Source: Ardenticatenaceae bacterium
GTDB lineage: Bacteria > Chloroflexota > Anaerolineae > Promineifilales > Promineifilaceae
DNA length: 64,000 nt
Assembly (NCBI GenBank): GCA_020634435.1
Contig: JACKBS010000006.1
Coordinates: 527,136 to 591,135 of the forward strand
Direction of reading: 5' to 3'
Position 1 is the first letter of the stretch. Every line of letters begins with the position of its first letter. The position numbers and the translations under genes were made by a program. A model generated the notes under the pieces. It saw nothing but the letters and a program-made list of their open reading frames with translations, was not told the DNA's origin and made no database searches. This document shows, piece by piece, positions 1-64,000 of the stretch.

Positions 1-754
<754 letters not shown>

Positions 755-775
755 TCACTTTCCTCCTCCTCCCGC

Positions 776-787
776 TACAATTGACCC
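776..787 (+). promoter_or_regulatory. -10-like hexamer TACAAT followed by exactly 6 nt and ATG 788 (leaderless-type start)
   Basis: TACAAT at 776-781, then tgaccc, then ATG. No Shine-Dalgarno between. Same geometry recurs at 6 other operon-first genes in the window. Confidence 0.4.
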
Positions 788-1651
788 ATGATTTTAGTGA
801 CCGGTGCCACTGGCTTTATCGGCCGTTCCTTGATGCCTTCCCTGGAGCAGGAAGGGTTTGCTGCCCATGCCTATCTGGGGCGGATGAATGATCCCATTCA
901 GCTGCGGGCAGAACTGGATGGAATCACCACGGTGATCCACCTGGCGGGGTCCGAGGCGCGTGGGCGCGACCGGCTGCTGCACCATGTGGATGTGGATGGC
1001 AGTGAACGGTTGGTCGAAGAAGCGCGCCGCGCAGGAGTACAGCGCATCATCTTTGCCAGCCGGTTTGGCGCAGACCCCGCCAGTATGCACTCGCTGCTCC
1101 AGGCCAAGGGGCAGATTGAGCGGATGATCCAGCACAGCGGCATTCCCTATACCATTTTGCGCTCGACCTCGCTGTACGGCCGTTCCGACCGTTTTCTTGA
1201 GCTGATTGTGAGCCTGGGCATCTGGTCCTGGCCCTTTGTTTGGCTGCCCGGTGGCGGCAAGATGGCGCTGCAACCCCTGTGGGTGGAGGATTTTGTGCGC
1301 TGCCTGGTGCAGTCGCTCAGCCGACCCGATTTGATTAACAAAACCGTTACCGTGGCCGGGGCGGAACGGCTGCGTTACGCCAATTTGGTTCAGCTGCTGC
1401 TTGATGTGGCTGGCTACAAGCGGATTCCGCTGCCCGTGCCCATGCTGCTGTTACGGCCGTTAAACCGCCTCCTGCTCTACTGGTGGTATTGGCCCCCAGT
1501 CAGCCGCTACTTCATGGATCGCTTCTTTGTGCCCGAAGTGACCCAGCACGATACCGTCCTGCGCCAATTTGGGTTCCAGCCCGCGCGCGTACGCGATACG
1601 ATTAGCTATCTGCGTCGTCCTGGGCTGACGCTGCGCATGTTTAGACGGTGA
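788..1651 (+). CDS. NAD(P)-binding atypical SDR (NmrA/NDUFA9-like) protein
   Basis: N-terminal MILVTGATGFIGRSL Rossmann motif. 287 aa, typical length for complex-I NDUFA9-like / NAD(P)H-binding family. Confidence 0.65.
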   Translation: MILVTGATGFIGRSLMPSLEQEGFAAHAYLGRMNDPIQLRAELDGITTVIHLAGSEARGRDRLLHHVDVDGSERLVEEARRAGVQRIIFASRFGADPASMHSLLQAKGQIERMIQHSGIPYTILRSTSLYGRSDRFLELIVSLGIWSWPFVWLPGGGKMALQPLWVEDFVRCLVQSLSRPDLINKTVTVAGAERLRYANLVQLLLDVAGYKRIPLPVPMLLLRPLNRLLLYWWYWPPVSRYFMDRFFVPEVTQHDTVLRQFGFQPARVRDTISYLRRPGLTLRMFRR

Positions 1652-1703
1652 GAATTTGCCGCTGTGTGATGGGTTTACGGCCGTTTTTTGCTATGATACG
1701 GCC

Positions 1704-2723
1704 ATGATCAAACGGTGGGGGTTGTTGGGCTTGCTGCTTTTGCTGGGCTGCCGTGCAGAACGGCCGCTTGCCCCACCCGCTACCACACGAACACCTCGCC
1801 CACCCACGAACACCACCACTTTAGCTCCCACAGTTGAACAACTGGCCGAACCAACGGCCGTTGCCCCCACATCAACGCCGGACGCTGGCCAACCGACTGC
1901 TACTTTGTTGCCAACCAGAACGACCGTCCCGGAAACGGCCGCTTCTCCCACGCCAATCCTCGATGCCCCAACCGTTACGGCCCTGAACAAGGCCGAACGG
2001 TGGCAAAATGTGGCCGAGTACAGCTTTTACAGCGAGTCGCGTCACGAAGATGTTCTTTTCACCGTTTACACGCCGCCTGGCTACGACCAGACCGATCAGC
2101 GCTACCCTGTGCTTTACTTTATGCACGGCAGCCAGGGCAGCCAGATTCTCTTCTGGAATGCGATCAGTCGCGAGGTGGCGGCGGCCAACGGCGATGCCGG
2201 GGCCTGGATCACGCAGTTAATCGAGAGCGGGGAGCTGCCACCATTTATCATCGTGGCGGCGAAGGATGACCGGGGTGGTTGGACGACCCTCAGCGAGACG
2301 ATGGCTACCCAGGAACTGATTGCTGCCGTTGATAGCAACTGGCGCACGATTGCCACGCGCAACGGCCGTTCCCTGGCTGGTTTTTCGATGGGAGCCATGG
2401 GGGCCACGATTTATCCCGCGCGCCATCCCGACCTGTATTGCAATACCATGCTCCTGGCCGAAAGCGGCGTTCTGGACACAACCAATTTTTGGGTAGACAA
2501 CCAGGAAGCGGTGTTGGCCAGCGGCTTAGAGGTGGCCCTGGTCGTGGGTGAACGCGACACGCGCGGCGTGAATGCCACAACCGTGATGGAGCAAACGCTG
2601 ACTGACCTCGCTATTCCCCACCAGATGCAAGTGGTGCCCAACGTGGCCCACAACTTTGGCCAGCTGTACAACCAGATGGGTCTTTGGGCTTTGCAGTTCC
2701 ACGCCAGCTGCTGGCAAAAATAA
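1704..2723 (+). CDS. secreted lipoprotein, esterase-D/putative-esterase family alpha/beta hydrolase
   Basis: ATG 1704 gives MIKRWGLLGLLLLLGC (lipobox LLGC), a PT-rich linker, then YPVLYFMHGSQGS and GFSMGAMGA (GxSxG nucleophile elbow). The ORF-track start 1656 adds a non-signal extension. Confidence 0.7.
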   Translation: MIKRWGLLGLLLLLGCRAERPLAPPATTRTPRPPTNTTTLAPTVEQLAEPTAVAPTSTPDAGQPTATLLPTRTTVPETAASPTPILDAPTVTALNKAERWQNVAEYSFYSESRHEDVLFTVYTPPGYDQTDQRYPVLYFMHGSQGSQILFWNAISREVAAANGDAGAWITQLIESGELPPFIIVAAKDDRGGWTTLSETMATQELIAAVDSNWRTIATRNGRSLAGFSMGAMGATIYPARHPDLYCNTMLLAESGVLDTTNFWVDNQEAVLASGLEVALVVGERDTRGVNATTVMEQTLTDLAIPHQMQVVPNVAHNFGQLYNQMGLWALQFHASCWQK

Positions 2724-2770
2724 TGATGAATAAAGCGCATCGCTGCCGTTCACCATTCAACGTTCATGAT

Positions 2771-4033
2771 TCACAACTCTTTCTCAATGAGCGCCACGGC
2801 CTGGCTAATCCCATCTTCAGCCCGAACTTTTTTGCCAAGCTCGACTGCTTTTTGGCGCATAAGCTGGTTGGAAACGGCCGTATCAATCGCCTCGGCCAGT
2901 TTGTGGGTCGTGAGTTTGGGGCGGGGGATGGCTTTTGGCCCCACGTTTAACGCAGCTACCCGGCTGCCCCAAAATGGCTGGTCGGCAAAGTGCGGCACCA
3001 GGATGGAGGGCACCCCGGCCCGCAATCCGGCAGCTGTGCTGCCCGCGCCGCCGTGGTGCACCACCGCCGCCATCTGCGGAAAGAGCCAGCTGTGTGGCGC
3101 GGCTGGCAGCTGAAAGATTGATTGTCCTAGCCCCATTTCGCTTAATCCGGCCCAGCCAGACAGCAAAATAGCCCGCTGGCCGCTCATCTGCACCGCTTCT
3201 AGCACGATTTTGTTTAGCTTTTGCGGATTGCGTCCGGTCATCGAGCCAAAGCCAATGGCTACAGGAGGGCTGCCTGCGCCCAGAAAGTCCAGCAGTTCGC
3301 CGGGCGGCGCCCACTGCGCGTTTTCGTCTAAAAACCAGTAGCCGGTAGTGTGAAAGTTAGCTGGCCAATCGGTCGGATGCGGTACGACGTGCCGACTGTA
3401 GCCATGCACAATCGTCATTTTTTGCCGGTCTGCCTGGTTTTCCTGGCGGGTTTGGGCGGGCAGCCCCAGCATTTCTGTGCGGACTCGGTTAGCGATGTCG
3501 CCGTAGAGGCTCCAGGCGGCCGTTTCCAAAAATAGCTTGCCAAACCAGTAGTTGATCCAGCTAATACTTTTGGGTCGTGGAGCGTTCATGAGAACACGGC
3601 CGTCTTTAGTAGAAACCATCGTCGGTTGCAGCGGCGCACTTACGTGAGCAATGCCCAACTTCTGCGTCATGCCCACCGCATACACATCCGACGTAAAGCT
3701 GCTGATGATTAAATCGCTGCCCTGGCAAGCGGCCCAGGCATCTTGGGCAATTTGCATGCCGTGTTTGGCCAACAGCTGCCCCATGATGCGCAGCTGCAAA
3801 ACCGGGTTGTAGCCCTTCTCTACCCAATCGCGCCCGCCTTCGCTGGCCATTAGCGCCTGCATGTCAATGGCTGTGGGCAGGGGGATGAGGCCGTGCTGCT
3901 CAATCCATTCGGCAAAATTGGCCCCGGCCAAAATGCGCACTGCGTGTCCGCGTTCATGCAGCGCCTTGCCCAAAGCAATGGCGGGCTGCACGTCGCCGCG
4001 TGTGCCGTAAGCGATGAAGGTGATCACACTCAT
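2771..4033 (-). CDS. GT1-family UDP-glycosyltransferase (MGT/sterol-glucosyltransferase-like)
   Basis: MSVITFIAYGTRGDVQPAIALGKAL N-terminal GT28-like motif. C-terminal HHGGAGSTAAGLRAGVPSILVPHFADQPFWG UDP-sugar binding signature. Confidence 0.85.
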   Translation of the reverse strand: MSVITFIAYGTRGDVQPAIALGKALHERGHAVRILAGANFAEWIEQHGLIPLPTAIDMQALMASEGGRDWVEKGYNPVLQLRIMGQLLAKHGMQIAQDAWAACQGSDLIISSFTSDVYAVGMTQKLGIAHVSAPLQPTMVSTKDGRVLMNAPRPKSISWINYWFGKLFLETAAWSLYGDIANRVRTEMLGLPAQTRQENQADRQKMTIVHGYSRHVVPHPTDWPANFHTTGYWFLDENAQWAPPGELLDFLGAGSPPVAIGFGSMTGRNPQKLNKIVLEAVQMSGQRAILLSGWAGLSEMGLGQSIFQLPAAPHSWLFPQMAAVVHHGGAGSTAAGLRAGVPSILVPHFADQPFWGSRVAALNVGPKAIPRPKLTTHKLAEAIDTAVSNQLMRQKAVELGKKVRAEDGISQAVALIEKEL

Positions 4034-4068
4034 CCGGCAATTTTACGGGCTTGCCGACTATGGGCCAA
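4034..4068 (-). promoter_or_regulatory. leaderless-type promoter of the GT1 gene: TTGGCC-N17-TAAAAT-N6-ATG
   Basis: On minus strand TAAAAT = 4045..4040, six nt (4039..4034), ATG at 4033. -35-like TTGGCC = 4068..4063. Confidence 0.45.
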
Positions 4069-4114
4069 TTTTGCCTGATGGCCAGTAACTTTTACCAACG
4101 TGAAATTTGCTCTC

Positions 4115-4163
4115 TTGACAAGTGTTGAGTAATCAATTATTCTTTGATTGAACGTTTGATCAA
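4115..4163 (+). promoter_or_regulatory. tetR promoter (TTGACA-N17-TATTCT) with overlapping palindromic operator half-sites
   Basis: TTGACA 4115-4120, TATTCT 4138-4143. AATCAA (4131)/TTGATT (4144) flank the -10. Imperfect 20-bp palindrome TTGATTGAACGTTTGATCAA at 4144-4163 (16/20 self-complementary) lies between -10 and ATG 4173. Confidence 0.45.
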
Positions 4164-4172
4164 TAAAAAATT

Positions 4173-4757
4173 ATGCCGAGAACAACTGCCCAAAATGAAC
4201 AAATCCGGGCCGAAACCCGGGCCAACATTATCGAAAGCGCCATGCGGCTGTTTGCCCAAAAAGGGTACGCCACAACCACCACGCGCAACATCGCCACCGA
4301 GGCGGGGCTTTCGGTGGGGCTGATGTATCACTACTTTGACAGCAAAGAAAGTTTGCTCCATGCCGTGTTTGATTTTGTGATGGCGCGGATTGATGAGGTG
4401 ATTACGGCCGTTCTGCTGACCCATGCTCCTGGCGACCGGCTACCCGACCTACTGCGCGCGATTTTTGATCTGCTGACTGGTGAACAGGAGTTTTGGGGCT
4501 CGCTCTACACGCTGCGCACCCAACCGGCGATTACGGCCGTTATTGGCGATGATTTTTTGCAGCGGACGGCATTGTTGCGCGGTTGTTTTAGCGAAGAGCT
4601 GGCTCTGGCTGGCAATGAAAACCCGGAGCTAGAAGCGTACTACCTGTACAGCGTGGTTGAAGGCGCTATTCAACAATATTTGCTGGACCCGGCCAACTAC
4701 CCGATGGCCGAGATTCTTGAAAAGATGATTGCTCAATTTGGAGGTAAACACACATGA
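4173..4757 (+). CDS. TetR/AcrR-family transcriptional regulator
   Basis: N-terminal HTH AMRLFAQKGYATTTTRNIATEAGLSVGLMYHYFDSKESLL. 194 aa. Confidence 0.9.
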   Translation: MPRTTAQNEQIRAETRANIIESAMRLFAQKGYATTTTRNIATEAGLSVGLMYHYFDSKESLLHAVFDFVMARIDEVITAVLLTHAPGDRLPDLLRAIFDLLTGEQEFWGSLYTLRTQPAITAVIGDDFLQRTALLRGCFSEELALAGNENPELEAYYLYSVVEGAIQQYLLDPANYPMAEILEKMIAQFGGKHT

Positions 4758-5221
4758 ATCAGTATGAAGTCTCTGTATCCCGGCGGATTGACGCGCCAGC
4801 AACGGCCGTTTACGGGGTTTTCGCCGATTATCGTCAGGCGCATGCGGCCGTTTTGCCCAAACCGTACTTCACCAGCATGACCGTTGAGAAAGGCGGCACT
4901 GGCGCGGGCACCGAAATCACCGTTGAGATGGCCGTGATGGGTGTAAAGGCCACCTATCACATGGTCGTTACTGAGCCAGAACCGGGCCGCGTGCTGCAAG
5001 AAGAAGACAAGACGGTGGGGTTGGTCACGACCTTTACTATTGATCCGGTAAACGATGGTCAGGCCTCGCAGGTGACGCTGTACACTCGCGCCCGCACGGC
5101 TCCCGGCTTGCGCGGCTTCATCGAAAAGCTGATCACGCCGCCGATCACTCGTAAAATTTACAATGAAGAGCTGGATTTATTGGCCGCTTACTTGAAAGCA
5201 CCGGTTTTGGCAGGTAAGTGA
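4754..5221 (+). CDS. SRPBCC (START/polyketide-cyclase-like) ligand-binding protein
   Basis: 155 aa. Start overlaps the tetR stop (ATGA). Pattern of short beta strands plus C-terminal helix typical of the SRPBCC family. Frequent TetR partner. Confidence 0.6.
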   Translation: MNQYEVSVSRRIDAPATAVYGVFADYRQAHAAVLPKPYFTSMTVEKGGTGAGTEITVEMAVMGVKATYHMVVTEPEPGRVLQEEDKTVGLVTTFTIDPVNDGQASQVTLYTRARTAPGLRGFIEKLITPPITRKIYNEELDLLAAYLKAPVLAGK

Positions 5222-5224
5222 GTT

Positions 5225-5287
5225 AAAAGTGATAAGTGAAAAGTAAAAAGTGAGCCACTTCCCACTTTTCACTTTTTACTTATCACT
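5225..5287. repeat. heptanucleotide array: 4 x NNAAGTG followed by 5 inverted units NNNCACT (hairpin-forming; bidirectional terminator position)
   Basis: AAAAGTG ATAAGTG AAAAGTA AAAAGTG | AGCCACT TCCCACT TTTCACT TTTTACT TATCACT, exactly 7-nt phased, between convergent stops 5221 and 5293. Confidence 0.75.
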
Positions 5288-5292
5288 TCGCT

Positions 5293-5850
5293 TTATTCGC
5301 TTTTGACTACAAAAACCGCCTGCTCTGTTACCGGTTCAGGTCGCTTCGCTGGGGCAAACAGGGCGGCGATGAGGCAAAAAACGGCCGCTGCGGCCAAAAT
5401 CCATACCAACGTGCGCAGAAAAACAGGATTGTACTCTTCGACAAAGCTTTTTAGCTCTGCCTTGGTTGTGTCGGAAGGTAGGTAGTAAATATCTACCTTG
5501 TCGCCAATTTCGGTTTTGTCATACGTCTGGCCCCCAACCGTAAAACGCGCCCAGCTAAACGTCCCCACGTCAATCGTGCCCAACTCAACTTCGCCCGTTT
5601 CCGCGTTAAAGGTGGAGGGTTCGCCGTTGCCCCCGTTAGCCATGTAGGTGACCGAGAAGTTGTACTCTATCGTATCGCTGCTGCTGCGGGTAGTAGACTT
5701 ATCGACCAATGTGGCCCGTGCTTGCCGCCCTTCGCTGCGAAACTGGCGCACCGTGCTCATCTGAATGGCGATGATGCCCCACAGCATCCCGGCAAAAACC
5801 ACAGCCACCAGGGCCCACGTTAACCAATCCAAACGCAATAACTTTGGCAT
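5293..5850 (-). CDS. membrane protein with N- and C-terminal TM helices (DUF3592-like)
   Basis: LTWALVAVVFAGMLWGIIAI and LVWILAAAAVFCLIAALFA hydrophobic helices flank a beta-rich middle. No catalytic motif. Confidence 0.45.
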   Translation of the reverse strand: MPKLLRLDWLTWALVAVVFAGMLWGIIAIQMSTVRQFRSEGRQARATLVDKSTTRSSSDTIEYNFSVTYMANGGNGEPSTFNAETGEVELGTIDVGTFSWARFTVGGQTYDKTEIGDKVDIYYLPSDTTKAELKSFVEEYNPVFLRTLVWILAAAAVFCLIAALFAPAKRPEPVTEQAVFVVKSE

Positions 5851-5903
5851 TCACTTTCCTGACCCGTCCTAAATATAGTTGACAGATATAATCACCATTT
5901 AGG

Positions 5904-6269
5904 ATGGGCAACCTTATGAAAAAAGAAACCGTCAGACGTTACAGCCTGGCCTTCAAACAACAAGTCGTGCGTGAGTACGAAGCCGGGGCCAGCATCTACA
6001 GCTTGCTTAACAAGTACGGCATTGGCGCACACACAACGGTGCAACGATGGATTGAGCAATACGGCCGTTCCGGCTACCGTGCCGAACTGGTGGTCATTCA
6101 AACAGCTGAAGACCAGCAGGGCATCAAAGCACTCAAACGACGGGTCGCGGAACTGGAATCCGCGCTAGCGCAAAGCACCTTGGACAACCGGATGTTGGCA
6201 GCCACGCTCACGGTGGCCAGTGACGCCTTGGGCGTTGACCTTAAAAAAAATTTCGGCAAGAAATCATAG
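5904..6269 (+). CDS. IS3-family transposase OrfA (HTH)
   Basis: MKKETVRRYSLAFKQQVVREYEAGASIYSLLNKYGIGAHTTVQRWIEQY, then a leucine-zipper-like region. Typical IS3/IS911 OrfA. Confidence 0.9.
   Translation: MGNLMKKETVRRYSLAFKQQVVREYEAGASIYSLLNKYGIGAHTTVQRWIEQYGRSGYRAELVVIQTAEDQQGIKALKRRVAELESALAQSTLDNRMLAATLTVASDALGVDLKKNFGKKS
6243..6250 (+). promoter_or_regulatory. A8 slippery run, probable programmed -1 ribosomal frameshift site (OrfA to OrfAB)
   Basis: The orfB frame is -1 relative to orfA and opens at 6245 (TAA at 6242-6244). The A8 run 6243-6250 lies in the only overlap where both frames are open. Confidence 0.7.
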
Positions 6270-7108
6270 ACCATATCCGGCAAGCGGGCCAAGTGCCCAC
6301 TCAGGCCGCCGTGACCTGGTTTGGCATCAGCCGCCAAGCCTACTTTCAAGCCAAGCAGCGGCAACAGCAGCAGGAAGCTGAAAATCAGCTCATCCTGAAC
6401 TTGGTCAAAGAAAAACGGCGGCTGCATCCCCAGATGGGCGGGCGCAAGCTGTACCATGAGCTGCGACCCTGCTGGGAAAACCTGGAGATTACTCGTGGTC
6501 GGGATGCTTTTTTTGACCTGCTACGCGCCCACAATTTGTTGATTGTGCCCAAGCGTAATCGACGGCGAACCACCTTAGCTGGCTCCTGGCGTTGTCCCAA
6601 TCGTCTAGTTGGTTTGACGTTGGCGACCACTCATCAGGCGTGGGTTGGTGACATCACCTTCATCACGACGGAAACAGGCTTTGTCTATCTGGCGCTGCTC
6701 ACAGATGCGTTTTCGCGCTTTATCGTCGGTTATGATATTTCGGCCTCTTTGGCCACGGAAGGTTGCCTGCGGGCCTTGCAGCTGGCCATCAACCAGGCGC
6801 ATTGTCCGGTGACCGGATTGATTCACCATTCTGACCATGGGGTGCAATACACCTCGTGGTCGTATCGAGACTGTCTCCAAGAGCACCGCTTGCTACCCAG
6901 CATGGGTGAGGTGGGCAATTGCTATGACAACGCGTTGGCAGAACGCATGAACGGTATTTTAAAGAACGAATATGGTCTGGATGACCTGTTTGTCAATTTG
7001 GCGCACGCGCAGCAAGCGGTGGCTGAAGCAGTTTGGCTGTACAACTATGATCGCCCACATCTGTCGTTGGGCTATGCTAAACCTGCTGAAATTCATTTTG
7101 ATAACTGA
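6245..7108 (+). CDS. IS3-family transposase OrfB (DDE integrase core), expressed as OrfAB fusion
   Basis: WVGDITFI ... HHSDHGVQYTS ... NCYDNALAERMNGILKNEY = D, D, E catalytic blocks of rve-type integrases. The ORF-track start 6293 is a GTG inside the open frame. Confidence 0.9.
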   Translation, partial: KKFRQEIIDHIRQAGQVPTQAAVTWFGISRQAYFQAKQRQQQQEAENQLILNLVKEKRRLHPQMGGRKLYHELRPCWENLEITRGRDAFFDLLRAHNLLIVPKRNRRRTTLAGSWRCPNRLVGLTLATTHQAWVGDITFITTETGFVYLALLTDAFSRFIVGYDISASLATEGCLRALQLAINQAHCPVTGLIHHSDHGVQYTSWSYRDCLQEHRLLPSMGEVGNCYDNALAERMNGILKNEYGLDDLFVNLAHAQQAVAEAVWLYNYDRPHLSLGYAKPAEIHFDN

Positions 7109-7160
7109 TGTGAAGTAGTCACTATTTTGTGTCAACTTATTTTAGGACTTGACATCCCCT

Positions 7161-7188
7161 TTTTACTTATCACTTTTCACTTGTCAGT
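7161..7188. repeat. heptanucleotide array, 4 units NNNCACT-type (same family as 5225-5287)
   Basis: TTTTACT TATCACT TTTCACT TGTCAGT immediately right of the IS insertion point. Confidence 0.6.
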
Positions 7189-7195
7189 GATTGAT

Positions 7196-7849
7196 TTACT
7201 CGTCAAACAATTGGGCCAGCTGGCTCAATTCGGCCGTTTTTAACTCGATTTCTTCCGGTGAAGGATTCACCACCTGGTACTCATGCAGCAAAAAGCTGGT
7301 GGCCGTGGCCATCACTTCTGGGGCGTTGAATACTTCGGCTGACGCGCCTTCCCGGTCGCGCAGCCAGAGGGTACTGCCTGGATGCTGTTGGGCAAAGGTC
7401 AGCAGGGCTGATTGCTGGCGGCTGGTCAATTTTTCACCATTTTTGGCGGCAAAGGCGGTCTCGAAGCTGTCGAACGGCCGTTTCCGCTCGGTCCAATTTT
7501 CATGTCGAAAGATGTCTACCCCTAACGGCCGTTCCCGCTTTACTTCCACAATCAATCGTGCTGCTGACACGTGGCTGCCGCGCCGACGTCCGTCGATATA
7601 AATTTTCCGCCGGAAGATGATGGGGACGTAGGCACACAAACGGCCGTTATCCAACCGTCCCTCATACCACTGCATCTGTTTGGCTTTGGCCGTCGGCTGC
7701 AAATTGAGCGCCTGGGCAATGGCCGCACTGCCTTCGCGCCGCTGCTTGTTGCGGAACAGCACGTACCCGACTGGCGCACCAACGGCCAGGGCTGGCATGC
7801 AGCACAAAAAGCCAAACCAGAAAATCACGCTCAAAAAATCATCCATCAT
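7196..7849 (-). CDS. hypothetical membrane-anchored protein
   Basis: N-terminal TM FLSVIFWFGFLCCMPALAVGAPVGYVLF, SD AAGGGG upstream. No recognisable domain. Confidence 0.5.
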   Translation of the reverse strand: MMDDFLSVIFWFGFLCCMPALAVGAPVGYVLFRNKQRREGSAAIAQALNLQPTAKAKQMQWYEGRLDNGRLCAYVPIIFRRKIYIDGRRRGSHVSAARLIVEVKRERPLGVDIFRHENWTERKRPFDSFETAFAAKNGEKLTSRQQSALLTFAQQHPGSTLWLRDREGASAEVFNAPEVMATATSFLLHEYQVVNPSPEEIELKTAELSQLAQLFDE

Positions 7850-7861
7850 GCAACCCCTTAG

Positions 7862-7881
7862 CCTGGGGATTTATCCCCAGG
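7862..7881. promoter_or_regulatory. 20-bp near-perfect palindrome CCTGGGGATTTATCCCCAGG in divergent intergenic region
   Basis: 8-bp arms CCTGGGGA/TCCCCAGG with a 4-nt centre, 13 nt upstream of ATG 7849 (minus) and 105 nt upstream of ATG 7986 (plus). Confidence 0.4.
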
Positions 7882-7985
7882 TTTTGGATTCATCCCCACG
7901 TTTTTGTAGGATAACGGCCGTTCGATCAGAGATCGATCCAAAGGCCAGTTGCCAACCCCCATGCCCCAAGCTACACTCACTCGCA

Positions 7986-8927
7986 ATGATGCATAACGGC
8001 CGTTACGTACACCTCTTCTTCCTCGATGGCGTGGGACTGGGCGGGGATGACCCCGACATCAACCCATTTGTCACGGCCAACCTGCCGCACCTCACCAGTC
8101 TGCTGGGAGCTGGCTGGTACCTCACGCGCGAACCAATCATCACGGAGCGGGCTAGCCTGGTGGCTACGGATGCCAATTTGGGCCTGCCCAACAAGCCACA
8201 GAGCGCCACTGGCCAGGCCACCATCCTCACCGGGCGTAACGTGCCGCAGTTGGTGGGCGAGCATTACGGGCCGAAGCCCAATCCAGCGGTGCAGGCTGTC
8301 ATTGCTCAGGGGACGCTGTTTCAGGAAGTGGTGGATGCCGGCGGGCAGGCGGCGCTGATCACGCCATATCCGCAGGATTATTTTGATGCCGTGGCGCGGG
8401 GCAAGCGGTTGCTCTCGGCGGTGCCGCTGGCGGCAACTAATGCCGGATTGTCGTTGATGAATGCGGATGATTTAAGAAACGGCCGTGCCGTGAGTCCTGG
8501 CTTTACCGGGCAGGTGTGGCGCGATCATCTAGGGTATGCCGATATTCCGCTGCTCACCCTGGCTGAAGCCGGGCAGCAAATTGCCCACGTGGCCAGCCAT
8601 TACCAGTTCAGCTTTTTTGAGCATTGGCCCAGCGATCGCACCGGGCATCGCGGTACACTGGCCGAGGCGGTGGCCCATCTGGAGGCCATCGACGAAGTGC
8701 TGGGCGGGTTGCTGGATGCCTGGGATGCGCAAAATGGCCTCTTTATCCTGACCAGCGACCACGGCAACATCGAAGAGAAAAATCAGCGGCAGCACACGCG
8801 CAACCCGGTACCCACGCTGCTGGTCGGGCCGGGGCACGCCGAATTGGCGGCCCAAATCCACGATTTACAAGACATTGCCCACATTACCCGGACCTTTTTA
8901 GGGTTGCCTACGCCAAACTTTGGTTAG
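7986..8927 (+). CDS. alkaline-phosphatase-superfamily metalloenzyme (cofactor-independent phosphoglycerate mutase / phosphopentomutase-like)
   Basis: MMHNGRYVHLFFLDGVGLG (metal-binding D), QSATGQATILTG, ILTSDHGNIE (SDHGN metal site). The track start 7680 overlaps the opposite-strand gene and is rejected. Confidence 0.6.
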   Translation: MMHNGRYVHLFFLDGVGLGGDDPDINPFVTANLPHLTSLLGAGWYLTREPIITERASLVATDANLGLPNKPQSATGQATILTGRNVPQLVGEHYGPKPNPAVQAVIAQGTLFQEVVDAGGQAALITPYPQDYFDAVARGKRLLSAVPLAATNAGLSLMNADDLRNGRAVSPGFTGQVWRDHLGYADIPLLTLAEAGQQIAHVASHYQFSFFEHWPSDRTGHRGTLAEAVAHLEAIDEVLGGLLDAWDAQNGLFILTSDHGNIEEKNQRQHTRNPVPTLLVGPGHAELAAQIHDLQDIAHITRTFLGLPTPNFG

Positions 8928-8959
8928 AATAGAGCCATATCATCGTTAAAGGATTTTGT

Positions 8960-9469
8960 ATGTCTATCACTTCAGAGCAATTTCGCGAAGCGCTGCGCCA
9001 CTTTCCGGCGGGCGTGACCATCGTTACGATTAAAGCGCCAAGCCAGCCCCAACCGCATGGCCTCACGGTCTCGGCGTTTGCCTCTATTTCGCCGGAGCCG
9101 CCGTTGATCATGGTCGCCATTGATCATCGCGCTTTGGGGTATGAGTTGTTAGAGGAAGAGGGAGCCGTGTTTGCCGTCAACATTTTGGCGCAAGACATGA
9201 GTGAGTTGTCTAACCGGTTTGCCTGGATCAAGGATGAGGATCGTTTTGCCGTGGGGAATTGGGGAACGGCCGTTACCGGAGCCCCTGTTCTTCAAGATGC
9301 CCTGGCCTGGCTGGATTGCACCATCCACGACCGGTATGAAGCGGGCACCCACACCATTTACATTGGCAAGGTGGTTGCCTCAGAATCCCCCCGTGCCGGA
9401 GCGCCGCCGCTCCTCTACTGGAATCGAGGCTATCGTTACCTCAAGTTAGGCGAAGAGGATGCGGATTAG
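8960..9469 (+). CDS. flavin reductase-domain protein (FMN-binding split barrel)
   Basis: FREALRHFPAGVTIVT ... HGLTVSAFASISPEPPLIMVAI. 169 aa. SD AAAGGA. Confidence 0.8.
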   Translation: MSITSEQFREALRHFPAGVTIVTIKAPSQPQPHGLTVSAFASISPEPPLIMVAIDHRALGYELLEEEGAVFAVNILAQDMSELSNRFAWIKDEDRFAVGNWGTAVTGAPVLQDALAWLDCTIHDRYEAGTHTIYIGKVVASESPRAGAPPLLYWNRGYRYLKLGEEDAD

Positions 9470-9515
9470 TTTCGTAGAACGGCCGTAACCACACCCCCGT
9501 GTTAACCAACTAGCG

Positions 9516-9551
9516 AAAAAGGGTGAGACCGCCCATTGCCTCACCCTTTTT
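9516..9551. terminator. bidirectional rho-independent terminator
   Basis: AAAAAGGGTGAG - 12-nt loop - CTCACCCTTTTT between convergent genes. Confidence 0.7.
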
Positions 9552-9600
9552 CTAACTCCTTCCAATACTTCCCACAGAAACCATTCTGTTCGGTAGATGT

Positions 9601-10023
9601 TTATCCCATAACCAGCACGGTCACATGGGCCGCGATGGTTGTTTCTTCACACGCCCGGAAAACCGATACGCGGTGATGCCCGTCCTGCACGTAGTAGGCA
9701 TCGCCGACGGCTACCAGAGAGATGGGGGGCAAAGAAGCCAGCTTTTGGCGGGCCTGCCGCACGCTTTCCAGGCGGCTGCAATTGTGGCTGTTGGTCAGGC
9801 GGAAATCGGCATCAAAGTCGCGGCTACGGCCGTTGCTGGCGGTGCCCTTGATCTGGTGCAGCGGCACTTGTTGGATGCCCGCATAGCTATGGTCGGCGAT
9901 GGTCTGGCCTGCGGTGGCCTGGGACAATGTGGGCAGCGGTTGCGATTTAGATGCCAGGCGTGAGAGGGTGCTGTTAGCCCAACTTTGCAATTTTTGTGTG
10001 GTGTTTGTTGTTCCTAAAAACAT
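9601..10023 (-). CDS. small ParB/Srx-fold (ParB N-terminal nuclease-like domain) protein
   Basis: C-terminal half LPPISLVAVGDAYYVQDGHHRVSVFRA carries the DGHHR motif of the ParB/sulfiredoxin fold. SD AAGGAG 7 nt upstream. Confidence 0.5.
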   Translation of the reverse strand: MFLGTTNTTQKLQSWANSTLSRLASKSQPLPTLSQATAGQTIADHSYAGIQQVPLHQIKGTASNGRSRDFDADFRLTNSHNCSRLESVRQARQKLASLPPISLVAVGDAYYVQDGHHRVSVFRACEETTIAAHVTVLVMG

Positions 10024-10090
10024 GATTCACTCCTTGGCGTTACCGTTCCATCCCGTCTACAAGCTATCTGTCAGGCAGCATACGGCCGTG

Positions 10091-10152
10091 GCGTGACGCC
10101 AGCGTGACACAGCGATCTGGAGCGTGACACAATGCCCACCATCGGCTAAAAT
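10091..10152 (+). promoter_or_regulatory. helical-phase direct repeats GCGTGAC (x3 plus one degenerate copy) replacing a -35, followed by TAAAAT -10
   Basis: GCGTGAC at 10091, 10102, 10122 and GCGATCT at 10112 (spacing 11/10/10 bp). The last repeat ends 18 nt before TAAAAT 10147-10152. SD AAGGA precedes ATG 10203. Confidence 0.5.
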
Positions 10153-10202
10153 GCAGCCGCTCCCCGGCAGCAACTGCTTTTGTTTGAAGGACGGAAAAGA
10201 TC

Positions 10203-13016
10203 ATGCACCTGGCGCTCCACTTCTTGGGTGGTTTTCACGCCACCATTGACCAAGCACCCATCCCGACATCACGAGCCAAACGTATTGAGGCTCTGCTCAT
10301 TTTCCTGGCCGTAGAAGCCAGCCGCAGCCACCGGCGCGAACTGCTCACCGGCCTGCTTTTCCCCGATGCCCCGGAAGAATCCGCCCGCACCAACCTGCGC
10401 CAAACGCTGACGCGGCTGCGTCGGGCCATTCAGGATGACGCCGCTGAACCGTCCTTTTTGTTAGTCACCCGCGAAGCGACTCAGTTCAACAGTGCCAGCG
10501 ACCATACGCTGGATGTGATGCATCTTCAGGAAGCGCTGGCGGGTTGTGCCCAGCACCGGGGCCAGCGCAGCGGCAGCTGTGGCGAGTGCATGAGCCTGGC
10601 GGCAACGGCCGTTTCTCTCTACAAAGGTCCGTTTCTTGATGGGTTTTTCCTGGAAGACAGCGCTGCTTTTGAGGAATGGGTAGCAAGCACCCGGCAGCTG
10701 ATCCAGCAGCAGGCGCTGACGGCACTGGCGGAGCTGGCCCTGTTTCACGAGCGGCGCGGCGAATACGAGTTGGCGGCTGACTTCGCTCGCCAGCAGCTGG
10801 CCATCGAACCGTGGCTGGAGGAAGCGCAGCAGCAGCTCATGCGTGCCCTGACCAACTTGGGCCAACGCAACGAGGCGCTGGCGACCTACGAGGCGTTTTG
10901 CCAGACGCTGGAAGATGAACTGGGCGTGGAGCCTTTGCCAGAAACGGCCGCTTTGGCTGACCAAATTCGAGACGCGGGGGCGGAACGGCCGTACCAACTG
11001 CCGCCGCGTGAGCAAAACCTGGTGGGGCGCAGTGACGAACTGGCCCGATTATCCAGCCAGTTGGCCATGCCCACCCAGCGACTGCACACGATTGTTGGTC
11101 CGGGCGGCGTGGGCAAAACGCGCCTGGCGCTGGAGGCGGCTTGGTTGGTCGCCACAACACATCTCGGTCCATTTAACCAGGGCGTCTTTTTTGTACCCCT
11201 GGCCAGTGTGGCTGCGGTGGAATCGGTGGCTGTTGAAACCGCGGGTTTTAATCCCTTGGTAACGGCCGTTGCCGAAACTCTGGGCTACACCTTTGCCGGT
11301 TCGGCCGAACCGCAGGCGCAGTTGCTGGATTATCTGCAAGACAAACATCTGCTGCTGGTGCTCGACAACCTGGAACACCTCATGACCCCTGGTCGGGCGC
11401 TGATTTTGGCCCTGCTGCAAAAAGCGCCGCATCTCAACATCCTGGTCACGTCGCGCGAGCGGCTTAACCTGGCAGAGGAACAGGTGCTGGCGTTGGGCGG
11501 CTTACCCACGGCGGTGGATGGCACCGCGCTCAGCCCGGCGATGACCCTTTTTGTGCAGCGGGCGCAGCAGGTAGAACCCCGCTTTGCCCTGGCTACAGAT
11601 GGCGATTGGTCAGAAACGGCTGTGGCTAACATTTGCCAGCTGTTAGACGGACTGCCCCTGGCGATTGAGCTGGCGGCGGCCTGGGTGCGGCTGCTCTCCT
11701 GCCCGGAAATTTTGGCGGAGCTGCGCCAAAATATCGACGGCCTCAGCGCCACGGCGGTGAATTTACCGCAGCGCCAACGCAGCCTCCGCGCCGTGTTCGA
11801 TTATTCCTGGCAGCTGCTCACTCACGATGAGCAACAAACGTTGGCGCAATTAGCGATCTTCCCGGCTGGCTTCGACCGCCAGGCGGCGGCCCAGGTGGCG
11901 GAAGCCCGTCTGCCGCAGCTTTCTGCTCTGCTGGATAAATCCTTTTTGCGGCGGCAAATGGGGGAAAGTGGCGATACAGTAGTTCGCGGCGATACAGTAG
12001 TTCGCGGCGATACGGCCGTTCGGGCCACTTCTCGCTACGAAATGCTGACCGTGGTGCGCCAGTTTGCCCTGGAACATTTAGAAGACGGGACGGCGCTGCG
12101 TGAGCGATACGGCCGTTACTTTCTGGCCCTGGTTGCGACTCAAGAAAATGCGTTGCAAGGTCAAGATCAGCGTTCTGCCCTGGCGCTGCTGAACCAGGAG
12201 ATTGAAAACATCCGTCTGGCCTGGCGGTCTGCCATCGCCCAAGCCGATAGCGAATCGATCAATCAGGCAACAGCGGCCTTGTCGCTTTATTTGTACATGC
12301 GCAGCTGGTTCCGTGAAGGGCTGGAGCTGTTTGGCCAGGCCGCCGACCGGCTCGCAGGGCAGGCATCGGCCCAACTGGAGGCCAAATTGCGGGCGCGGCA
12401 AGGTTGGTTTGCTTTTCTTTCTGGCCAGCCACAGCAGGCGCGGGAATGGCTCACTGGCAGCCTGGCCATTTTGCGGCGCGCTGGCGAGCCTGAAGCGCTG
12501 ACCTACACGCTGAACTTCCTGGCAGTGGTGCGCAGCTCGCTAGATGATTTTGCCCAGGCCGAATCATTGTGCGCCGAGGCGCTGGGCATCGCCAAAGAGA
12601 CCCATCAGCTGTACAGTCAGGCTATCAGCCACAACATTTTGAGCCAACTTGCTTACCAGCAAGGTGCCTATGCTCAGGCGCAGACCGCTTCGCAAACCAG
12701 CCTGAAGCTGGAGCAGGAATTGGGCAACCGGTGGAGCATGGGTTTTTCGTTGGTGAATTTGGGTCGGGTGGCGTATGCGCTGGGCGATTATGCCACGGCC
12801 CAGGCCCGCTACGAGGAAAGCTTGGCCATTCGCCAGGAAATGCAGGATGCGCGGGGTCAGGGTTTATGTCAACTTCATTTGGGGGATACGGCCGTTGCCA
12901 GCCAAAATTATGCGGAAGCGGCCGTACGATTTCAGCGCAGTCTGGCCATCTTTAGCCAGATTGGCGACCTGCCCACGGTGGAAAAGCTGCGTCAGCGGTT
13001 GGATTCACTGCCCTAA
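10203..13016 (+). CDS. SARP/AfsR-like regulator: wHTH-BTAD + NB-ARC (STAND) ATPase + TPR
   Basis: N-terminal RAKRIEALLIFLAVE...RRELLTGLLFPD and EWVASTRQ...ALAELAL (BTAD). GPGGVGKTRLA Walker A, LLLVLDNLEH Walker B. C-terminal TPR repeats (ALTYTLNFLAVV..., YSQAISHNILSQLAY..., WSMGFSLVNLGRVAY...). Confidence 0.85.
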   Translation: MHLALHFLGGFHATIDQAPIPTSRAKRIEALLIFLAVEASRSHRRELLTGLLFPDAPEESARTNLRQTLTRLRRAIQDDAAEPSFLLVTREATQFNSASDHTLDVMHLQEALAGCAQHRGQRSGSCGECMSLAATAVSLYKGPFLDGFFLEDSAAFEEWVASTRQLIQQQALTALAELALFHERRGEYELAADFARQQLAIEPWLEEAQQQLMRALTNLGQRNEALATYEAFCQTLEDELGVEPLPETAALADQIRDAGAERPYQLPPREQNLVGRSDELARLSSQLAMPTQRLHTIVGPGGVGKTRLALEAAWLVATTHLGPFNQGVFFVPLASVAAVESVAVETAGFNPLVTAVAETLGYTFAGSAEPQAQLLDYLQDKHLLLVLDNLEHLMTPGRALILALLQKAPHLNILVTSRERLNLAEEQVLALGGLPTAVDGTALSPAMTLFVQRAQQVEPRFALATDGDWSETAVANICQLLDGLPLAIELAAAWVRLLSCPEILAELRQNIDGLSATAVNLPQRQRSLRAVFDYSWQLLTHDEQQTLAQLAIFPAGFDRQAAAQVAEARLPQLSALLDKSFLRRQMGESGDTVVRGDTVVRGDTAVRATSRYEMLTVVRQFALEHLEDGTALRERYGRYFLALVATQENALQGQDQRSALALLNQEIENIRLAWRSAIAQADSESINQATAALSLYLYMRSWFREGLELFGQAADRLAGQASAQLEAKLRARQGWFAFLSGQPQQAREWLTGSLAILRRAGEPEALTYTLNFLAVVRSSLDDFAQAESLCAEALGIAKETHQLYSQAISHNILSQLAYQQGAYAQAQTASQTSLKLEQELGNRWSMGFSLVNLGRVAYALGDYATAQARYEESLAIRQEMQDARGQGLCQLHLGDTAVASQNYAEAAVRFQRSLAIFSQIGDLPTVEKLRQRLDSLP
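11970..12023 (+). repeat. 3 x 18-nt in-frame tandem repeat (GDTVVR GDTVVR GDTAVR)
   Basis: GGCGATACAGTAGTTCGC x2, then GGCGATACGGCCGTTCGG. The third unit differs by the substitutions that create ACGGCCGT. Confidence 0.9.
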
Positions 13017-13074
13017 AAATCCACAGATTACACAGATTATTTCTTTTTCTCTGCGTGCTCCGCGTCCTTTGCGG

Positions 13075-14433
13075 TTAAATCTCCCACCGCTTGCGTTCGT
13101 TTTCATACTGTTCGGGGCTGTCGAGGTCGCGCAAGATATCGTCGGTGGGGACTGGTACCAGGTGTAGCTGATCGGCGTGGCGGTGCAGGAGGGTGCGCGG
13201 CGCATCGCCGGGAGAGAGAGCTAGCAGCTCGGCAAAATGGCGGCGACCAATCAGCACCGGATTGCCACGTTGCCCGGCAAAAATGGGGGCAATCAGGTGG
13301 CCATCTCTTTGCCAGTACGCTTCTAGCAGCAAATTCATCGTCTCTGGCTGGACCATTGGCTGGTCGGCCAGCAGTACCAAAACGGCCGTTACCGATTCAT
13401 CCAGCGCGCGTACGGCCGTTTGCAGCGACGAGAGCATTTCTCCCGCAGCATAGCCTTGATTATGTAAAGTTTTAGCACCGGCATTTTGCGCGATTTTTGC
13501 CACGGCTTCAGCTTCGTGTCCGGTGACGACGAGATATTGGTATACGGCCGTTTGCTGCACATTGCGCAGCGTTTGCCCCAGCACGGTGGTGTCGCCCCAG
13601 GGCAACAACTGCTTGGTTGTCAGCCCCATTCGTTTGCCCTCGCCCGCGGCCAGGATAACGGCGGTGACGCGCCGATGCACCTCGCGCACGGGCTGATCCG
13701 TTCTTGTCGCCCCAATCACTACTTGCTCAATGCGCGGCGTTTTCAGGAGCTGTTGGGCAATCTGGCGGGCCGCGGTAAGCTGAACGGCCGTTTCGACCTT
13801 GTTGATAAACGGCACCACCCGCGCCCCGTCGGGCACACCCTTTAAGCCCCCCTGTGGATGGGCAATCAAACGCGCCACTTCGTTCACCGACAACCGTTCA
13901 CCGATCGCCGAATCCAGCAGTTCAGCCGCAATCTCTGGCCGATGGGTGATTTCGGTGAAACGGCCGTCCAGCGCATCAATCCCTACCACTGGCACCACCA
14001 ACGTGCTGGCGGGTGGAATCACTGGCTCATGTGGGGCGGGCGCTTTAATGGGCCGCATTCGCGAGCCATCGGCTTCAACGAGCACAAAATCAACGTCTGG
14101 TCGGGCTAGCCATGCTCCTGGCAATTCTGGCGGCACCCCCACCGCCTTGTCGCCTGCGACTTCACCCACGACCAGACAGATGCCAAATTGATCCAGCGCT
14201 GCACCAATTTTTTTCTCTGCGTTCTTGGCGTCCTCTGCGGTAAAAAAAATCACGGCCTCTGACCGACTCATCTGCGCGGCAAAGATGCGCGTGGTGGTAG
14301 TGAGGATGCGCCTACCGGGCAAGGCCGCACCCAAAGCAAACAGCAGGCTGGTCTTGCCGCCGCCGCCGACAAAAGCAATCAGCTCGTTCTGGGGCTGTAA
14401 GTTAAACGCGGTGGGCAGAGTGAAGCGGCTCAT
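13075..14433 (-). CDS. fusion protein: YqeC-family selenium-dependent hydroxylase accessory domain + MocA-like molybdenum cofactor cytidylyltransferase domain
   Basis: N-terminal LIAFVGGGGKTSLLFALGAAL (YqeC P-loop-like). C-terminal VTAVILAAGEGKRMG..KQLLPWGDTTVLGQTL ... LLADQPMV (MobA/MocA NTP-transferase). Confidence 0.75.
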   Translation of the reverse strand: MSRFTLPTAFNLQPQNELIAFVGGGGKTSLLFALGAALPGRRILTTTTRIFAAQMSRSEAVIFFTAEDAKNAEKKIGAALDQFGICLVVGEVAGDKAVGVPPELPGAWLARPDVDFVLVEADGSRMRPIKAPAPHEPVIPPASTLVVPVVGIDALDGRFTEITHRPEIAAELLDSAIGERLSVNEVARLIAHPQGGLKGVPDGARVVPFINKVETAVQLTAARQIAQQLLKTPRIEQVVIGATRTDQPVREVHRRVTAVILAAGEGKRMGLTTKQLLPWGDTTVLGQTLRNVQQTAVYQYLVVTGHEAEAVAKIAQNAGAKTLHNQGYAAGEMLSSLQTAVRALDESVTAVLVLLADQPMVQPETMNLLLEAYWQRDGHLIAPIFAGQRGNPVLIGRRHFAELLALSPGDAPRTLLHRHADQLHLVPVPTDDILRDLDSPEQYENERKRWEI

Positions 14434-15290
14434 GACTGTCGGTTCAGGTGGGTGAGGATGGCTTCCAGCACGCCGCCGCCAATGGCCAGCGCTTTTTCGG
14501 AGATCGTGAAGCAGGCGTCTACATCGGCCCGGGCATCGAGATCGCCAATTTTGAGACCTGCGGAAACGGCCGTACCCGGCGCAATCAGCCCACGCAGCAC
14601 ACCAGCAAACGGGGCGGTAATTAGCTCACCCGCCACATCGCCAATGAGATCACCCGCCTGAACCAAATCTCCAATATCCAATTTCCAATCTACCGTGCCT
14701 GTTGCCGGGGCGCGCAGCACACGCTCCGCACCTTTGCCGCCAATAATGCCCGGTGTGCCGGTGTTGGGAATGGCCGCACCTTCCCAGATGACCCGCCCCA
14801 AGGTATGTCCGCGCATCGTCTCGATGACGGCGTGGCAATCGACGCCAGCCGTAAAGCCCGGCCCCAGCGCAATCACCAACTCAGCCTGGTCGGGACGGGT
14901 GTCGATGTTGCGCTTGGCCATGCGGGCGTCGATGAGGATCGGTATTCGGTGGTCGGTGGTCGGTGAACCGTAATCAGTCAACCGTTCACCGATTACGGAT
15001 AACCGATTACCGATTACCGGCAGCTCCGGAGCGACAAGGACGGGAATTCCGCCAGCGTAGGCCAGGGTCAACGCTTCATCGACTGTTTCCACCCGTTGGG
15101 CTTGGAGAGACTCGATTTGAACCTGACCTTCGCGAACGGCCGTTGCCAGGGCCACTTTCCGCCGCACGACCAGCGGCTGCGGTAGTTCCAGCACGATGAG
15201 GGGGAAGCCTGCCTGGTGCAAACGGTAAGCCACGCCGGTAGCCAGATCACCACCGCCGCGCAGAATTACGAGGTGTTGTGAGAATAACAT
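14430..15290 (-). CDS. YqeB-family selenium-dependent molybdenum hydroxylase system protein
   Basis: HLVILRGGGDLATGVAYRLHQAGFPLIVLELPQPLVVRRKVALATAV matches the family N-terminus. Stop overlaps the downstream start (ATGA). Contains a heptamer-array insert. Confidence 0.7.
   Translation of the reverse strand: MLFSQHLVILRGGGDLATGVAYRLHQAGFPLIVLELPQPLVVRRKVALATAVREGQVQIESLQAQRVETVDEALTLAYAGGIPVLVAPELPVIGNRLSVIGERLTDYGSPTTDHRIPILIDARMAKRNIDTRPDQAELVIALGPGFTAGVDCHAVIETMRGHTLGRVIWEGAAIPNTGTPGIIGGKGAERVLRAPATGTVDWKLDIGDLVQAGDLIGDVAGELITAPFAGVLRGLIAPGTAVSAGLKIGDLDARADVDACFTISEKALAIGGGVLEAILTHLNRQS
14943..15019. repeat. 11-unit heptanucleotide array (NNNNCSG: TGGTCGG, TTCACCG, ATTACCG...) inside the yqeB-like CDS
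   Basis: TATTCGG TGGTCGG TGGTCGG TGAACCG TAATCAG TCAACCG TTCACCG ATTACGG ATAACCG ATTACCG ATTACCG. Encodes PVIGNRLSVIGERLTDYGSPTTDHR. Confidence 0.85.
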
Positions 15291-15302
15291 AGGCTGATCT
15301 TA
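15291..15302 (-). promoter_or_regulatory. -10 hexamer TAAGAT exactly 6 nt upstream of ATG 15290 (leaderless-type start of yqeB operon)
   Basis: Minus strand: TAAGAT (15302..15297) cagcct ATG. TTGCCC-like -35 lies 16-17 nt further upstream. Confidence 0.4.
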
Positions 15303-15371
15303 CCCCAGGTGCGCTGGCGGGCAAACGGCTGGCAGCAGCTTGTTAGATCGCCTGTCAGATTTGGTGTTATT

Positions 15372-15401
15372 TTGACTTTAAGGTTGGGAGTTCTGTATAA
15401 T
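15372..15401 (+). promoter_or_regulatory. sigma-70-type promoter TTGACT-N18-TATAAT upstream of the kinase gene
   Basis: TTGACT 15372-15377, TATAAT 15396-15401. Leaves a leader of about 190 nt containing two AACGGCCGTT copies. Confidence 0.5.
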
Positions 15402-15600
15402 GCCCAGCAGTTGCGATTTTTATCGGTATAAATTCTTGTTGTAGTGGCGAAATTATATAGGATTTTATGAGACGCCTGTGGTGGCAACGGCCGTTTTTGA
15501 TTGTGCTGTTTGTTACCCGGATGTCAACGGCCGTTGGGAATATTGCCAGTTAAATTGGTAGTACAACGGATGGCTCTCTCTTTGGGGAAAACGATTTCAA

Positions 15601-18303
15601 ATGGCTCAACGCATGACGTTCACCACATTTGGCCGGTACGAAATCAAAAATATGCTGGGTCAGGGAGGAATGGCTGAAGTTTATACAGCCTACGACCCGG
15701 TAATGGAACGCTTGGTCGCACTTAAAATCATCCGTAAAAAGTTTTCAGAGGATCCGCGCTTTAAGGAACGGTTTTGGCGTGAAGCGAAAACGATTGCCCG
15801 GTTGGAGCATCGGGCCATTGTGCCAGTCCATGATTTTGGCGAAGACGAGGTAACCGGGCAGTTGTACCTGGTGATGCGTCTGATGCCGGATGTGCTGCAT
15901 GAGTGGCTGAAGCGCAATAAGCTAATTCCATTGGAGGATGTTAGCCTGATCTTGAATCGTCTGGCTACGGCTTTAACGTATGCACATAGTCAAGGCACGA
16001 TACATCGCGATATCAAGCCTGCGAATATTTTGCTGGACGAAGAAGGGACTGTTTTCCTGGCTGATTTTGGTCTAGCTGCGCCGCTAGACAGCATTGAATT
16101 AGGACAGGTTCCCTCGGCCTATGGTGGATCGCCATTTTATATGGCCCCAGAACAGTGGAAAGAAGAAAAGGTTGGGGTACCAACGGATATTTATCAGCTT
16201 GGGGTCACGTTGTTTGAGATGTTAACTGGGGAACGGCCGTTTCCCGCTGCCGATATGCAGGTTCTTTTAGAGAGCCATGTACATCGACCGCTCCCGGAGG
16301 CGTCTGATATTAACCCCCGGTTACCCCGCAAAATCCAGCCAATTCTGGCAAAAGCGATGGCCAAAAATCCGTTGGATCGTTACGCTACGCCGCTGGATTT
16401 GGCTGAAGCCGTTGCCAGGCTGCTGCGCCCAGAAAAGATCAAAAATCGCTATGAAATTAAGGAAGAGCTCCAGCATGGCAGTCTAGCGGTGGTGTATCTG
16501 GCGCGCGATTTGTTTGAAGATCGCGATGTGGCCTTAAAAATTATGAAACACCGGCTGATCTGCAATCTGGCATACCGGCGTCATTTTCAGCAAGAAAAGC
16601 AGGTGATTACCAGCATTCAGCATACGGCCGTTGTCCCTGTTTACGATGTGGATTTACACAATGGACAGCCCTATCTGGCGATGCGGTTTATGGAGGGTGC
16701 CTCGCTTCGCGAGCGGTTGCGCAAGGAGCGGATGATTTCGGTTGATGCTGTTTGCCAATTGGGAGAGCGTCTGGCCCAAGCGCTGGATGCCATGCACCGG
16801 AGCGATTACATTCATGGCAACGTGAACCCGGGCAACGTGCTGTTGGATACGGTGGGCAACGGGTATCTGGCAGATTTTCATGTGAACCGGTTGGCTGAGC
16901 TAACTGAGGTAGTGGTAGACCAGGCAGAGCCATTAGGCCATTTGCCGTACCTGGCGCCAGAGCAATGGCAAGGTGAACCAGCCTCGCCACAAACGGACAT
17001 TTACCAGTTTAGTGTCATGATGTTTGAATTGCTCACGCGGCACCGACCATTCCCAGAAACGGCCGTTGCTGAATTGCAAGCTAGCATAGAAAACCAGCCG
17101 GCTCCACCTATTACTTCTATCAACTCGGCGTTACCGCCAACGTTTGATGCCATTTTTGCCACGGCTCTGGCTAAGCTGCCTGAAGATCGCTTTGCGAAGG
17201 CCAGTGAATTGGTCTCTCGCTTGAATCAGGCGCGTGAAAGTCATGCGTTTGAAACGCTGCGCCAGCACGGGGATGATAGTTACAAGGAGAAGCAGTGGCG
17301 CGAAGCGATTGCCTCTTACACGCAGGCGCTGGAAATACGGCCGTATGATTCGGCCGTACGGGCTTCTTTAGAGCGGGCGGGGCGGCGTAAAACGGAATCA
17401 GGCATATTTCACCGCAGCCGGGTGGCTATTGATGAGGAACGATGGGAGGATGCCACCCATTTTTTGCTGCAAGTGCCACCCTCGTCTGAGCGGGAAGATT
17501 TGCTGGAGTATGTTGAGCAAAAGAAGCAGGTTGAGCAGCTTTATGCTGAAGGTCAAGCGGCGCTGGCACAGGAAAAGTGGGTGGTGGCACAACAGTTGCT
17601 AGAAGAGACTGATCGGCTAGAGCCTAACTACAAAGATGTGCATCGGTTGTTGGGCCAGCTGGCGGAAAAAGTAGATGTAGTGCTGCGGCAGGTGCGACAG
17701 GCTATCGAGCAGGCGCATTGGTCTGAAGCGATCGCTTTGTTGCAAACGGTGGAGGGCCACGAAACGGCCGTTGCGCTCCGTCAGGAAATCGCTTCTTTAC
17801 AGAAAAAACAGCGGCAGCTATGGTGGCTGGCCTGGTCACGCGGAAAATCAACTGCCCTGGCTACATTCCTCCTGATCGCGAGTATTGCGACTGTATTTCT
17901 TTTGCTTTCTCCAGAAGTGAGAGGCACGGGATTGTCAGAGGTAGAAAAATTAGATTGCTTGGAAACGGCCGTGCCACCCTTGCAGCTGGTTTCTGGCGAT
18001 GAAGTGAATGAGACTGTTAAGCCCGATGCTTATAAAGCTGTCCGCGGTGGTCCACAAGCGCTCAATTTGTCATTGAATTGGACAGAGGACGCCATACGAT
18101 CAGAATGTCAGGAGTTTGTCGCATCTGATCCCGGTATTCAGATTACCTGGTCGGCTGAATCTGGAGGGTTTTTGGTGGATGGTCAGTGGACGGCCGTGTA
18201 TCAAAAGTTAGATTCGTCGGTTAGCGAGGATACCATTGTTGTTCGCTTGTGGTATGGCGATCAGCAGTTTCTCTACGAGTATCACTTAAGCTTTACGCCA
18301 TAG
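15601..18303 (+). CDS. tandem Ser/Thr kinase + pseudokinase membrane protein with helical-repeat region, one TM helix and extracytoplasmic C-terminal domain
   Basis: Domain 1: GQGGMAEVY, VALKII, IHRDIKPANILL, ADFGLA, SPFYMAPEQ. Domain 2: LQHGSLAVVY, VALKIM, IHGNVNPGNVLL (HRD lost), ADFHV (DFG lost), LPYLAPEQ. TM ALATFLLIASIATVFLLL at about nt 17850-17910. Confidence 0.85.
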   Translation: MAQRMTFTTFGRYEIKNMLGQGGMAEVYTAYDPVMERLVALKIIRKKFSEDPRFKERFWREAKTIARLEHRAIVPVHDFGEDEVTGQLYLVMRLMPDVLHEWLKRNKLIPLEDVSLILNRLATALTYAHSQGTIHRDIKPANILLDEEGTVFLADFGLAAPLDSIELGQVPSAYGGSPFYMAPEQWKEEKVGVPTDIYQLGVTLFEMLTGERPFPAADMQVLLESHVHRPLPEASDINPRLPRKIQPILAKAMAKNPLDRYATPLDLAEAVARLLRPEKIKNRYEIKEELQHGSLAVVYLARDLFEDRDVALKIMKHRLICNLAYRRHFQQEKQVITSIQHTAVVPVYDVDLHNGQPYLAMRFMEGASLRERLRKERMISVDAVCQLGERLAQALDAMHRSDYIHGNVNPGNVLLDTVGNGYLADFHVNRLAELTEVVVDQAEPLGHLPYLAPEQWQGEPASPQTDIYQFSVMMFELLTRHRPFPETAVAELQASIENQPAPPITSINSALPPTFDAIFATALAKLPEDRFAKASELVSRLNQARESHAFETLRQHGDDSYKEKQWREAIASYTQALEIRPYDSAVRASLERAGRRKTESGIFHRSRVAIDEERWEDATHFLLQVPPSSEREDLLEYVEQKKQVEQLYAEGQAALAQEKWVVAQQLLEETDRLEPNYKDVHRLLGQLAEKVDVVLRQVRQAIEQAHWSEAIALLQTVEGHETAVALRQEIASLQKKQRQLWWLAWSRGKSTALATFLLIASIATVFLLLSPEVRGTGLSEVEKLDCLETAVPPLQLVSGDEVNETVKPDAYKAVRGGPQALNLSLNWTEDAIRSECQEFVASDPGIQITWSAESGGFLVDGQWTAVYQKLDSSVSEDTIVVRLWYGDQQFLYEYHLSFTP

Positions 18304-18330
18304 CGGAAAAACCTCATAGGGAATATAAAC

Positions 18331-19350
18331 ATGAACCAAAAGAAGCTTGCAGTTTGGATGACCGTGATTCTCCTGATCACTGCCTGTGCTCGTGGTGTTG
18401 CGCCAGATGTTGTTTCGCGCAGTCAAATCTCGCCCAACTTTAGCTGCCCTGAATCCGTGACTATACAAGGAAATACAAGCCTCAGCCCTGGCGAAACGGT
18501 TTCGCTGGCTGTGAGGCCCACAAGCTTTGGCTGGCACTATCAATGGACAGCACCCGACATGAGCCTGTTGAGTGCGCCGCAAAATAGCATTACGGAATTT
18601 ACCGCGCCTAAATCAGCGCAAGTAATTGTGTTATCTGTGGTGGTTACGCCAGATCAAGGATGCGCCGCTGTTACGGACTCGATACAAATTACAGTGAGCA
18701 GCCCGCCCACCTTCACGCCAATGGCAACGGATACGGCCCAGCCTACGAATACGCCCACTTTAACGGCTGCTCCCACGGACGCCCCAACGGTTGAATTACC
18801 CGCCACCAACACCGTGGCTCCGACGGTTGCCTTGACCAATACACCGTTTTACACACCAATGCCCTCACAAACACCCTCACCAACGGTTCCCTCCTTTGGC
18901 ATTTTGCTCAAGGAACCCAAGGATGAGACCTGTGTTGGTTCCGAGAATGCTGTCTTTGAATGGTTGGCCACACGGCCGTTGAACAGTATTGAGGGCGTCA
19001 ATGGCGAATATTTTGCTCTAAACATCTGGGCTGAAGGCTCACCTGGCTATAGTGTAAGCTGGATCAAAAATCCTAGATATGAGATTGAGAACATTTCTGA
19101 TCCTATAGCCGTTTACACACAGCTAGTGAACTGTAGCGGAGAAAAAGGTTGTTATTGGAACGTTGATTTAATCGTTTCAAAAGTGGAGAGAGGCAGCGGG
19201 CATCTCCCTGAAAGTTTTACTACACTTTATTCCAGCCCGGCACGTTGGTTTTGTACAGAGGTAGCACCTCGACCTATTCCACCAACTAACACACCAGAAC
19301 CTGTTGCTACTCCTTGTAATCTTCCTCCCCCTCAAGAGTGTGGTGGGTGA
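18331..19350 (+). CDS. hypothetical lipoprotein with PT-rich linker
   Basis: MNQKKLAVWMTVILLITAC lipobox. Central PPTFTPMATDTAQPTNTPTLTAAPTDAPT linker. Two flanking beta-rich domains without recognisable motifs. Confidence 0.55.
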   Translation: MNQKKLAVWMTVILLITACARGVAPDVVSRSQISPNFSCPESVTIQGNTSLSPGETVSLAVRPTSFGWHYQWTAPDMSLLSAPQNSITEFTAPKSAQVIVLSVVVTPDQGCAAVTDSIQITVSSPPTFTPMATDTAQPTNTPTLTAAPTDAPTVELPATNTVAPTVALTNTPFYTPMPSQTPSPTVPSFGILLKEPKDETCVGSENAVFEWLATRPLNSIEGVNGEYFALNIWAEGSPGYSVSWIKNPRYEIENISDPIAVYTQLVNCSGEKGCYWNVDLIVSKVERGSGHLPESFTTLYSSPARWFCTEVAPRPIPPTNTPEPVATPCNLPPPQECGG

Positions 19351-19405
19351 CGTGAGAAGAGGGTTAGATCCAAGCAAAGGGACATTGGATTTAATGGAAA
19401 TCTTC

Positions 19406-21094
19406 ATGAAAAAGTTGTTTTCCATAGTAACTCCAATAATAGTGCCAATCATATTTCTAGTGACTTTAACAAAAACGTTATTGGTTGTATTAGCATTGCC
19501 ACGGCAAAGCGCGGTGGGTGCGCCTACACTGATTTGGGAGCCTACGTCGCCTTTGAAACAACCTGTAAATTACTCTTCGGCTCAAGTGGTAAAAATTGGA
19601 GCTAAAGAGTTTATATATGTGATCGGTGGCAAAACCCCTCTAGATTCAACAAATGATGTCTTGATTGCTGAAGTTTTAAATAATGGGACCCTCTCTGAGT
19701 GGCAACCGACTGCATCGTTGCCACTCTCTGAAGACTCTGGAATTGAATCACTCAAAACAGCTTCAATAGGGGAACAATTATATGTAATTGGAGGGTTGGT
19801 AAACGGTAAAGATACAAATAGTGTTTATTGTGCAAATCCGTTAACTGATGGAAACATATCGTCTTGGGTAACTCTAACTAACAACACGTTAACGCCAAGG
19901 ATCAATCATGCTGCGGTCACTGTGGGTAACAAAATATATGTGATTGGGGGATGGGTTTCAGGTGCAGCAACGAATACTGTTTATTCTGCTTATGTTGAAC
20001 CTAAATGTGGGTCTATTACATGGGAAGAAGAAAACCCAATGTTAGAATCATTGGCCAACATGTCAGCAGTTTTTGTCCCTTTAAGCGAACAAAAGGGAAT
20101 AATCTATGTGTTTGGCGGGTGGAGCACCTCTCCTAGTGATTCTACCTATTACGCTTATGTGGACTTGCTCTCAGATGGATCTCAAAAATTGGGAGAATGG
20201 CACCAAAGTGCTTTTTCTTTGACTCAGCCACTTTACTTCCATTCTGTAGTTTTAATACAAAACGCTCTTTTTGTTTTTGGTGGATACGTTGAGACTAGTT
20301 CCGGAGATTACACTGCTACAAGAAAAATTTATCGGATATTGCTCGATGATAACGGAAGTTTGTTTTCATCCAATGAACTAACATCATTACAGTTTGATGT
20401 ATTTGGTCACACATCTGTCGTTGCGGGTAATCAACAGGCTTATATTATTGGTGGAGAAAGATCTAACTTTAGCGATGACTTAGTGCATGATCAAAGACCT
20501 GTTTTTTATACACCGTTTGCCTGGCTAACTAAGTTCAACTTGCCATCTGGAAAAGTTTCTGCAGGTGATCAAATTACATATACCCTTTACTATACGAGCA
20601 ATGGTTTACGGCCGTTAACCAATCTGATCATCACCGATGAAATACCCGCCAATACAATCCTGATTCGCCCGGAATATTCTCCAAGTACCAGCATTCTTAC
20701 ATGGACAGTACCTTCGCTTGGTCTGAACGAATCTGGAAGTGTTTCCTTTACTGTGCAAGTTAGGCCACCATTAACGGCCGTTCCTCCCAGTCTTTCCACC
20801 TCAACTTCGACTCCAACGATTCCTAGCATAGATTCTGGCTTGACTTGCTCGACTGGTTGGTCGGGCGGTGGCGGGACACCAAGACCTACTTGTACACCAA
20901 CTGCTACACCAATTCCTGTGGAAACAACGCCAGCTCCCACCGCAACGCCAAGGCCGTCAACAACCAGAATTTTTGGTTTGACGCCCATACCAGTTATTAA
21001 TCAGGCCTGGATGTGTGAGGCTAACTGGTGTATCCAAAGCAATCCAGTGTTTAATGCGCCTTACCATTTTTATCTCCCCCTAGTTGTCCGATAA
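19406..21094 (+). CDS. secreted Kelch-repeat beta-propeller protein with DUF11-like repeat domain and PT-rich tail
   Basis: Six blades marked by YVIGG/YVFGG/FVFGG/YIIGG. Then GDQITYTLYYTSNG...ITDEIP...SGSVSFTVQV (DUF11-like). ATG 19406 gives an MKKLFSIVTPIIVPIIFLV signal/TM. AT-rich relative to flanks. Confidence 0.65.
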   Translation: MKKLFSIVTPIIVPIIFLVTLTKTLLVVLALPRQSAVGAPTLIWEPTSPLKQPVNYSSAQVVKIGAKEFIYVIGGKTPLDSTNDVLIAEVLNNGTLSEWQPTASLPLSEDSGIESLKTASIGEQLYVIGGLVNGKDTNSVYCANPLTDGNISSWVTLTNNTLTPRINHAAVTVGNKIYVIGGWVSGAATNTVYSAYVEPKCGSITWEEENPMLESLANMSAVFVPLSEQKGIIYVFGGWSTSPSDSTYYAYVDLLSDGSQKLGEWHQSAFSLTQPLYFHSVVLIQNALFVFGGYVETSSGDYTATRKIYRILLDDNGSLFSSNELTSLQFDVFGHTSVVAGNQQAYIIGGERSNFSDDLVHDQRPVFYTPFAWLTKFNLPSGKVSAGDQITYTLYYTSNGLRPLTNLIITDEIPANTILIRPEYSPSTSILTWTVPSLGLNESGSVSFTVQVRPPLTAVPPSLSTSTSTPTIPSIDSGLTCSTGWSGGGGTPRPTCTPTATPIPVETTPAPTATPRPSTTRIFGLTPIPVINQAWMCEANWCIQSNPVFNAPYHFYLPLVVR

Positions 21095-21121
21095 AAAAGG
21101 AGGTGCTTTCGCACCCCCTTT
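21093..21121. terminator. bidirectional terminator hairpin
   Basis: AAAAAAGGAGGTGC-tttc-GCACCCCCTTT between convergent stops 21094 and 21140. Confidence 0.6.
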
Positions 21122-21139
21122 CATCATCATTTTGTCTAA

Positions 21140-23155
21140 CTACCGATTCGCGTAGGTGTTCATGTTGGCGTTGCGACTGTGATCCTGCGTTTGGGCAGGG
21201 TCGCGCATGCCGCTGGTGTGACACCAGCCGGTCTTGTGCCCCAAGTTGTTGGCTCCGCTCAATTGGCCAGCCCATTTTTCAATCACACCGTCATCTGGGT
21301 CACTCAAGAAGAGGTCCGTGGCGATGTTGCAATAGTCGTAGCGGTACCAGACGTCCTTGAAGGAGGTGGTGTGGTAGTAAACCCGGCTGCGTGCCCAGCT
21401 GGGAATGCCAGACAGCCACAGCGCGGCACCGTCATAACTGAGGTCCCAATTGGTGCCGCAGCCTGCGCCAAAGAGCTGGCCCAGCAGAGCAAGATTACCG
21501 GCAAGCGCCGTTCCTTGGTATGGCGTGCCTACCGATTGGATCAGGCGGCTGCCGGAGGAATAATCCAGGCCGCTCCAGTAGTAGGTGTATAGGTGTAGGG
21601 AGGCAGCGCCGCCCTGACTGTGGGCGACAATACCAAACGAGGGGAACTGGCTGCCATAATTGAGAATCAAGTTGGCAAATTGGTCGTGGGTGCGGTTTTG
21701 GTTGTAATCCTGGAAGGTGACATCGTTGGTGAAGTCGCCAGTGGGCCAGACGCCGCCTGAGCAGTAGCCATGCACCAACATGAGCACCCCCCCAGGCGCG
21801 TTGGGTGCTGGTGCATTAGCGGCAACGGCCGTTGGCCGCTCACCCATCAACATTTCTTCCGTAACCTCGGTAACGGCCGTTTCCGCCACCCCTCTGCTCA
21901 CCGTTTCTGGAATGTTTACCGTCACGCTGTCTAGCGAGGCGAGCGGAATGTGCGTCTGCACATCCTGCACGCGAACGTTGCGTAGTTCAAATGGCGCTGT
22001 CGCATTGGCCAATGAAATCCAACGGCCGTCTACATTTACCGGTACCCCATCAGCCGTCGGGGCAACCAGGCCGCCTACCCAGGTGACTGGAATCATTTGC
22101 CCGTTGGCGTCGGTACCCCACAGTTCGGCGTAGAGCTGCACTTGAGCTAAATCGGCCGTAGTCGTGGCGCTCAGGTTCATGTTTAAGCGATTAAGGCCAT
22201 CGGCCGAGGCGGTGACTGCCCCGCCATTGAGGGCAATTGTCTGGTCAACGACCGGGAAAATATGCTCTGTCGTGCGCAATACCGGAGCGCCCTCTGGCGT
22301 CTGGCCACGCATCGTTACCTGGGCGGTGTACTGCCCGGCCACACGCGGGGTCACCAGGGCACCAAAAACGCCATCGTTGGCGGCGCCATCATTGTGACGG
22401 CCGTCGTCAAACATGATCAGGCGTTGTTCCCGGCCATCGGGGGCAATAAGCCGCATCTGGGCCCGACGAATGATGTTGGTCGCTGCCGCCGGGGCAGTTG
22501 CGCCACTGTCTTGGGTGGCGTCGTAGGCGTAGGCCAGCAACCCAACCTGGCTGCCCGTCCACAAGTTGTAACTGCTGAGGTGGGCGTAAATCTGGTATGG
22601 GCTGTCATTGGAGAGCAGAAGGTAGCCGCTGGGGCCGTCGGTGGTGCTGGGGGTTACGGCCGTACGCACCGTTACCTGCCAATCACCCTGCGCCGGACGG
22701 GCGAAGGTGTAAATGTCGCCGGAGAATGATTGTTGCTCCAGGCCAATTTGCCCGGCGCGCTGCACCACGCCTGCCTGGTCGATGCCCTGACCGAGGCGCA
22801 TCGACTGGCCTACCGGGGACATGACCGTCAGTTCCCAATTGGCCGCATCGGGGCTGAGCACCATAAACGACATCTCGCTGCTGCTGTCTACCAGCAGGGA
22901 ATCTTGCCATTGCCAGCTGCCATCGGCGGCTTTGCTGAAGGTGACGGGAATCATGGCGGTGCGGGAGCGGACCCCCATTTCGGCCGGGTTGGGCAGTTGG
23001 GAACGGCCGTCTAACACGTCACTCCCTGGTCCAGCCACTTGCTTGGTAAACACCTGAGCCGGTTCGTCCGCCGCGGAGGGTGCGGCCAACCCGCCTGTCG
23101 CCAGGAACAGGGCGGCTAGCAAAGCCATCAAGATTGCCAATCGTCGCTTTTGCAT
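21140..23155 (-). CDS. secreted multidomain protein with C-terminal lipase-like alpha/beta hydrolase
   Basis: Signal MQKRRLAILMALLAALFLATGGLAAPSAA. DDGRHNDGAANDGVFG motif. C-terminal LMLVHGY ... IVAHSQGG (GxSxG). SD AAGGAG. Confidence 0.55.
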   Translation of the reverse strand: MQKRRLAILMALLAALFLATGGLAAPSAADEPAQVFTKQVAGPGSDVLDGRSQLPNPAEMGVRSRTAMIPVTFSKAADGSWQWQDSLLVDSSSEMSFMVLSPDAANWELTVMSPVGQSMRLGQGIDQAGVVQRAGQIGLEQQSFSGDIYTFARPAQGDWQVTVRTAVTPSTTDGPSGYLLLSNDSPYQIYAHLSSYNLWTGSQVGLLAYAYDATQDSGATAPAAATNIIRRAQMRLIAPDGREQRLIMFDDGRHNDGAANDGVFGALVTPRVAGQYTAQVTMRGQTPEGAPVLRTTEHIFPVVDQTIALNGGAVTASADGLNRLNMNLSATTTADLAQVQLYAELWGTDANGQMIPVTWVGGLVAPTADGVPVNVDGRWISLANATAPFELRNVRVQDVQTHIPLASLDSVTVNIPETVSRGVAETAVTEVTEEMLMGERPTAVAANAPAPNAPGGVLMLVHGYCSGGVWPTGDFTNDVTFQDYNQNRTHDQFANLILNYGSQFPSFGIVAHSQGGAASLHLYTYYWSGLDYSSGSRLIQSVGTPYQGTALAGNLALLGQLFGAGCGTNWDLSYDGAALWLSGIPSWARSRVYYHTTSFKDVWYRYDYCNIATDLFLSDPDDGVIEKWAGQLSGANNLGHKTGWCHTSGMRDPAQTQDHSRNANMNTYANR

Positions 23156-23243
23156 GTTCAGTTTTACTCCTTCTGTGGGGTTGGTGTAAACCGCACCAAA
23201 TGCATATTTTCTCCTACCTGGCGAGGTTTACTTGATACAAAAT

Positions 23244-23286
23244 AAAACACCAACAATTTAAAAAGTTTTCAAATTGTTGGTGTTTT
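23244..23286 (-). terminator. rho-independent terminator of the Mo-hydroxylase operon
   Basis: Perfect 16-bp arms AAAACACCAACAATTT / AAATTGTTGGTGTTTT, followed by a T-run on the minus strand. Confidence 0.8.
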
Positions 23287-23320
23287 GAGGATGAACCGGG
23301 AAAAGCGTAGCAGATTTTGT

Positions 23321-25564
23321 CTAGCGATGTATGCCAACTTCCTGCAATTTAGCTACAACGCGGTCGGGGGTGAGGGGGATTTCATCGAACCAGACGCCGG
23401 TGGCATCGTGAACGGCCGCGACAATGGCGGGGGCCAGCGGTAAAAAGGGCATCTCGGCCATGCCGCGCGCCCCCCACGGGCCAATTGGGTCCGGCACTTC
23501 CATGATGACCGACTGCACAATCTCCGGCACATCTTTGATGCCGGGGATCAGATACTGGCTGAGGAACGGGTTGAGGATACGGCCGTCTTTCACCTGCAAA
23601 TTTTCCATAATCGCATAGCCATGAGCCTGCACCACCGCCCCTTCAATCTGACCTTCGATGAGCATCGGATTGATTGCCTTGCCCACATCATTGGCGCAAA
23701 CTACTTTGTCCACGCGAATGTGGCCGGTTTCGATGTCCACCGTCACTTCCACCGCTTCGGCCACGTAGCCGTAGGTGAAGTTGGGCATGCAGGCACCAGT
23801 TTCCGTGTCGTACGGCTGGGTGGCGGGGGGCACGTAGCGATAATGGGCAATCGCCGGGCGTTCTTCGTTGGTCCAGGCGGTGAGAGCGGCCTCGGCTGCG
23901 CCGCGAATGGAGTTGCCCGCCATCCACGTCATGCGGGAGGCAGACGTGGAGCCAGAGTTGCCGCTGCTGGCCGTGTCGGACATATCTAGCTCAACTAGGT
24001 CGATATCCACGCCAACGGCCGCTGCCGCCATTTGACGGAAGGCCGTATGCGCTCCCTGGCCCACATCAGCCCCGGCGTGGCGCAGCACCACGCGCTCGAT
24101 TTGCGTTTTGCCGTGCAGTTCAATGATGGCCTCGCACTTTTCCGGCGCACCAAAGGAGAAACCCACGTTCTTAAACGAGCAAGCAATACCGCGCCCTCGG
24201 CGCAGCGCATTTGGATTGCCGGGCAGTGATTGAACGCTGTTAAACGAAGACTGTTCACCGTTCACCGCTAACCGTTCACCGTTCACCGGCCATTTCGCTT
24301 CGGCGGCACACCGTTCCACCACCTCAGCCATGCTGATGCCAGGTGGGGGCGGGGTTTGCACCGTCAGCAAGCTGCCTTCGCGCAGCACGTTTTTTAGGCG
24401 AATCTCGACTGGGCTGAGGCCCAGCGCTTCGGCCAGTTTGTTCATCTGTGTTTCGGCGGCAAAAGCGCCTTGGGGTCCGCCAAACCCGCGGAAGGCACCG
24501 CCGGGCACGTTGTTGGTGGTGATGGCGTAGCTGTCGATATAGGCGTGGGGGATTTCGTACGGGCCGGTGACCATGAGGTGGAAGTTGCCCAGCACTTTGG
24601 GGCTGGTATAGGTGTAGGCTCCGCTGTCCATGTGGACCGTGGCGGAAACGGCCGTAATCTTCCCCTCTTTTGTTGCCCCCCACTTCGTATAAACCGTGGC
24701 CTGGTGCCGCTTGTGGTGGCCCAAAATACTCTCTTCGCGCGTCCAGATGATGCGCACCGGACGGTCAATGCCGCGCTCATGCAGGCACTGGGCGGCCAGG
24801 CCCAGCACAATTTGCAAGGACATATCTTCCTTGCCGCCAAACGCACCGCCGATGGCCGGGTAAATGATGCGGACTTCTTCTTCTGGCAAATCGAGCGAAT
24901 GGGCCACCTGCTCGCGGTCTTCGTGGGCCCACTGTCCGCCAATTTCTACCGTCACGCGTCCTTTGTCGTCGATGTAGCCCACGCCCGCTTCGGGCTGCAA
25001 ATAGGCGTGTTCCTGGAACGGCAAATGGTACGTGCCTTCGATGATGACATCGGCCTCAGCCCAGCCGGTTTCCATGTCGCCTTTGCGAATCTGGAATTTC
25101 TTGAGCATGTTGCTGCCGTGCCAGGGCTGGATGATCACTTCGTCCTTCAGTGCCTCTTCCATGGTGCCGACGATGGGCAGCAATTCCCAGGTAATTTTGA
25201 TGAGGCTGCGGGCTTTGGCAGCGGCCGTTTCCGTCTCGGCAATGATGATGGCCACATGATCCCCTTCCCAGCGGCTAACGTCGGCATGGGGATTGCTGCT
25301 GTTCAGGCCCACCAGCACCGGCTGGTCAGGCACGCCGAGGCCGTAGCCGTTCACCGGCACGTCCTTGGCGGTGAGGATCGCCACCACACCGGGCACCGCT
25401 TCAGCGGCGGAGGTGTCTATCGACAGCATACGGGCATGGGGCTGGTTGCTAAACATGACCTTGCCATGCAGCAAATTTTCTGGCGTGATGTCACCGGGGT
25501 ACAGTGTTTCACCCGTGACTTTGCCGGGGGAGTCTACGCGATAAACAGATTCGGACTTGAGCAT
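23321..25564 (-). CDS. xanthine dehydrogenase-family molybdopterin-binding large subunit
   Basis: 747 aa. a/b-hammerhead N-terminus (GKVTGETLYPGD, AVPGVVAILTAKDVP), GGAFGGKE, FRGFGGPQG, and GQIEGAVVQAHGYAIME blocks typical of the aldehyde oxidase/XDH family. Confidence 0.9.
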   Translation of the reverse strand: MLKSESVYRVDSPGKVTGETLYPGDITPENLLHGKVMFSNQPHARMLSIDTSAAEAVPGVVAILTAKDVPVNGYGLGVPDQPVLVGLNSSNPHADVSRWEGDHVAIIIAETETAAAKARSLIKITWELLPIVGTMEEALKDEVIIQPWHGSNMLKKFQIRKGDMETGWAEADVIIEGTYHLPFQEHAYLQPEAGVGYIDDKGRVTVEIGGQWAHEDREQVAHSLDLPEEEVRIIYPAIGGAFGGKEDMSLQIVLGLAAQCLHERGIDRPVRIIWTREESILGHHKRHQATVYTKWGATKEGKITAVSATVHMDSGAYTYTSPKVLGNFHLMVTGPYEIPHAYIDSYAITTNNVPGGAFRGFGGPQGAFAAETQMNKLAEALGLSPVEIRLKNVLREGSLLTVQTPPPPGISMAEVVERCAAEAKWPVNGERLAVNGEQSSFNSVQSLPGNPNALRRGRGIACSFKNVGFSFGAPEKCEAIIELHGKTQIERVVLRHAGADVGQGAHTAFRQMAAAAVGVDIDLVELDMSDTASSGNSGSTSASRMTWMAGNSIRGAAEAALTAWTNEERPAIAHYRYVPPATQPYDTETGACMPNFTYGYVAEAVEVTVDIETGHIRVDKVVCANDVGKAINPMLIEGQIEGAVVQAHGYAIMENLQVKDGRILNPFLSQYLIPGIKDVPEIVQSVIMEVPDPIGPWGARGMAEMPFLPLAPAIVAAVHDATGVWFDEIPLTPDRVVAKLQEVGIHR
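24254..24288. repeat. 5-unit heptanucleotide array TTCACCG TTCACCG CTAACCG TTCACCG TTCACCG inside the Mo-subunit CDS
   Basis: Encodes PVNGERLAVNGEQ on the minus strand. Same unit family and orientation as 14943-15019. Confidence 0.85.
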
Positions 25565-25592
25565 ACTTTTTCTCGATTTGTGGGTAGTGTTA

Positions 25593-25647
25593 TTTTCCCG
25601 GAAACTTTCTTACGCGTATCCAAACTTGTGGCTTGTTTCCGGGAAAA
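25593..25647 (-). promoter_or_regulatory. intercistronic 13-bp perfect inverted repeat (TTTTCCCGGAAAC / GTTTCCGGGAAAA, 29-nt loop)
   Basis: Lies in the 94-nt gap between the small membrane gene and the Mo-subunit start codon (25564). Confidence 0.45.
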
Positions 25648-25658
25648 ATCTAACAGTC

Positions 25659-26012
25659 TTAGCCAAAACGATCGTCAAATGGATCTTTGTTGCGTGATTT
25701 TAGTGTGGGATCACCGGTGCGGCGGCGGCCTTCCGGGCTGGCGATGATGTAGCCGAAGGAAAATACAACCTGCATCACAATGACCATGCCCAGCGTCATA
25801 ATCAGCTTAAGGCCCCAAAGGGGCACTGCCCTGGGGATGTACAGCTGGTTGTAAAACAAGCCAGTTGATACCAGACCCTGGTCAAACAGGTAGCCGGCAA
25901 AAAAGTAAGCCAGGGTGCCAGTGACGAGCAGCCAGACGACCTGAACAAGGGTTTTGCCGGTTAGACCTTTCCGCTTTGCTATTTCTTCTGCATGTTTCTT
26001 TTCTAGACGCAT
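25659..26012 (-). CDS. small (117 aa) three-helix membrane protein embedded in the Mo-hydroxylase operon
   Basis: Strong SD (CTGGAGGTTCTCAAATG). Hydrophobic helices VQVVWLLVTGTLAYFFAGYLF and LWGLKLIMTLGMVIVMQVVFSFGYII. Confidence 0.6.
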   Translation of the reverse strand: MRLEKKHAEEIAKRKGLTGKTLVQVVWLLVTGTLAYFFAGYLFDQGLVSTGLFYNQLYIPRAVPLWGLKLIMTLGMVIVMQVVFSFGYIIASPEGRRRTGDPTLKSRNKDPFDDRFG

Positions 26013-26029
26013 TTGAGAACCTCCAGGAG

Positions 26030-27478
26030 TTACGGATTTTCTTTAGCGGCTTTTTCGACGGCTTCAATGATTTTATAGTAGCCGGTGCAGCGGCAGAGAT
26101 TGCCGCTAAAGGCCTGCAAAATCTGTTCACGATTGGGCGACGGCCGTTCCTCCAACAGTTTGGTGCCTGCCACCAGAAAACCTGGAATGCAAAAGCCACA
26201 CTGTACCGCACCCGTCTCCACAAACGCTTGTTGCAGTGCTGGTAAGTGTGCCTCAGCTGCGCCGTTTGCCAATCCCTCAATGGTCACAATGGTCGCTCCG
26301 TGGGCGCGGGGTGCGGGCACCAGGCAAGACATCACTGCCATGCCATCCATGATAACCGTGCAGGCGCCGCATTCGCCTTCGCCGCAGCCTTCCTTGCTGC
26401 CGGTCAACAGACCTTCTTCGCGCAGCCAGCGCAGCAGCGTTTTGTGGTTGCCCCCCGTGGCGGTGATTGGCTGGCCATTGACGGTGGCAGTAATGGGCGA
26501 ATCTGGATTGTGGGTGTGGGTAAATTGAGCGCCGGTGGGGAAACGGCCGTTCGTCTCGCCCCACAGCATAATCGGGTCTTGCGGCCATTGGCTGCGCTCG
26601 GTGCTATCGCGCAGGGCCGTGAGACCACGCCGGGCAAGCACGCGCACCATCTCCTGGCGATATTCGGCCGTGCTGCGCACATCGTCAATGGGTATAGCGG
26701 CTGCCGCAGCCAAATTGGCAGCGTGAGCAATGACCTCATCGCTTAAATTTTTGCCTACCAGATAGGCTTCAGCTCCTGGAGAGTGAATGATGGTTGGGGC
26801 CACACTGCCCTGGGTGATGACCGCGCTCTTAACCGTGCCCTCGTCGCTAAAATCCAAAATAAAGGCGAGATGGACCACGGAAATGGCCTGGGCGCGGCGC
26901 AGGCCTAGCTTAACAAAAATGCCGCGCGCCGATTTGGGAATCGGGGCGAAGGCGATGTCGGTCACCATCTCGTCTGGTTCCAGCACCGATTTGCGCACGC
27001 CGGTATGAAAATCGGCCAGGGCAACAACCCGCTCGCCGCGTACGGAAGCCAGCGTGAGGTGGGCATTGAGGGCCCGCAGTGGGGTGATGGTGTCGTTGGC
27101 TGGGCTGGCGGTGATGAGGTTGCCCGCCACGGTGCCCCGGTTGCGCAGCTGCGGCGAGGCCACTTCCAGGCAAGCCTGGGCCAGCGGCAGCGCTTTTTCT
27201 ACCAGCAGCGGTGAGGCGATGATCTGGTTGTGGGTTACCAGTGGCCCCAGGTGAATGGTGCCGTCTGTATCTTGGGTGATGTTTGCCAGGCCGGGAATAC
27301 GGGTAATGTCGATCAGAATATCCACATCGGGCCGGACGCCGCGCTCTAGCTCCAGCAGAAGATCCGTGCCGCCAGCGATGAGGCGGGCGCGACGGCCGTA
27401 TTGCGCCAACAGCGCCAAGACGGCCGTTACGGTGACAGGTGTTTCATAGCGTGTAATTTCGTGGGAATGGTAGTTCAT
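26030..27478 (-). CDS. Mo-hydroxylase FAD-binding subunit fused to [2Fe-2S] subunit
   Basis: N-terminal FAD_binding_5-like ([28 protein letters not shown]). C-terminal [33 protein letters not shown] iron-sulfur motifs. Confidence 0.9.
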
Positions 27479-27514
27479 GGCACAAGTATAAAGTTGCTAG
27501 GTGAAGGTTGACAA
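27479..27514 (-). promoter_or_regulatory. leaderless-type promoter TTGTCA-N18-TATACT-N6-ATG
   Basis: Minus strand: TTGTCA (27514..27509), TATACT (27490..27485), tgtgcc, ATG 27478. No SD. Confidence 0.5.
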
Positions 27515-27587
27515 GTGAACAACGTCACGAGGCTGAGCAGGGAGGCGTTGTTCAAAAACGGCCGTCATGCCGCCAGCGAAAAAATGC

Positions 27588-28376
27588 TTAAGCTGGCTGC
27601 GGCGTACGGCGCAGTTTAATGATTTCCGCCATAATGCTGACGGCAATTTCTTGTGGCGTCTCGGCTTCAATTTCTAAGCCGATTGGCGCATGGATGCGTT
27701 CAAAATCTTCGGCCGACATGCCGTCTTCCAGCAGCAGACGTTTTGTTTCTGCCCAGCGGCGGCTGCTGCCCAACATGCCAATGTAGGCGGCGGGCGAATG
27801 GATAATCAGCGGCACGATGTCGCGATCAACCAGCACGTTGCGGGTGACCAGCACGATGTAGGTGCCAGGATTGATGGGGCTTTGTGCCAGGGCATCGGCA
27901 AAACTGCCGGGTAGGTAGACATCGGCATTGGGAATGACGTCCGGGTTGGCCAGCCCTTCGCGATCATCGGTGACGACCACGCGGTAGCCCAAAAAGTGGC
28001 CCAGTTCAGCCACGGCCTGGCCGACATGGCCGCAGCCCACCACCAGCAACGTTGCCTGGGGACTGTACGGTTCCAGATAGACTTCGACCTCGCCGCCACA
28101 AACGCCGGGGTCACCCCGGTCCGGCGCGACTAGCGAGTAGGGGAGGATGCGGGTACGGCCGTCTTTCAGGGCCAGCAGCGCTTCTTGCACCACCCGCGCT
28201 TCCATCTCACCACCGCCGACACTGCCAGAAATACGGCCGTCGCCATAGACCAGCATTTTGCTGCCGCTGCGGCGCGGCACGGAGCCACGGGCCTTGATGA
28301 TGGTGGCCAAAACGACCGGTTCGCCCGTTTGCTGTGCCGCTAGAAGTTCGGCCACAATGCGTAAATTATCGCTCAT
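27588..28376 (-). CDS. xdhC: XdhC/CoxI-family Mo-cofactor insertion chaperone
   Basis: VVLATIIKARGSVPRRSGSKMLV ... LLVVGCGHVGQAVAEL Rossmann block. 262 aa. Confidence 0.85.
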   Translation of the reverse strand: MSDNLRIVAELLAAQQTGEPVVLATIIKARGSVPRRSGSKMLVYGDGRISGSVGGGEMEARVVQEALLALKDGRTRILPYSLVAPDRGDPGVCGGEVEVYLEPYSPQATLLVVGCGHVGQAVAELGHFLGYRVVVTDDREGLANPDVIPNADVYLPGSFADALAQSPINPGTYIVLVTRNVLVDRDIVPLIIHSPAAYIGMLGSSRRWAETKRLLLEDGMSAEDFERIHAPIGLEIEAETPQEIAVSIMAEIIKLRRTPQPA

Positions 28377-28385
28377 GAGTGTTGG

Positions 28386-28817
28386 TTAGGGGGCGCTTAG
28401 TTCAACACAACTGCCTGCGACCCAGTTGGAAAAGCCGCCTTCGGCTGGTTGAACGTAGTAAAAAGTGAGATTGCTCTGGACGCCAGTGACTTCTTGGATG
28501 ATGTGCGCTTCCTGGGTGAGAATGGTCACGCCGCTGTCGCTGGCCATCAGCACATCGTGGTCGCGCAGCCCGGCGCTGAAGCTGCGGGCAAGGATGACGG
28601 TACGGCCGTCTGTGGTGAGACCGCACTGCCCATACGCCTGGCAGCTTTCGCTGCATCGCAGGGTAGCTGTGGTTTGGACGGCGGCTTCTGGCGCGGCTTC
28701 CTCGGCAGCATCACCACCACCAATGCAGGCAGTGAGCAACAAAAAGAGCAGCAGCAAACCAGCCAGCGGCCACCGCTGGGGCTGCTTTTTATGGGTTTGG
28801 GGTACGGCCTGATTCAC
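28386..28817 (-). CDS. hypothetical lipoprotein
   Basis: LLLLFLLLTAC lipobox. 143 aa. No recognisable domain. Confidence 0.5.
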   Translation of the reverse strand: MNQAVPQTHKKQPQRWPLAGLLLLFLLLTACIGGGDAAEEAAPEAAVQTTATLRCSESCQAYGQCGLTTDGRTVILARSFSAGLRDHDVLMASDSGVTILTQEAHIIQEVTGVQSNLTFYYVQPAEGGFSNWVAGSCVELSAP

Positions 28818-28838
28818 GGAAACTCCAGTTGAAAATAA

Positions 28839-29249
28839 TTAGCGCATTTCCCAGATGCGTTCGCCATCTAAAATGCGCTGCACCTGGCTAGAAAATTCGG
28901 CGGCGCGCAAGGGCTTGCTAATGAAGCCATCGAAGCCAAATTCGCGAATGGGGGCGGTGTCATGTTCCAATGTGCCGGCGCTAACGGCAACGACCAGCGT
29001 GTCTTGCAAGCGTTCGTGATGGCGAACTTCGTTCAGCAGGTCAAAACCGCTCTTATGCGGCATGTTGATGTCTACCAAAAAGAGATCAACCCTGGGCAGC
29101 TTTTCGGCAAAGGCGATGGCAGAATCGACGCTGCGTCGTGAGTAACAGCGGTTTGCCCCGCCCATTCGCAGCAGGTCCAGGGCAACCAACTGGGCATTGG
29201 GGTCATCTTCGACGAGTATGATGGTGGCGTTGGCGATTGGTATGGACAT
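28839..29249 (-). CDS. stand-alone response-regulator receiver protein (CheY-like)
   Basis: ILVEDDPNAQ, phospho-acceptor DLFLVDINMP, ISKP lysine. 136 aa, no output domain. Confidence 0.85.
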   Translation of the reverse strand: MSIPIANATIILVEDDPNAQLVALDLLRMGGANRCYSRRSVDSAIAFAEKLPRVDLFLVDINMPHKSGFDLLNEVRHHERLQDTLVVAVSAGTLEHDTAPIREFGFDGFISKPLRAAEFSSQVQRILDGERIWEMR

Positions 29250-29279
29250 TGTTTACCTGTTGTGTTGAATGAGAGTGTA

Positions 29280-30695
29280 TCAAAACGGCCGTTCTGTGGC
29301 AACGGGTTTCGCCGGGCGGGTGGGCGGCGTGGCGGCTCCGTTGCGGCCATCAACCTCCGCCAGGGGCAGAGTGATGGTAAACGTGCTGCCCTTGCCCAAC
29401 ACGCTGGACACAGTGAGCGTACCGCCGTGGCGCTCCACCAAATGGCGGCTGATGGGCAGTCCCAGTCCGGTGCCAATGCGATGCCGCGCGGTGGTTTCAT
29501 CCAGCTGGCGGAATTCCTGGAAGATGGTTTCAAAATGGGCTTCGGCGATGCCGATGCCCGTGTCTTCGACGGCAAAGGTGGCTGTGTGTTGGTGGGTACG
29601 CACGCGCAGAGTAATTTGCCCGGCGTCGGTGTACTTGGCGGCGTTGCCCAACAAGTTGAGCAGTGCCTGTTGGAACCGCTTGGGATCAACCATTACCGCA
29701 GGCCAAACAGCGGGATAGTCGCGCACCAGCACGATGTCTGGGTTTTGCAGCAGCCCACGCGCGCTGGCCATGGCTTCTTCACAGACGGCTTCCAGATCAA
29801 CCAACTGCCGCTTCAGGCGGAACTCTCCGGCGTTCATCTGGGCCAGGTCCAGCAGGTCGTTGAGTACGCTCATGGAGTGCCAGCCGGATTTCTCGATGCG
29901 GCTCAGGTAATCCACCTGCCGTTCGTTGACACCGCCAATCTCTCCCTGGCCTAAAATGTGGGCAAAGTTGACGATGGTGTTGATGGGGGTGCGCAGTTCG
30001 TGGCTGACCTGGTTCATGAAGCGGGTGCGTAGGTCTCGTTCGGCAACGGCCGTTTCTCGTGCTTTTTCCAGTTCTTCATTGGTGCTGTGCAGCTTGGCAT
30101 TGGCCAGACGCAGCTCCTCCTGGATGGTAAACAGCTCATCCCGGCGATGCTGCGCCTTGATGTGCAGCGCACTGACGGATTCAACCGCTACCTGCCATTC
30201 TAAGGCGGAAAAGTAGGAGGCCGTAGCCACAAACAGATTGACCACTACCGGTCCAGCCAGATTTTGCAGCAGGTCGATGGCTCCATCGGTGTGGTGGATG
30301 AGCGCTACGGTGGTGAGGAAGGTGGCAGTGCCCCAGGTGATAAAACCGTAATCGGGCTGGGTAAACATGCTGCTGGCAATGATGAGGATGGCAAACAAAT
30401 AGGGAATCATGCTGCCCGGTACCCAGTTTCGGTACAGCAGCAGGGAGAAGATGAGGAGGTGAACGGCCGTAAAAATCCCCGTGCCCAGGTTTGCCCGCTC
30501 TTGCCTGAGGTAATGCAGACCCAGGCCACCGCTGGTAACCGACAAGGCAACGCTTAACCAAAAGTGCCATGAGGTAAAAAACGACTGGTCGGCGATGGCG
30601 GCCAGCAGCGTGGCCAGCGTGGTTGCCCCGGCAATCAGGGGAATCAAAATGGAAGCGGTATCGCTTCTTAGTTCATTGGAGTAGGCCTGGTCCAT
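29280..30695 (-). CDS. sensor histidine kinase with polytopic N-terminal membrane sensor domain
   Basis: About 6 TM helices, coiled coil, H-box SHELRTPIN, N-box GNAAKYT, G-boxes DTGIGI and GTGLGL. Confidence 0.9.
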   Translation of the reverse strand: MDQAYSNELRSDTASILIPLIAGATTLATLLAAIADQSFFTSWHFWLSVALSVTSGGLGLHYLRQERANLGTGIFTAVHLLIFSLLLYRNWVPGSMIPYLFAILIIASSMFTQPDYGFITWGTATFLTTVALIHHTDGAIDLLQNLAGPVVVNLFVATASYFSALEWQVAVESVSALHIKAQHRRDELFTIQEELRLANAKLHSTNEELEKARETAVAERDLRTRFMNQVSHELRTPINTIVNFAHILGQGEIGGVNERQVDYLSRIEKSGWHSMSVLNDLLDLAQMNAGEFRLKRQLVDLEAVCEEAMASARGLLQNPDIVLVRDYPAVWPAVMVDPKRFQQALLNLLGNAAKYTDAGQITLRVRTHQHTATFAVEDTGIGIAEAHFETIFQEFRQLDETTARHRIGTGLGLPISRHLVERHGGTLTVSSVLGKGSTFTITLPLAEVDGRNGAATPPTRPAKPVATERPF

Positions 30696-30829
30696 AACAA
30701 CTCATTTTAAGGCTAAGGGGAGGCGGTTGCCGTATAAATTGTGTTAAGGTTGCCTCCAGAACACACCATTTGCCCATTTATGCGCCACAGCGTAGCGAGA
30801 GCCGCCGTACCTGTCAATGAGTCATTTGG

Positions 30830-31291
30830 TCAATCTTCATCAATGCGCCAGCCGAGGGCTTCCAGGTTGGCGTCGGCCAGGAGGGCTGCGGGCACATCGG
30901 CCAGGGTCATTTCGGCTTCGGCTGCCACGGTGCCATCGGGCAAAATGATTTCGCCGACGGCTTTGCCCAACCGTCCACGCAGCTTGACAATGCGGCCAAC
31001 GGCCGTTAGCTCCGTCTCGGTTGGCACGGGATGGCGGTATTTCACTTCTAGCTTCACGGACATCATAAAATGATGCGGATCGCCGATCATGGAAACGCGG
31101 GCGACTACTTCGTCTAGCAGGGCAGCGACCACGCCGCCGTGCACCACGCCGGGGTAGCCCTGGTACTCCTCCGAAATGGTGTGGGTGGCGTGGACTTCAT
31201 TACGGCCGTTGTCGTAAAAGGTCACATATAGTCCACGCGGATTTTTACGGCCGCACACAAAACAGTAATCGGAGTTCGGTTGTTTGATCAT
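30830..31291 (-). CDS. PaaI-family hotdog-fold thioesterase
   Basis: CFVCGRKNPRGL ... GYPGVVHGGVVAALLDE. 153 aa. Confidence 0.8.
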   Translation of the reverse strand: MIKQPNSDYCFVCGRKNPRGLYVTFYDNGRNEVHATHTISEEYQGYPGVVHGGVVAALLDEVVARVSMIGDPHHFMMSVKLEVKYRHPVPTETELTAVGRIVKLRGRLGKAVGEIILPDGTVAAEAEMTLADVPAALLADANLEALGWRIDED

Positions 31292-31347
31292 AAGCTACCC
31301 GTTTCTTTTTCGAAAAATTATACCGCAGCGATTGGTGCTGCCCATGT

Positions 31348-31360
31348 TATACTTGCCGGG
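31348..31360 (+). promoter_or_regulatory. -10 hexamer TATACT 7 nt upstream of ATG 31361
   Basis: TATACT tgccggg ATG. No SD. Near-leaderless geometry. Confidence 0.3.
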
Positions 31361-31792
31361 ATGGATGAGGTACGTGTGGTTCCCATTAACGAAGCGGTGC
31401 AAATTCCGATAACGGAGTTGAGTTTTCGCTTCTCGACAAGCAGCGGGCCGGGTGGGCAGCATGTAAACAAAAGCGCCACCAAGGTGACGCTGCTGTTTGA
31501 CGTGGCCAACTCCCCCAGCCTGCCCGACGAAGTGCGCGAGCGATTGCTAATCAAGTTAGCCAACCGCATTGACAAGGACGGGGTGTTGCAGCTGCATGTC
31601 CAGTCGTCACGCAGCCAGCACCGGAATCGAGATACGGCCGTTTCCCTTTTCCAGCAGCTCGTTGCCGAAGCTCTGAAAAAAGAAAAAAAGCGCCGCCGCA
31701 CCAGACCCTCTGCCGCCGCCCAAGAAAAACGGCTAGACGAGAAGAAAAAGCGCAGCGAGCGCAAGCAAGATCGCCGCAAAGATTGGCTTTGA
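31361..31792 (+). CDS. arfB: alternative ribosome-rescue factor ArfB (peptidyl-tRNA hydrolase, GGQ)
   Basis: STSSGPGGQHVNKSATKVTL GGQ domain plus a basic C-terminal tail KKEKKRRRTRPSAAAQEKRLDEKKKRSERKQDRRK. 143 aa from ATG 31361 (the track TTG start 31280 overlaps the divergent gene). Confidence 0.85.
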   Translation: MDEVRVVPINEAVQIPITELSFRFSTSSGPGGQHVNKSATKVTLLFDVANSPSLPDEVRERLLIKLANRIDKDGVLQLHVQSSRSQHRNRDTAVSLFQQLVAEALKKEKKRRRTRPSAAAQEKRLDEKKKRSERKQDRRKDWL

Positions 31793-31809
31793 ACAGACCT
31801 GACGCAAAA

Positions 31810-31873
31810 AGACCTGACAGGTTTTCGACGTGTCTTTGTCAGGTATTTAATCTGGTAGAAACCTGTCAGGTCT
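31810..31873. terminator. 15-bp perfect inverted repeat (AGACCTGACAGGTTT / AAACCTGTCAGGTCT) between convergent genes
   Basis: 34-nt loop that itself carries another TGTCAGG copy. A fourth ACCTGAC copy lies at 31797. Confidence 0.55.
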
Positions 31874-31879
31874 GAACGA

Positions 31880-33208
31880 TTACAGAACAACTCCCTCAGG
31901 ATTGTTCCCCGAATCCAGCATCGCCTTCCGCACGTTGACCGTGCTCAGCAAAATCAGACCCACGACAAAGAAAATGATTAAAGAGACGATGGCAATGCGC
32001 TGCGAGCCAGTGATTTGTACCGCTGCGGCAAAAGCCAGCGGTCCTAACCATGACGTGCCCCGCTCGCTGATCTCGTAGAAGCCAAAATATTCTGCCTCAT
32101 GGTCGGCGGGAATCATTTGCGAGAACAGTGACCGGCTGAGCGCTTGCGAACCACCCAGCACGATAGCCACAAACACACCCATGATGAACAGCTGCGTCTC
32201 ATTGTTGAGGAATGCGTAGGCAAAAATCACCAGTCCCGACCAGATGACGAGGCTGAACATGATGGATCGCTTGGCGCCAATGCGCTGGGCCAAAAAGCCA
32301 AAGGCAAATGCACCCAAAAACGCCACGAACTGAATAATAAGCACGAGCAGCAGCAAACTGCTCGTTTCCACGCCCAACTCATCGGCGGCAAAGGCCGTGG
32401 AAACTATGATGACGGTCTGGATGCCGTCGTTGTAGATGAGGTAGGCAATGAGGTAATGCAGCGTGGAAGGATATTTCTGCCGTAAATCGCGCAGGGTGTG
32501 GGCAATTTGACGAATGCCATGAGAGAAAAGCGTACTGCCATCGGGTAGCTGACGGGCTGCGTCGCGTGCCTTCAGGCGGCGTTGGGGGAACAAGTAAGTG
32601 AAAAGTAACCACCAAATGCCTGCACTGGCCAGGCTGATGCGCACCGCTAATCCGGTATCTTCCATGAAGTTGAGCAGGCCAAGATTGGCCAGTAGCAGCA
32701 GCCCACCACCCAAATAACCGAAGGCAAAGCCGCGCGAACTTACTGCGTCGCGCTGGTCTGGCGAGGCGATTTCGGGCAGGAAGGCATTGTAGAAGACGAT
32801 GGCCGCGCCAAAGCAGAGGTTGGCCACAATGGCCAGGCCACTGGCCAACAGTACAGCCCCATTCGTGCCGATGATCGGCATATCGGCCTGCACGGTAAAC
32901 AGCAAAATGGTGGTGATTGCGCCGATGTAGGCAAAGGTCAACATCATGCGCTTTTTCAGGTTGGTGTAGTCGGCAATGGTGCCGAGCAAGGGCAGGAAAA
33001 GGACTTGCAGTAGAACAGACAGCGAAGTGGCCGCCGGGAAAATGGCAGCGGGCTGGATGGGGAATCCAAAGAGCATAAGCGGTGTGCTGCTGGATTCGCC
33101 TAAGGCCAAAATGTAGGGGCCGAGCAGGGCGGTGACGACGGTGGTGCTAAAGGCAGAATTGGCCCAATCGTACATGGTCCAGCCGAAGATTTCGCGTTTG
33201 TCGTTCAA
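31880..33208 (-). CDS. MFS transporter, Atg22/UMF1-like family
   Basis: GWTMYDWANSAFSTTVVTALLGPY N-terminal signature and about 12 TM helices. I prefer TTG 33208 (AGGAG 8 nt upstream). The track start 33289 is a GTG abutting the upstream terminator. Confidence 0.7.
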   Translation of the reverse strand: MNDKREIFGWTMYDWANSAFSTTVVTALLGPYILALGESSSTPLMLFGFPIQPAAIFPAATSLSVLLQVLFLPLLGTIADYTNLKKRMMLTFAYIGAITTILLFTVQADMPIIGTNGAVLLASGLAIVANLCFGAAIVFYNAFLPEIASPDQRDAVSSRGFAFGYLGGGLLLLANLGLLNFMEDTGLAVRISLASAGIWWLLFTYLFPQRRLKARDAARQLPDGSTLFSHGIRQIAHTLRDLRQKYPSTLHYLIAYLIYNDGIQTVIIVSTAFAADELGVETSSLLLLVLIIQFVAFLGAFAFGFLAQRIGAKRSIMFSLVIWSGLVIFAYAFLNNETQLFIMGVFVAIVLGGSQALSRSLFSQMIPADHEAEYFGFYEISERGTSWLGPLAFAAAVQITGSQRIAIVSLIIFFVVGLILLSTVNVRKAMLDSGNNPEGVVL

Positions 33209-33289
33209 GGTTTCTTCTCCTGATGAAGCTATCTGTTGCTGGCGCAAGCCGCTGAGGTGTGAGATTGGGTTTCTTGACCGTTTTTGCAC

Positions 33290-33323
33290 AAAAAAGCGAC
33301 AGGTTCCTGAATGGGCCTGTCGC
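33290..33323 (-). terminator. rho-independent terminator downstream of the LCP gene
   Basis: Minus strand GCGACAGG-cccattcaggaa-CCTGTCGC followed by TTTTTT. Confidence 0.7.
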
Positions 33324-33410
33324 TCAGATCACAAAAAGGGAAACGGCCGTCTCACATGCCACATTCAGGCGGGATTATGCTTGAGAACGGCCGTTTTCGC
33401 AATGAGAAAT

Positions 33411-34973
33411 TTATGGTTCGGTTAAAAACTCCTGCGGTTGGTAAAGCTGGTTCAAACAGGGGTCGTAATCCTCACCCAAAACAACCTTGTATTCATACTC
33501 AAAGGCGTCATCCTCGGTGAGCTGAATTTCGCTGCGGAACTTGTCGAAAATCCAGCTAATCATCCAATCGAACGAATCTTTGAAGTTAGGCCGGTAGTAA
33601 AACATTTGGGTGACGGGTTGGGTGGGCGCTTCATCGCCGATGATTGGCACAAAGCCGTACCAGGCCAGATTGTCGGCGGCCAGCAGCGCCATGTCTGGGT
33701 TGCCGCTGGCGTTCACTATTTCCACAGTGATGGGGCGGCGATCGGCCCGGTTGAGGGCGGGCACGCGGAAGAGGCGGCTGAACGTCTCTTCTAGATTGTT
33801 TTCACCTTCCCAAACGGGCAGCTGCACCTGTGCGCCGCTCGGCGTTTCCCACGGGATGATGCCCCGCACCAGGTATAAATGCTGGATACCGTTTTTGCGG
33901 ATGGCCGGGGCTAGGGTAGCCAGATGCAGCATGCGGCCAATGTCCATGTCGGTTTCGACGTTGTTTTTGTAAGCGTCCCACAGGCCGGGGAACTGCGAAA
34001 TAAGGCCCAAATCCACACCCTCGTTGAGCAGGCCGCGCAGCAGCTGCTGCTGGCGACGGCCACGATCAAAATCATTGGTGGTGAGGCGGGAGCGGGCGTA
34101 CCAGAGGGCCGTGTCGCCGTCCATATGGTACATGCCCGGTTCCAGGGCAAACTGCGCCCAGTTTTCTTCGACTTGCGGGTCCAAATCAGGCGAGATGAGC
34201 CGCCAATCTTGCAAGCGGCAGCTTACAGCAATATCTACGCCGTCAATGGCATCAACGGCCGTTTTAAATCCTTCAAAATCCACCCGGGCGTAGTAATGAA
34301 TGGGAATGCCAAAGTTGTACAGGATGGTTTGCTCAAGTAAATCAACCCCGCCCAGCGAAAGCGCCGTGTTGAGCCGGTTCATGATCTTGCCGGGGATGTA
34401 AACGAATAGGTCACGCGGCAGGGAAATCATGGAGGCGGTGGGGCCGTCTTCGTTGATGGAGACGATGATCATTGTGTCGGTGCGGGTATCGTCGGAACCC
34501 AGAGCCGTGTCGCTGCCCAGTAGCAAAATATTGGTAGTGGAATCGGGCACTTCAAAGGTGGGAACGGCCGTAGGAACGGCCGTAGATGGCGTGGGAATCC
34601 CCTCCCTCAATTCCTCCGGGGCGGTAATGGTGAGCACCGGCTCTTGCTGCGGCAGGCTGGTAGGCGTGGCAGACGGGGCAGGCGTTTGCGTGGGTGCCGT
34701 GGTGGCTGTCGCGCTCAAATCTCGCGTGGGGCTTGGCCCTGGTGATGGCGTTTCCGTCGGCGTCTCTGTTGCCGTAAGCGTGGGAGTGGCGTCAGCAGCC
34801 TCTGGGGTGGGGCTGTTATTGGCGGCTACACTCATACCCCGAGTGGCAGCCAGAGTGGGGAGTGGGTCCAGCGCAAACGCATTGCAGCCGGCCATTAGCC
34901 CCATCATGAGAGTAAGAAATAAAACGCCGACGGGCCAGGAAACTAACCGAAGAATTTTTGGGGATGCAACCAT
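33411..34973 (-). CDS. LytR-CpsA-Psr (LCP) family glycopolymer ligase with N-terminal TM, PT-rich linker and LytR_C domain
   Basis: NILLLGSDT...DDTRTDTMIIVSI...MISLPRDLFVYIPG core. TM WPVGVLFLTLMMGLMAGC. Confidence 0.85.
   Translation of the reverse strand: MVASPKILRLVSWPVGVLFLTLMMGLMAGCNAFALDPLPTLAATRGMSVAANNSPTPEAADATPTLTATETPTETPSPGPSPTRDLSATATTAPTQTPAPSATPTSLPQQEPVLTITAPEELREGIPTPSTAVPTAVPTFEVPDSTTNILLLGSDTALGSDDTRTDTMIIVSINEDGPTASMISLPRDLFVYIPGKIMNRLNTALSLGGVDLLEQTILYNFGIPIHYYARVDFEGFKTAVDAIDGVDIAVSCRLQDWRLISPDLDPQVEENWAQFALEPGMYHMDGDTALWYARSRLTTNDFDRGRRQQQLLRGLLNEGVDLGLISQFPGLWDAYKNNVETDMDIGRMLHLATLAPAIRKNGIQHLYLVRGIIPWETPSGAQVQLPVWEGENNLEETFSRLFRVPALNRADRRPITVEIVNASGNPDMALLAADNLAWYGFVPIIGDEAPTQPVTQMFYYRPNFKDSFDWMISWIFDKFRSEIQLTEDDAFEYEYKVVLGEDYDPCLNQLYQPQEFLTEP
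34561..34584. repeat. 2 x 12-nt tandem duplication GGAACGGCCGTA, each unit carrying the ACGGCCGT palindrome
   Basis: Encodes TAVPTAVPT in the LCP linker. Confidence 0.85.
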
Positions 34974-35234
34974 AACTTTCTAATCTACTTTTCTATACAA
35001 AAGCAGGAAAACCTTCACAAATTTTGGCCTGTGCTGCCCAAAATTTTCTAGAAAATGGCTGGTCGTGAATGGGTTCCTGTGTTTTTTCGTTTGGAAAGGC
35101 AAAGGAAAGTAATTATCCTTTGCCCGTTGTGTGACTGCCGCGGGGCATTATAACATGGACGATCAACCCTCGAAACCCGATAGCGCGGTCGTAGCCCTCT
35201 GGTAGTACTATCGTCGGTTGTTCGCCAAAACTGG

Positions 35235-36134
35235 TTACAGTTTTTCGCCAAACAGGTGCTCGGAGCGGCTAAAGACAGTATAGCCAATGATGAAGACGAG
35301 AACGGCCGTTACAAACGTACGCAGCACCGCCAATGGATCCATTGAAACGGGGCCGTGACTGCTGACAGTTCCCCACAAAACGGTTCGGTAGCCATCAATG
35401 ATGGAAGCCATCGGATTGAGCCAGCGCATCAGCCGGACCGGATTAAACGCAATGCCCCACAACTCCGACTGAGTGCTGAAGCGCTCAAAGGGGTAAAAAA
35501 CAGGCGTGAGGAAGAACCAAGCCAGCAGCCCTACCTCTAAAATCATCGCCGTGTCACGGTAAAATGTCTGTAGGGTCGCCACCAAGTAAGTCAAACCCAA
35601 CAAGAAGATAACCTGAATTAGCAAGATGACCGGTACCCACAAAGCATGAATCGTTAGCCCTACGCCAAAGGCAAACAGCAGCACTAGCAATACGATTGAG
35701 GCCAGGAGCAAATTGACCAAATTGGATAACATCGTGGCTGTGGGGAGCAAAATGCGCGGGAAATATACTTTTTTAATGATTGCGGCATTACCCGTAATGG
35801 AATGGACGCCGCTATTCATGCTGCCAGTGTGAAACTGCCAGGGAATAAGGGCGACCAAAATAAAAATCGGGTATTTAGGCAGGCTTTCGTTGGGAATAAG
35901 CACAGTGAACAAGAGCGTGTACACGGTCATCATGAGCAGAGGATGGAGTAAGCTCCAGATGACGCCCAAAAAAGAATTTTTGTAGCGCACTTTCAGGTCA
36001 CGAATGACGAGATTTTTGAGCAGATAGCGATAAGCATACAGCTCGCGCAGCTTGCCCGACATGGTTTGTAGGTCTGCTGAATCGAATCTGGGCAGCGGCG
36101 CATTTTGCGAAAGCATTTCTGTGTTGGTTGACAT
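35235..36134 (-). CDS. ABC-2-type polysaccharide/teichoic-acid export permease (Wzm/TagG-like)
   Basis: LKNLVIRDLKVRYKNSFLGVIWSLLHPLLMM signature. 6 TM. 299 aa. Confidence 0.85.
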   Translation of the reverse strand: MSTNTEMLSQNAPLPRFDSADLQTMSGKLRELYAYRYLLKNLVIRDLKVRYKNSFLGVIWSLLHPLLMMTVYTLLFTVLIPNESLPKYPIFILVALIPWQFHTGSMNSGVHSITGNAAIIKKVYFPRILLPTATMLSNLVNLLLASIVLLVLLFAFGVGLTIHALWVPVILLIQVIFLLGLTYLVATLQTFYRDTAMILEVGLLAWFFLTPVFYPFERFSTQSELWGIAFNPVRLMRWLNPMASIIDGYRTVLWGTVSSHGPVSMDPLAVLRTFVTAVLVFIIGYTVFSRSEHLFGEKL

Positions 36135-36192
36135 AAAAATATGAGCCTTTGATTAATTTTCTGGGCAAAAGTATACCATTGGCTAATGGCCG

Positions 36193-37452
36193 TTACGACG
36201 CTTTCCCTAATTTCTCATTTTGCGCGGGTAGGGTGACGACATCGCCATAAAGATTGGCAACGGCCGTTGCATGTTCTATCACGGTTAGCGGTGACACAAT
36301 ATTTTGGCGTAGCTGTGCCAGCAAATTTGGGTCATCGTACAGTTGTTGCAGCCGTTGGGCCAGTTGGTCTACATCTCCGGGCGGAAATTTTAAGCCATCT
36401 ACGCCGTGGCGTACGCGTTCGCCCACTACGCCGAGGTCAGAGGCGATGACGGGCACGCCCATGGCAAACGCCTCCGAAATGACAAAGACAAACGTCTCGT
36501 ACCAGAGCGATGGCACGACGATGACATCCACCTGGGACAGCATCTCCCAAACGGCCGTTCTGTCCAGCTTTCCCAAAAACGTGGCCCGTCCAGCCATCTT
36601 GAGCTGCTTGACATAATCGGGATCAAACTCAGGATCACCGGCCAGCCACAATTCGGCCGTTTCGGGCAGTTGGTTAAATGCTTCCACCAAAACGTGCACA
36701 CCCTTTTGCCAGGACAGCCCACCCACGTAGCCTACGCGGAAGTTGTCGTGCGGCGGCACGGCTGGCTTCTCGGGGTAGTCGAGTCCGGGCGGCAGCACTT
36801 CAATTTTGGCGGTGGGTAGGCCGTGGCTAACGTACCACTGCTTCACAAATTCAGCAGGGGCGATCAGTTTGCTGGCTTGCCGGAGGGCGCGGCGGAGACG
36901 GCCGTTGCGCCAACTCAAGGGTAGCGCCAATGCCGGAACCTCTGGCGCAAATTGGGGTAAATTGGCCCGCACCAACGTGCATTTAGCGCAGTTTAGAAAG
37001 CGGTCGGGGCCAGCGCAGACCGTTTGATCGTAGTTGGTGAGCAGCTGGGCATTGGCGCAAATCCACCAAAAATCCCACAGCGTGACAACGTAAGGAATTT
37101 GCTGCGCCTGCAAAAAGTCCAACATTTGCGTAGGCAGCCCCATCAAATGCTCCACATGCACTACGTCGGGCTGAAATTCACCAATAACTTGCTGGAAGCT
37201 GTGCAGCAGCGGCTGGTTACGGAAGGTGGAAAGCAGGCGATTGGTGGGTTGAAAACGGCCGTTCCACGCTGACCAAATCTTGATCCCGTTCTCCTCACGC
37301 TGGGTCAGCCCGTTGCCCTCGGCACTGCGGCGATGGAAAATGGCCACGTCGTGCCCTTGCTGCTGCAAAGCGCGGGTGAGCCAAACGGTATACAATTCGG
37401 TGCCGCCCACGTGATCGGGCAAATATTGGTGAACCAGGTGAAGAATACGCAT
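36193..37452 (-). CDS. GT4-family glycosyltransferase
   Basis: MRILHLVHQYLPDHVGGTELY N-terminus (ATG 37452). C-terminal ETFVFVISEAFAMGVPVIASDLGVVGERVRHGVDG (EX7E-type). Confidence 0.85.
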   Translation of the reverse strand: MRILHLVHQYLPDHVGGTELYTVWLTRALQQQGHDVAIFHRRSAEGNGLTQREENGIKIWSAWNGRFQPTNRLLSTFRNQPLLHSFQQVIGEFQPDVVHVEHLMGLPTQMLDFLQAQQIPYVVTLWDFWWICANAQLLTNYDQTVCAGPDRFLNCAKCTLVRANLPQFAPEVPALALPLSWRNGRLRRALRQASKLIAPAEFVKQWYVSHGLPTAKIEVLPPGLDYPEKPAVPPHDNFRVGYVGGLSWQKGVHVLVEAFNQLPETAELWLAGDPEFDPDYVKQLKMAGRATFLGKLDRTAVWEMLSQVDVIVVPSLWYETFVFVISEAFAMGVPVIASDLGVVGERVRHGVDGLKFPPGDVDQLAQRLQQLYDDPNLLAQLRQNIVSPLTVIEHATAVANLYGDVVTLPAQNEKLGKAS

Positions 37453-37536
37453 GCTTTTGTCCGGCTGGGGATGGTATGTTAAGATGCCGCGCCTGTCAAA
37501 AAAAGCGGCTTTGGCAGGTATGAAGAGGACAATTTC

Positions 37537-37581
37537 ACGCAAAGGCGCAAAAGGCTGAGGTTTTCCTTCACGCCTTTGCGT
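37537..37581. promoter_or_regulatory. 11-bp perfect inverted repeat ACGCAAAGGCG / CGCCTTTGCGT in divergent promoter region
   Basis: 23-nt loop. Lies between divergent GT starts 37452 (-) and 37632 (+). Confidence 0.35.
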
Positions 37582-37631
37582 AGGCCATTTGAATTTCTGA
37601 CTACAAGTTGGGATTGAGTTTTGAAGAGGGT

Positions 37632-38534
37632 ATGGACGTTTCGATCGTGCTCCTGAATTGGAATGGTGCTGAAGATACGATAGCTTGCCTGCATCCCCTG
37701 CTGGATTGGCGGGCGGTACGGCCGTTTCTCATCGTTGTCGATAATGCATCAGAGGGAGATGACGTGGCTCAGATTCGGCAAGCGTTGCCCGGTGCGCTGC
37801 TTATCCCCAATGAAACCAACGAAGGGTTTTCTGGCGGCTCTAATCGTGGCATGGAAGTTGCTCTCGCGCAGGGTGATGCGCCGATTTTGCTGCTGAACAA
37901 CGATGCAGTGATTGAAGAAACGGCCGTTCTCCGCCTCATCCAAACCCTCGACGAAAATCCCCAAATAGGCATGGTGGTGCCCCAGCTTTTTGATGAACAG
38001 GGCGAACTCGTCGCCGTCGGCGGCAAAAATCCTGCGTTTCATATTCAGACCCGCGTTCAGAGCTTCCTCGATGATGCTCCGGTGCAGATAGTGGAGACAA
38101 TTTCGGGAACGGCCGTACTTATCCAGCCGGCCATGCTGCGGCAGGTGGGGTTGCTGGACGAGCGCTTCTTTTTCAGCACGGAAATGGCCGATTTGTCGCT
38201 GCGGGCAAAGCAGCATGGCTTCGTCTGCGCCGTGGACCGCCGAGCCCAGGCCAGCCACACGATTAGCCGTTCTGCTCCCCTGCGAAACTCACTTTATGTC
38301 TATTATATCGTGCGCAACCGGCTGCTCTTTTTGCGGAATCATTACCGCTGGCGGCTTGATTTACGCACTTTTTGGTTGGCGTACACGCTGGCGTTGGCGC
38401 TTAAGCTGCGGCTGGGCGGGCAGCGCGCGACGGCGCGGGCGGTTTGGCTGGCGCTGCTGGATGGGGTGAACGGCCGTTTCGGCGGCCAAAACGAGCGAGT
38501 GCTGGCCTATTGCCAGGGTGGAGCCAGCGTATGA
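37632..38534 (+). CDS. GT2-family glycosyltransferase (rhamnosyltransferase-like)
   Basis: VSIVLLNWNGAEDTIACL, VVDNASEGDD, NEGFSGGSNRGM, LLNNDA motifs. Confidence 0.85.
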   Translation: MDVSIVLLNWNGAEDTIACLHPLLDWRAVRPFLIVVDNASEGDDVAQIRQALPGALLIPNETNEGFSGGSNRGMEVALAQGDAPILLLNNDAVIEETAVLRLIQTLDENPQIGMVVPQLFDEQGELVAVGGKNPAFHIQTRVQSFLDDAPVQIVETISGTAVLIQPAMLRQVGLLDERFFFSTEMADLSLRAKQHGFVCAVDRRAQASHTISRSAPLRNSLYVYYIVRNRLLFLRNHYRWRLDLRTFWLAYTLALALKLRLGGQRATARAVWLALLDGVNGRFGGQNERVLAYCQGGASV

Positions 38535-39538
38535 ACGTGCTCTACCACCTCACCATCCTGCCGCCCAAAATGCCCCAGGCCGAGGCACTTTCGCAAGAAA
38601 TCTCTGCACTACAAAGCGCTTTTGGCGGCGAGCTGATTTATCTCAATCCCAACATCAGTTCGCCCATTTATCTGCCCCGGCTGCTGTTTGGTTTCCAAAA
38701 ACTGTCGGAGCTGCGCCGCTGCGAGGCCCAAATCGAACTGCACCATGTCTACAACCCGGACCCGTTCCCGTTCCCGATTTTGCGTTTTTTGCGACGGCCG
38801 GTGGTCTACTCGCTCAGCAGCGGCGTGGGGGAAAAACGGCCGAATTTGCGTTTCTTGTCCCGATTAACGGCCGTTACCGTCCCCGACGAACGCAGCTACC
38901 AACGACTGCACGGCTGGGGACTGAAAAATGTGCATTTGGTGCGGGCTGGAGTGGATAACGGCCGTTTCAGCCACACCCCCCAACCGCTCGACGGGCCACT
39001 CCGCCTGCTAGTTGCCTCGGCCCCGTGGACCGCAGCCCAATTCCAGAGCAAGGGCATCGACGCGCTACTGGCCTTCGCTGCCCAGCGCCGCGATGTTGAG
39101 CTAATTTTCCTCTGGCGTGGCCATCATTTAGATGAAATGCAGCGGCGCGTGGCGGGGCATAACCTGGCCGACCGCGTGCAGGTGATTGACGAACTGGTAG
39201 ACGTGAACGCGATCTTGGCCACCGTTCACGCCACCGTCAATCTGGCCAGTGCGGAGGGCATCGTCAAGGCGTACCCCCATTCGCTGCTGGATTCGCTGGC
39301 GGCGGGCAAGCCGGTGCTGGTAAGCCAGGCCATCCCTATGGCCGACTACGTGGCCGAAACTGGTTGCGGCGCGGTGGTCGATGCCGTCACGCCTCGGGCG
39401 ATAGGGCAGGCGGTGGATAGATTGCGGGAAAATTATGGGGAGATGGTGGAAACGGCCGTTCACGTTGGTCAGCGCGATTTTTCTCTTGCGACAATGATCG
39501 ACTCTTATCGGCAGGTGTATGAACAGGTCCTCAGCTGA
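38531..39538 (+). CDS. GT-B-fold glycosyltransferase (GT4-like)
   Basis: ATG 38531 overlaps the upstream stop (ATGA). C-terminal half VELIFLWRG...SLLDSLAAGKPVLVS resembles the GT1/4 donor-binding domain. Confidence 0.6.
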   Translation: MNVLYHLTILPPKMPQAEALSQEISALQSAFGGELIYLNPNISSPIYLPRLLFGFQKLSELRRCEAQIELHHVYNPDPFPFPILRFLRRPVVYSLSSGVGEKRPNLRFLSRLTAVTVPDERSYQRLHGWGLKNVHLVRAGVDNGRFSHTPQPLDGPLRLLVASAPWTAAQFQSKGIDALLAFAAQRRDVELIFLWRGHHLDEMQRRVAGHNLADRVQVIDELVDVNAILATVHATVNLASAEGIVKAYPHSLLDSLAAGKPVLVSQAIPMADYVAETGCGAVVDAVTPRAIGQAVDRLRENYGEMVETAVHVGQRDFSLATMIDSYRQVYEQVLS

Positions 39539-39542
39539 AAAA

Positions 39543-40913
39543 TTACCCTTGACGACGTTTCCAGCGCCAATAGCTCTGAACTTCCTGCCAGAGCGCCCCA
39601 AGCCCACCTAACTGCCAGACTTGCCAGCTTTTTCCAACCAAAGATCGCGGTTGCGAATGGGATACAAACTGACTTGTCTGTTTATCGGCGGCCAGGTGAG
39701 GCTTTTGGCAAAAAGCGATGAGCGGCTGCAAGATTTGATCCCATTGGAACTGACGGGCAATCTGTTGGAATTCTTCAGCCAATTCTGCGCGTAAATTTGG
39801 TGTGTCTAGTAACTCCAAAATGGCCTGTGCCACGCCATCTGTATCCGCCGGTGTGACCAACTTTGCCAGACCGTGGCTGGCTAGTAGCTCGGCTAGCACA
39901 TCCCCTTTGCTCGCCACAGTGGGCAGACCACACCATAAATAATCAAGCAAGCGAGTTCGGAAAGCAAAACGCGTTTCAATGTGGTCCAGGTGTAAACTGA
40001 CGCCAATGTCAGCTTCCAACAAATAATTTTGCCGCTCATTATAGGGCACCCAATCGTTAAAAAAGACATATCGGTTGGTTAGCCCTAACGTCTGGCTCAA
40101 CTGCATGGCCTGTTCAACGGCATCAAATTTGGCAATGGCTTGATACGGCCGTTTTACTCCCATAAAAAACAGCTTCACATCGTTTCGTTGTTGGCTGATC
40201 AGATGCACTGCTCGGATTAAGGTTTCTGCATCTAGCCAGTTCCAAATGCCGCCCCCCCATAAAATTACTCTGTCGTTCGCCGCAATATTTTTATAGACAC
40301 CTTTCAGCACAGACTTTGTCTGGTGTGGTGTTTCCGGGGGCAGGCCAAATGGGACCACGTCTATGAGCTGGCGCAGTGAATGATCCTGCTGATGGGTGTA
40401 GGGGTTCACCCGACCAATTGCTGAAAGAACGCCTAGCCAATAGTCTCGCTGTTTTTCACTAGCGCATAAAATAAAATCGGCCGTATTGAGCTGTGTTTTC
40501 ATTGTGGCTAGATCGCGCTCATAAGTCGTTACGCGCCGCCAATCTTCGGCATCAGCTATTTGTTGTAGACCCTCAAGCAAAAACGTGTTGTACATGTCTA
40601 ATACGAGCGGTATGCCCAACTCACCGAGAAAAGGATAGGCGGTCAGAACAATGCCACGCGTAATGATAACGCCACAACTCTGCACTGCCCGGCGCAGCTC
40701 ATCTTGGGTATGACAAACATAGAATTCAAATGGAGAGTCTGGTTTTTCTTGCGATGCGCTAGCCGCAATTAACGGGGGAATAATAAGCTTAACAGGAAAT
40801 TGCTGGCTTAATTCTTGAGCAAATTCCCAGACACGAATGCCCGGCCCGGCCATGGATGACCCAACTACATCACTACTAATAAGCGCGATGCAATCTGTTC
40901 TGCTTTCACTCAT
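39543..40913 (-). CDS. GT-B-fold glycosyltransferase (GT4-like)
   Basis: VILWGGGIWNWLD, FAFRTRLLDYLWCGLPTVASKGDVLAELL. Start ATG 40913 overlaps the upstream stop by 8 nt. Its stop is only 4 nt from the convergent stop at 39538. Confidence 0.6.
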   Translation of the reverse strand: MSESRTDCIALISSDVVGSSMAGPGIRVWEFAQELSQQFPVKLIIPPLIAASASQEKPDSPFEFYVCHTQDELRRAVQSCGVIITRGIVLTAYPFLGELGIPLVLDMYNTFLLEGLQQIADAEDWRRVTTYERDLATMKTQLNTADFILCASEKQRDYWLGVLSAIGRVNPYTHQQDHSLRQLIDVVPFGLPPETPHQTKSVLKGVYKNIAANDRVILWGGGIWNWLDAETLIRAVHLISQQRNDVKLFFMGVKRPYQAIAKFDAVEQAMQLSQTLGLTNRYVFFNDWVPYNERQNYLLEADIGVSLHLDHIETRFAFRTRLLDYLWCGLPTVASKGDVLAELLASHGLAKLVTPADTDGVAQAILELLDTPNLRAELAEEFQQIARQFQWDQILQPLIAFCQKPHLAADKQTSQFVSHSQPRSLVGKSWQVWQLGGLGALWQEVQSYWRWKRRQG

Positions 40914-42144
40914 TGAGAACCTGCTCATAAACCTGCCGCCAACGTGCAGTAACAATTTGCCACGTATAATTTTGATTCACTTTTTCCTGGCCGTTCTGGC
41001 CAAGTTTTTTTCTTAATTCACTGGAATTGAGCAGGCGTAGCAAAGCATTCCCAAGTGATTCAGGATCGTTGAATGGCACAAGGAGCCCATCTTCCTCTTC
41101 GCTTATGACACTGGGCACCGCCCCAACTCGGCAGCCAATGACTGGTTTTCCGGCAGCCCAGGCTTCAATAAAGGCGATGCCAAAAGATTCGTAGTGAGAG
41201 GGATAGGCAAAAATATCGCATGCGCTAAAAAGCAGCGGCTTTTCTTCTTCAGAAAAATTGTGCTTAAAAATGATTTGTGCCTGCTCCGCCGTTGATAGTT
41301 TGGTGGAGATTAATTCTTGTAGATGTTTGGTAAAGTGGGTTTGTGAACCGGCTATCAAAAGCCGTGCTTCTGGGAACTGAGGCCATACCTGTTTCATGGC
41401 CAAAATGAGCGTGTCTACCCCTTTATTCCGCCCTTGTTGACCGATAAAACCAATCAGGGGAGCGTCATTCAAATCGTACTGTTGGCGGAATTCGTGGGGG
41501 GTAGCTTGCGCAAATGGTTCTATATCTACACCAGCTCCAACTACAGCGATTTTTTCAGGCCGGATGCCCCACTCGTTTACCAGGTAATCCTTTTCGTAAC
41601 TGGACAAGGCAATGTAGGCGTTTGCCTGGCGAATGGCTTCGTAAATCATGGGGCGTTGGTAATTGTATGCATTTAGCGGATGAAGCGCACCGATAAAAAC
41701 TAGAGGCTTGCCCGTATGCTGGCAGGCCTTCAGGGTGGTAAACATGTGTAAAAGCGGAAAGGCCGCCGCTGCTACAATATCGCATTGTGTGGCTTCAATT
41801 GCCCGGCGTAGACCTGGCAAAATGGGACCATTGTAAAGCGTGCGCAGGTATTGGTTGCCAGGCAGATGCAACTGATGGGCAAGCTGCTGAAGATGATACA
41901 GCGGCTTGCCCAAATGATTGTAAACAGCAAAGCGGCGAATGGTTACCCCATTTAATTGGGAAATGCCACTCGGTAGCCGAGGTTGAGAGGGATCTACAAA
42001 CAGCTCATTGTTGTAGCCATCGGCAGTAAAAACGCTTACACGATCTTGGTAAGCGTTCACTAGACTTTCTGATACTTTTTGGATTAGTCGTTCACTTCCA
42101 CCCAGTGCTGGATAGTAACCGTGTACGACATGTAGTACATCCAT
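40906..42144 (-). CDS. GT4-family glycosyltransferase
   Basis: MDVLHVVHGYYPALGGSE and YESFGIAFIEAWAAGKPVIGCRVGAVPSVISEEEDGLLVP. Confidence 0.85.
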   Translation of the reverse strand: MDVLHVVHGYYPALGGSERLIQKVSESLVNAYQDRVSVFTADGYNNELFVDPSQPRLPSGISQLNGVTIRRFAVYNHLGKPLYHLQQLAHQLHLPGNQYLRTLYNGPILPGLRRAIEATQCDIVAAAAFPLLHMFTTLKACQHTGKPLVFIGALHPLNAYNYQRPMIYEAIRQANAYIALSSYEKDYLVNEWGIRPEKIAVVGAGVDIEPFAQATPHEFRQQYDLNDAPLIGFIGQQGRNKGVDTLILAMKQVWPQFPEARLLIAGSQTHFTKHLQELISTKLSTAEQAQIIFKHNFSEEEKPLLFSACDIFAYPSHYESFGIAFIEAWAAGKPVIGCRVGAVPSVISEEEDGLLVPFNDPESLGNALLRLLNSSELRKKLGQNGQEKVNQNYTWQIVTARWRQVYEQVLNE

Positions 42145-42145
42145 T

Positions 42146-44020
42146 TTACCTTGTTATCTGCGGCAAGTAGACGGAAGATAGGTTTTCAACAACCTTGACG
42201 GTAATAGAAACTTGTTCCGGGCTGTTACTTACTGGGTTTCCCCCAGATGTGCCTGATACAGTTATGGTGTAAGTGTTATCGCCCAATGAAAGCCCCGTCG
42301 TATTAATCGTCATCTGGCTGGATGAGCTTAAAGAGAAGCTGCCGCTATCTGGTGTCGCTGTCACTCTTCCGCTGCTGGTACTCACGGTCCACGAAATTGG
42401 GTCACTACCACCATTTTTCAACTGAAGGTTGAAAGTAATTTGAGTATTGTCGCCTAATTCATGCAAAAATAAAAGGGAGCTTGGCTCCACAATAAGGTAG
42501 GGTGGCAATGGCGATACGCCCTGATTAAGCTGGTTTTGCCGAAATACAGGCCACGGCATTTTGCCATTGACACTGCCTGAAAAATCCCATGCATAAATTA
42601 CACCAGATGAGCCGCCACTGTTGGCACCACCAATTACGAGTTCGACGTCACCATCGCCATCAATATCTCCAATTGCCGGAGAGGAGTTTAGCGAAAAGTT
42701 GGTTCCTAAATCCCACTCGCCGGGCTGTGCCGCGTAATTTTTGGGGGTTAGCTGGTTGCCGTTTTTGTCCCAGGCAACTACGTCCCAAGTGGAAACCAGA
42801 AACACTTCAATATTGCCATCACCATCTACATCGGCTGCGACAGGAGAAGCGAGGGTAGCTAGAGACGCACCACCTGGGGTAACTGGGGAAACTGGCCAAC
42901 CTGGCACTTCGCTGCCGTTGCTATTGAGTGCGTGCACTTTGCTATCTGATGAGTTGATGATGACTTCTAGTTCGCCATCATTGTCTAGATCGGCTAAAGC
43001 GGGTGAGCCCCAGGTATAGCCGCCCAAGGTTATAGGCCAATTTGGCAGCGAGTTGCCCGTTCGATCCCAACCATTGATATATTTGCCAACACCGGGTGTA
43101 CAGCCATCAGGGTGTCCGCAGTTTGGATTGCCCCAAAAATAGCCAGTGCCGACAAGAATCTCTGCCCACCCATTGCCGGTAAGATCACCTAATGCAGGGG
43201 ATGAATAAATGACTTCGTTGATGAATTTAGGGAAGCCTGGCAGGGCGTTTCCATCTCTATCCAAAGCCCAAATTCGACCACCTTTGATGATATCTCTGGT
43301 CCAGTCGTCATTGCTGTCGGCGCCAATGATGATATCAAGACGGCCGTCTCGATCTATATCCAAAATTGAAGGCGAAGACCAGATAGTGTCATAGTTTTCG
43401 ACAATCCACACCGGGGTGCAATCGTGGTTGATGAGGTGGATTCTGGCATCCCAGCCACCAAAGGCAATTTCCATTTTGCCACCGTCATTCTGGTCGATGT
43501 CGGCGACGGCGGGAGAAGACCACACCCCATCGCGCCACCCATCCAGTCTGAAATCGCCGGTGGCATAGGTGCACTGTAAGTGCCCTAGGTGGTCAATGAC
43601 ATACAACCCTCCATGCGCATTTGGCGTGAAGGTGCTGCCTGCACCGACGATCACTTCGCTGTGTCCATCGTTGTCGATGTCAGCGATGGCTGCTTTGCCT
43701 TCAATAGCGGCGTTCCCTGTATCATATTCCCACAGCTTGGCACCGGTGCCTCGATAAGCATAAACCTTGCCATCGGCAGCGCCTACAACAATGTCATCAA
43801 TATTGTCGCCATTCACATCCCCAAGGGCTACAGATGAAAAGCGGACACGTTCTCCAGAAAGTGTGACCGGGAAGCCAGACTGATTATTTACGGCACTTGT
43901 CTCTGCAAATACAGAGGCTGGTGTAAGCTGGTCTGAATGAACAAAATTGAGGATAAAAACAATAGCAATCAGTAAAAGCAAACTGTTGAGCGGTAACAAT
44001 TTGTTCTGCTTAATTTTCAT
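42146..44020 (-). CDS. secreted FG-GAP/VCBS-repeat beta-propeller protein with C-terminal Ig-like domain
   Basis: Repeats GDVNGDNIDDIVVGA, ADIDNDGHSEVIVGAG, DIDRDGRLDIIIGA, ADLDNDGELEVII, ADVDGDGNIEVFL, GDIDGDGDVELVIGG. Signal/TM LLPLNSLLLLIAIVFIL. Stop 1 nt from the next start. Confidence 0.8.
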   Translation of the reverse strand: MKIKQNKLLPLNSLLLLIAIVFILNFVHSDQLTPASVFAETSAVNNQSGFPVTLSGERVRFSSVALGDVNGDNIDDIVVGAADGKVYAYRGTGAKLWEYDTGNAAIEGKAAIADIDNDGHSEVIVGAGSTFTPNAHGGLYVIDHLGHLQCTYATGDFRLDGWRDGVWSSPAVADIDQNDGGKMEIAFGGWDARIHLINHDCTPVWIVENYDTIWSSPSILDIDRDGRLDIIIGADSNDDWTRDIIKGGRIWALDRDGNALPGFPKFINEVIYSSPALGDLTGNGWAEILVGTGYFWGNPNCGHPDGCTPGVGKYINGWDRTGNSLPNWPITLGGYTWGSPALADLDNDGELEVIINSSDSKVHALNSNGSEVPGWPVSPVTPGGASLATLASPVAADVDGDGNIEVFLVSTWDVVAWDKNGNQLTPKNYAAQPGEWDLGTNFSLNSSPAIGDIDGDGDVELVIGGANSGGSSGVIYAWDFSGSVNGKMPWPVFRQNQLNQGVSPLPPYLIVEPSSLLFLHELGDNTQITFNLQLKNGGSDPISWTVSTSSGRVTATPDSGSFSLSSSSQMTINTTGLSLGDNTYTITVSGTSGGNPVSNSPEQVSITVKVVENLSSVYLPQITR

Positions 44021-44217
44021 AGTATTTCCTTTACAACTTGAGATAGTGGCAGGGTGTTAACAATACGACGCATTCTCTGAGTGGCCCCTGACCAAACAAG
44101 TGCCCAGTTTAAAATGTTTTGCGATTAGAGGGAAAGATGCTAATTGTACTTTTAAGCGAATCACGAAATAGGTTCGTCAACTATTTGCTTGCAAACTTCG
44201 GGAAAAGGTCTTGCAGA

Positions 44218-45210
44218 TTAGCTAGGTTTTTGCGCCAACATAGTTAAGGGCATATTGGCTATAAGGTGCAAGATGGGCAGCATTGGTCCTGCGATTAGCT
44301 TTTGCCCAAGAGGATAGCGCCACATTGGCAGAAGGACATAGCGGCCCAATCTGCCAAATCTATGCACAATTTGATTAGGATTTTTATTCAATTCGTCCTT
44401 CACTACTGGTGACAAGAAGATTTGCGGCTTTAACCCAGCCTGTCTTGCGGCTTGCAGATATTCTCGTAAAGAATAAATGTTTTCATTGATGCCATGTTCA
44501 ATTTCTATGCAGCCATCCAAGACATTTTTTTGTCTTATTCCACGCACTGGTTCATTAATTAGAATGATCATGCCCCCAGGTTTGAGTGCAATGGACATCT
44601 CTTTTACAGCTTGTTTGGGATCAGAAGTGTGGTGTAGGGTGGCTGTCATGAAGGCGATATCAAAGGTTCCTGGGCGAATTGGTAAATTGTTCATATCGCC
44701 TATGAGCCGCTCAAAGTATATTCCATCATGCTCTAGGAAAATATCGGCCGTTTCCAGACCAATAAACCGTTCTGTCAGAATGTCTATGCCAATTGCGTAG
44801 CTGGCTCCAGCTAAAACCATGTGGCGAGTAGACCAGCATCGTCCAGCACCAACATCTAGCACCTTTTTCCCGGAAAAGTCTACTTTGTCCATAATGTCAT
44901 CGAAACTTTTCGCGACGCTAACCCACAAGTTATCCTCACCATAATGAGGCAGCTGCAACATCGTATTGACTAGCTCTTCAGAGGTTTCTCCGAGTAGTTC
45001 ACTCCACCCCTGTTGCTCACTCTGAATAGTTTGGTCTGGATTCGGCATGAGGTCCACGATGCCCTTAGAAATGGGAAATGTGCTTTTGCAGGCGCGGCAG
45101 ATTATCTGCCCCTCCCGAACTTCATGTGTGTCGGCAACGGCCGTTTCTAGTTCAAATTCCACTGCTTTACAAATTGGGCAGCTTATGAAATCTAAAAGTT
45201 CTTTACGCAT
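44218..45210 (-). CDS. class I SAM-dependent methyltransferase with N-terminal Trm112-like zinc ribbon
   Basis: CPICKAVEF...ICRACKSTFPISKGIVDL. Motif I VLDVGAGRCW. GGMIILINEP. Confidence 0.8.
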   Translation of the reverse strand: MRKELLDFISCPICKAVEFELETAVADTHEVREGQIICRACKSTFPISKGIVDLMPNPDQTIQSEQQGWSELLGETSEELVNTMLQLPHYGEDNLWVSVAKSFDDIMDKVDFSGKKVLDVGAGRCWSTRHMVLAGASYAIGIDILTERFIGLETADIFLEHDGIYFERLIGDMNNLPIRPGTFDIAFMTATLHHTSDPKQAVKEMSIALKPGGMIILINEPVRGIRQKNVLDGCIEIEHGINENIYSLREYLQAARQAGLKPQIFLSPVVKDELNKNPNQIVHRFGRLGRYVLLPMWRYPLGQKLIAGPMLPILHLIANMPLTMLAQKPS

Positions 45211-45275
45211 TTGTTGTTTGAGTCCCTTTAGAATTTGCGAATGTTATCAAGTCCAGTCGATACAGGGGCGGCTGA

Positions 45276-46193
45276 TTAGCGGTTGATTTGCTTCTTTATG
45301 ATTTCTCGAACAGAGACTTTTCGCATTTGCCAATATACTTTTCGTACGGCCGTATCAACCGTATTCAATCTGGTGATAAATGGGCTGTATAAATTCTGGT
45401 TCCAATACTTGAAACGGCTTACCTCGTTTATAAAATTTACGTCTTGTTGTGCCAGCTGTTCAGTAAATAGCTGTTGCGCAAACTCATATAGCTGTAAATC
45501 TAGATTATTTTCTTTTTCGATTAGCGTCATCGTTTCGGGCGAGATTTCACGTTGATAAGGGCGGCGAGACGTGACGTTTTTTTTATATTAAGAGACATTG
45601 CCCCAACCAAACGCCTTTTTTAGTAAGAGTAAAGATTCGTCAAACCGTTCAACCAATCCAACCACAGCAAAATGTTCAGCCAAGTTTTGCTTAGCTGTTT
45701 CTAAATGCGCTTCTGTGTAAGTGTTGGGCGGATAATCATAGGGTAGGCCTGCAATCATGCGAGTTTGTACGTTTTGAATATCACGAATTAATTCCCGTTC
45801 CAGCGCTTCGTGGAAGCCAATTTGGTTTTCCATGATATAGGTGGCAATTTCAAATTCTTGAGGACGGCTGAGGACGTAATAGTAATGAGAAATTGTACGT
45901 TCAATGGGGTTACGTAAAAAAGTAAAGTAGGTAGTCGGCTCTGGCAAATAGGTGTGCACGCCAAAAATCAAGTGGCCCCATAATATTCGAATCTGCGATT
46001 TTTGTTCAGAGGATAGATTGCCCAGAGCCTCATCCATCTCTTTGGGTAAGAGGAGATTGTGATGGTACATTTCTGATGCACGATATTGTTTCCGAATGAG
46101 ATGTCGGATGGTAACACCGGCCGTCTTGGGAATATGCAGAAAAATGACAGTCTTCGATGATCCCTTTTCCCCTTCAGCTGCTGATTTTTTCAT
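45276..46193 (-). pseudogene. sulfotransferase-family gene interrupted by a single in-frame TAA (45590..45588)
   Basis: Track ORFs 45588..46220 and 45276..45530 are in the same frame. Reading through gives ...FGWGNVS*YKKNVTSRRPYQREISPETMTLIEKENNLDLQLYEFA. N-terminal IFLHIPKTAGVTI is the PAPS 5'-phosphosulfate-binding motif. Confidence 0.7.
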
Positions 46194-47406
46194 AAACGGC
46201 CAATGTCTCCCGTGCAACATGCTCCCAAGTGAATTTCTTAGCCCGCAAAAGACTTTTCTGTGACAAGTCGTGTCGCGTGGCTGGCTCTTTCAAAATACGT
46301 GTGATGGCGTTGGCGATGGCAGATATGTTTGTGGGGTCAATTAGCAAGCCGGCATCCCCAACAACTTCTGGTAGTGATGAGGTATTCGCTGCGACAACGG
46401 CCGTTCCGCAAGCCATCGCCTCTAACGCAGGTAAGCCAAATCCTTCATACAGCGTTGGGTAAACCATCAACAGCGCCCCATTGTAAAAAGCAGGCAACTC
46501 TTCATCCGTGACGGTGTCCAAAAACAGCACACTTTTAGTGAGGTCGAGGGCTATAACCTTGGCATAAACCTCTTCATAAAACCACCCTTTGCGGCCCACC
46601 AGCACCAGTTTTGGTGGTTGAGACAAAGCTTTGCGCACCTCGTAGTAGGCTTCAATCAGGCGCACAAGGTTTTTACGTGGCTCGATGGTGCCCACATGCA
46701 GGATATAGGATTCGGGTTCCAGCCCGTAGGCGGCCAGGGTGGGAGTGATAGCCTCAACTGGCAACGGCCGTAATCCTGACTCTATTCCCTCGTGCACGAC
46801 ATGAATCCGTTCGGGCTCAATGTTCAATAAGCGAATAATGTCCCGCTTTGTATTTTCGGATACGGCGATTATCGCATCTGCCTGCTCTTGGGCAAAGCGA
46901 AACTTCTCGGCCTGCATTTTCTGGATATGCGGTAAATGATATTCCGGCAGGATAAGTGTAGTCAGATCATGAATGGTCGTTACGCTTTTTGCCCCTGGTA
47001 CCGCACTATTTAGCACGTCTGACGAATGGAAAATATCAACGCCCGGCATATGTTTACTTAGCTGGGCATTTTGGACTGCGCTGGTGAGTTTTAGCCAGGC
47101 TGGCTCCAAAAGATTGTCGATGGCGGTAACGGCCGTTTCTACGCCTGGCTTCTGCAAAAAAGAGAGATGAGATAATTTGCGGTGGCGCAACCCAGAAACG
47201 TGTACTACTTTTGCTCGCCCGCCTGCTAACTTCTCAATTTCTGCCCAATGGTGTGTTGCGCCGTTGTGCAAAGGTAAATAATCTAGCAGCACAAATTCGT
47301 AGGCTGGTGGTGCCACTTGCAGCAAGGCTTGAATAAGGCGATAGTGATAGGTAAACACGCCAGCCCATGCGCGATAGAGAACGGTTATGTCAATTCCAAT
47401 CCGCAT
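46174..47406 (-). CDS. GT4-family glycosyltransferase
   Basis: MRIGIDITVLYRAWAGVFTYHY (ATG 47406). YEGFGLPALEAMACGTAVVAANTSSLPEVVGDAGLLIDP. Confidence 0.85.
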   Translation of the reverse strand: MRIGIDITVLYRAWAGVFTYHYRLIQALLQVAPPAYEFVLLDYLPLHNGATHHWAEIEKLAGGRAKVVHVSGLRHRKLSHLSFLQKPGVETAVTAIDNLLEPAWLKLTSAVQNAQLSKHMPGVDIFHSSDVLNSAVPGAKSVTTIHDLTTLILPEYHLPHIQKMQAEKFRFAQEQADAIIAVSENTKRDIIRLLNIEPERIHVVHEGIESGLRPLPVEAITPTLAAYGLEPESYILHVGTIEPRKNLVRLIEAYYEVRKALSQPPKLVLVGRKGWFYEEVYAKVIALDLTKSVLFLDTVTDEELPAFYNGALLMVYPTLYEGFGLPALEAMACGTAVVAANTSSLPEVVGDAGLLIDPTNISAIANAITRILKEPATRHDLSQKSLLRAKKFTWEHVARETLAVYEKISS

Positions 47407-47414
47407 TGTTCGCT

Positions 47415-49235
47415 TTAACTCTCTAGCTCCATCAGGCGGGTACGAATTTTTTCGGCCGCATGACGCCAGGTCCATTTGTTTAGCACTTCGGCGGAGGCTC
47501 GCCGACCTTTTTCGGCGGCTTCTTCCCGATTTTCATAAACATGTCTCAGCAGGTGTACAAGATGATCTTCATCTGGCTCTGCCCAGCGGAAGCCCTCATA
47601 GTAAGGGCACTTCGCCACGGCAGGGATCAGTTTGGCTACCCGCAGCGGATAAGCGATTGTTTCGTTCATAAAATCAGTCGGCGCGCTCCAATCGGTGGCA
47701 ATGATGGGCAAACCGCAGGCCATGGCCTCAATATGGGGCATGCCCCAACCTTCCCCACGTGAAGGTGCCACCAAACAATCTGCCGAACGATACAGGCTGC
47801 CCATCTGGTGGGTAGGCAAATCCTGGTTATACATGATGGCTACGGGGGGACCATTCTCTGGCAGATTCAGAGCCTTGATTTCCTTTTGCACATTGACGCC
47901 GCCGTCGGTATTAATGACTTTGGCCAACAAAAGAACATCATCCTTTTGGCTAAAAGCACGATGATAGGCGCGGAGGAGGGTTTCTGCCCCTTTGCGCTCG
48001 CCCCATTCAAAGACGGCTAAAAAGGTGAAACGGTCGGTGGGGCGGTACGGCCGTATCTTGGGATTGTAGAAATTGGGATTGACACCTAAAGGCATGACAT
48101 GAATGGGCACTTTGAGACCGCTGTCCAGGAATGTTTGCTTGTTAAAGATAGACGGTACCCAAACTTCATCCAGTTCGTTAGCCTGCAAAATCCAATCCTC
48201 AGGAATGCCATCGACTTCGAGCATGGTATAACCGATACGGTAACGCCCGCTGTTTTTGCAGAAGAGATCACCAGAGGCATATACCACTTGAGGTAAGTTC
48301 AGGTCTTTGGGACGCTGCCGCATGGCGGCCAGACGATGGTCATCGCGTTGGGTATCCATCCAATCGGTGCCGTATAGGTAAGCAAGGCGCACATCGACGT
48401 TCAGGGCATCTAGTTGCAAAAGCGTTTCTCTGGCCGAAACCGCATAGCCAGACGGATTCCCCACTGCCGACTGCCAGAAAACGGCCGTTTCAAATCGTGT
48501 CATCAGTTCATGTTCCCACTGCTTGCGGAAGGTCTTTTGTGATTTCCGAAACAGTTTTGAAAAACTAACCCGGTTAAGCTGGGTGCTAACGTTTTCGTAA
48601 TGCACAATGGTGACGTTACCGGCACACATTGTGCGAAAGCCCGCCTTAGCTGCCTGAAAGCAATAATCCGTGTCCTCGAAGTAGGAAAAAAAAGCTTCAT
48701 TCAGCGGACCAATCGCCTGGATAACGGCCCGTTTAATGTAAAAACAGGCTCCCGTAACGGCCGTTACTTCACGATCTAACGCATATTGATTGACATCTTT
48801 TTCCAGGCTGCCAATTTGCTGGCCCCAAAAGTTGTGTTGGGGCATATAAGCGCCGGCGTGTAGCAAACGGCCGTCACCCAAAACCATGCGACAGCCCACA
48901 ATGCCCACATCTTCAGCAGAATAGGCCACGCGCTGCATTTCTTCCAGCCAATCATCTTGCTGTACAAGGGTGTCATTGTTGAGCAGCAAGATATCGTTCT
49001 CTGGCGGGGCAGCTTGGATGCCAATATTGTTACCTTTTACAAAGCCAAGATTACGGCCGTTTTCAATCATCGTGATCCAATCCAACTGGCGTAGGTAACG
49101 CAAGGTTCCGTCTGTGCTGCCGTTATCCACCACCATCACTTGAGTCTGTTCACCCAGCCGGGTGTGGACTTTAATGGACTCTAAGCAGTTTCGTGTGTAG
49201 TCAACGCCATTCCAGGTAAGAATGATGATGGTCAT
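47415..49235 (-). CDS. bifunctional GT2 (N-terminal) + GT4 (C-terminal) glycosyltransferase
   Basis: MTIIILTWNGVDYT, VVDNGSTDGT, LLLNNDT, FFSYFEDTDY. Then GEGWGMPHIEAMACGLPIIATDWSAPTDFM. Confidence 0.8.
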   Translation of the reverse strand: MTIIILTWNGVDYTRNCLESIKVHTRLGEQTQVMVVDNGSTDGTLRYLRQLDWITMIENGRNLGFVKGNNIGIQAAPPENDILLLNNDTLVQQDDWLEEMQRVAYSAEDVGIVGCRMVLGDGRLLHAGAYMPQHNFWGQQIGSLEKDVNQYALDREVTAVTGACFYIKRAVIQAIGPLNEAFFSYFEDTDYCFQAAKAGFRTMCAGNVTIVHYENVSTQLNRVSFSKLFRKSQKTFRKQWEHELMTRFETAVFWQSAVGNPSGYAVSARETLLQLDALNVDVRLAYLYGTDWMDTQRDDHRLAAMRQRPKDLNLPQVVYASGDLFCKNSGRYRIGYTMLEVDGIPEDWILQANELDEVWVPSIFNKQTFLDSGLKVPIHVMPLGVNPNFYNPKIRPYRPTDRFTFLAVFEWGERKGAETLLRAYHRAFSQKDDVLLLAKVINTDGGVNVQKEIKALNLPENGPPVAIMYNQDLPTHQMGSLYRSADCLVAPSRGEGWGMPHIEAMACGLPIIATDWSAPTDFMNETIAYPLRVAKLIPAVAKCPYYEGFRWAEPDEDHLVHLLRHVYENREEAAEKGRRASAEVLNKWTWRHAAEKIRTRLMELES

Positions 49236-49248
49236 TGACGGCCGTTTG

Positions 49249-49719
49249 TTACTCACGATTGGCTGTCGTTGCTCCACTCGCCTTGATGGCCGCCTCTAGT
49301 TGCGCCACTCTTTCTTGCAGCGCCACCAGTTCTGCGTTCTGATTTTGACTCGCCTCTAAAAAATCTGATTGATTTTGGGCCAGATGGGTAACAGAAACGG
49401 CCGTACTCCGTTGAAAAGTGCGAATTTGTTGCATAAGCGGTTCGGTAAACCACCACGTCAGGCGGCGTACCATTTGCTGAAAACGGATAATCCACGGGCC
49501 AACCCCAGGCCGATTCGATAAAACCACTGCATTGCTATCAATGTGCCATTGGCTGTTTAGCTGGCGCACATGCTGCTTTGCTTTGCCCGTTTCGTGCAGC
49601 AAAATGGAGAGGTCGAGCGGCAAAGTCTCACCTGATTCCCAGGCATGTAAAGCCTCGCTAACATTGCCTAACAGAACTTCTACATCTTGTTCATCAGTGC
49701 TTACGCTAAAAATATTCAA
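49249..49719 (-). CDS. stand-alone coiled-coil protein, paralogous to the C-terminal module of the GT2 at 53192-54517
   Basis: TTG start with AGGAG 10 nt upstream. SNRPGVGPWIIRFQQMVRRLTWWFTEPLMQQIRTFQ followed by heptad-rich LVALQERVAQLEAAIKA. Confidence 0.55.
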   Translation of the reverse strand: MNIFSVSTDEQDVEVLLGNVSEALHAWESGETLPLDLSILLHETGKAKQHVRQLNSQWHIDSNAVVLSNRPGVGPWIIRFQQMVRRLTWWFTEPLMQQIRTFQRSTAVSVTHLAQNQSDFLEASQNQNAELVALQERVAQLEAAIKASGATTANRE

Positions 49720-49805
49720 ACCAACTACACTCCTGCAAATAAAAAACCACCGCGCAAATTACTGCTCTTTAAATAATTTTAGTTCCCTGACGTTGCCTGA
49801 ACTGC

Positions 49806-51005
49806 CTATTCATTGCTGTCGTTTATGATTTTGGCTACAAATTCAACCTGTTTTTGAGCAATTACTAATGGATTGCCTACTTCACTGGCAAAGGTGAAGG
49901 CACGTTGTCCAAGTTCTTGCCGTTGAGCGGGATTACCTATGAGCCGAAGCAGTGCGGCTTCAATTTCAGCCTGTTCATCTTTGCCTGTACCAATCTTTAC
50001 ACAAATGTTGTCAGGTAGTTCAGCAAAGGCATCAATATTAGATACCAGCAATGGTTTTGCCGCAGCCATTAAAGCCATTAAGGTACCAGATGTTTCGCCT
50101 AGCGTTGGATAGCGCAGGTTGATTGCAATATCCACTGCGGCAAGATAGCTTCGAAAGTGGGTTTCATCAGCGTACCCTACCAGGCTTACCACATTTTCCA
50201 AATTCAGTTGTTGCAGTAAGGATTGAAGATTATACCCTTCCACCACTTGCCCAACCAGCGCATAATGCACCCTTGGTAAGGATGCACGGCTCCGTAAACT
50301 GGCCAACGCTTCCAGCACCACATGAATACGTTTACTAGGTGATACATAACCAAATGAAGCCAGCAAAATATCATCAGGCCGGTAGCCGAGCAATGCTTTA
50401 GCTTCTGCTTGAGCGGGAAGCCTATCAATTGGGGGCATCAGGTGAGGAATGTGAGCCACAGTTTGGCGCGAGCAATGTCTCTCAATCAATTTTTTGCTGT
50501 ACTGATTATGCACGATGATGCCTAAGCTTTTCTGCACAACACGTTCAAATAAAGGAAAGCGCTTTACGTCAAAGGGCGTTCTTTGAAAATGGGCTTGCTG
50601 AGCGTGATTCAAACCAGTTGGGCCATACGCAAAAGCCATCTCTCGTGTGTAGGCCGCAAATTGACCCTGTTTCATCAAATATTCACCAAAGAAGGAGTGC
50701 AAGTTTGTATCATGCAGGACGACAATGCCAGGATAACGACACAACAATTCATAGATTTGACTATGGTATTTGGCGTTATTGCCCATATGATACAGGCTGA
50801 CATCGAAACCTTCGGCCAATGGGCCTGCAAAGCTCTTGCTCTCTCGAATTGGGAACTGCTGGCTGAGCGTTTCGTCTAATTGATGTATTTGGTCGGTAAA
50901 TAGGGTCAGATCCGCAAATTGGGCCAAGTAAGGCAGCAGGTAGGCGCTGTAGGAAGCGATTCCAGATTTTTGCGGTGGCAGGGGGGAGAAATGGGCGATC
51001 TTCAA
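49806..51005 (-). CDS. GT4-family glycosyltransferase
   Basis: A TTG start at 51005 gives (M)KIAHFSPLPPQKSGIASYS. C-terminal GETSGTLMALMAAAKPLLVSNIDAFAELPD. The longer track ORF overlaps the upstream gene by 80 nt. Confidence 0.75.
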   Translation of the reverse strand: MKIAHFSPLPPQKSGIASYSAYLLPYLAQFADLTLFTDQIHQLDETLSQQFPIRESKSFAGPLAEGFDVSLYHMGNNAKYHSQIYELLCRYPGIVVLHDTNLHSFFGEYLMKQGQFAAYTREMAFAYGPTGLNHAQQAHFQRTPFDVKRFPLFERVVQKSLGIIVHNQYSKKLIERHCSRQTVAHIPHLMPPIDRLPAQAEAKALLGYRPDDILLASFGYVSPSKRIHVVLEALASLRSRASLPRVHYALVGQVVEGYNLQSLLQQLNLENVVSLVGYADETHFRSYLAAVDIAINLRYPTLGETSGTLMALMAAAKPLLVSNIDAFAELPDNICVKIGTGKDEQAEIEAALLRLIGNPAQRQELGQRAFTFASEVGNPLVIAQKQVEFVAKIINDSNE

Positions 51006-51009
51006 GAAG

Positions 51010-53187
51010 TTATTCCTGTGGTGACAGGCGACCAATTTGACCTTGCCACGTTTGAGTAAGAACGGCCGTTGGCCGTCGCACATACACATTTTCTAGAGCG
51101 GCCGTTTGGATGTTATAAGTGTTAATGCTTGCCACTGCCCAGCCATCCAAAGCCCATACTGGCGCGTTGGGTACCGTGATCCAATAAACAGTTTTGCCCG
51201 CTTGCTGCCATTTCTCCAGCTGTTGTTCAAATAGCACAGTATCCAGTTGGGCGACGTCCCGCAAGGTTAAAACATCATGGTCAAAAATGAAACGTAGAGG
51301 CGTTCCCAAAATGTCCCCCTGGCCAATAGGGGCAGGGTCATTAAAAATGATAATCGCATCATCTTCAAATTGGCTGCTAAGTTGGGCTAGCTGTGGAAAT
51401 ATGTTGGGATGATCTACTTGGGTAATAAATCCGCGAGCCAGCCAGGCAAAACCACCCAGCCATAGCAAAGCGACCAGGTAGGTAAGCCCTTGAAGCCATC
51501 TTTTAGGAGCTGTGTTAAGCCAGCCGATGACTATCGCGCCCCCAATAATAAAAAGAGGCATCGTAGATGGCACATAACGGCGCATGGCGTAAATTTGATG
51601 GGGATTGGCGCGAATGTTCCACAGGTAAATGCCCGCGTAGACTAAATTGACAGCCAGAAGTACGGCCGTTTGCGAATCTACGTGCCACATCAGCAGGGCG
51701 ATGCCGCCTATCCCCAGCCAAATTCCTAAAGGCGATAAATACCAACCCAACCGCACCAGATTTTCATGATTTACCTGTGGGATCAACCCGGTGCTGTAGC
51801 CATCCTGGCGGGGTGGAGGTGGTTCCATCCCTGAACGAATGAACCAAAGGTAGGCTGTAAATAAGAAAAGTCCGGCGATGACAGCGACGATGAACGGCCG
51901 TTGATAGCGTGCCAGATAACCAAATTGCCCCCTAAACCGGAACAAAATTATCAAAATCACGATCCCTAAAACAGTACCAATCCACGCCAGGAGCTGGTTT
52001 ACGACCAACAGACGCATCGCGAAATTGAATAAGTCAAAAAAGTAGGGGCGGCTTTGGGTAAGGGCGTGGAGCAATGAGTGGCTTACTAGCGCTGTAAACG
52101 GCAGCAAAAACCACCCCATCGCGGGCTGAGGCTTACTCCTAAGCCAAAGCCAAATGACCAATATGGCCAGCACTGGCAGGATAAACAATGCATCAATACG
52201 CGCCAGGAAAAAATGCCCCAGGGCTAGACCTGCGAGCAAGGCCCAAACGTGGTGTGGTTTACGGCCGTTTAACCATGCCCCAATACTCCATAACCCCGTC
52301 CAAAGCAAGTATTGTGATAAAGTTTCACTCACAGGATAACGAGAGAACCAGATTTGCAAAGCATTGAGGGATAGACCGGCCAGGGCAAGAACGGCCGTTT
52401 GCCAGCCTGCGATTTGCCGCACAGTGAAATAGACAGCGAGTGTACCCAATAAACCCCATAAACCAACCAGCAGGAGTTCTGCCTGCACCCCCTCGGCTAA
52501 ATCCCCAGCGAGGCCAAAAGCGACGGCCTGCCATACCGGATGCAGGGGGTAAAACTGAGGTGTAATTTCCCCGTTCGGTTGCCCCACGACAAAAAATGCG
52601 GGCATGATGTAGGCTGGAGCGATGGGATTATCGAGCGGGCGCAAAAATGCTGGGTACAGGGCCGGGTTCAGTTCTGCTAAAAAATCGTCTTTAATTAGAG
52701 TACGGCCGTTTTGGGCAATCTCCGCACCCAGATTGACATAAACGCCCGCGTCGGCCGCGCCTGTAATATATTGGTGGGGTCGGAAAAAGAGCCAGGCAGC
52801 AACGATCAGCCAGATTCCTAAAATAAGATATTCAGCCCAATCAGGTACAAAGCTCAACTTTAAGACAGCAAAGCGAGGCGTAGAACCTTCTTCGTCCTGC
52901 GTTTGCAGCGGGCTATTGGGGTGTTGCTGTCGCCACCAGACAATAACGCCAAAGCACAGAGCGAAGATGAGCCATAATGAGCCCAACAGCAGGATAGAAA
53001 AGAGGCCAATTTCAGCTAAAATGATGGCCAGCCAACCAATGAGGCTAATGCCCAAGGCTAAGCTCATAAATAATTTTTCGTGCCAGGCAACGATAAACAT
53101 CTGGCGCCCGATAAAGCTCTTAAGCGCTAGCCAACCCAGGCCCCAATTGGCTGTAACTATTACGAGAATAACTAACGGGGCGGACAC
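51010..53187 (-). CDS. 725-aa polytopic membrane protein, GT-C-like (ArnT/PMT-type) glycosyltransferase or polymerase candidate
   Basis: More than 12 predicted TM helices, an early loop GAADAGVYVNLG, and a soluble C-terminal domain of about 150 aa. GTG start 4 nt after the upstream stop. Confidence 0.45.
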   Translation of the reverse strand: MSAPLVILVIVTANWGLGWLALKSFIGRQMFIVAWHEKLFMSLALGISLIGWLAIILAEIGLFSILLLGSLWLIFALCFGVIVWWRQQHPNSPLQTQDEEGSTPRFAVLKLSFVPDWAEYLILGIWLIVAAWLFFRPHQYITGAADAGVYVNLGAEIAQNGRTLIKDDFLAELNPALYPAFLRPLDNPIAPAYIMPAFFVVGQPNGEITPQFYPLHPVWQAVAFGLAGDLAEGVQAELLLVGLWGLLGTLAVYFTVRQIAGWQTAVLALAGLSLNALQIWFSRYPVSETLSQYLLWTGLWSIGAWLNGRKPHHVWALLAGLALGHFFLARIDALFILPVLAILVIWLWLRSKPQPAMGWFLLPFTALVSHSLLHALTQSRPYFFDLFNFAMRLLVVNQLLAWIGTVLGIVILIILFRFRGQFGYLARYQRPFIVAVIAGLFLFTAYLWFIRSGMEPPPPRQDGYSTGLIPQVNHENLVRLGWYLSPLGIWLGIGGIALLMWHVDSQTAVLLAVNLVYAGIYLWNIRANPHQIYAMRRYVPSTMPLFIIGGAIVIGWLNTAPKRWLQGLTYLVALLWLGGFAWLARGFITQVDHPNIFPQLAQLSSQFEDDAIIIFNDPAPIGQGDILGTPLRFIFDHDVLTLRDVAQLDTVLFEQQLEKWQQAGKTVYWITVPNAPVWALDGWAVASINTYNIQTAALENVYVRRPTAVLTQTWQGQIGRLSPQE

Positions 53188-53191
53188 AAAC

Positions 53192-54517
53192 TCATTTCCT
53201 GTTGGCCAGGCGAGAAAGACGGCTTTCTATGGCCTGAAGCTGCTCATTGATCTGGGTAATTTGGCTTTGCAGTGCCGTGAAATCTTGAATTCTCTCCATC
53301 CCACGTTTGTCTTGCTGCCCTAACTGGGCCTGATGTCGCTCAAAATAAGTGGTAAGCAGCTGGTTAAATTCATTTTGTTGCTGCATTAATGAACGGACAT
53401 ATTGCCGCATGGCGATGTTACCCCAAATAGTGCGCAGTCGCGCAATAATTTTGCCAATCATGGGTAGCTTTGAGGTAAACGGCCGTTCTTTCACCACCAT
53501 CTTTTGTGCCAGTGAAACTGATCCGTTGGTAGTGCCTTCCAGGTAGGGGGATTGCCAGGCTAACTGTCGCAAATTGAACATTGTTTGGCGAATTTGCGCT
53601 TCTTCCTCTGGCGTGGCTAATTGGTAATTTTCATTTGTTCTGGCTTTCCAGATTGACGACAGATTTTTAACTGTGGCTACGTAAGCGTGTGCCACGCCGT
53701 GCCGGTGGACGGGTGGCAGGGTTGCCAGCCAGGCTGTTTCGACGGGAACTGTCTCGGTCAAAATTGTGGCGATGGACCAATGTTTGAGTAAATAGCGCCA
53801 CCGACTTGTATGGAAGATTTTGAAATACTCCACATTGTTTTGTGCCAGGGTGACTGATTCAAAGTGAACGGCCGTTGCTTCTGGTACATACACCACACGG
53901 TAACCAGCTTGCCGGGCGCGGGTACACCAATCACACTCCTCGTAATAAAGGAAGAACCCTTCATCCATCGGTCCGATTTGAGCAACAACGTCTCGGCGAA
54001 TAGCCAAAGCTGCGCCGATCACGTAGTCAACCTCTGTTTGCACATCGTACTGGCCCGTATCAGTTTCGCGCAAACCGTAATGACCGGGTAGGGCTTGGGG
54101 CGCGGTGATAAAGCCTCCTGCGTGTTGGATTAATACACGGCCTGGATAAAACAATTTGCTGCCCGTGATTCCGATTGTTTCGTCTGCCTGCATGGGTAAA
54201 ACAAGGTGATGCAGCCAATCGGCATCGACAACTACATCGGGATTAACCAGCACCACAAAATCTGTATCGGCTTGTTGAACAGCCAGGTTGTTACCCGCGG
54301 CAAAGCCATGATTAGATTGGCTGCAAATCAGCTTAACAGCGGGAAAACTGCGGTGTACCAGCTCTATCGAATCATCGCTAGAGTTGTTGTCTACAACGAC
54401 AACTTTGAAGTTTGGGTAGTTCAGATTAAGCAGGGCTGTTAAACAATCTGGCAAAAAATGGGCGGCATTCCAGTTAAGTACAATAATGGTCACGGAGGGA
54501 GAGGCAGTCAGAGTCAT
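53192..54517 (-). CDS. GT2-family glycosyltransferase with C-terminal coiled-coil module
   Basis: VTIIVLNWNAAHFL, VVVDNNSSDDS, NHGFAAGNN, LVNPDV, FLYYEECDW. C-terminal KERPFTSKLPMIGKIIARLRTIWGNIAMRQYVRSLMQQQNEFNQ + heptads. Confidence 0.8.
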   Translation of the reverse strand: MTLTASPSVTIIVLNWNAAHFLPDCLTALLNLNYPNFKVVVVDNNSSDDSIELVHRSFPAVKLICSQSNHGFAAGNNLAVQQADTDFVVLVNPDVVVDADWLHHLVLPMQADETIGITGSKLFYPGRVLIQHAGGFITAPQALPGHYGLRETDTGQYDVQTEVDYVIGAALAIRRDVVAQIGPMDEGFFLYYEECDWCTRARQAGYRVVYVPEATAVHFESVTLAQNNVEYFKIFHTSRWRYLLKHWSIATILTETVPVETAWLATLPPVHRHGVAHAYVATVKNLSSIWKARTNENYQLATPEEEAQIRQTMFNLRQLAWQSPYLEGTTNGSVSLAQKMVVKERPFTSKLPMIGKIIARLRTIWGNIAMRQYVRSLMQQQNEFNQLLTTYFERHQAQLGQQDKRGMERIQDFTALQSQITQINEQLQAIESRLSRLANRK

Positions 54518-54521
54518 GGGG

Positions 54522-54890
54522 CTAATCGGGCTGCTGCGCTTCTAATTGTGCTAAATGATCTTCTAAAACCTGCAAGCGGTGGCTGATTTGGCTCAAGTAG
54601 GTAGACATCTGTGCCAGGTCATGAGCTAATTCTGTTTGCTCGCGATCTTGCAGGATAAACCATTGATCATGCTCATGTAGCTGAGAGACAACAATTTGGT
54701 TAAAGCTATTTTGCTGCTGGAGCAACGGCCGTACATACCACTTGGTCGCAATGCTGTTCCATGCTTCGCGAAAACGCACCAGGAGCGGACCAACAAGCGG
54801 CGTGTTAGAGGTAAACGGCCGTTCCCGAACTTGTGATTTTTCTAGGAGCCAGTTGGCATTTTCTTGGGCCTCTTCCTTCTCTCTCGTCAT
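54522..54890 (-). CDS. stand-alone coiled-coil protein, paralog of the GT2 C-terminal module
   Basis: RERPFTSNTPLVGPLLVRFREAWNSIATKWYVRPLLQQQNSFNQ + LQVLEDHLAQLEAQ. First gene of the minus-strand cluster. Confidence 0.6.
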   Translation of the reverse strand: MTREKEEAQENANWLLEKSQVRERPFTSNTPLVGPLLVRFREAWNSIATKWYVRPLLQQQNSFNQIVVSQLHEHDQWFILQDREQTELAHDLAQMSTYLSQISHRLQVLEDHLAQLEAQQPD

Positions 54891-55001
54891 GATGCGCTTT
54901 CCCCGTCTTTCTTACTGGATAAGTCGGTATTGCGGAAAGATCGTGCTCAACCGATTCAGCGCATGAGTTTACCATCAACTATTTACCATTAACAATTAAG
55001 T

Positions 55002-55055
55002 GGAGAACAAAAAGTCCTTTAAAAACAATCATCTTATTTGAGCTTTTTGTTCTCC
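55002..55055 (-). terminator. 13-bp perfect inverted repeat GGAGAACAAAAAG / CTTTTTGTTCTCC downstream of the GHL10 gene
   Basis: 28-nt loop. A second 11-bp repeat AAGTAAATCAC / GTGATTTACTT lies at 55059-55111. Confidence 0.5.
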
Positions 55056-55120
55056 TGAAAGTAAATCACTGGCTATGCTCAGGTTTTTAAGCAACTTTTC
55101 GTGATTTACTTAACCATTAG

Positions 55121-56473
55121 CTATGGGTGCCAGGTGATGCTGGGTACAACGGCCGTTTCTGCATAAGGGCCTGCTGCCAAATCATCAAAATAGCTATTGG
55201 TTAGTAGGCTGCTGTAGGAGAATAGCGCGTGGCCTGCCGTGCCAGCGTCGCGGGCCATCTGGATGCGGGCTTCGATTTCAGCAAAAGAGCAATAACCTGT
55301 GCCAATGCCGGGGATGATGTAACGGCCGTTTCCATCTGCCTGAAAATCTTCTACCAGCGTTTGCCAGCGGGTACGAATCCAGTAATCAGAAGAGGTAGGG
55401 GCTGGGTCCTCCAAATAGTTGCCGTCGGTGTCGCAGCCGTTATAGCCGCTGCCAGGGTATATCATCGGCGAGATGCTGTCGATGGTGTTGCTGGCCAGCC
55501 ACGCCTTGGAATCCTGATAGTAGGTGATGTTGCCCTGCTGCGGCGAACCGGGGAAGCCCCAGGCTGGGTCCAGCTCATGAATAGGCCACACAGCCGCAGA
55601 CAGCCACAAGCCGGGTTTCAGCGGCGCAACCTCTTCGTAGAAGCGGCGCACCGTGCCATTGACCTGCGCCCGCTGCCAGTCGGCATAGCCGCTGTCGCTG
55701 AAGCAGTTAGCGCCATAACGGGCCTCGCTCACTGGATCACAAGAAGTGTTGCTGCCGCCGTAACGGATGTGGTCCAGGTGTATTCCGTCAATATCGTAGC
55801 GGGTTACTAAATCTTGGCCTACCGCCACAAGGTGATCATCTAAAAAGATGGAAGCGGGTGTGCTGCGCATGTATGCGCCACAAAATACGTCATCGCTGCT
55901 GGTCCATTGCAGGCCATTGGGCTTGCCGTTGGTGCTGCCGTGTTCGTTGAGCAGCTGGTAGTAAAGTGGGGTTGGCGTTACGCTGGCGTCAGGTGGCGTG
56001 TTGCAGAAGCTGCCGCCGTTCCAGACGGGGTATACGTTCATGTAGGCGTGAACCTGCACACCAGCCGCGTGTGCTTTTTCCACCATGTAGGCCAGCGGGT
56101 CCCACAGCGGATTGGGTGCCTGCCCGTAGACGCCGCTGACGCGGTCGGCCCACGGCTCCAGGTTGGATTGGTAGTAGGCATCGGCAATACCGCGCACCTG
56201 GAAAAAGATAACGTTGAAGCCCGCGTCGGCCACGTTTTGCACGATTTCATCAATTTTGGCAGGGTCAGCGGCCTGACCGTAGCTGGTCCAGTCGAAGCGG
56301 GTGACCCACACACCGCGAAATTCGGTCATGGGTTCGGGGTTGGGTGGCGTGCTGCTGCCGGTGATGAAGGGGAGGTAAACGGCCGTTTCCGTCCCTGCGG
56401 CCGCATGGCGCACCGTTTGCATCCCTAGCATTAATACACAAAAAATTGTTAGAAAAATGACGGCTCGTTTCAT
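55121..56473 (-). CDS. secreted glycoside-hydrolase-like family 10 (GHL10/DUF187) protein
   Basis: Signal MKRAVIFLTIFCVLMLG. FRGVWVTRFDW ... AGFNVIFFQVRG ... VQVHAYMNVY TIM-barrel blocks. Confidence 0.75.
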   Translation of the reverse strand: MKRAVIFLTIFCVLMLGMQTVRHAAAGTETAVYLPFITGSSTPPNPEPMTEFRGVWVTRFDWTSYGQAADPAKIDEIVQNVADAGFNVIFFQVRGIADAYYQSNLEPWADRVSGVYGQAPNPLWDPLAYMVEKAHAAGVQVHAYMNVYPVWNGGSFCNTPPDASVTPTPLYYQLLNEHGSTNGKPNGLQWTSSDDVFCGAYMRSTPASIFLDDHLVAVGQDLVTRYDIDGIHLDHIRYGGSNTSCDPVSEARYGANCFSDSGYADWQRAQVNGTVRRFYEEVAPLKPGLWLSAAVWPIHELDPAWGFPGSPQQGNITYYQDSKAWLASNTIDSISPMIYPGSGYNGCDTDGNYLEDPAPTSSDYWIRTRWQTLVEDFQADGNGRYIIPGIGTGYCSFAEIEARIQMARDAGTAGHALFSYSSLLTNSYFDDLAAGPYAETAVVPSITWHP

Positions 56474-56626
56474 GGTAACTTCCTGGTTTTTGGTTTAGCA
56501 GGCATTGTGTCACAGAAACGGCCGTTCTGCCTGCCAAAATCCATAAATTAACGCACCCTGCCACACTTTTTAACGGAATCTGCACAGATTAGTAGGGCAA
56601 GTTATCTGCTGGATGGACAAATCGAG

Positions 56627-56638
56627 TATACTTGTGGC
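56627..56638 (+). promoter_or_regulatory. -10 hexamer TATACT exactly 6 nt upstream of ATG 56639
   Basis: TATACTTGTGGCATG. Almost identical to TATACTTGTGCCATG at the FAD/FeS gene start (27490..27476). Confidence 0.4.
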
Positions 56639-56860
56639 ATGGATGCATCAGAGGCTAAAGCGTATGCTCATCGCTGGGAAGCGGTAGCTGATATTGAACG
56701 CCAAGAACAAAAAACACGTTCTGTCGCAGAAAATTGGCAACAATTAAATGCCATCAGACGTCGGGCCGCACGTTTAGGCATTTCGCGGCAAAATGACGAG
56801 GGTGAAATGGCGCTTATCTTGCTGTGGGCAAAGCTGAAGTCAGATTATGTCACAAGTTGA
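56639..56860 (+). CDS. small helical protein (73 aa), putative partner/antitoxin of the downstream nucleotidyltransferase
   Basis: Overlaps the downstream start by 14 nt. No recognisable motif. Confidence 0.45.
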   Translation: MDASEAKAYAHRWEAVADIERQEQKTRSVAENWQQLNAIRRRAARLGISRQNDEGEMALILLWAKLKSDYVTS

Positions 56861-57419
56861 ACCTCAAGGATTATTTCGCGACCCGCTTGATGCCTTGGAA
56901 AGATTACTGGCTGAATTTGATCACCAAGGCGTGATCATTGGTGGATTGGCTGTCAGTCTTTTGGGAGAAGCGCGATTTACAGAAGACCTGGATGCGGTGG
57001 TTTTGCTTTCCATTGACGATATCCATAAGTTTCTGGAAGCGGCTAAACGGGAAGGCATTGAACCGCGGATTGTTGAGGCAGATAAGTTTGCCAAACGGAA
57101 CCGGGTCCTTCTTTTACGTCACATTGCTTCAAACACAAATATTGATGTTTCGCTTGGCGTTTTGCCATTTGAGCAGGAAATGGTAGCCAGAAGCAAAGTT
57201 TATGAAGTTGACGATACCCTGAAAATCCACTTGCCGACCCCTGAAGATTTGATAATCATGAAAGCGATCGCCCATCGTCCCAAAGATTTGTTGGACATTG
57301 AGGGGATTATTCGTAATCATCCCAATCTGGATAGCGGCCGAATCCAAGAATGGGTGACACAATTCGCTGAGCTTTTGGAAAGGCCAGAACTCTGGGAAGA
57401 CATTGCTAGTTGGCTGTAA
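56847..57419 (+). CDS. nucleotidyltransferase-fold protein (AbiEii/DUF6036-like family)
   Basis: GVIIGGLAVSLLGEARFTEDLDAVV (GG...xDxD NTase motif) and PTPEDLIIMKAIAHRPKDLLDIEGI. Confidence 0.5.
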   Translation: MSQVEPQGLFRDPLDALERLLAEFDHQGVIIGGLAVSLLGEARFTEDLDAVVLLSIDDIHKFLEAAKREGIEPRIVEADKFAKRNRVLLLRHIASNTNIDVSLGVLPFEQEMVARSKVYEVDDTLKIHLPTPEDLIIMKAIAHRPKDLLDIEGIIRNHPNLDSGRIQEWVTQFAELLERPELWEDIASWL

Positions 57420-57436
57420 TCTTCTAAAATCCCCTT
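57403..57436 (+). promoter_or_regulatory. leaderless-type promoter TTGCTA-N16-TAAAAT-N6-ATG
   Basis: TTGCTA 57403-57408, TAAAAT 57425-57430, cccctt, ATG 57437. Confidence 0.45.
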
Positions 57437-58441
57437 ATGAAAGCACCTCGAAAATTCACAACCGAAGCGGGCCGGATCATTTACTCCTTTCCGGTACAGT
57501 CGTTTCCTAACTTGGTGAACAATATTTATCTGATTAGCGACGGTGACTTGCTGATCTTGGTGGATTGCGGCTCTGGGTTTGCCGAGGCGAATGACCAACT
57601 GCTGGCGGGAGTTACGGCCGTTTCCCACCAATTCAACGAAGCAATTAGCCTGGAAGCGGTGACCCACATCCTCATCACCCACGGCCATATTGATCATTTT
57701 GGTGGCTTGCCCTTTGTGCGCCAGTTCACCAGCGCCCCGGTTGGTGTGCACGTGCTGGACCGTCGCGTGCTTTCAAACTTTGAAGAGCGCTCGATTTTTT
57801 CCTCCAGTCGGTTAGACACCTTTTTGGAAGGGGCTGGGGTGTCCACTGAACGGCGGCAGCAGTTGATGCAGGTGTATTTGTTTGGCAAGCAGTATTACAA
57901 ATCGACGCCCGTACAGTTTTTACTGGAAGAAGGTAAGCCAACGGTGGGGGGCATCGAGGTATTCCACGTGCCGGGGCATTGCCCAGGGCAGGTTTGCCTG
58001 CTGGTGGATGATGTGATGCTGACGGCCGATCACGTCCTCAGCCGAATCACGCCGCACCAGGCCCCAGAAAGTATCACCAACAACATGGGCTTGGGGCATT
58101 ATCTGGATTCGCTGACCAAAATTAGCAAGGTGCCGGGCGTACGGCTGGCGCTGGGTGGGCATGAGGAGTCGATGGGGGATATGGTCGGCCGTATCCAGGC
58201 CATCAAAATTGCTCACGACGACCGCCTCAACAAAATTCTGGAAATCTGCACCGAGCCAAAATCGCTGGCGGAGATCAGCCGCGACTTGTTTGGTCGCGTG
58301 GAAAGCTACCACGTGCTGCTGGCTTTGGAAGAAGCCGGGGCACATGTCGAATACCTCTACCAGCGCGGTGAGCTGATCGCTGCCAACCTGGACGAAATCC
58401 AAAAGACTTACCATCCTGTCGTGCAATACCAAAAAGCATAG
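57437..58441 (+). CDS. MBL-fold metallo-hydrolase
   Basis: HILITHGHIDHFGG (HxHxDH), VPGHCPGQ. 334 aa. Confidence 0.85.
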   Translation: MKAPRKFTTEAGRIIYSFPVQSFPNLVNNIYLISDGDLLILVDCGSGFAEANDQLLAGVTAVSHQFNEAISLEAVTHILITHGHIDHFGGLPFVRQFTSAPVGVHVLDRRVLSNFEERSIFSSSRLDTFLEGAGVSTERRQQLMQVYLFGKQYYKSTPVQFLLEEGKPTVGGIEVFHVPGHCPGQVCLLVDDVMLTADHVLSRITPHQAPESITNNMGLGHYLDSLTKISKVPGVRLALGGHEESMGDMVGRIQAIKIAHDDRLNKILEICTEPKSLAEISRDLFGRVESYHVLLALEEAGAHVEYLYQRGELIAANLDEIQKTYHPVVQYQKA

Positions 58442-58445
58442 CGCC

Positions 58446-59552
58446 ATGGAAAATGCCAGGTCCATTCAAGACGCCTTGCTCCGCTGGTGGGACGCCGACC
58501 ATGCCGACTTGCCCTGGCGACGCAGCCAGGACCCCTACGCCATTTGGGTGTCGGAAATCATGTTGCAGCAGACACAAATCGCCACGGTTATCCCTTACTT
58601 TGAGCGGTGGATGGCGCGTTTTCCCACGGTGCACGCGCTGGCCGAAGCATCGCTGGATGATGTGCTGAAGCTTTGGGAAGGGCTGGGCTACTACAGCCGC
58701 GCCCGCAATTTGCATGCGGCAGCCAACATGGTGATGCAGGATTGGAACGGCCGTCTCCCCCGAACCGCCGCTGATTTGATGAAACTCAAAGGCATTGGCC
58801 GCTACACCGCCGGAGCCATTGCCTCGATAGCCTTCAATGAACCAGCCCCCGTATTGGATGGTAACGTCATCCGCGTCCTTAGTCGCCTGACAGATTTGCC
58901 TGACGACGTGACCCAAACCAGCACGAAAAATGACCTTTGGCAGCTGGCTGAGCAGCTTGTGCCCACAGACCGTCCCGGCGACTTCAACCAGGCGCTGATG
59001 GAATTGGGGCAGCAGCTTTGTCTGCCTGCCAAGCCGATGTGCCTGCTGTGCCCACTATCGGCCCACTGCCTGGCGCGGCAGCGTGGCACACAGCTAGAGC
59101 GTCCCGTTCGGCCACCGCGCCGGCGCACGCCGCACTACGATGTTGTGGCCGGAATCATCTGGCAAAACAAAGCTGAAACTGGCACTTCCACCGGCAAATT
59201 TTTGATTGCGCAACGGCCGTTTGACGGACTACTTGGCGGTTTATGGGAATTCCCTGGCGGCAAGCAGGAAGCCAACGAAACACTCCCCCAAGCTCTGGTG
59301 CGTGAAATTAAGGAAGAGCTGGCCATAGAAATCGGAGTGGCTGACTTTGTCACGCAGGTGAAACACGCCTATACCCACTTCCGCATCACCTTGCACGCTT
59401 TCCATGCTTGGCATGCAGATGGCCAGACTCAGCACCTTGGCGTCGCCAATCATGCCTGGGTCACCCTCGCCGATCTAGACAGTTATGCCTTTGCCGTTAC
59501 CGACCAGAAAATTATCGCCGCACTGCGTGAGTGGGTGCACGGTGATCGGTAA
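58446..59552 (+). CDS. mutY: A/G-specific adenine DNA glycosylase
   Basis: WVSEIMLQQTQ, LWEGLGYYSRARNL, GIGRYTAGAI (HhH-GPD), Cys cluster CLPAKPMCLLCPLSAHC, and a NUDIX-like C-terminus GLWEFPGG. Confidence 0.9.
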   Translation: MENARSIQDALLRWWDADHADLPWRRSQDPYAIWVSEIMLQQTQIATVIPYFERWMARFPTVHALAEASLDDVLKLWEGLGYYSRARNLHAAANMVMQDWNGRLPRTAADLMKLKGIGRYTAGAIASIAFNEPAPVLDGNVIRVLSRLTDLPDDVTQTSTKNDLWQLAEQLVPTDRPGDFNQALMELGQQLCLPAKPMCLLCPLSAHCLARQRGTQLERPVRPPRRRTPHYDVVAGIIWQNKAETGTSTGKFLIAQRPFDGLLGGLWEFPGGKQEANETLPQALVREIKEELAIEIGVADFVTQVKHAYTHFRITLHAFHAWHADGQTQHLGVANHAWVTLADLDSYAFAVTDQKIIAALREWVHGDR

Positions 59553-59584
59553 ACGGTGAATCGGCCACCGATTACCAATTACAA
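59540..59584. repeat. heptanucleotide array in inverted arrangement (CGGTGAT CGGTAAA CGGTGAA | GCCACCG ATTACCA ATTACAA) spanning the mutY stop codon
   Basis: Same unit family as 14943-15019 and 24254-24288. The last four mutY codons and the TAA lie inside the array. Confidence 0.7.
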
Positions 59585-59626
59585 TCCCTGAGTACCAATC
59601 GCCTACTACGTTTCACGCCCCCTTCA

Positions 59627-59660
59627 TTGTCAATTCAATACCCCGGTGTATCATATGGTT
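59627..59660 (+). promoter_or_regulatory. leaderless-type promoter TTGTCA-N16-TATCAT-N6-ATG
   Basis: TTGTCA 59627-59632, TATCAT 59649-59654, atggtt, ATG 59661. Confidence 0.45.
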
Positions 59661-60974
59661 ATGTCGGACACTATCTCTTCTGGTCAATTTAGTCTGGCAG
59701 GCGTATCGGCCGCAGCCATTACCGCCTTTCGTGAAGGCCGTCTCGCTTCCAGCGAGCAAGAGTTTGAGAAGGCCATCCAATATTTCACAGAGGCCCTTGC
59801 TTTTGACCGGATTCCCACTCATTTTCAAGCCCGTGTATTTGAATATCGCGGGCTTTGTTTTTGGTTGATTGGTGAATTTCGCGCGGCCGAAAAAGATTAT
59901 CGCGAATCGTTGTCTATCAGCACTGATATTGATCAGATGGCGCGTGCCCGCGTGCGGCTGGGCGAGCTGGCCGACTTTCGTGGCGATTATGAAGCCGCCG
60001 CCGATCTTTACCGGACGGCACTCCAGGAAGGTAATGCAACTGAAAATTTGCTGGTAATAGGCCGGGCCAGACGAGGGTTGGGAATTTTGGATCGCCGCCA
60101 GGGCAATACCGAACGCGCCCTCAGTCAACTCACTCAGGCTTTGGCCATTTTCCGACAAGGCGGGGAGACACGTGAGCAGGGCCGGGTTCTCACCAGCCTT
60201 GGGCGTACTCGCCAGGCGCGTGGGGAATATCAACAAGCGTTAATGGCCCATCGCGAAGCGTACGTCATTTTGGAATCGGTCAATGATCGCTGGCGAGTTG
60301 CGCAGGCGGTCAATGATATTGGTGAGTGTCATCAGGCACTTTACGACGTGGAAAAAGCGTATGAGCATCACCAGCGTGCATTGCAATTAGCGACCCATGC
60401 TGGCGCAAAATTGCTCATTCCCGAAATCAAGCGCAATTTAGGCGTTGATCTGGTGGAGGCGGGCCAGTACGAGCAGGGATTGGTCTACTTGCAGGCTGCG
60501 CTTAAAGGCACGCGTGAGCATGGCAATCGGGAGCATGAGGCGTTAACGCTGTACCATCTGGCACGCGCCTACCTGCATCATGGCGATGATGGTCTGGCGG
60601 TGCAGTTGGTCCTGGCGCTTACCCATGTGGCTGAACTGCTCAACGCGGATCGTTATCGGGCACTGGCGGCATTTGTGCATGGCGAGCTGCTTTTTCATCA
60701 AGGGCGCAAGCCAGAAGCACTCAATGAGTTAAACCTGGCAATGTTGGCGGCGCAAACGGCCGTTGATCGGGGCATACTCTGGAAATTGCATGCCGCGATG
60801 AGCCACGTCACTGAAAACGAGCAAATTGCGGCCGTTCACCTCAATATCGCCGCTGAGTTCATACGCCAAACGGCTGAACCTCTGCAAGATGAACACTTAC
60901 GCCACTGCTTCTTAAATGCTCCACCGGTGATGGCTGTGCTGCAAGCCGCCAACGTCAACCCCAATTTCTTTTAA
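59661..60974 (+). CDS. TPR-repeat protein
   Basis: About 9 repeats of the type A..Y..AL.I....GD...EA (e.g. YRESLSISTDIDQMARARVRLGELADFRGDYEAAADLY). Alternative in-frame starts GTG 59646 and ATG 59655. Confidence 0.65.
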   Translation: MSDTISSGQFSLAGVSAAAITAFREGRLASSEQEFEKAIQYFTEALAFDRIPTHFQARVFEYRGLCFWLIGEFRAAEKDYRESLSISTDIDQMARARVRLGELADFRGDYEAAADLYRTALQEGNATENLLVIGRARRGLGILDRRQGNTERALSQLTQALAIFRQGGETREQGRVLTSLGRTRQARGEYQQALMAHREAYVILESVNDRWRVAQAVNDIGECHQALYDVEKAYEHHQRALQLATHAGAKLLIPEIKRNLGVDLVEAGQYEQGLVYLQAALKGTREHGNREHEALTLYHLARAYLHHGDDGLAVQLVLALTHVAELLNADRYRALAAFVHGELLFHQGRKPEALNELNLAMLAAQTAVDRGILWKLHAAMSHVTENEQIAAVHLNIAAEFIRQTAEPLQDEHLRHCFLNAPPVMAVLQAANVNPNFF

Positions 60975-60983
60975 CTACCCCCA

Positions 60984-61790
60984 ATGTTTTTCTCTGTGTT
61001 GTACTGGCTCAAGGAACGTCTGCGCGATGCCTGGCTCTGGCCGCTAAACTTGGTGCGCGATTTTCCAGCCAGAAGCGGCCGTTTGGCTCACACCCTTTTT
61101 ACCGGCAGCAAAGCATTCGTGCAGTTTCCTCTTTTCTTTTGGCGGGCCGTGCGTGATGGGATATTTAAACGCCAAATGCGTTGGGCTGTTCAGCAAGTTG
61201 GCGTTTGGCTGCACTTACTGCTTGTTCAACTGTTTGATCTGGTCGGTGGACCGGAAATTTGCCAGTTTGTCATGCACTTCGGCATGTACACTACACCCCT
61301 GACGGCTGCGGAGCAAACGGCCGTAAAACCCATCTTCGGCACCCATAACTTGCGTTACCAGGACGTACGCATTGCCCAAGGCGGCATTTTGCACTTTATT
61401 TTCCGCCACAATGGCGGGCTTGCTTTTGCGACCTGGTACACCATCCATTTACCAGTAAAAAGAGGGGAGGGGAGAGAAACGGCCGTTTCTAGCCGTCAAA
61501 ATCTACCTCTTTTGGTCCATGAACTGACCCATGTATTCCAATATCACCATGTTGGGACTCGTTATTTGGGTGAAGCTATTTACTATTTAGTCACCACCAA
61601 TCGTAAATGTTACCAGTATGGGGGCATCTCTGGTCTGCGCGTTTGCCACCAGCAAGGCAAGCAATACCGCCATTTCAATCGCGAGCAGCAAGCCCAAATA
61701 ATCCAGGATTATTTCACCCAAAGCCGCCAAAGTCAGGACACATCTGCCTACGAACCATACGTAAATCAGCTCAGGCAGCGAGAGCTGTAA
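60984..61790 (+). CDS. HExxH zincin-like protein (DUF4157-type domain)
   Basis: PLTAAEQTAVKPIFGTHNLRYQDVRIAQGG ... AFATWYTIHLP ... LPLLVHELTHVFQYHHVG. Starts 9 nt after the TPR gene stop. Confidence 0.55.
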   Translation: MFFSVLYWLKERLRDAWLWPLNLVRDFPARSGRLAHTLFTGSKAFVQFPLFFWRAVRDGIFKRQMRWAVQQVGVWLHLLLVQLFDLVGGPEICQFVMHFGMYTTPLTAAEQTAVKPIFGTHNLRYQDVRIAQGGILHFIFRHNGGLAFATWYTIHLPVKRGEGRETAVSSRQNLPLLVHELTHVFQYHHVGTRYLGEAIYYLVTTNRKCYQYGGISGLRVCHQQGKQYRHFNREQQAQIIQDYFTQSRQSQDTSAYEPYVNQLRQREL

Positions 61791-61849
61791 CGGCTCTGTT
61801 GCCACTTCGCTACTATTTAGCCCTTAAATGCCCCCTATTTGTCCCTTGT

Positions 61850-61878
61850 TTGACATCATCAAATGATCGCTTTATAAT
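61850..61878 (+). promoter_or_regulatory. perfect consensus sigma-70 promoter TTGACA-N17-TATAAT
   Basis: TTGACA 61850-61855, TATAAT 61873-61878. About 430 nt upstream of the next start codon (62311). Confidence 0.6.
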
Positions 61879-61897
61879 TGCCTTCCGTAAGTCGGTA

Positions 61898-61922
61898 AAT
61901 TGCAAATGCTGCATATGCAATT
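61898..61922. promoter_or_regulatory. operator-like nested palindrome AATTGCA-N11-TGCAATT containing TGCATATGCA
   Basis: Located about +13 to +38 relative to the predicted start of the consensus promoter. Confidence 0.35.
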
Positions 61923-62310
61923 GTTTGTATGTTTGTAATAAACCAGACCCTTGAGAAGAAGAGATTTTCTTGTTTATCTACAAAACGACCAAAACTCAAT
62001 CTTGTTTAACCAAGCACAGCTAGTTTGCTTATGCAAATTTAGGTGTGCTTTGTTTATTTAAATTCCTAACTGAAACTAAGCTCTGTCAGGCGCTGCTCAC
62101 ACAAGTCTTCTACTGAGTGCGTCAAGACGGACAAGAATAAATCTGGAGGAGGTGGTGCGATAGCATTATTTGGAGCTGTAATTACGAGCATCAATATTCA
62201 TGTTCGTAAGAAGCTGGCCAGCCGTTGCAATCAAAATATCAGCGGATTAATTTGGCCGGACCTTTTTTTGAAAAACCCCTTATTTCAAAACATGAGAGGA
62301 GGAAGATTTC

Positions 62311-64000
62311 ATGTTTAACACAAAGAAATGGGCGCTTATCGCTCTGATCGTTGCTCTTGGTGCAGTTGTTTTGGCAGCTTGTACCCCCACAACCGAAACC
62401 GTAACGGTTGAGGTTACCCGTGTTGTTACCGAAACAGTCGTCGAAGAAGGGCAGACTGTGGAAGTAACCCGCGTTGTTACTGAAACCGTCGTTGAGACGG
62501 TAGAAGTTGAACCCGATGCTCAGCCTGCTGGTCCCAAAGACCTGATCGTTTGTATGGCCCAAGAGCCGGACAGCCTGTATTGGTACGGAACTTCAATGTT
62601 GGCCGCTCAGGCCGTGCAGCATGCCATTTATGAGAACCTCATAACGACTTTATCCTATGACTACCAGGCACAAGGTCTGGAGAAATTGCCCAGCCTGAAC
62701 GATGGTGATGCCGTTTTAGAAAGCGTAGAAGTAAACGCTGGCGACACCGTTGTAAACGCTGGTGGTGAAGTTGTTGTTGTAGAAGATGGTACCATGCTGG
62801 TTACAAGCGATGGCGAAACGGTTGAATTCGCTGGTGAAGCTGTCATGATGGACCGTCTTGTTGTGGACTTCACCCTAAAGGCCCGCACTTGGTCAGATGG
62901 CGAACCGGTAAAAGCATCTGACTCCATTTACAGCTTTAATTTGCTATCAGACCCCGACACCCCAGCCAGTAAATTCACGGTTGAACGCACCGCCAGCTAT
63001 GAAGCGACCGGCGACCTTAGCACCCGTTGGACTGGTATTCCTGGTTACAAAGACTCCACCTTCTTCACAAACTTCTGGCAACCCTTGCCAGAGCACGTAT
63101 GGGGTTCTTTCAGCGCTGCTGAACTGCTCGAAGCAGAAGAGTCTAGCCGCATGCCGGTTGGCGACGGTCCATTCGTTGTCCAAGAGTGGATCGCTGGCGA
63201 CAGCATCCGCTTGACCCCGAACGAATTCTACTATCAAGAAGGTCTGCCCTATCTGAACAGCGTAACCTACAAGTTCATCCCCGACACCAACCAGCTGATC
63301 GCTCAGCTGCTGTCTGGCGCTTGCGACATTGGTACGCAGGATGGTATGGATGCTGGCCAGGCTCCGTTCCTCATCGAAGCTGAGAACAACGGCCTGCTGA
63401 CCCCCTACTTCCAGACCGGTACCGTGTACGAACACATCGACTTCGGTGTGAACAGCTACGGCGACTACGGTGATGGCGTTGGTCGTCCCGACTGGTTCGA
63501 AGATGTCCGCGTTCGTCAGGCGATGACGATGTGTACCGACCGCCAGAGCATGGTTGACAACATCCTGTTCGGCCGTTCCGAAGTTATCCACACCTACATC
63601 CCCAGCGTGCACCCGCTGTATCCCGAAGGTCTGACCGAATGGGCATACGACGTGGACGCAGCCAATGCCTTGCTCGACGAAGCTGGTTTCACCGATGGTG
63701 ATGGTGATGGTATCCGCGAGGATCCGGCCACCGGCACCCCATTTGCTGTCACCCTGGGCACGACCACGGGTAACGAAATGCGTCAGCAGCTGACCCAGAT
63801 CTTCAAAGAGAACATGCTGCAATGTGGTATCGATGTAGAACTGTACTACCTGCCGTCCAGCGAATGGTTTGCTGATGGTCCTGATGGTGTGCTGTTCGGC
63901 CGTCGTTTCGACCTGGGCGAATTTGCCTGGTTGACCGGTGTAGAACCGAGCTGCTCCCTGTACATGACTGACAGCATCACTGGTCCAGAAGAAGAAGGCT
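62311..64000 (+). CDS. ABC transporter substrate-binding lipoprotein, family 5 (oligopeptide/dipeptide/nickel type), 3'-truncated by window edge
   Basis: Not in the ORF track (no stop in window). SD GAGAGGAGGAAG. MFNTKKWALIALIVALGAVVLAAC lipobox. Later WSDGEPVKASD, GDGPFVVQEW, VYEHIDFG blocks typical of SBP_bac_5. Confidence 0.85.
   Translation, partial: MFNTKKWALIALIVALGAVVLAACTPTTETVTVEVTRVVTETVVEEGQTVEVTRVVTETVVETVEVEPDAQPAGPKDLIVCMAQEPDSLYWYGTSMLAAQAVQHAIYENLITTLSYDYQAQGLEKLPSLNDGDAVLESVEVNAGDTVVNAGGEVVVVEDGTMLVTSDGETVEFAGEAVMMDRLVVDFTLKARTWSDGEPVKASDSIYSFNLLSDPDTPASKFTVERTASYEATGDLSTRWTGIPGYKDSTFFTNFWQPLPEHVWGSFSAAELLEAEESSRMPVGDGPFVVQEWIAGDSIRLTPNEFYYQEGLPYLNSVTYKFIPDTNQLIAQLLSGACDIGTQDGMDAGQAPFLIEAENNGLLTPYFQTGTVYEHIDFGVNSYGDYGDGVGRPDWFEDVRVRQAMTMCTDRQSMVDNILFGRSEVIHTYIPSVHPLYPEGLTEWAYDVDAANALLDEAGFTDGDGDGIREDPATGTPFAVTLGTTTGNEMRQQLTQIFKENMLQCGIDVELYYLPSSEWFADGPDGVLFGRRFDLGEFAWLTGVEPSCSLYMTDSITGPEEEG

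Follow-up and report, generated by a model that had tools for sequence, protein, structure and literature searches.

The yqeB-like gene in the window (the whole 64-kb stretch of DNA analysed here) contains a palindromic pair of heptanucleotide arrays, rather than a single head-to-tail array. The explanation that we favor, and consider probable, is that this is palindromic repeat DNA resembling the short tandemly repeated repetitive (STRR) sequences of cyanobacteria, situated in, and tolerated by, a permissive, disordered loop of YqeB; selection would keep the loop in frame and free of stops, and the array would otherwise be shaped at the DNA level.

A two-armed heptamer array in yqeB

Direct reading of the window sequence confirmed the initial annotation of eleven phased 7-nt units at positions 14943-15019, a total of 77 nt. 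Beginning at 14943, the units on the + strand are TATTCGG, TGGTCGG, TGGTCGG, TGAACCG, TAATCAG, TCAACCG, TTCACCG, ATTACGG, ATAACCG, ATTACCG and ATTACCG. On the coding (-) strand they read GGTAATC, GGTAATC, GGTTATC, CGTAATC, GGTGAAC, GGTTGAC, TGATTAC, GGTTCAC, CGACCAC, CGACCAC and CGAATAC. The period-7 self-match across the array is 0.729, with lesser values at 14 nt (0.667) and 21 nt (0.607). This is the highest value found for all periods from 2 to 15 in every 77-nt segment of the 64 kb, making the yqeB array the strongest short-period signal in the window. The period-7 background is 0.246 +/- 0.057, and periods other than 7 and its multiple 14 do not exceed 0.554 anywhere in the 64 kb. The periodicity of the array is far above chance. 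Tandem Repeats Finder detects only its two purest parts (14946-14965 and 14988-15019), and no more than two adjacent units are identical; the periodic zone can be extended to approximately 14934-15026. The consensus unit of the long-allele arrays found at this site is NGTNAWC. Another Tandem Repeats Finder match in yqeB, at 14666-14689 (AATATCC, 3.4 copies), covers conserved residues, the invariant W202, I206 and G207 among them, and is probably due to chance.

The eleven units had been described as one tandem array. Their number stands, but they are organized as two 36-nt arms that run in opposite directions, 14947-14982 and 14984-15019; the arms are 78% complementary and separated by 1 nt. 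The arm that is 5' in gene orientation (14984-15019, - strand) consists of GGTAATC, GGTAATC, GGTTATC, CGTAATC and GGTGAAC, and encodes VIGNRLSVIGE. The arm that is 3' in gene orientation (14947-14982, - strand) reads GATTACG, GTTCACC, GACCACC, GACCACC and GAATACC, and encodes TDYGSPTTDHR. The opposite arms encode different halves of the peptide, SVIGNRL as against TDYGSP/TTDHR. The predicted DNA fold of the array has a free energy of -20.8 kcal/mol (z = -3.6), with a perfect 9-bp stem formed between 14960-14968 and 14984-14992. Hairpin potential is also present in all eight other long alleles (z = -2.5 to -7.8), and in one of these, locus L002, the unit variants of one arm are mirrored by complementary ones in the other, giving a 23-bp stem (z = -7.8). 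Some alleles contain a nested 28-nt piece at the apex, with two GCGAAGC mini-hairpins, in either orientation. Both L169 and L170 contain this piece, CGTACGCGAAGCGGTCGCGAAGCGACAT, in their yqeB arrays; the L171 array has it in inverted form and the L002 array in a diverged form. A search of the window and of all loci found it in yqeB arrays only, and gave no indication of a dispersed element.

The array-bearing loop of YqeB

The open reading frame at 14430-15290 (- strand, 286 aa) matches the TIGR03309 profile for YqeB, a selenium-dependent molybdenum hydroxylase maturation protein, with 315.5 bits against a cutoff of 220; the match extends over residues 8-280 and profile positions 1-255 of 256. 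The assignment of the array to a yqeB-like gene, in frame, was therefore correct, and the insert peptide originally quoted, PVIGNRLSVIGERLTDYGSPTTDHR, is its true in-frame translation. The array itself is read from the - strand as residues ~91-115 (VIGNRLSVIGERLTDYGSPTTDHR). Downstream of yqeB, and overlapping it by 4 nt, is a yqeC-mocA fusion gene (13075-14433, - strand). The nearest YqeB homolog, in an Anaerolineales metagenome-assembled genome (MAG), shares 99% identity. The closest relatives are Chloroflexota MAGs assigned to Anaerolineales, Ardenticatenaceae, Promineifilaceae and Ca. Leptofilum, not cyanobacteria. The lineage that hosts the array (Chloroflexota; Ardenticatenia; Promineifilales) is that of a filamentous bacterium.

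We defined the loop by the two conserved motifs on either side of it, PVLVxP and DARM, extracted it from MAFFT-based alignments, and compared it in ~160-170 loci drawn from genome and metagenome collections. The loop has 32 residues in the window as against 11-14 in nearly all homologs from other phyla and from other Chloroflexota. A 14-residue loop is found in almost all distant homologs, including those of other Anaerolineae, Clostridia, Treponema, Synergistaceae and a deltaproteobacterium. Loops of 11-13 residues occur in Acidimicrobiia, in Gemmatimonadales and in the nearest array-free Chloroflexota, without a period-7 signal in their DNA; the 13-residue short form is ELPQFDRPIGVVV. We looked in unrelated taxa for an equivalent segment encoded by non-repetitive DNA, which would speak against an insertion, and found, in nearly all of them, only these 11-14 non-periodic residues. 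The alignment supports the insertion at a loop that had been proposed, and the array adds ~18-20 residues to it.

In an AlphaFold2 model of YqeB (mean pLDDT 79), pLDDT is <50 for residues 88-113, which are flanked by strands 82-86 and 118-121 in the N-terminal Rossmann-like domain. Since Pfam returned no family for YqeB, a PDB sequence search found no solved relative, and Foldseek against the PDB gave sub-domain matches only (to the C-terminal barrel-sandwich and Rossmann-like parts), the structural placement of the loop is that of the AlphaFold model alone. The model puts the insert in a low-confidence stretch between two beta strands, and suggests a disordered loop on the YqeB surface; the surface exposure that the initial annotation had asked about is read from the low pLDDT only.

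Reading frame and conservation of the array

In all 168 of the 168 loci with both halves of the gene, the loop contains neither a frameshift nor a stop. The window array has 0 stops in its reading frame and 3 in each of the other two frames, and the 22 array-bearing loops together have 0 stops in the reading frame as against 31 and 14 in the other two. The left arm in the window includes two units, GGTTATC and GGTTGAC, whose positions 3-5 are read as a codon; their neighbors are GGTAATC and GGTGAAC. In these units, TTA or TTG stands where TAA or TGA would otherwise be read in frame. Among the 46 left-arm units of eight long alleles, position 4 was not A in 11/11 units in which T-N-A falls in frame, compared with 9/35 units in other phases. 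Because the frame is kept in every homolog and the units that would give stops are mutated, the array appears to be translated.

Protein selection on the array would be expected to relax third codon positions. Variability by codon position was flat (.18,.17 and.22), and differed sharply among unit positions 1-7 (.57,.04,.04,.43,.04,.20 and.02). The flat codon profile therefore suggests that maintenance of the array takes place at the DNA level, rather than through protein selection, with a conservation that follows the position within the heptamer and is blind to codons.

Heptamer arrays at the same loop in relatives

Relatives with 63-85% identity have heptamer arrays at the same YqeB loop, composed of different units. 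These include (TTACCAT)4 in L001, (CCTCATC)5 in L005, (TCGTCAC)n in L009 and L012 (also found as (TCGTCAC)5), (CACCCGC)3 followed by (TCACTCG)4 in L010, (CCTTCTG)n in L008, CTSGCCA units in L006, and AGTWATC ... GATTACT in L002. Loop lengths range from 13 to 51 residues overall, with clusters among 121 proteins at 13/14 residues (28 proteins), 20/21 (7), 27/28 (11), 33/34 (24), 40-42 (6) and 49 (2). The loop length minus 13 leaves a remainder of 0 or 1 on division by 7 in 67 of the 121, compared with 29% expected, a descriptive figure in that the sequences share phylogeny. A step of 7 residues is 21 nt, or three heptamers, which agrees with the earlier argument that only certain numbers of a 7-nt unit keep the frame; the clustering of loop lengths from 13/14 to 49 and the mutation of stop-giving units bear that argument out. 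By these comparisons, the YqeB loop is a hot spot for heptamer arrays across a Promineifilaceae-like clade.

The initial annotation had also proposed that unit number be compared among strains as a sign of slippage. In a strain that is 98.4% identical outside the loop the array is identical, and in a 95% relative it differs by 14% substitutions and one 3-nt indel. Steps of ~7 residues are seen across the clade, with 0/168 loci frameshifted. The indels among close alleles are of 3, 6 and 24 nt, all multiples of 3.

Sister lineages can carry long and short alleles in otherwise similar genes. With the loop set aside, identity is 92% between P0003, which has a long hairpin, and P0025, which has the short allele (ACCATTT)3, and 94% between the long-allele P0004 and the short-allele P0032. 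Even the short allele consists of heptamers and does not represent an empty site. P0004 and P0032 share 97% identity over most of the gene, but only 76% over a 66-nt segment immediately 5' of the loop. This drop points to recombination, and argues against an origin of the short allele by recurrent identical deletion.

The arrays of long alleles diverge by 0.15-0.25, compared with 0.33-0.48 at third codon positions elsewhere in yqeB. The short allele is almost invariant: lineages with a third-position divergence of 0.27-0.46, and with synonymous sites close to saturation, differ in it at 0-4 of 39 sites. Faster drift would be expected of a strictly neutral loop, and this implies some constraint, homogenization or recent recombinational spread. 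Homogenization by slippage or arm-to-arm templating, selection on the hairpin, and recombinational spread could each account for the slow divergence, and are inseparable in these data.

Other heptamer arrays in the window

Three consecutive RGTNAWC units, with <=2 mismatches, give 16 matches at 4 places in the 64 kb, where 0.06 would be expected. The four places are yqeB, a xanthine-dehydrogenase-type (xdh) molybdopterin subunit gene, yqeC-mocA, and the site 59534-59561. Tandem Repeats Finder reports six arrays of period 7 or 14 in the window.

Two of these places are coding in addition to yqeB. In yqeC-mocA, a 4-unit segment at 13882-13909 (- strand; GGCGATC, GGTGAAC, GGTTGTC and GGTGAAC) encodes AIGERLSVNE, and the corresponding site in relatives is heptamer-like and variable in length. 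The xdh subunit gene (23321-25564, - strand, 747 aa) has an in-frame array at 24253-24288 (- strand; also delimited as 24239-24287) of the form (GGTGAAC)2 GGTTAGC (GGTGAAC)2, which encodes VNGERLAVNGEQ; its middle unit, GGTTAGC, abolishes an in-frame TGA. Relatives have other heptamer-type peptides in this loop of the xdh subunit, and distant homologs have a shorter loop. The remaining arrays are intergenic or largely so. Between two convergent open reading frames, at 5221-5288, (AGTGAWA)n is followed by (TWTCACT)n in a palindromic array with a fold of -18.7 kcal/mol (z = -4.75). A further intergenic heptamer array lies at 7159-7186. The array at 59534-59580 consists of GGTGCAC, GGTGATC, GGTAAAC and GGTGAAT, then ACCGATT and ACCAATT; its 5' end overlaps the last codons of a + strand open reading frame that ends at 59552, and its hairpin is weak (z = -1.25). 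The accompanying xdh and yqeC arrays, together with the palindromic architecture and the clade-wide hot spot, go beyond what had initially been annotated.

Origin and maintenance of the array

If the array is STRR-like palindromic DNA in a permissive loop, it may have been seeded a single time, in an ancestor of the clade, or else repeatedly and independently. Replication slippage, template switching from one arm to the other, and homologous recombination among lineages may have turned it over since then. Selection would in that case be limited to preserving an open, stop-free frame, and the peptide encoded by the array would have no function in itself. All three coding arrays of the window belong to a single functional gene set, which random colonization does not predict, and this counts against our favored explanation, as does the slow divergence of the array.

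The hairpin could itself be functional, with arms selected at the DNA or mRNA level as a translational pause, as a stability or processing site in the yqeB-yqeC-mocA transcript, or as a protein-binding cruciform, and with the peptide as a by-product. Such a function would account for the significant hairpin potential that all nine long alleles retain despite their diverged arms, for the mirrored complementary variants and strong stem of L002, for the codon-blind conservation of particular heptamer positions, for an array divergence below the synonymous rate, and for the location of like-type intergenic arrays at gene ends. We nevertheless consider it unlikely: many relatives have single-orientation, hairpin-free arrays at the site, such as (TTACCAT)4, (CCTCATC)5 and (TCGTCAC)5, sister lineages differ in carrying the long or the short allele, and there is neither a sequence conserved throughout the clade nor a U-tract or other recognizable signal. 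The palindromic architecture, the dimorphism among close relatives that resembles presence and absence, and the nested apex piece found in either orientation with its two GCGAAGC mini-hairpins would also fit a mobile palindromic element, of the MITE or Rickettsia palindromic element kind, that transposed in frame into the loop and did not grow by slippage; Rickettsia palindromic elements are likewise found in frame in conserved enzyme genes (PMC10969869). To us this is again unlikely. Within the 64-kb window the arm sequence has no second copy, only arrays of like unit type, and at the locus we saw no terminal inverted repeats distinct from the array, no target-site duplication and no flanking direct repeat. 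Unit number and order vary continuously, and the alternative to the long allele is another heptamer array where an element would have left an empty site.

The two remaining alternatives concern the protein. A peptide serving as a functional linker or interaction loop, under protein-level selection in the clade, would explain why the long-allele pattern SVISNQL...ITDYR recurs in many relatives and why the array does not decay at the neutral rate. Third codon positions are not relaxed, however, and variability tracks the position in the heptamer; other lineages have unrelated peptides in the loop (SSLVTRH, PSSLIPH and TADGRP), the length varies from 13 to 51 residues, and the region is predicted to be disordered. 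A role for the peptide is thus very unlikely. A contingency locus, in which adding or losing a single 7-nt unit would shift the frame and turn off both YqeB and the translationally coupled yqeC-mocA, is suggested by a unit length that is not a multiple of 3 and by the 4-nt overlap of the two genes, but is the least credible of the readings and highly improbable. At most two adjacent units are identical, none of the 168 homologous loci is frameshifted or interrupted, the 98.4% strain has an identical array, the only differences in the 95% relative are substitutions and a 3-nt indel, and every indel observed is a multiple of 3.

Relation to known heptamer repeats

STRR heptamers were reportedly described in heterocystous cyanobacteria by Mazel et al. 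in 1990, and the units of STRR1-3 are said to be CCCCAGT, TTGGTCA and CAACAGT. To our knowledge, the origin of bacterial heptanucleotide repeats has been unexplained since that description, and such repeats have been treated as intergenic. The likeness to STRRs put forward in the initial annotation holds in that the window has dispersed heptamer arrays that share NGTNAWC; it does not extend to membership of the cyanobacterial family, the nearest relatives being Promineifilaceae Chloroflexota. Both systems have tandem 7-nt units in many dispersed arrays per genome, sometimes as inverted pairs, and in both a filamentous bacterium carries the arrays together with a highly iterated palindrome. Here, however, the host is a Chloroflexota bacterium (Promineifilaceae) and not a heterocystous cyanobacterium, the consensus is NGTNAWC with many other units in relatives, and the copy is intragenic and translated. 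In comparison with these STRR units, a single unit of the array (AGTCAAC on the + strand, 14976-14982) is a rotation of CAACAGT.

STRRs and the over-representation of heptamers in bacteria are established (PMC4692102), and Mrazek 2007, as cited there, is credited with a general excess of heptanucleotide simple sequence repeats (SSRs) in bacteria. Chloroflexus aurantiacus has a heptamer satellite family, (GATAGRA)n (PMC6749651), which resembles the present arrays in its phylum, in the genome-wide distribution of heptamer-derived families and in the replication slippage invoked for it, and differs in class and in unit sequence. This study and the bacterial SSR surveys describe arrays scattered over genomes, and make no mention of coding hot spots in frame, of palindromic arms or of stop avoidance. 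Xanthomonas and Nostoc have GGGAATC / GGGGAYT heptamer repeats (PMC4692102) that vary in length and sequence among related strains at conserved loci and include some inverted repeats, as here; the window arrays, in contrast, are not G-tract repeats, and three of them are coding. The Rickettsia palindromic elements are selfish palindromic repeats in frame in protein-coding genes (PMC10969869), and share with the yqeB array the situation of palindromic DNA in frame in conserved metabolic genes, translated as an extra segment compatible with the fold. They differ in being copies of ~150 bp that belong to defined families and encode a conserved peptide. The yqeB insert, unlike them, is built of 7-nt units in variable number and order, lacks a fixed sequence, and has no identical copy elsewhere in the window. 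Our search for literature on heptanucleotide repeats or iterated palindromes in Chloroflexi/Anaerolineae, which covered some but not all journals, found only the Chloroflexus satellite survey; within the same scope we found no description in Chloroflexota of translated palindromic heptamer arrays at recurrent hot spots in loops, or of an iterated ACGGCCGT palindrome.

Arrays inside conserved enzymes allow the process that generates them to be read naturally in three ways: stop avoidance for translation, codon-blind conservation of unit positions for DNA-level maintenance, and a hot spot with a 7-residue ladder for turnover. Low-complexity inserts of the SVISNQL / ITDYR type can also mislead annotation, alignment and structure prediction in Chloroflexota metagenome-assembled genomes.

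An iterated palindrome alongside the arrays

A HIP1-like palindrome had been noted in the genome. The window does contain an iterated palindrome, ACGGCCGT, with 119 copies as against 1.3 expected from base composition. Its sequence is not that of HIP1, GCGATCGC, which has 3 copies against 1.2 expected and is not enriched; the iterated palindrome is thus a further difference from the cyanobacterial pairing. The arrays and ACGGCCGT together nonetheless make this a second filamentous phylum in which heptamer arrays are paired with a highly iterated palindrome. The density of ACGGCCGT is 1-3.5 per kb in loci of the same clade, with a median of 0 over all loci. Period-7 arrays number 12.5 per 100 kb in the ACGGCCGT-rich loci of this clade as against 2.4 elsewhere, and arrays of other periods are equal in the two sets (19 in ACGGCCGT-rich loci and 17 elsewhere).

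We can envisage, as an unlikely conjecture, that heptamer arrays and ACGGCCGT arise in Promineifilaceae from one DNA-level maintenance process, for example sequence-specific nicking, repair or gene conversion, which would create and homogenize palindromic arrays and push them into permissive protein loops, and which could be convergent or shared with the HIP1-plus-STRR pair of filamentous cyanobacteria. Were this so, the loops of yqeB, yqeC and xdh would be recurrent targets and not passive survivors, and a mechanism shared with filamentous cyanobacteria would add to the interest of the co-occurrence.

Loop alleles and mosaic structure of yqeB

The yqeB genes of two pairs of sister lineages are 92-94% identical (loci L161 and L163, encoding the YqeB homologs P0004 and P0032, and loci L164 and L165, encoding P0003 and P0025), and the members of these pairs carry at the yqeB loop either the long hairpin array (P0004, P0003) or the short (ACCATTT)3 allele (P0032, P0025). 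The short allele is near-invariant among lineages with nearly saturated synonymous sites. Comparison of the sister lineages placed a divergent block immediately 5' of the loop; this block suggests that the long and short alleles have been exchanged by recombination.

The yqeB alignment also contains a mosaic block at columns 648-780, which span approximately residues 176-219 in the YqeB protein encoded in the window. Within these columns P0003 was only 69% identical to P0004, compared with 85-93% elsewhere, and 98% identical to P0025. These mosaic identities indicate that yqeB has recombined internally, independently of the loop.

In some relatives the apex of the palindromic array is occupied by a 28-nt piece, CGTAC-GCGAAGC-GGTC-GCGAAGC-GACAT, seen in both orientations (L169, 10340-10385, and L170, 4665-4700; inverted in L171, 600-640; diverged in L002, 10340-10375). 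A search of the window and the 171 homologous loci found no copy outside these yqeB arrays. The piece includes GCGAAGC twice, a sequence that forms a very stable DNA mini-hairpin.

Further heptamer arrays in the window

The three arrays of the window that lie in coding sequence, that of yqeB among them, belong to one functional gene set. The second in-frame array, (GGTGAAC)2 GGTTAGC (GGTGAAC)2 at 24253-24288, is located in a gene for a xanthine-dehydrogenase-type molybdopterin subunit (23321-25564, minus strand) and translates as VNGERLAVNGEQ; its middle unit, GGTTAGC, abolishes an in-frame TGA. The same loop of this subunit carries different heptamer-type peptides in L001, L002, L018 and L169. 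The third segment, GGCGATC GGTGAAC GGTTGTC GGTGAAC at 13882-13909, translates as AIGERLSVNE within the YqeC domain encoded by the fused yqeC-mocA gene (13075-14433, minus strand), and the site is variable in length and heptamer-like in relatives (e.g., VLSVIGDRLAVVGERCSVVGDRL in L003).

An iterated palindrome

The palindrome ACGGCCGT occurred 119 times in the 64-kb window, versus 1.3 copies expected from base composition (for example at 13382, 13412, 13544, 13784, 13960, 14566, 15136, 15487, 15527 and 16233); AACGGCCGTT was present in 55 copies. The density of ACGGCCGT was 1-3.5 per kb in loci of the same Promineifilaceae-like clade, and its median over all 171 loci was 0. This behavior resembles that of the cyanobacterial HIP1 palindrome, although the sequence differs; a literature search turned up no description of ACGGCCGT as an iterated palindrome in Chloroflexota.

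Intergenic palindromic arrays

In two intergenic arrays, at 5221-5288 and 7159-7186, (AGTGAWA)n units precede (TWTCACT)n units. The former array folds into a long hairpin (z-score of folding energy, -4.75), is positioned precisely between a pair of convergent ORFs, and is a possible bidirectional terminator.
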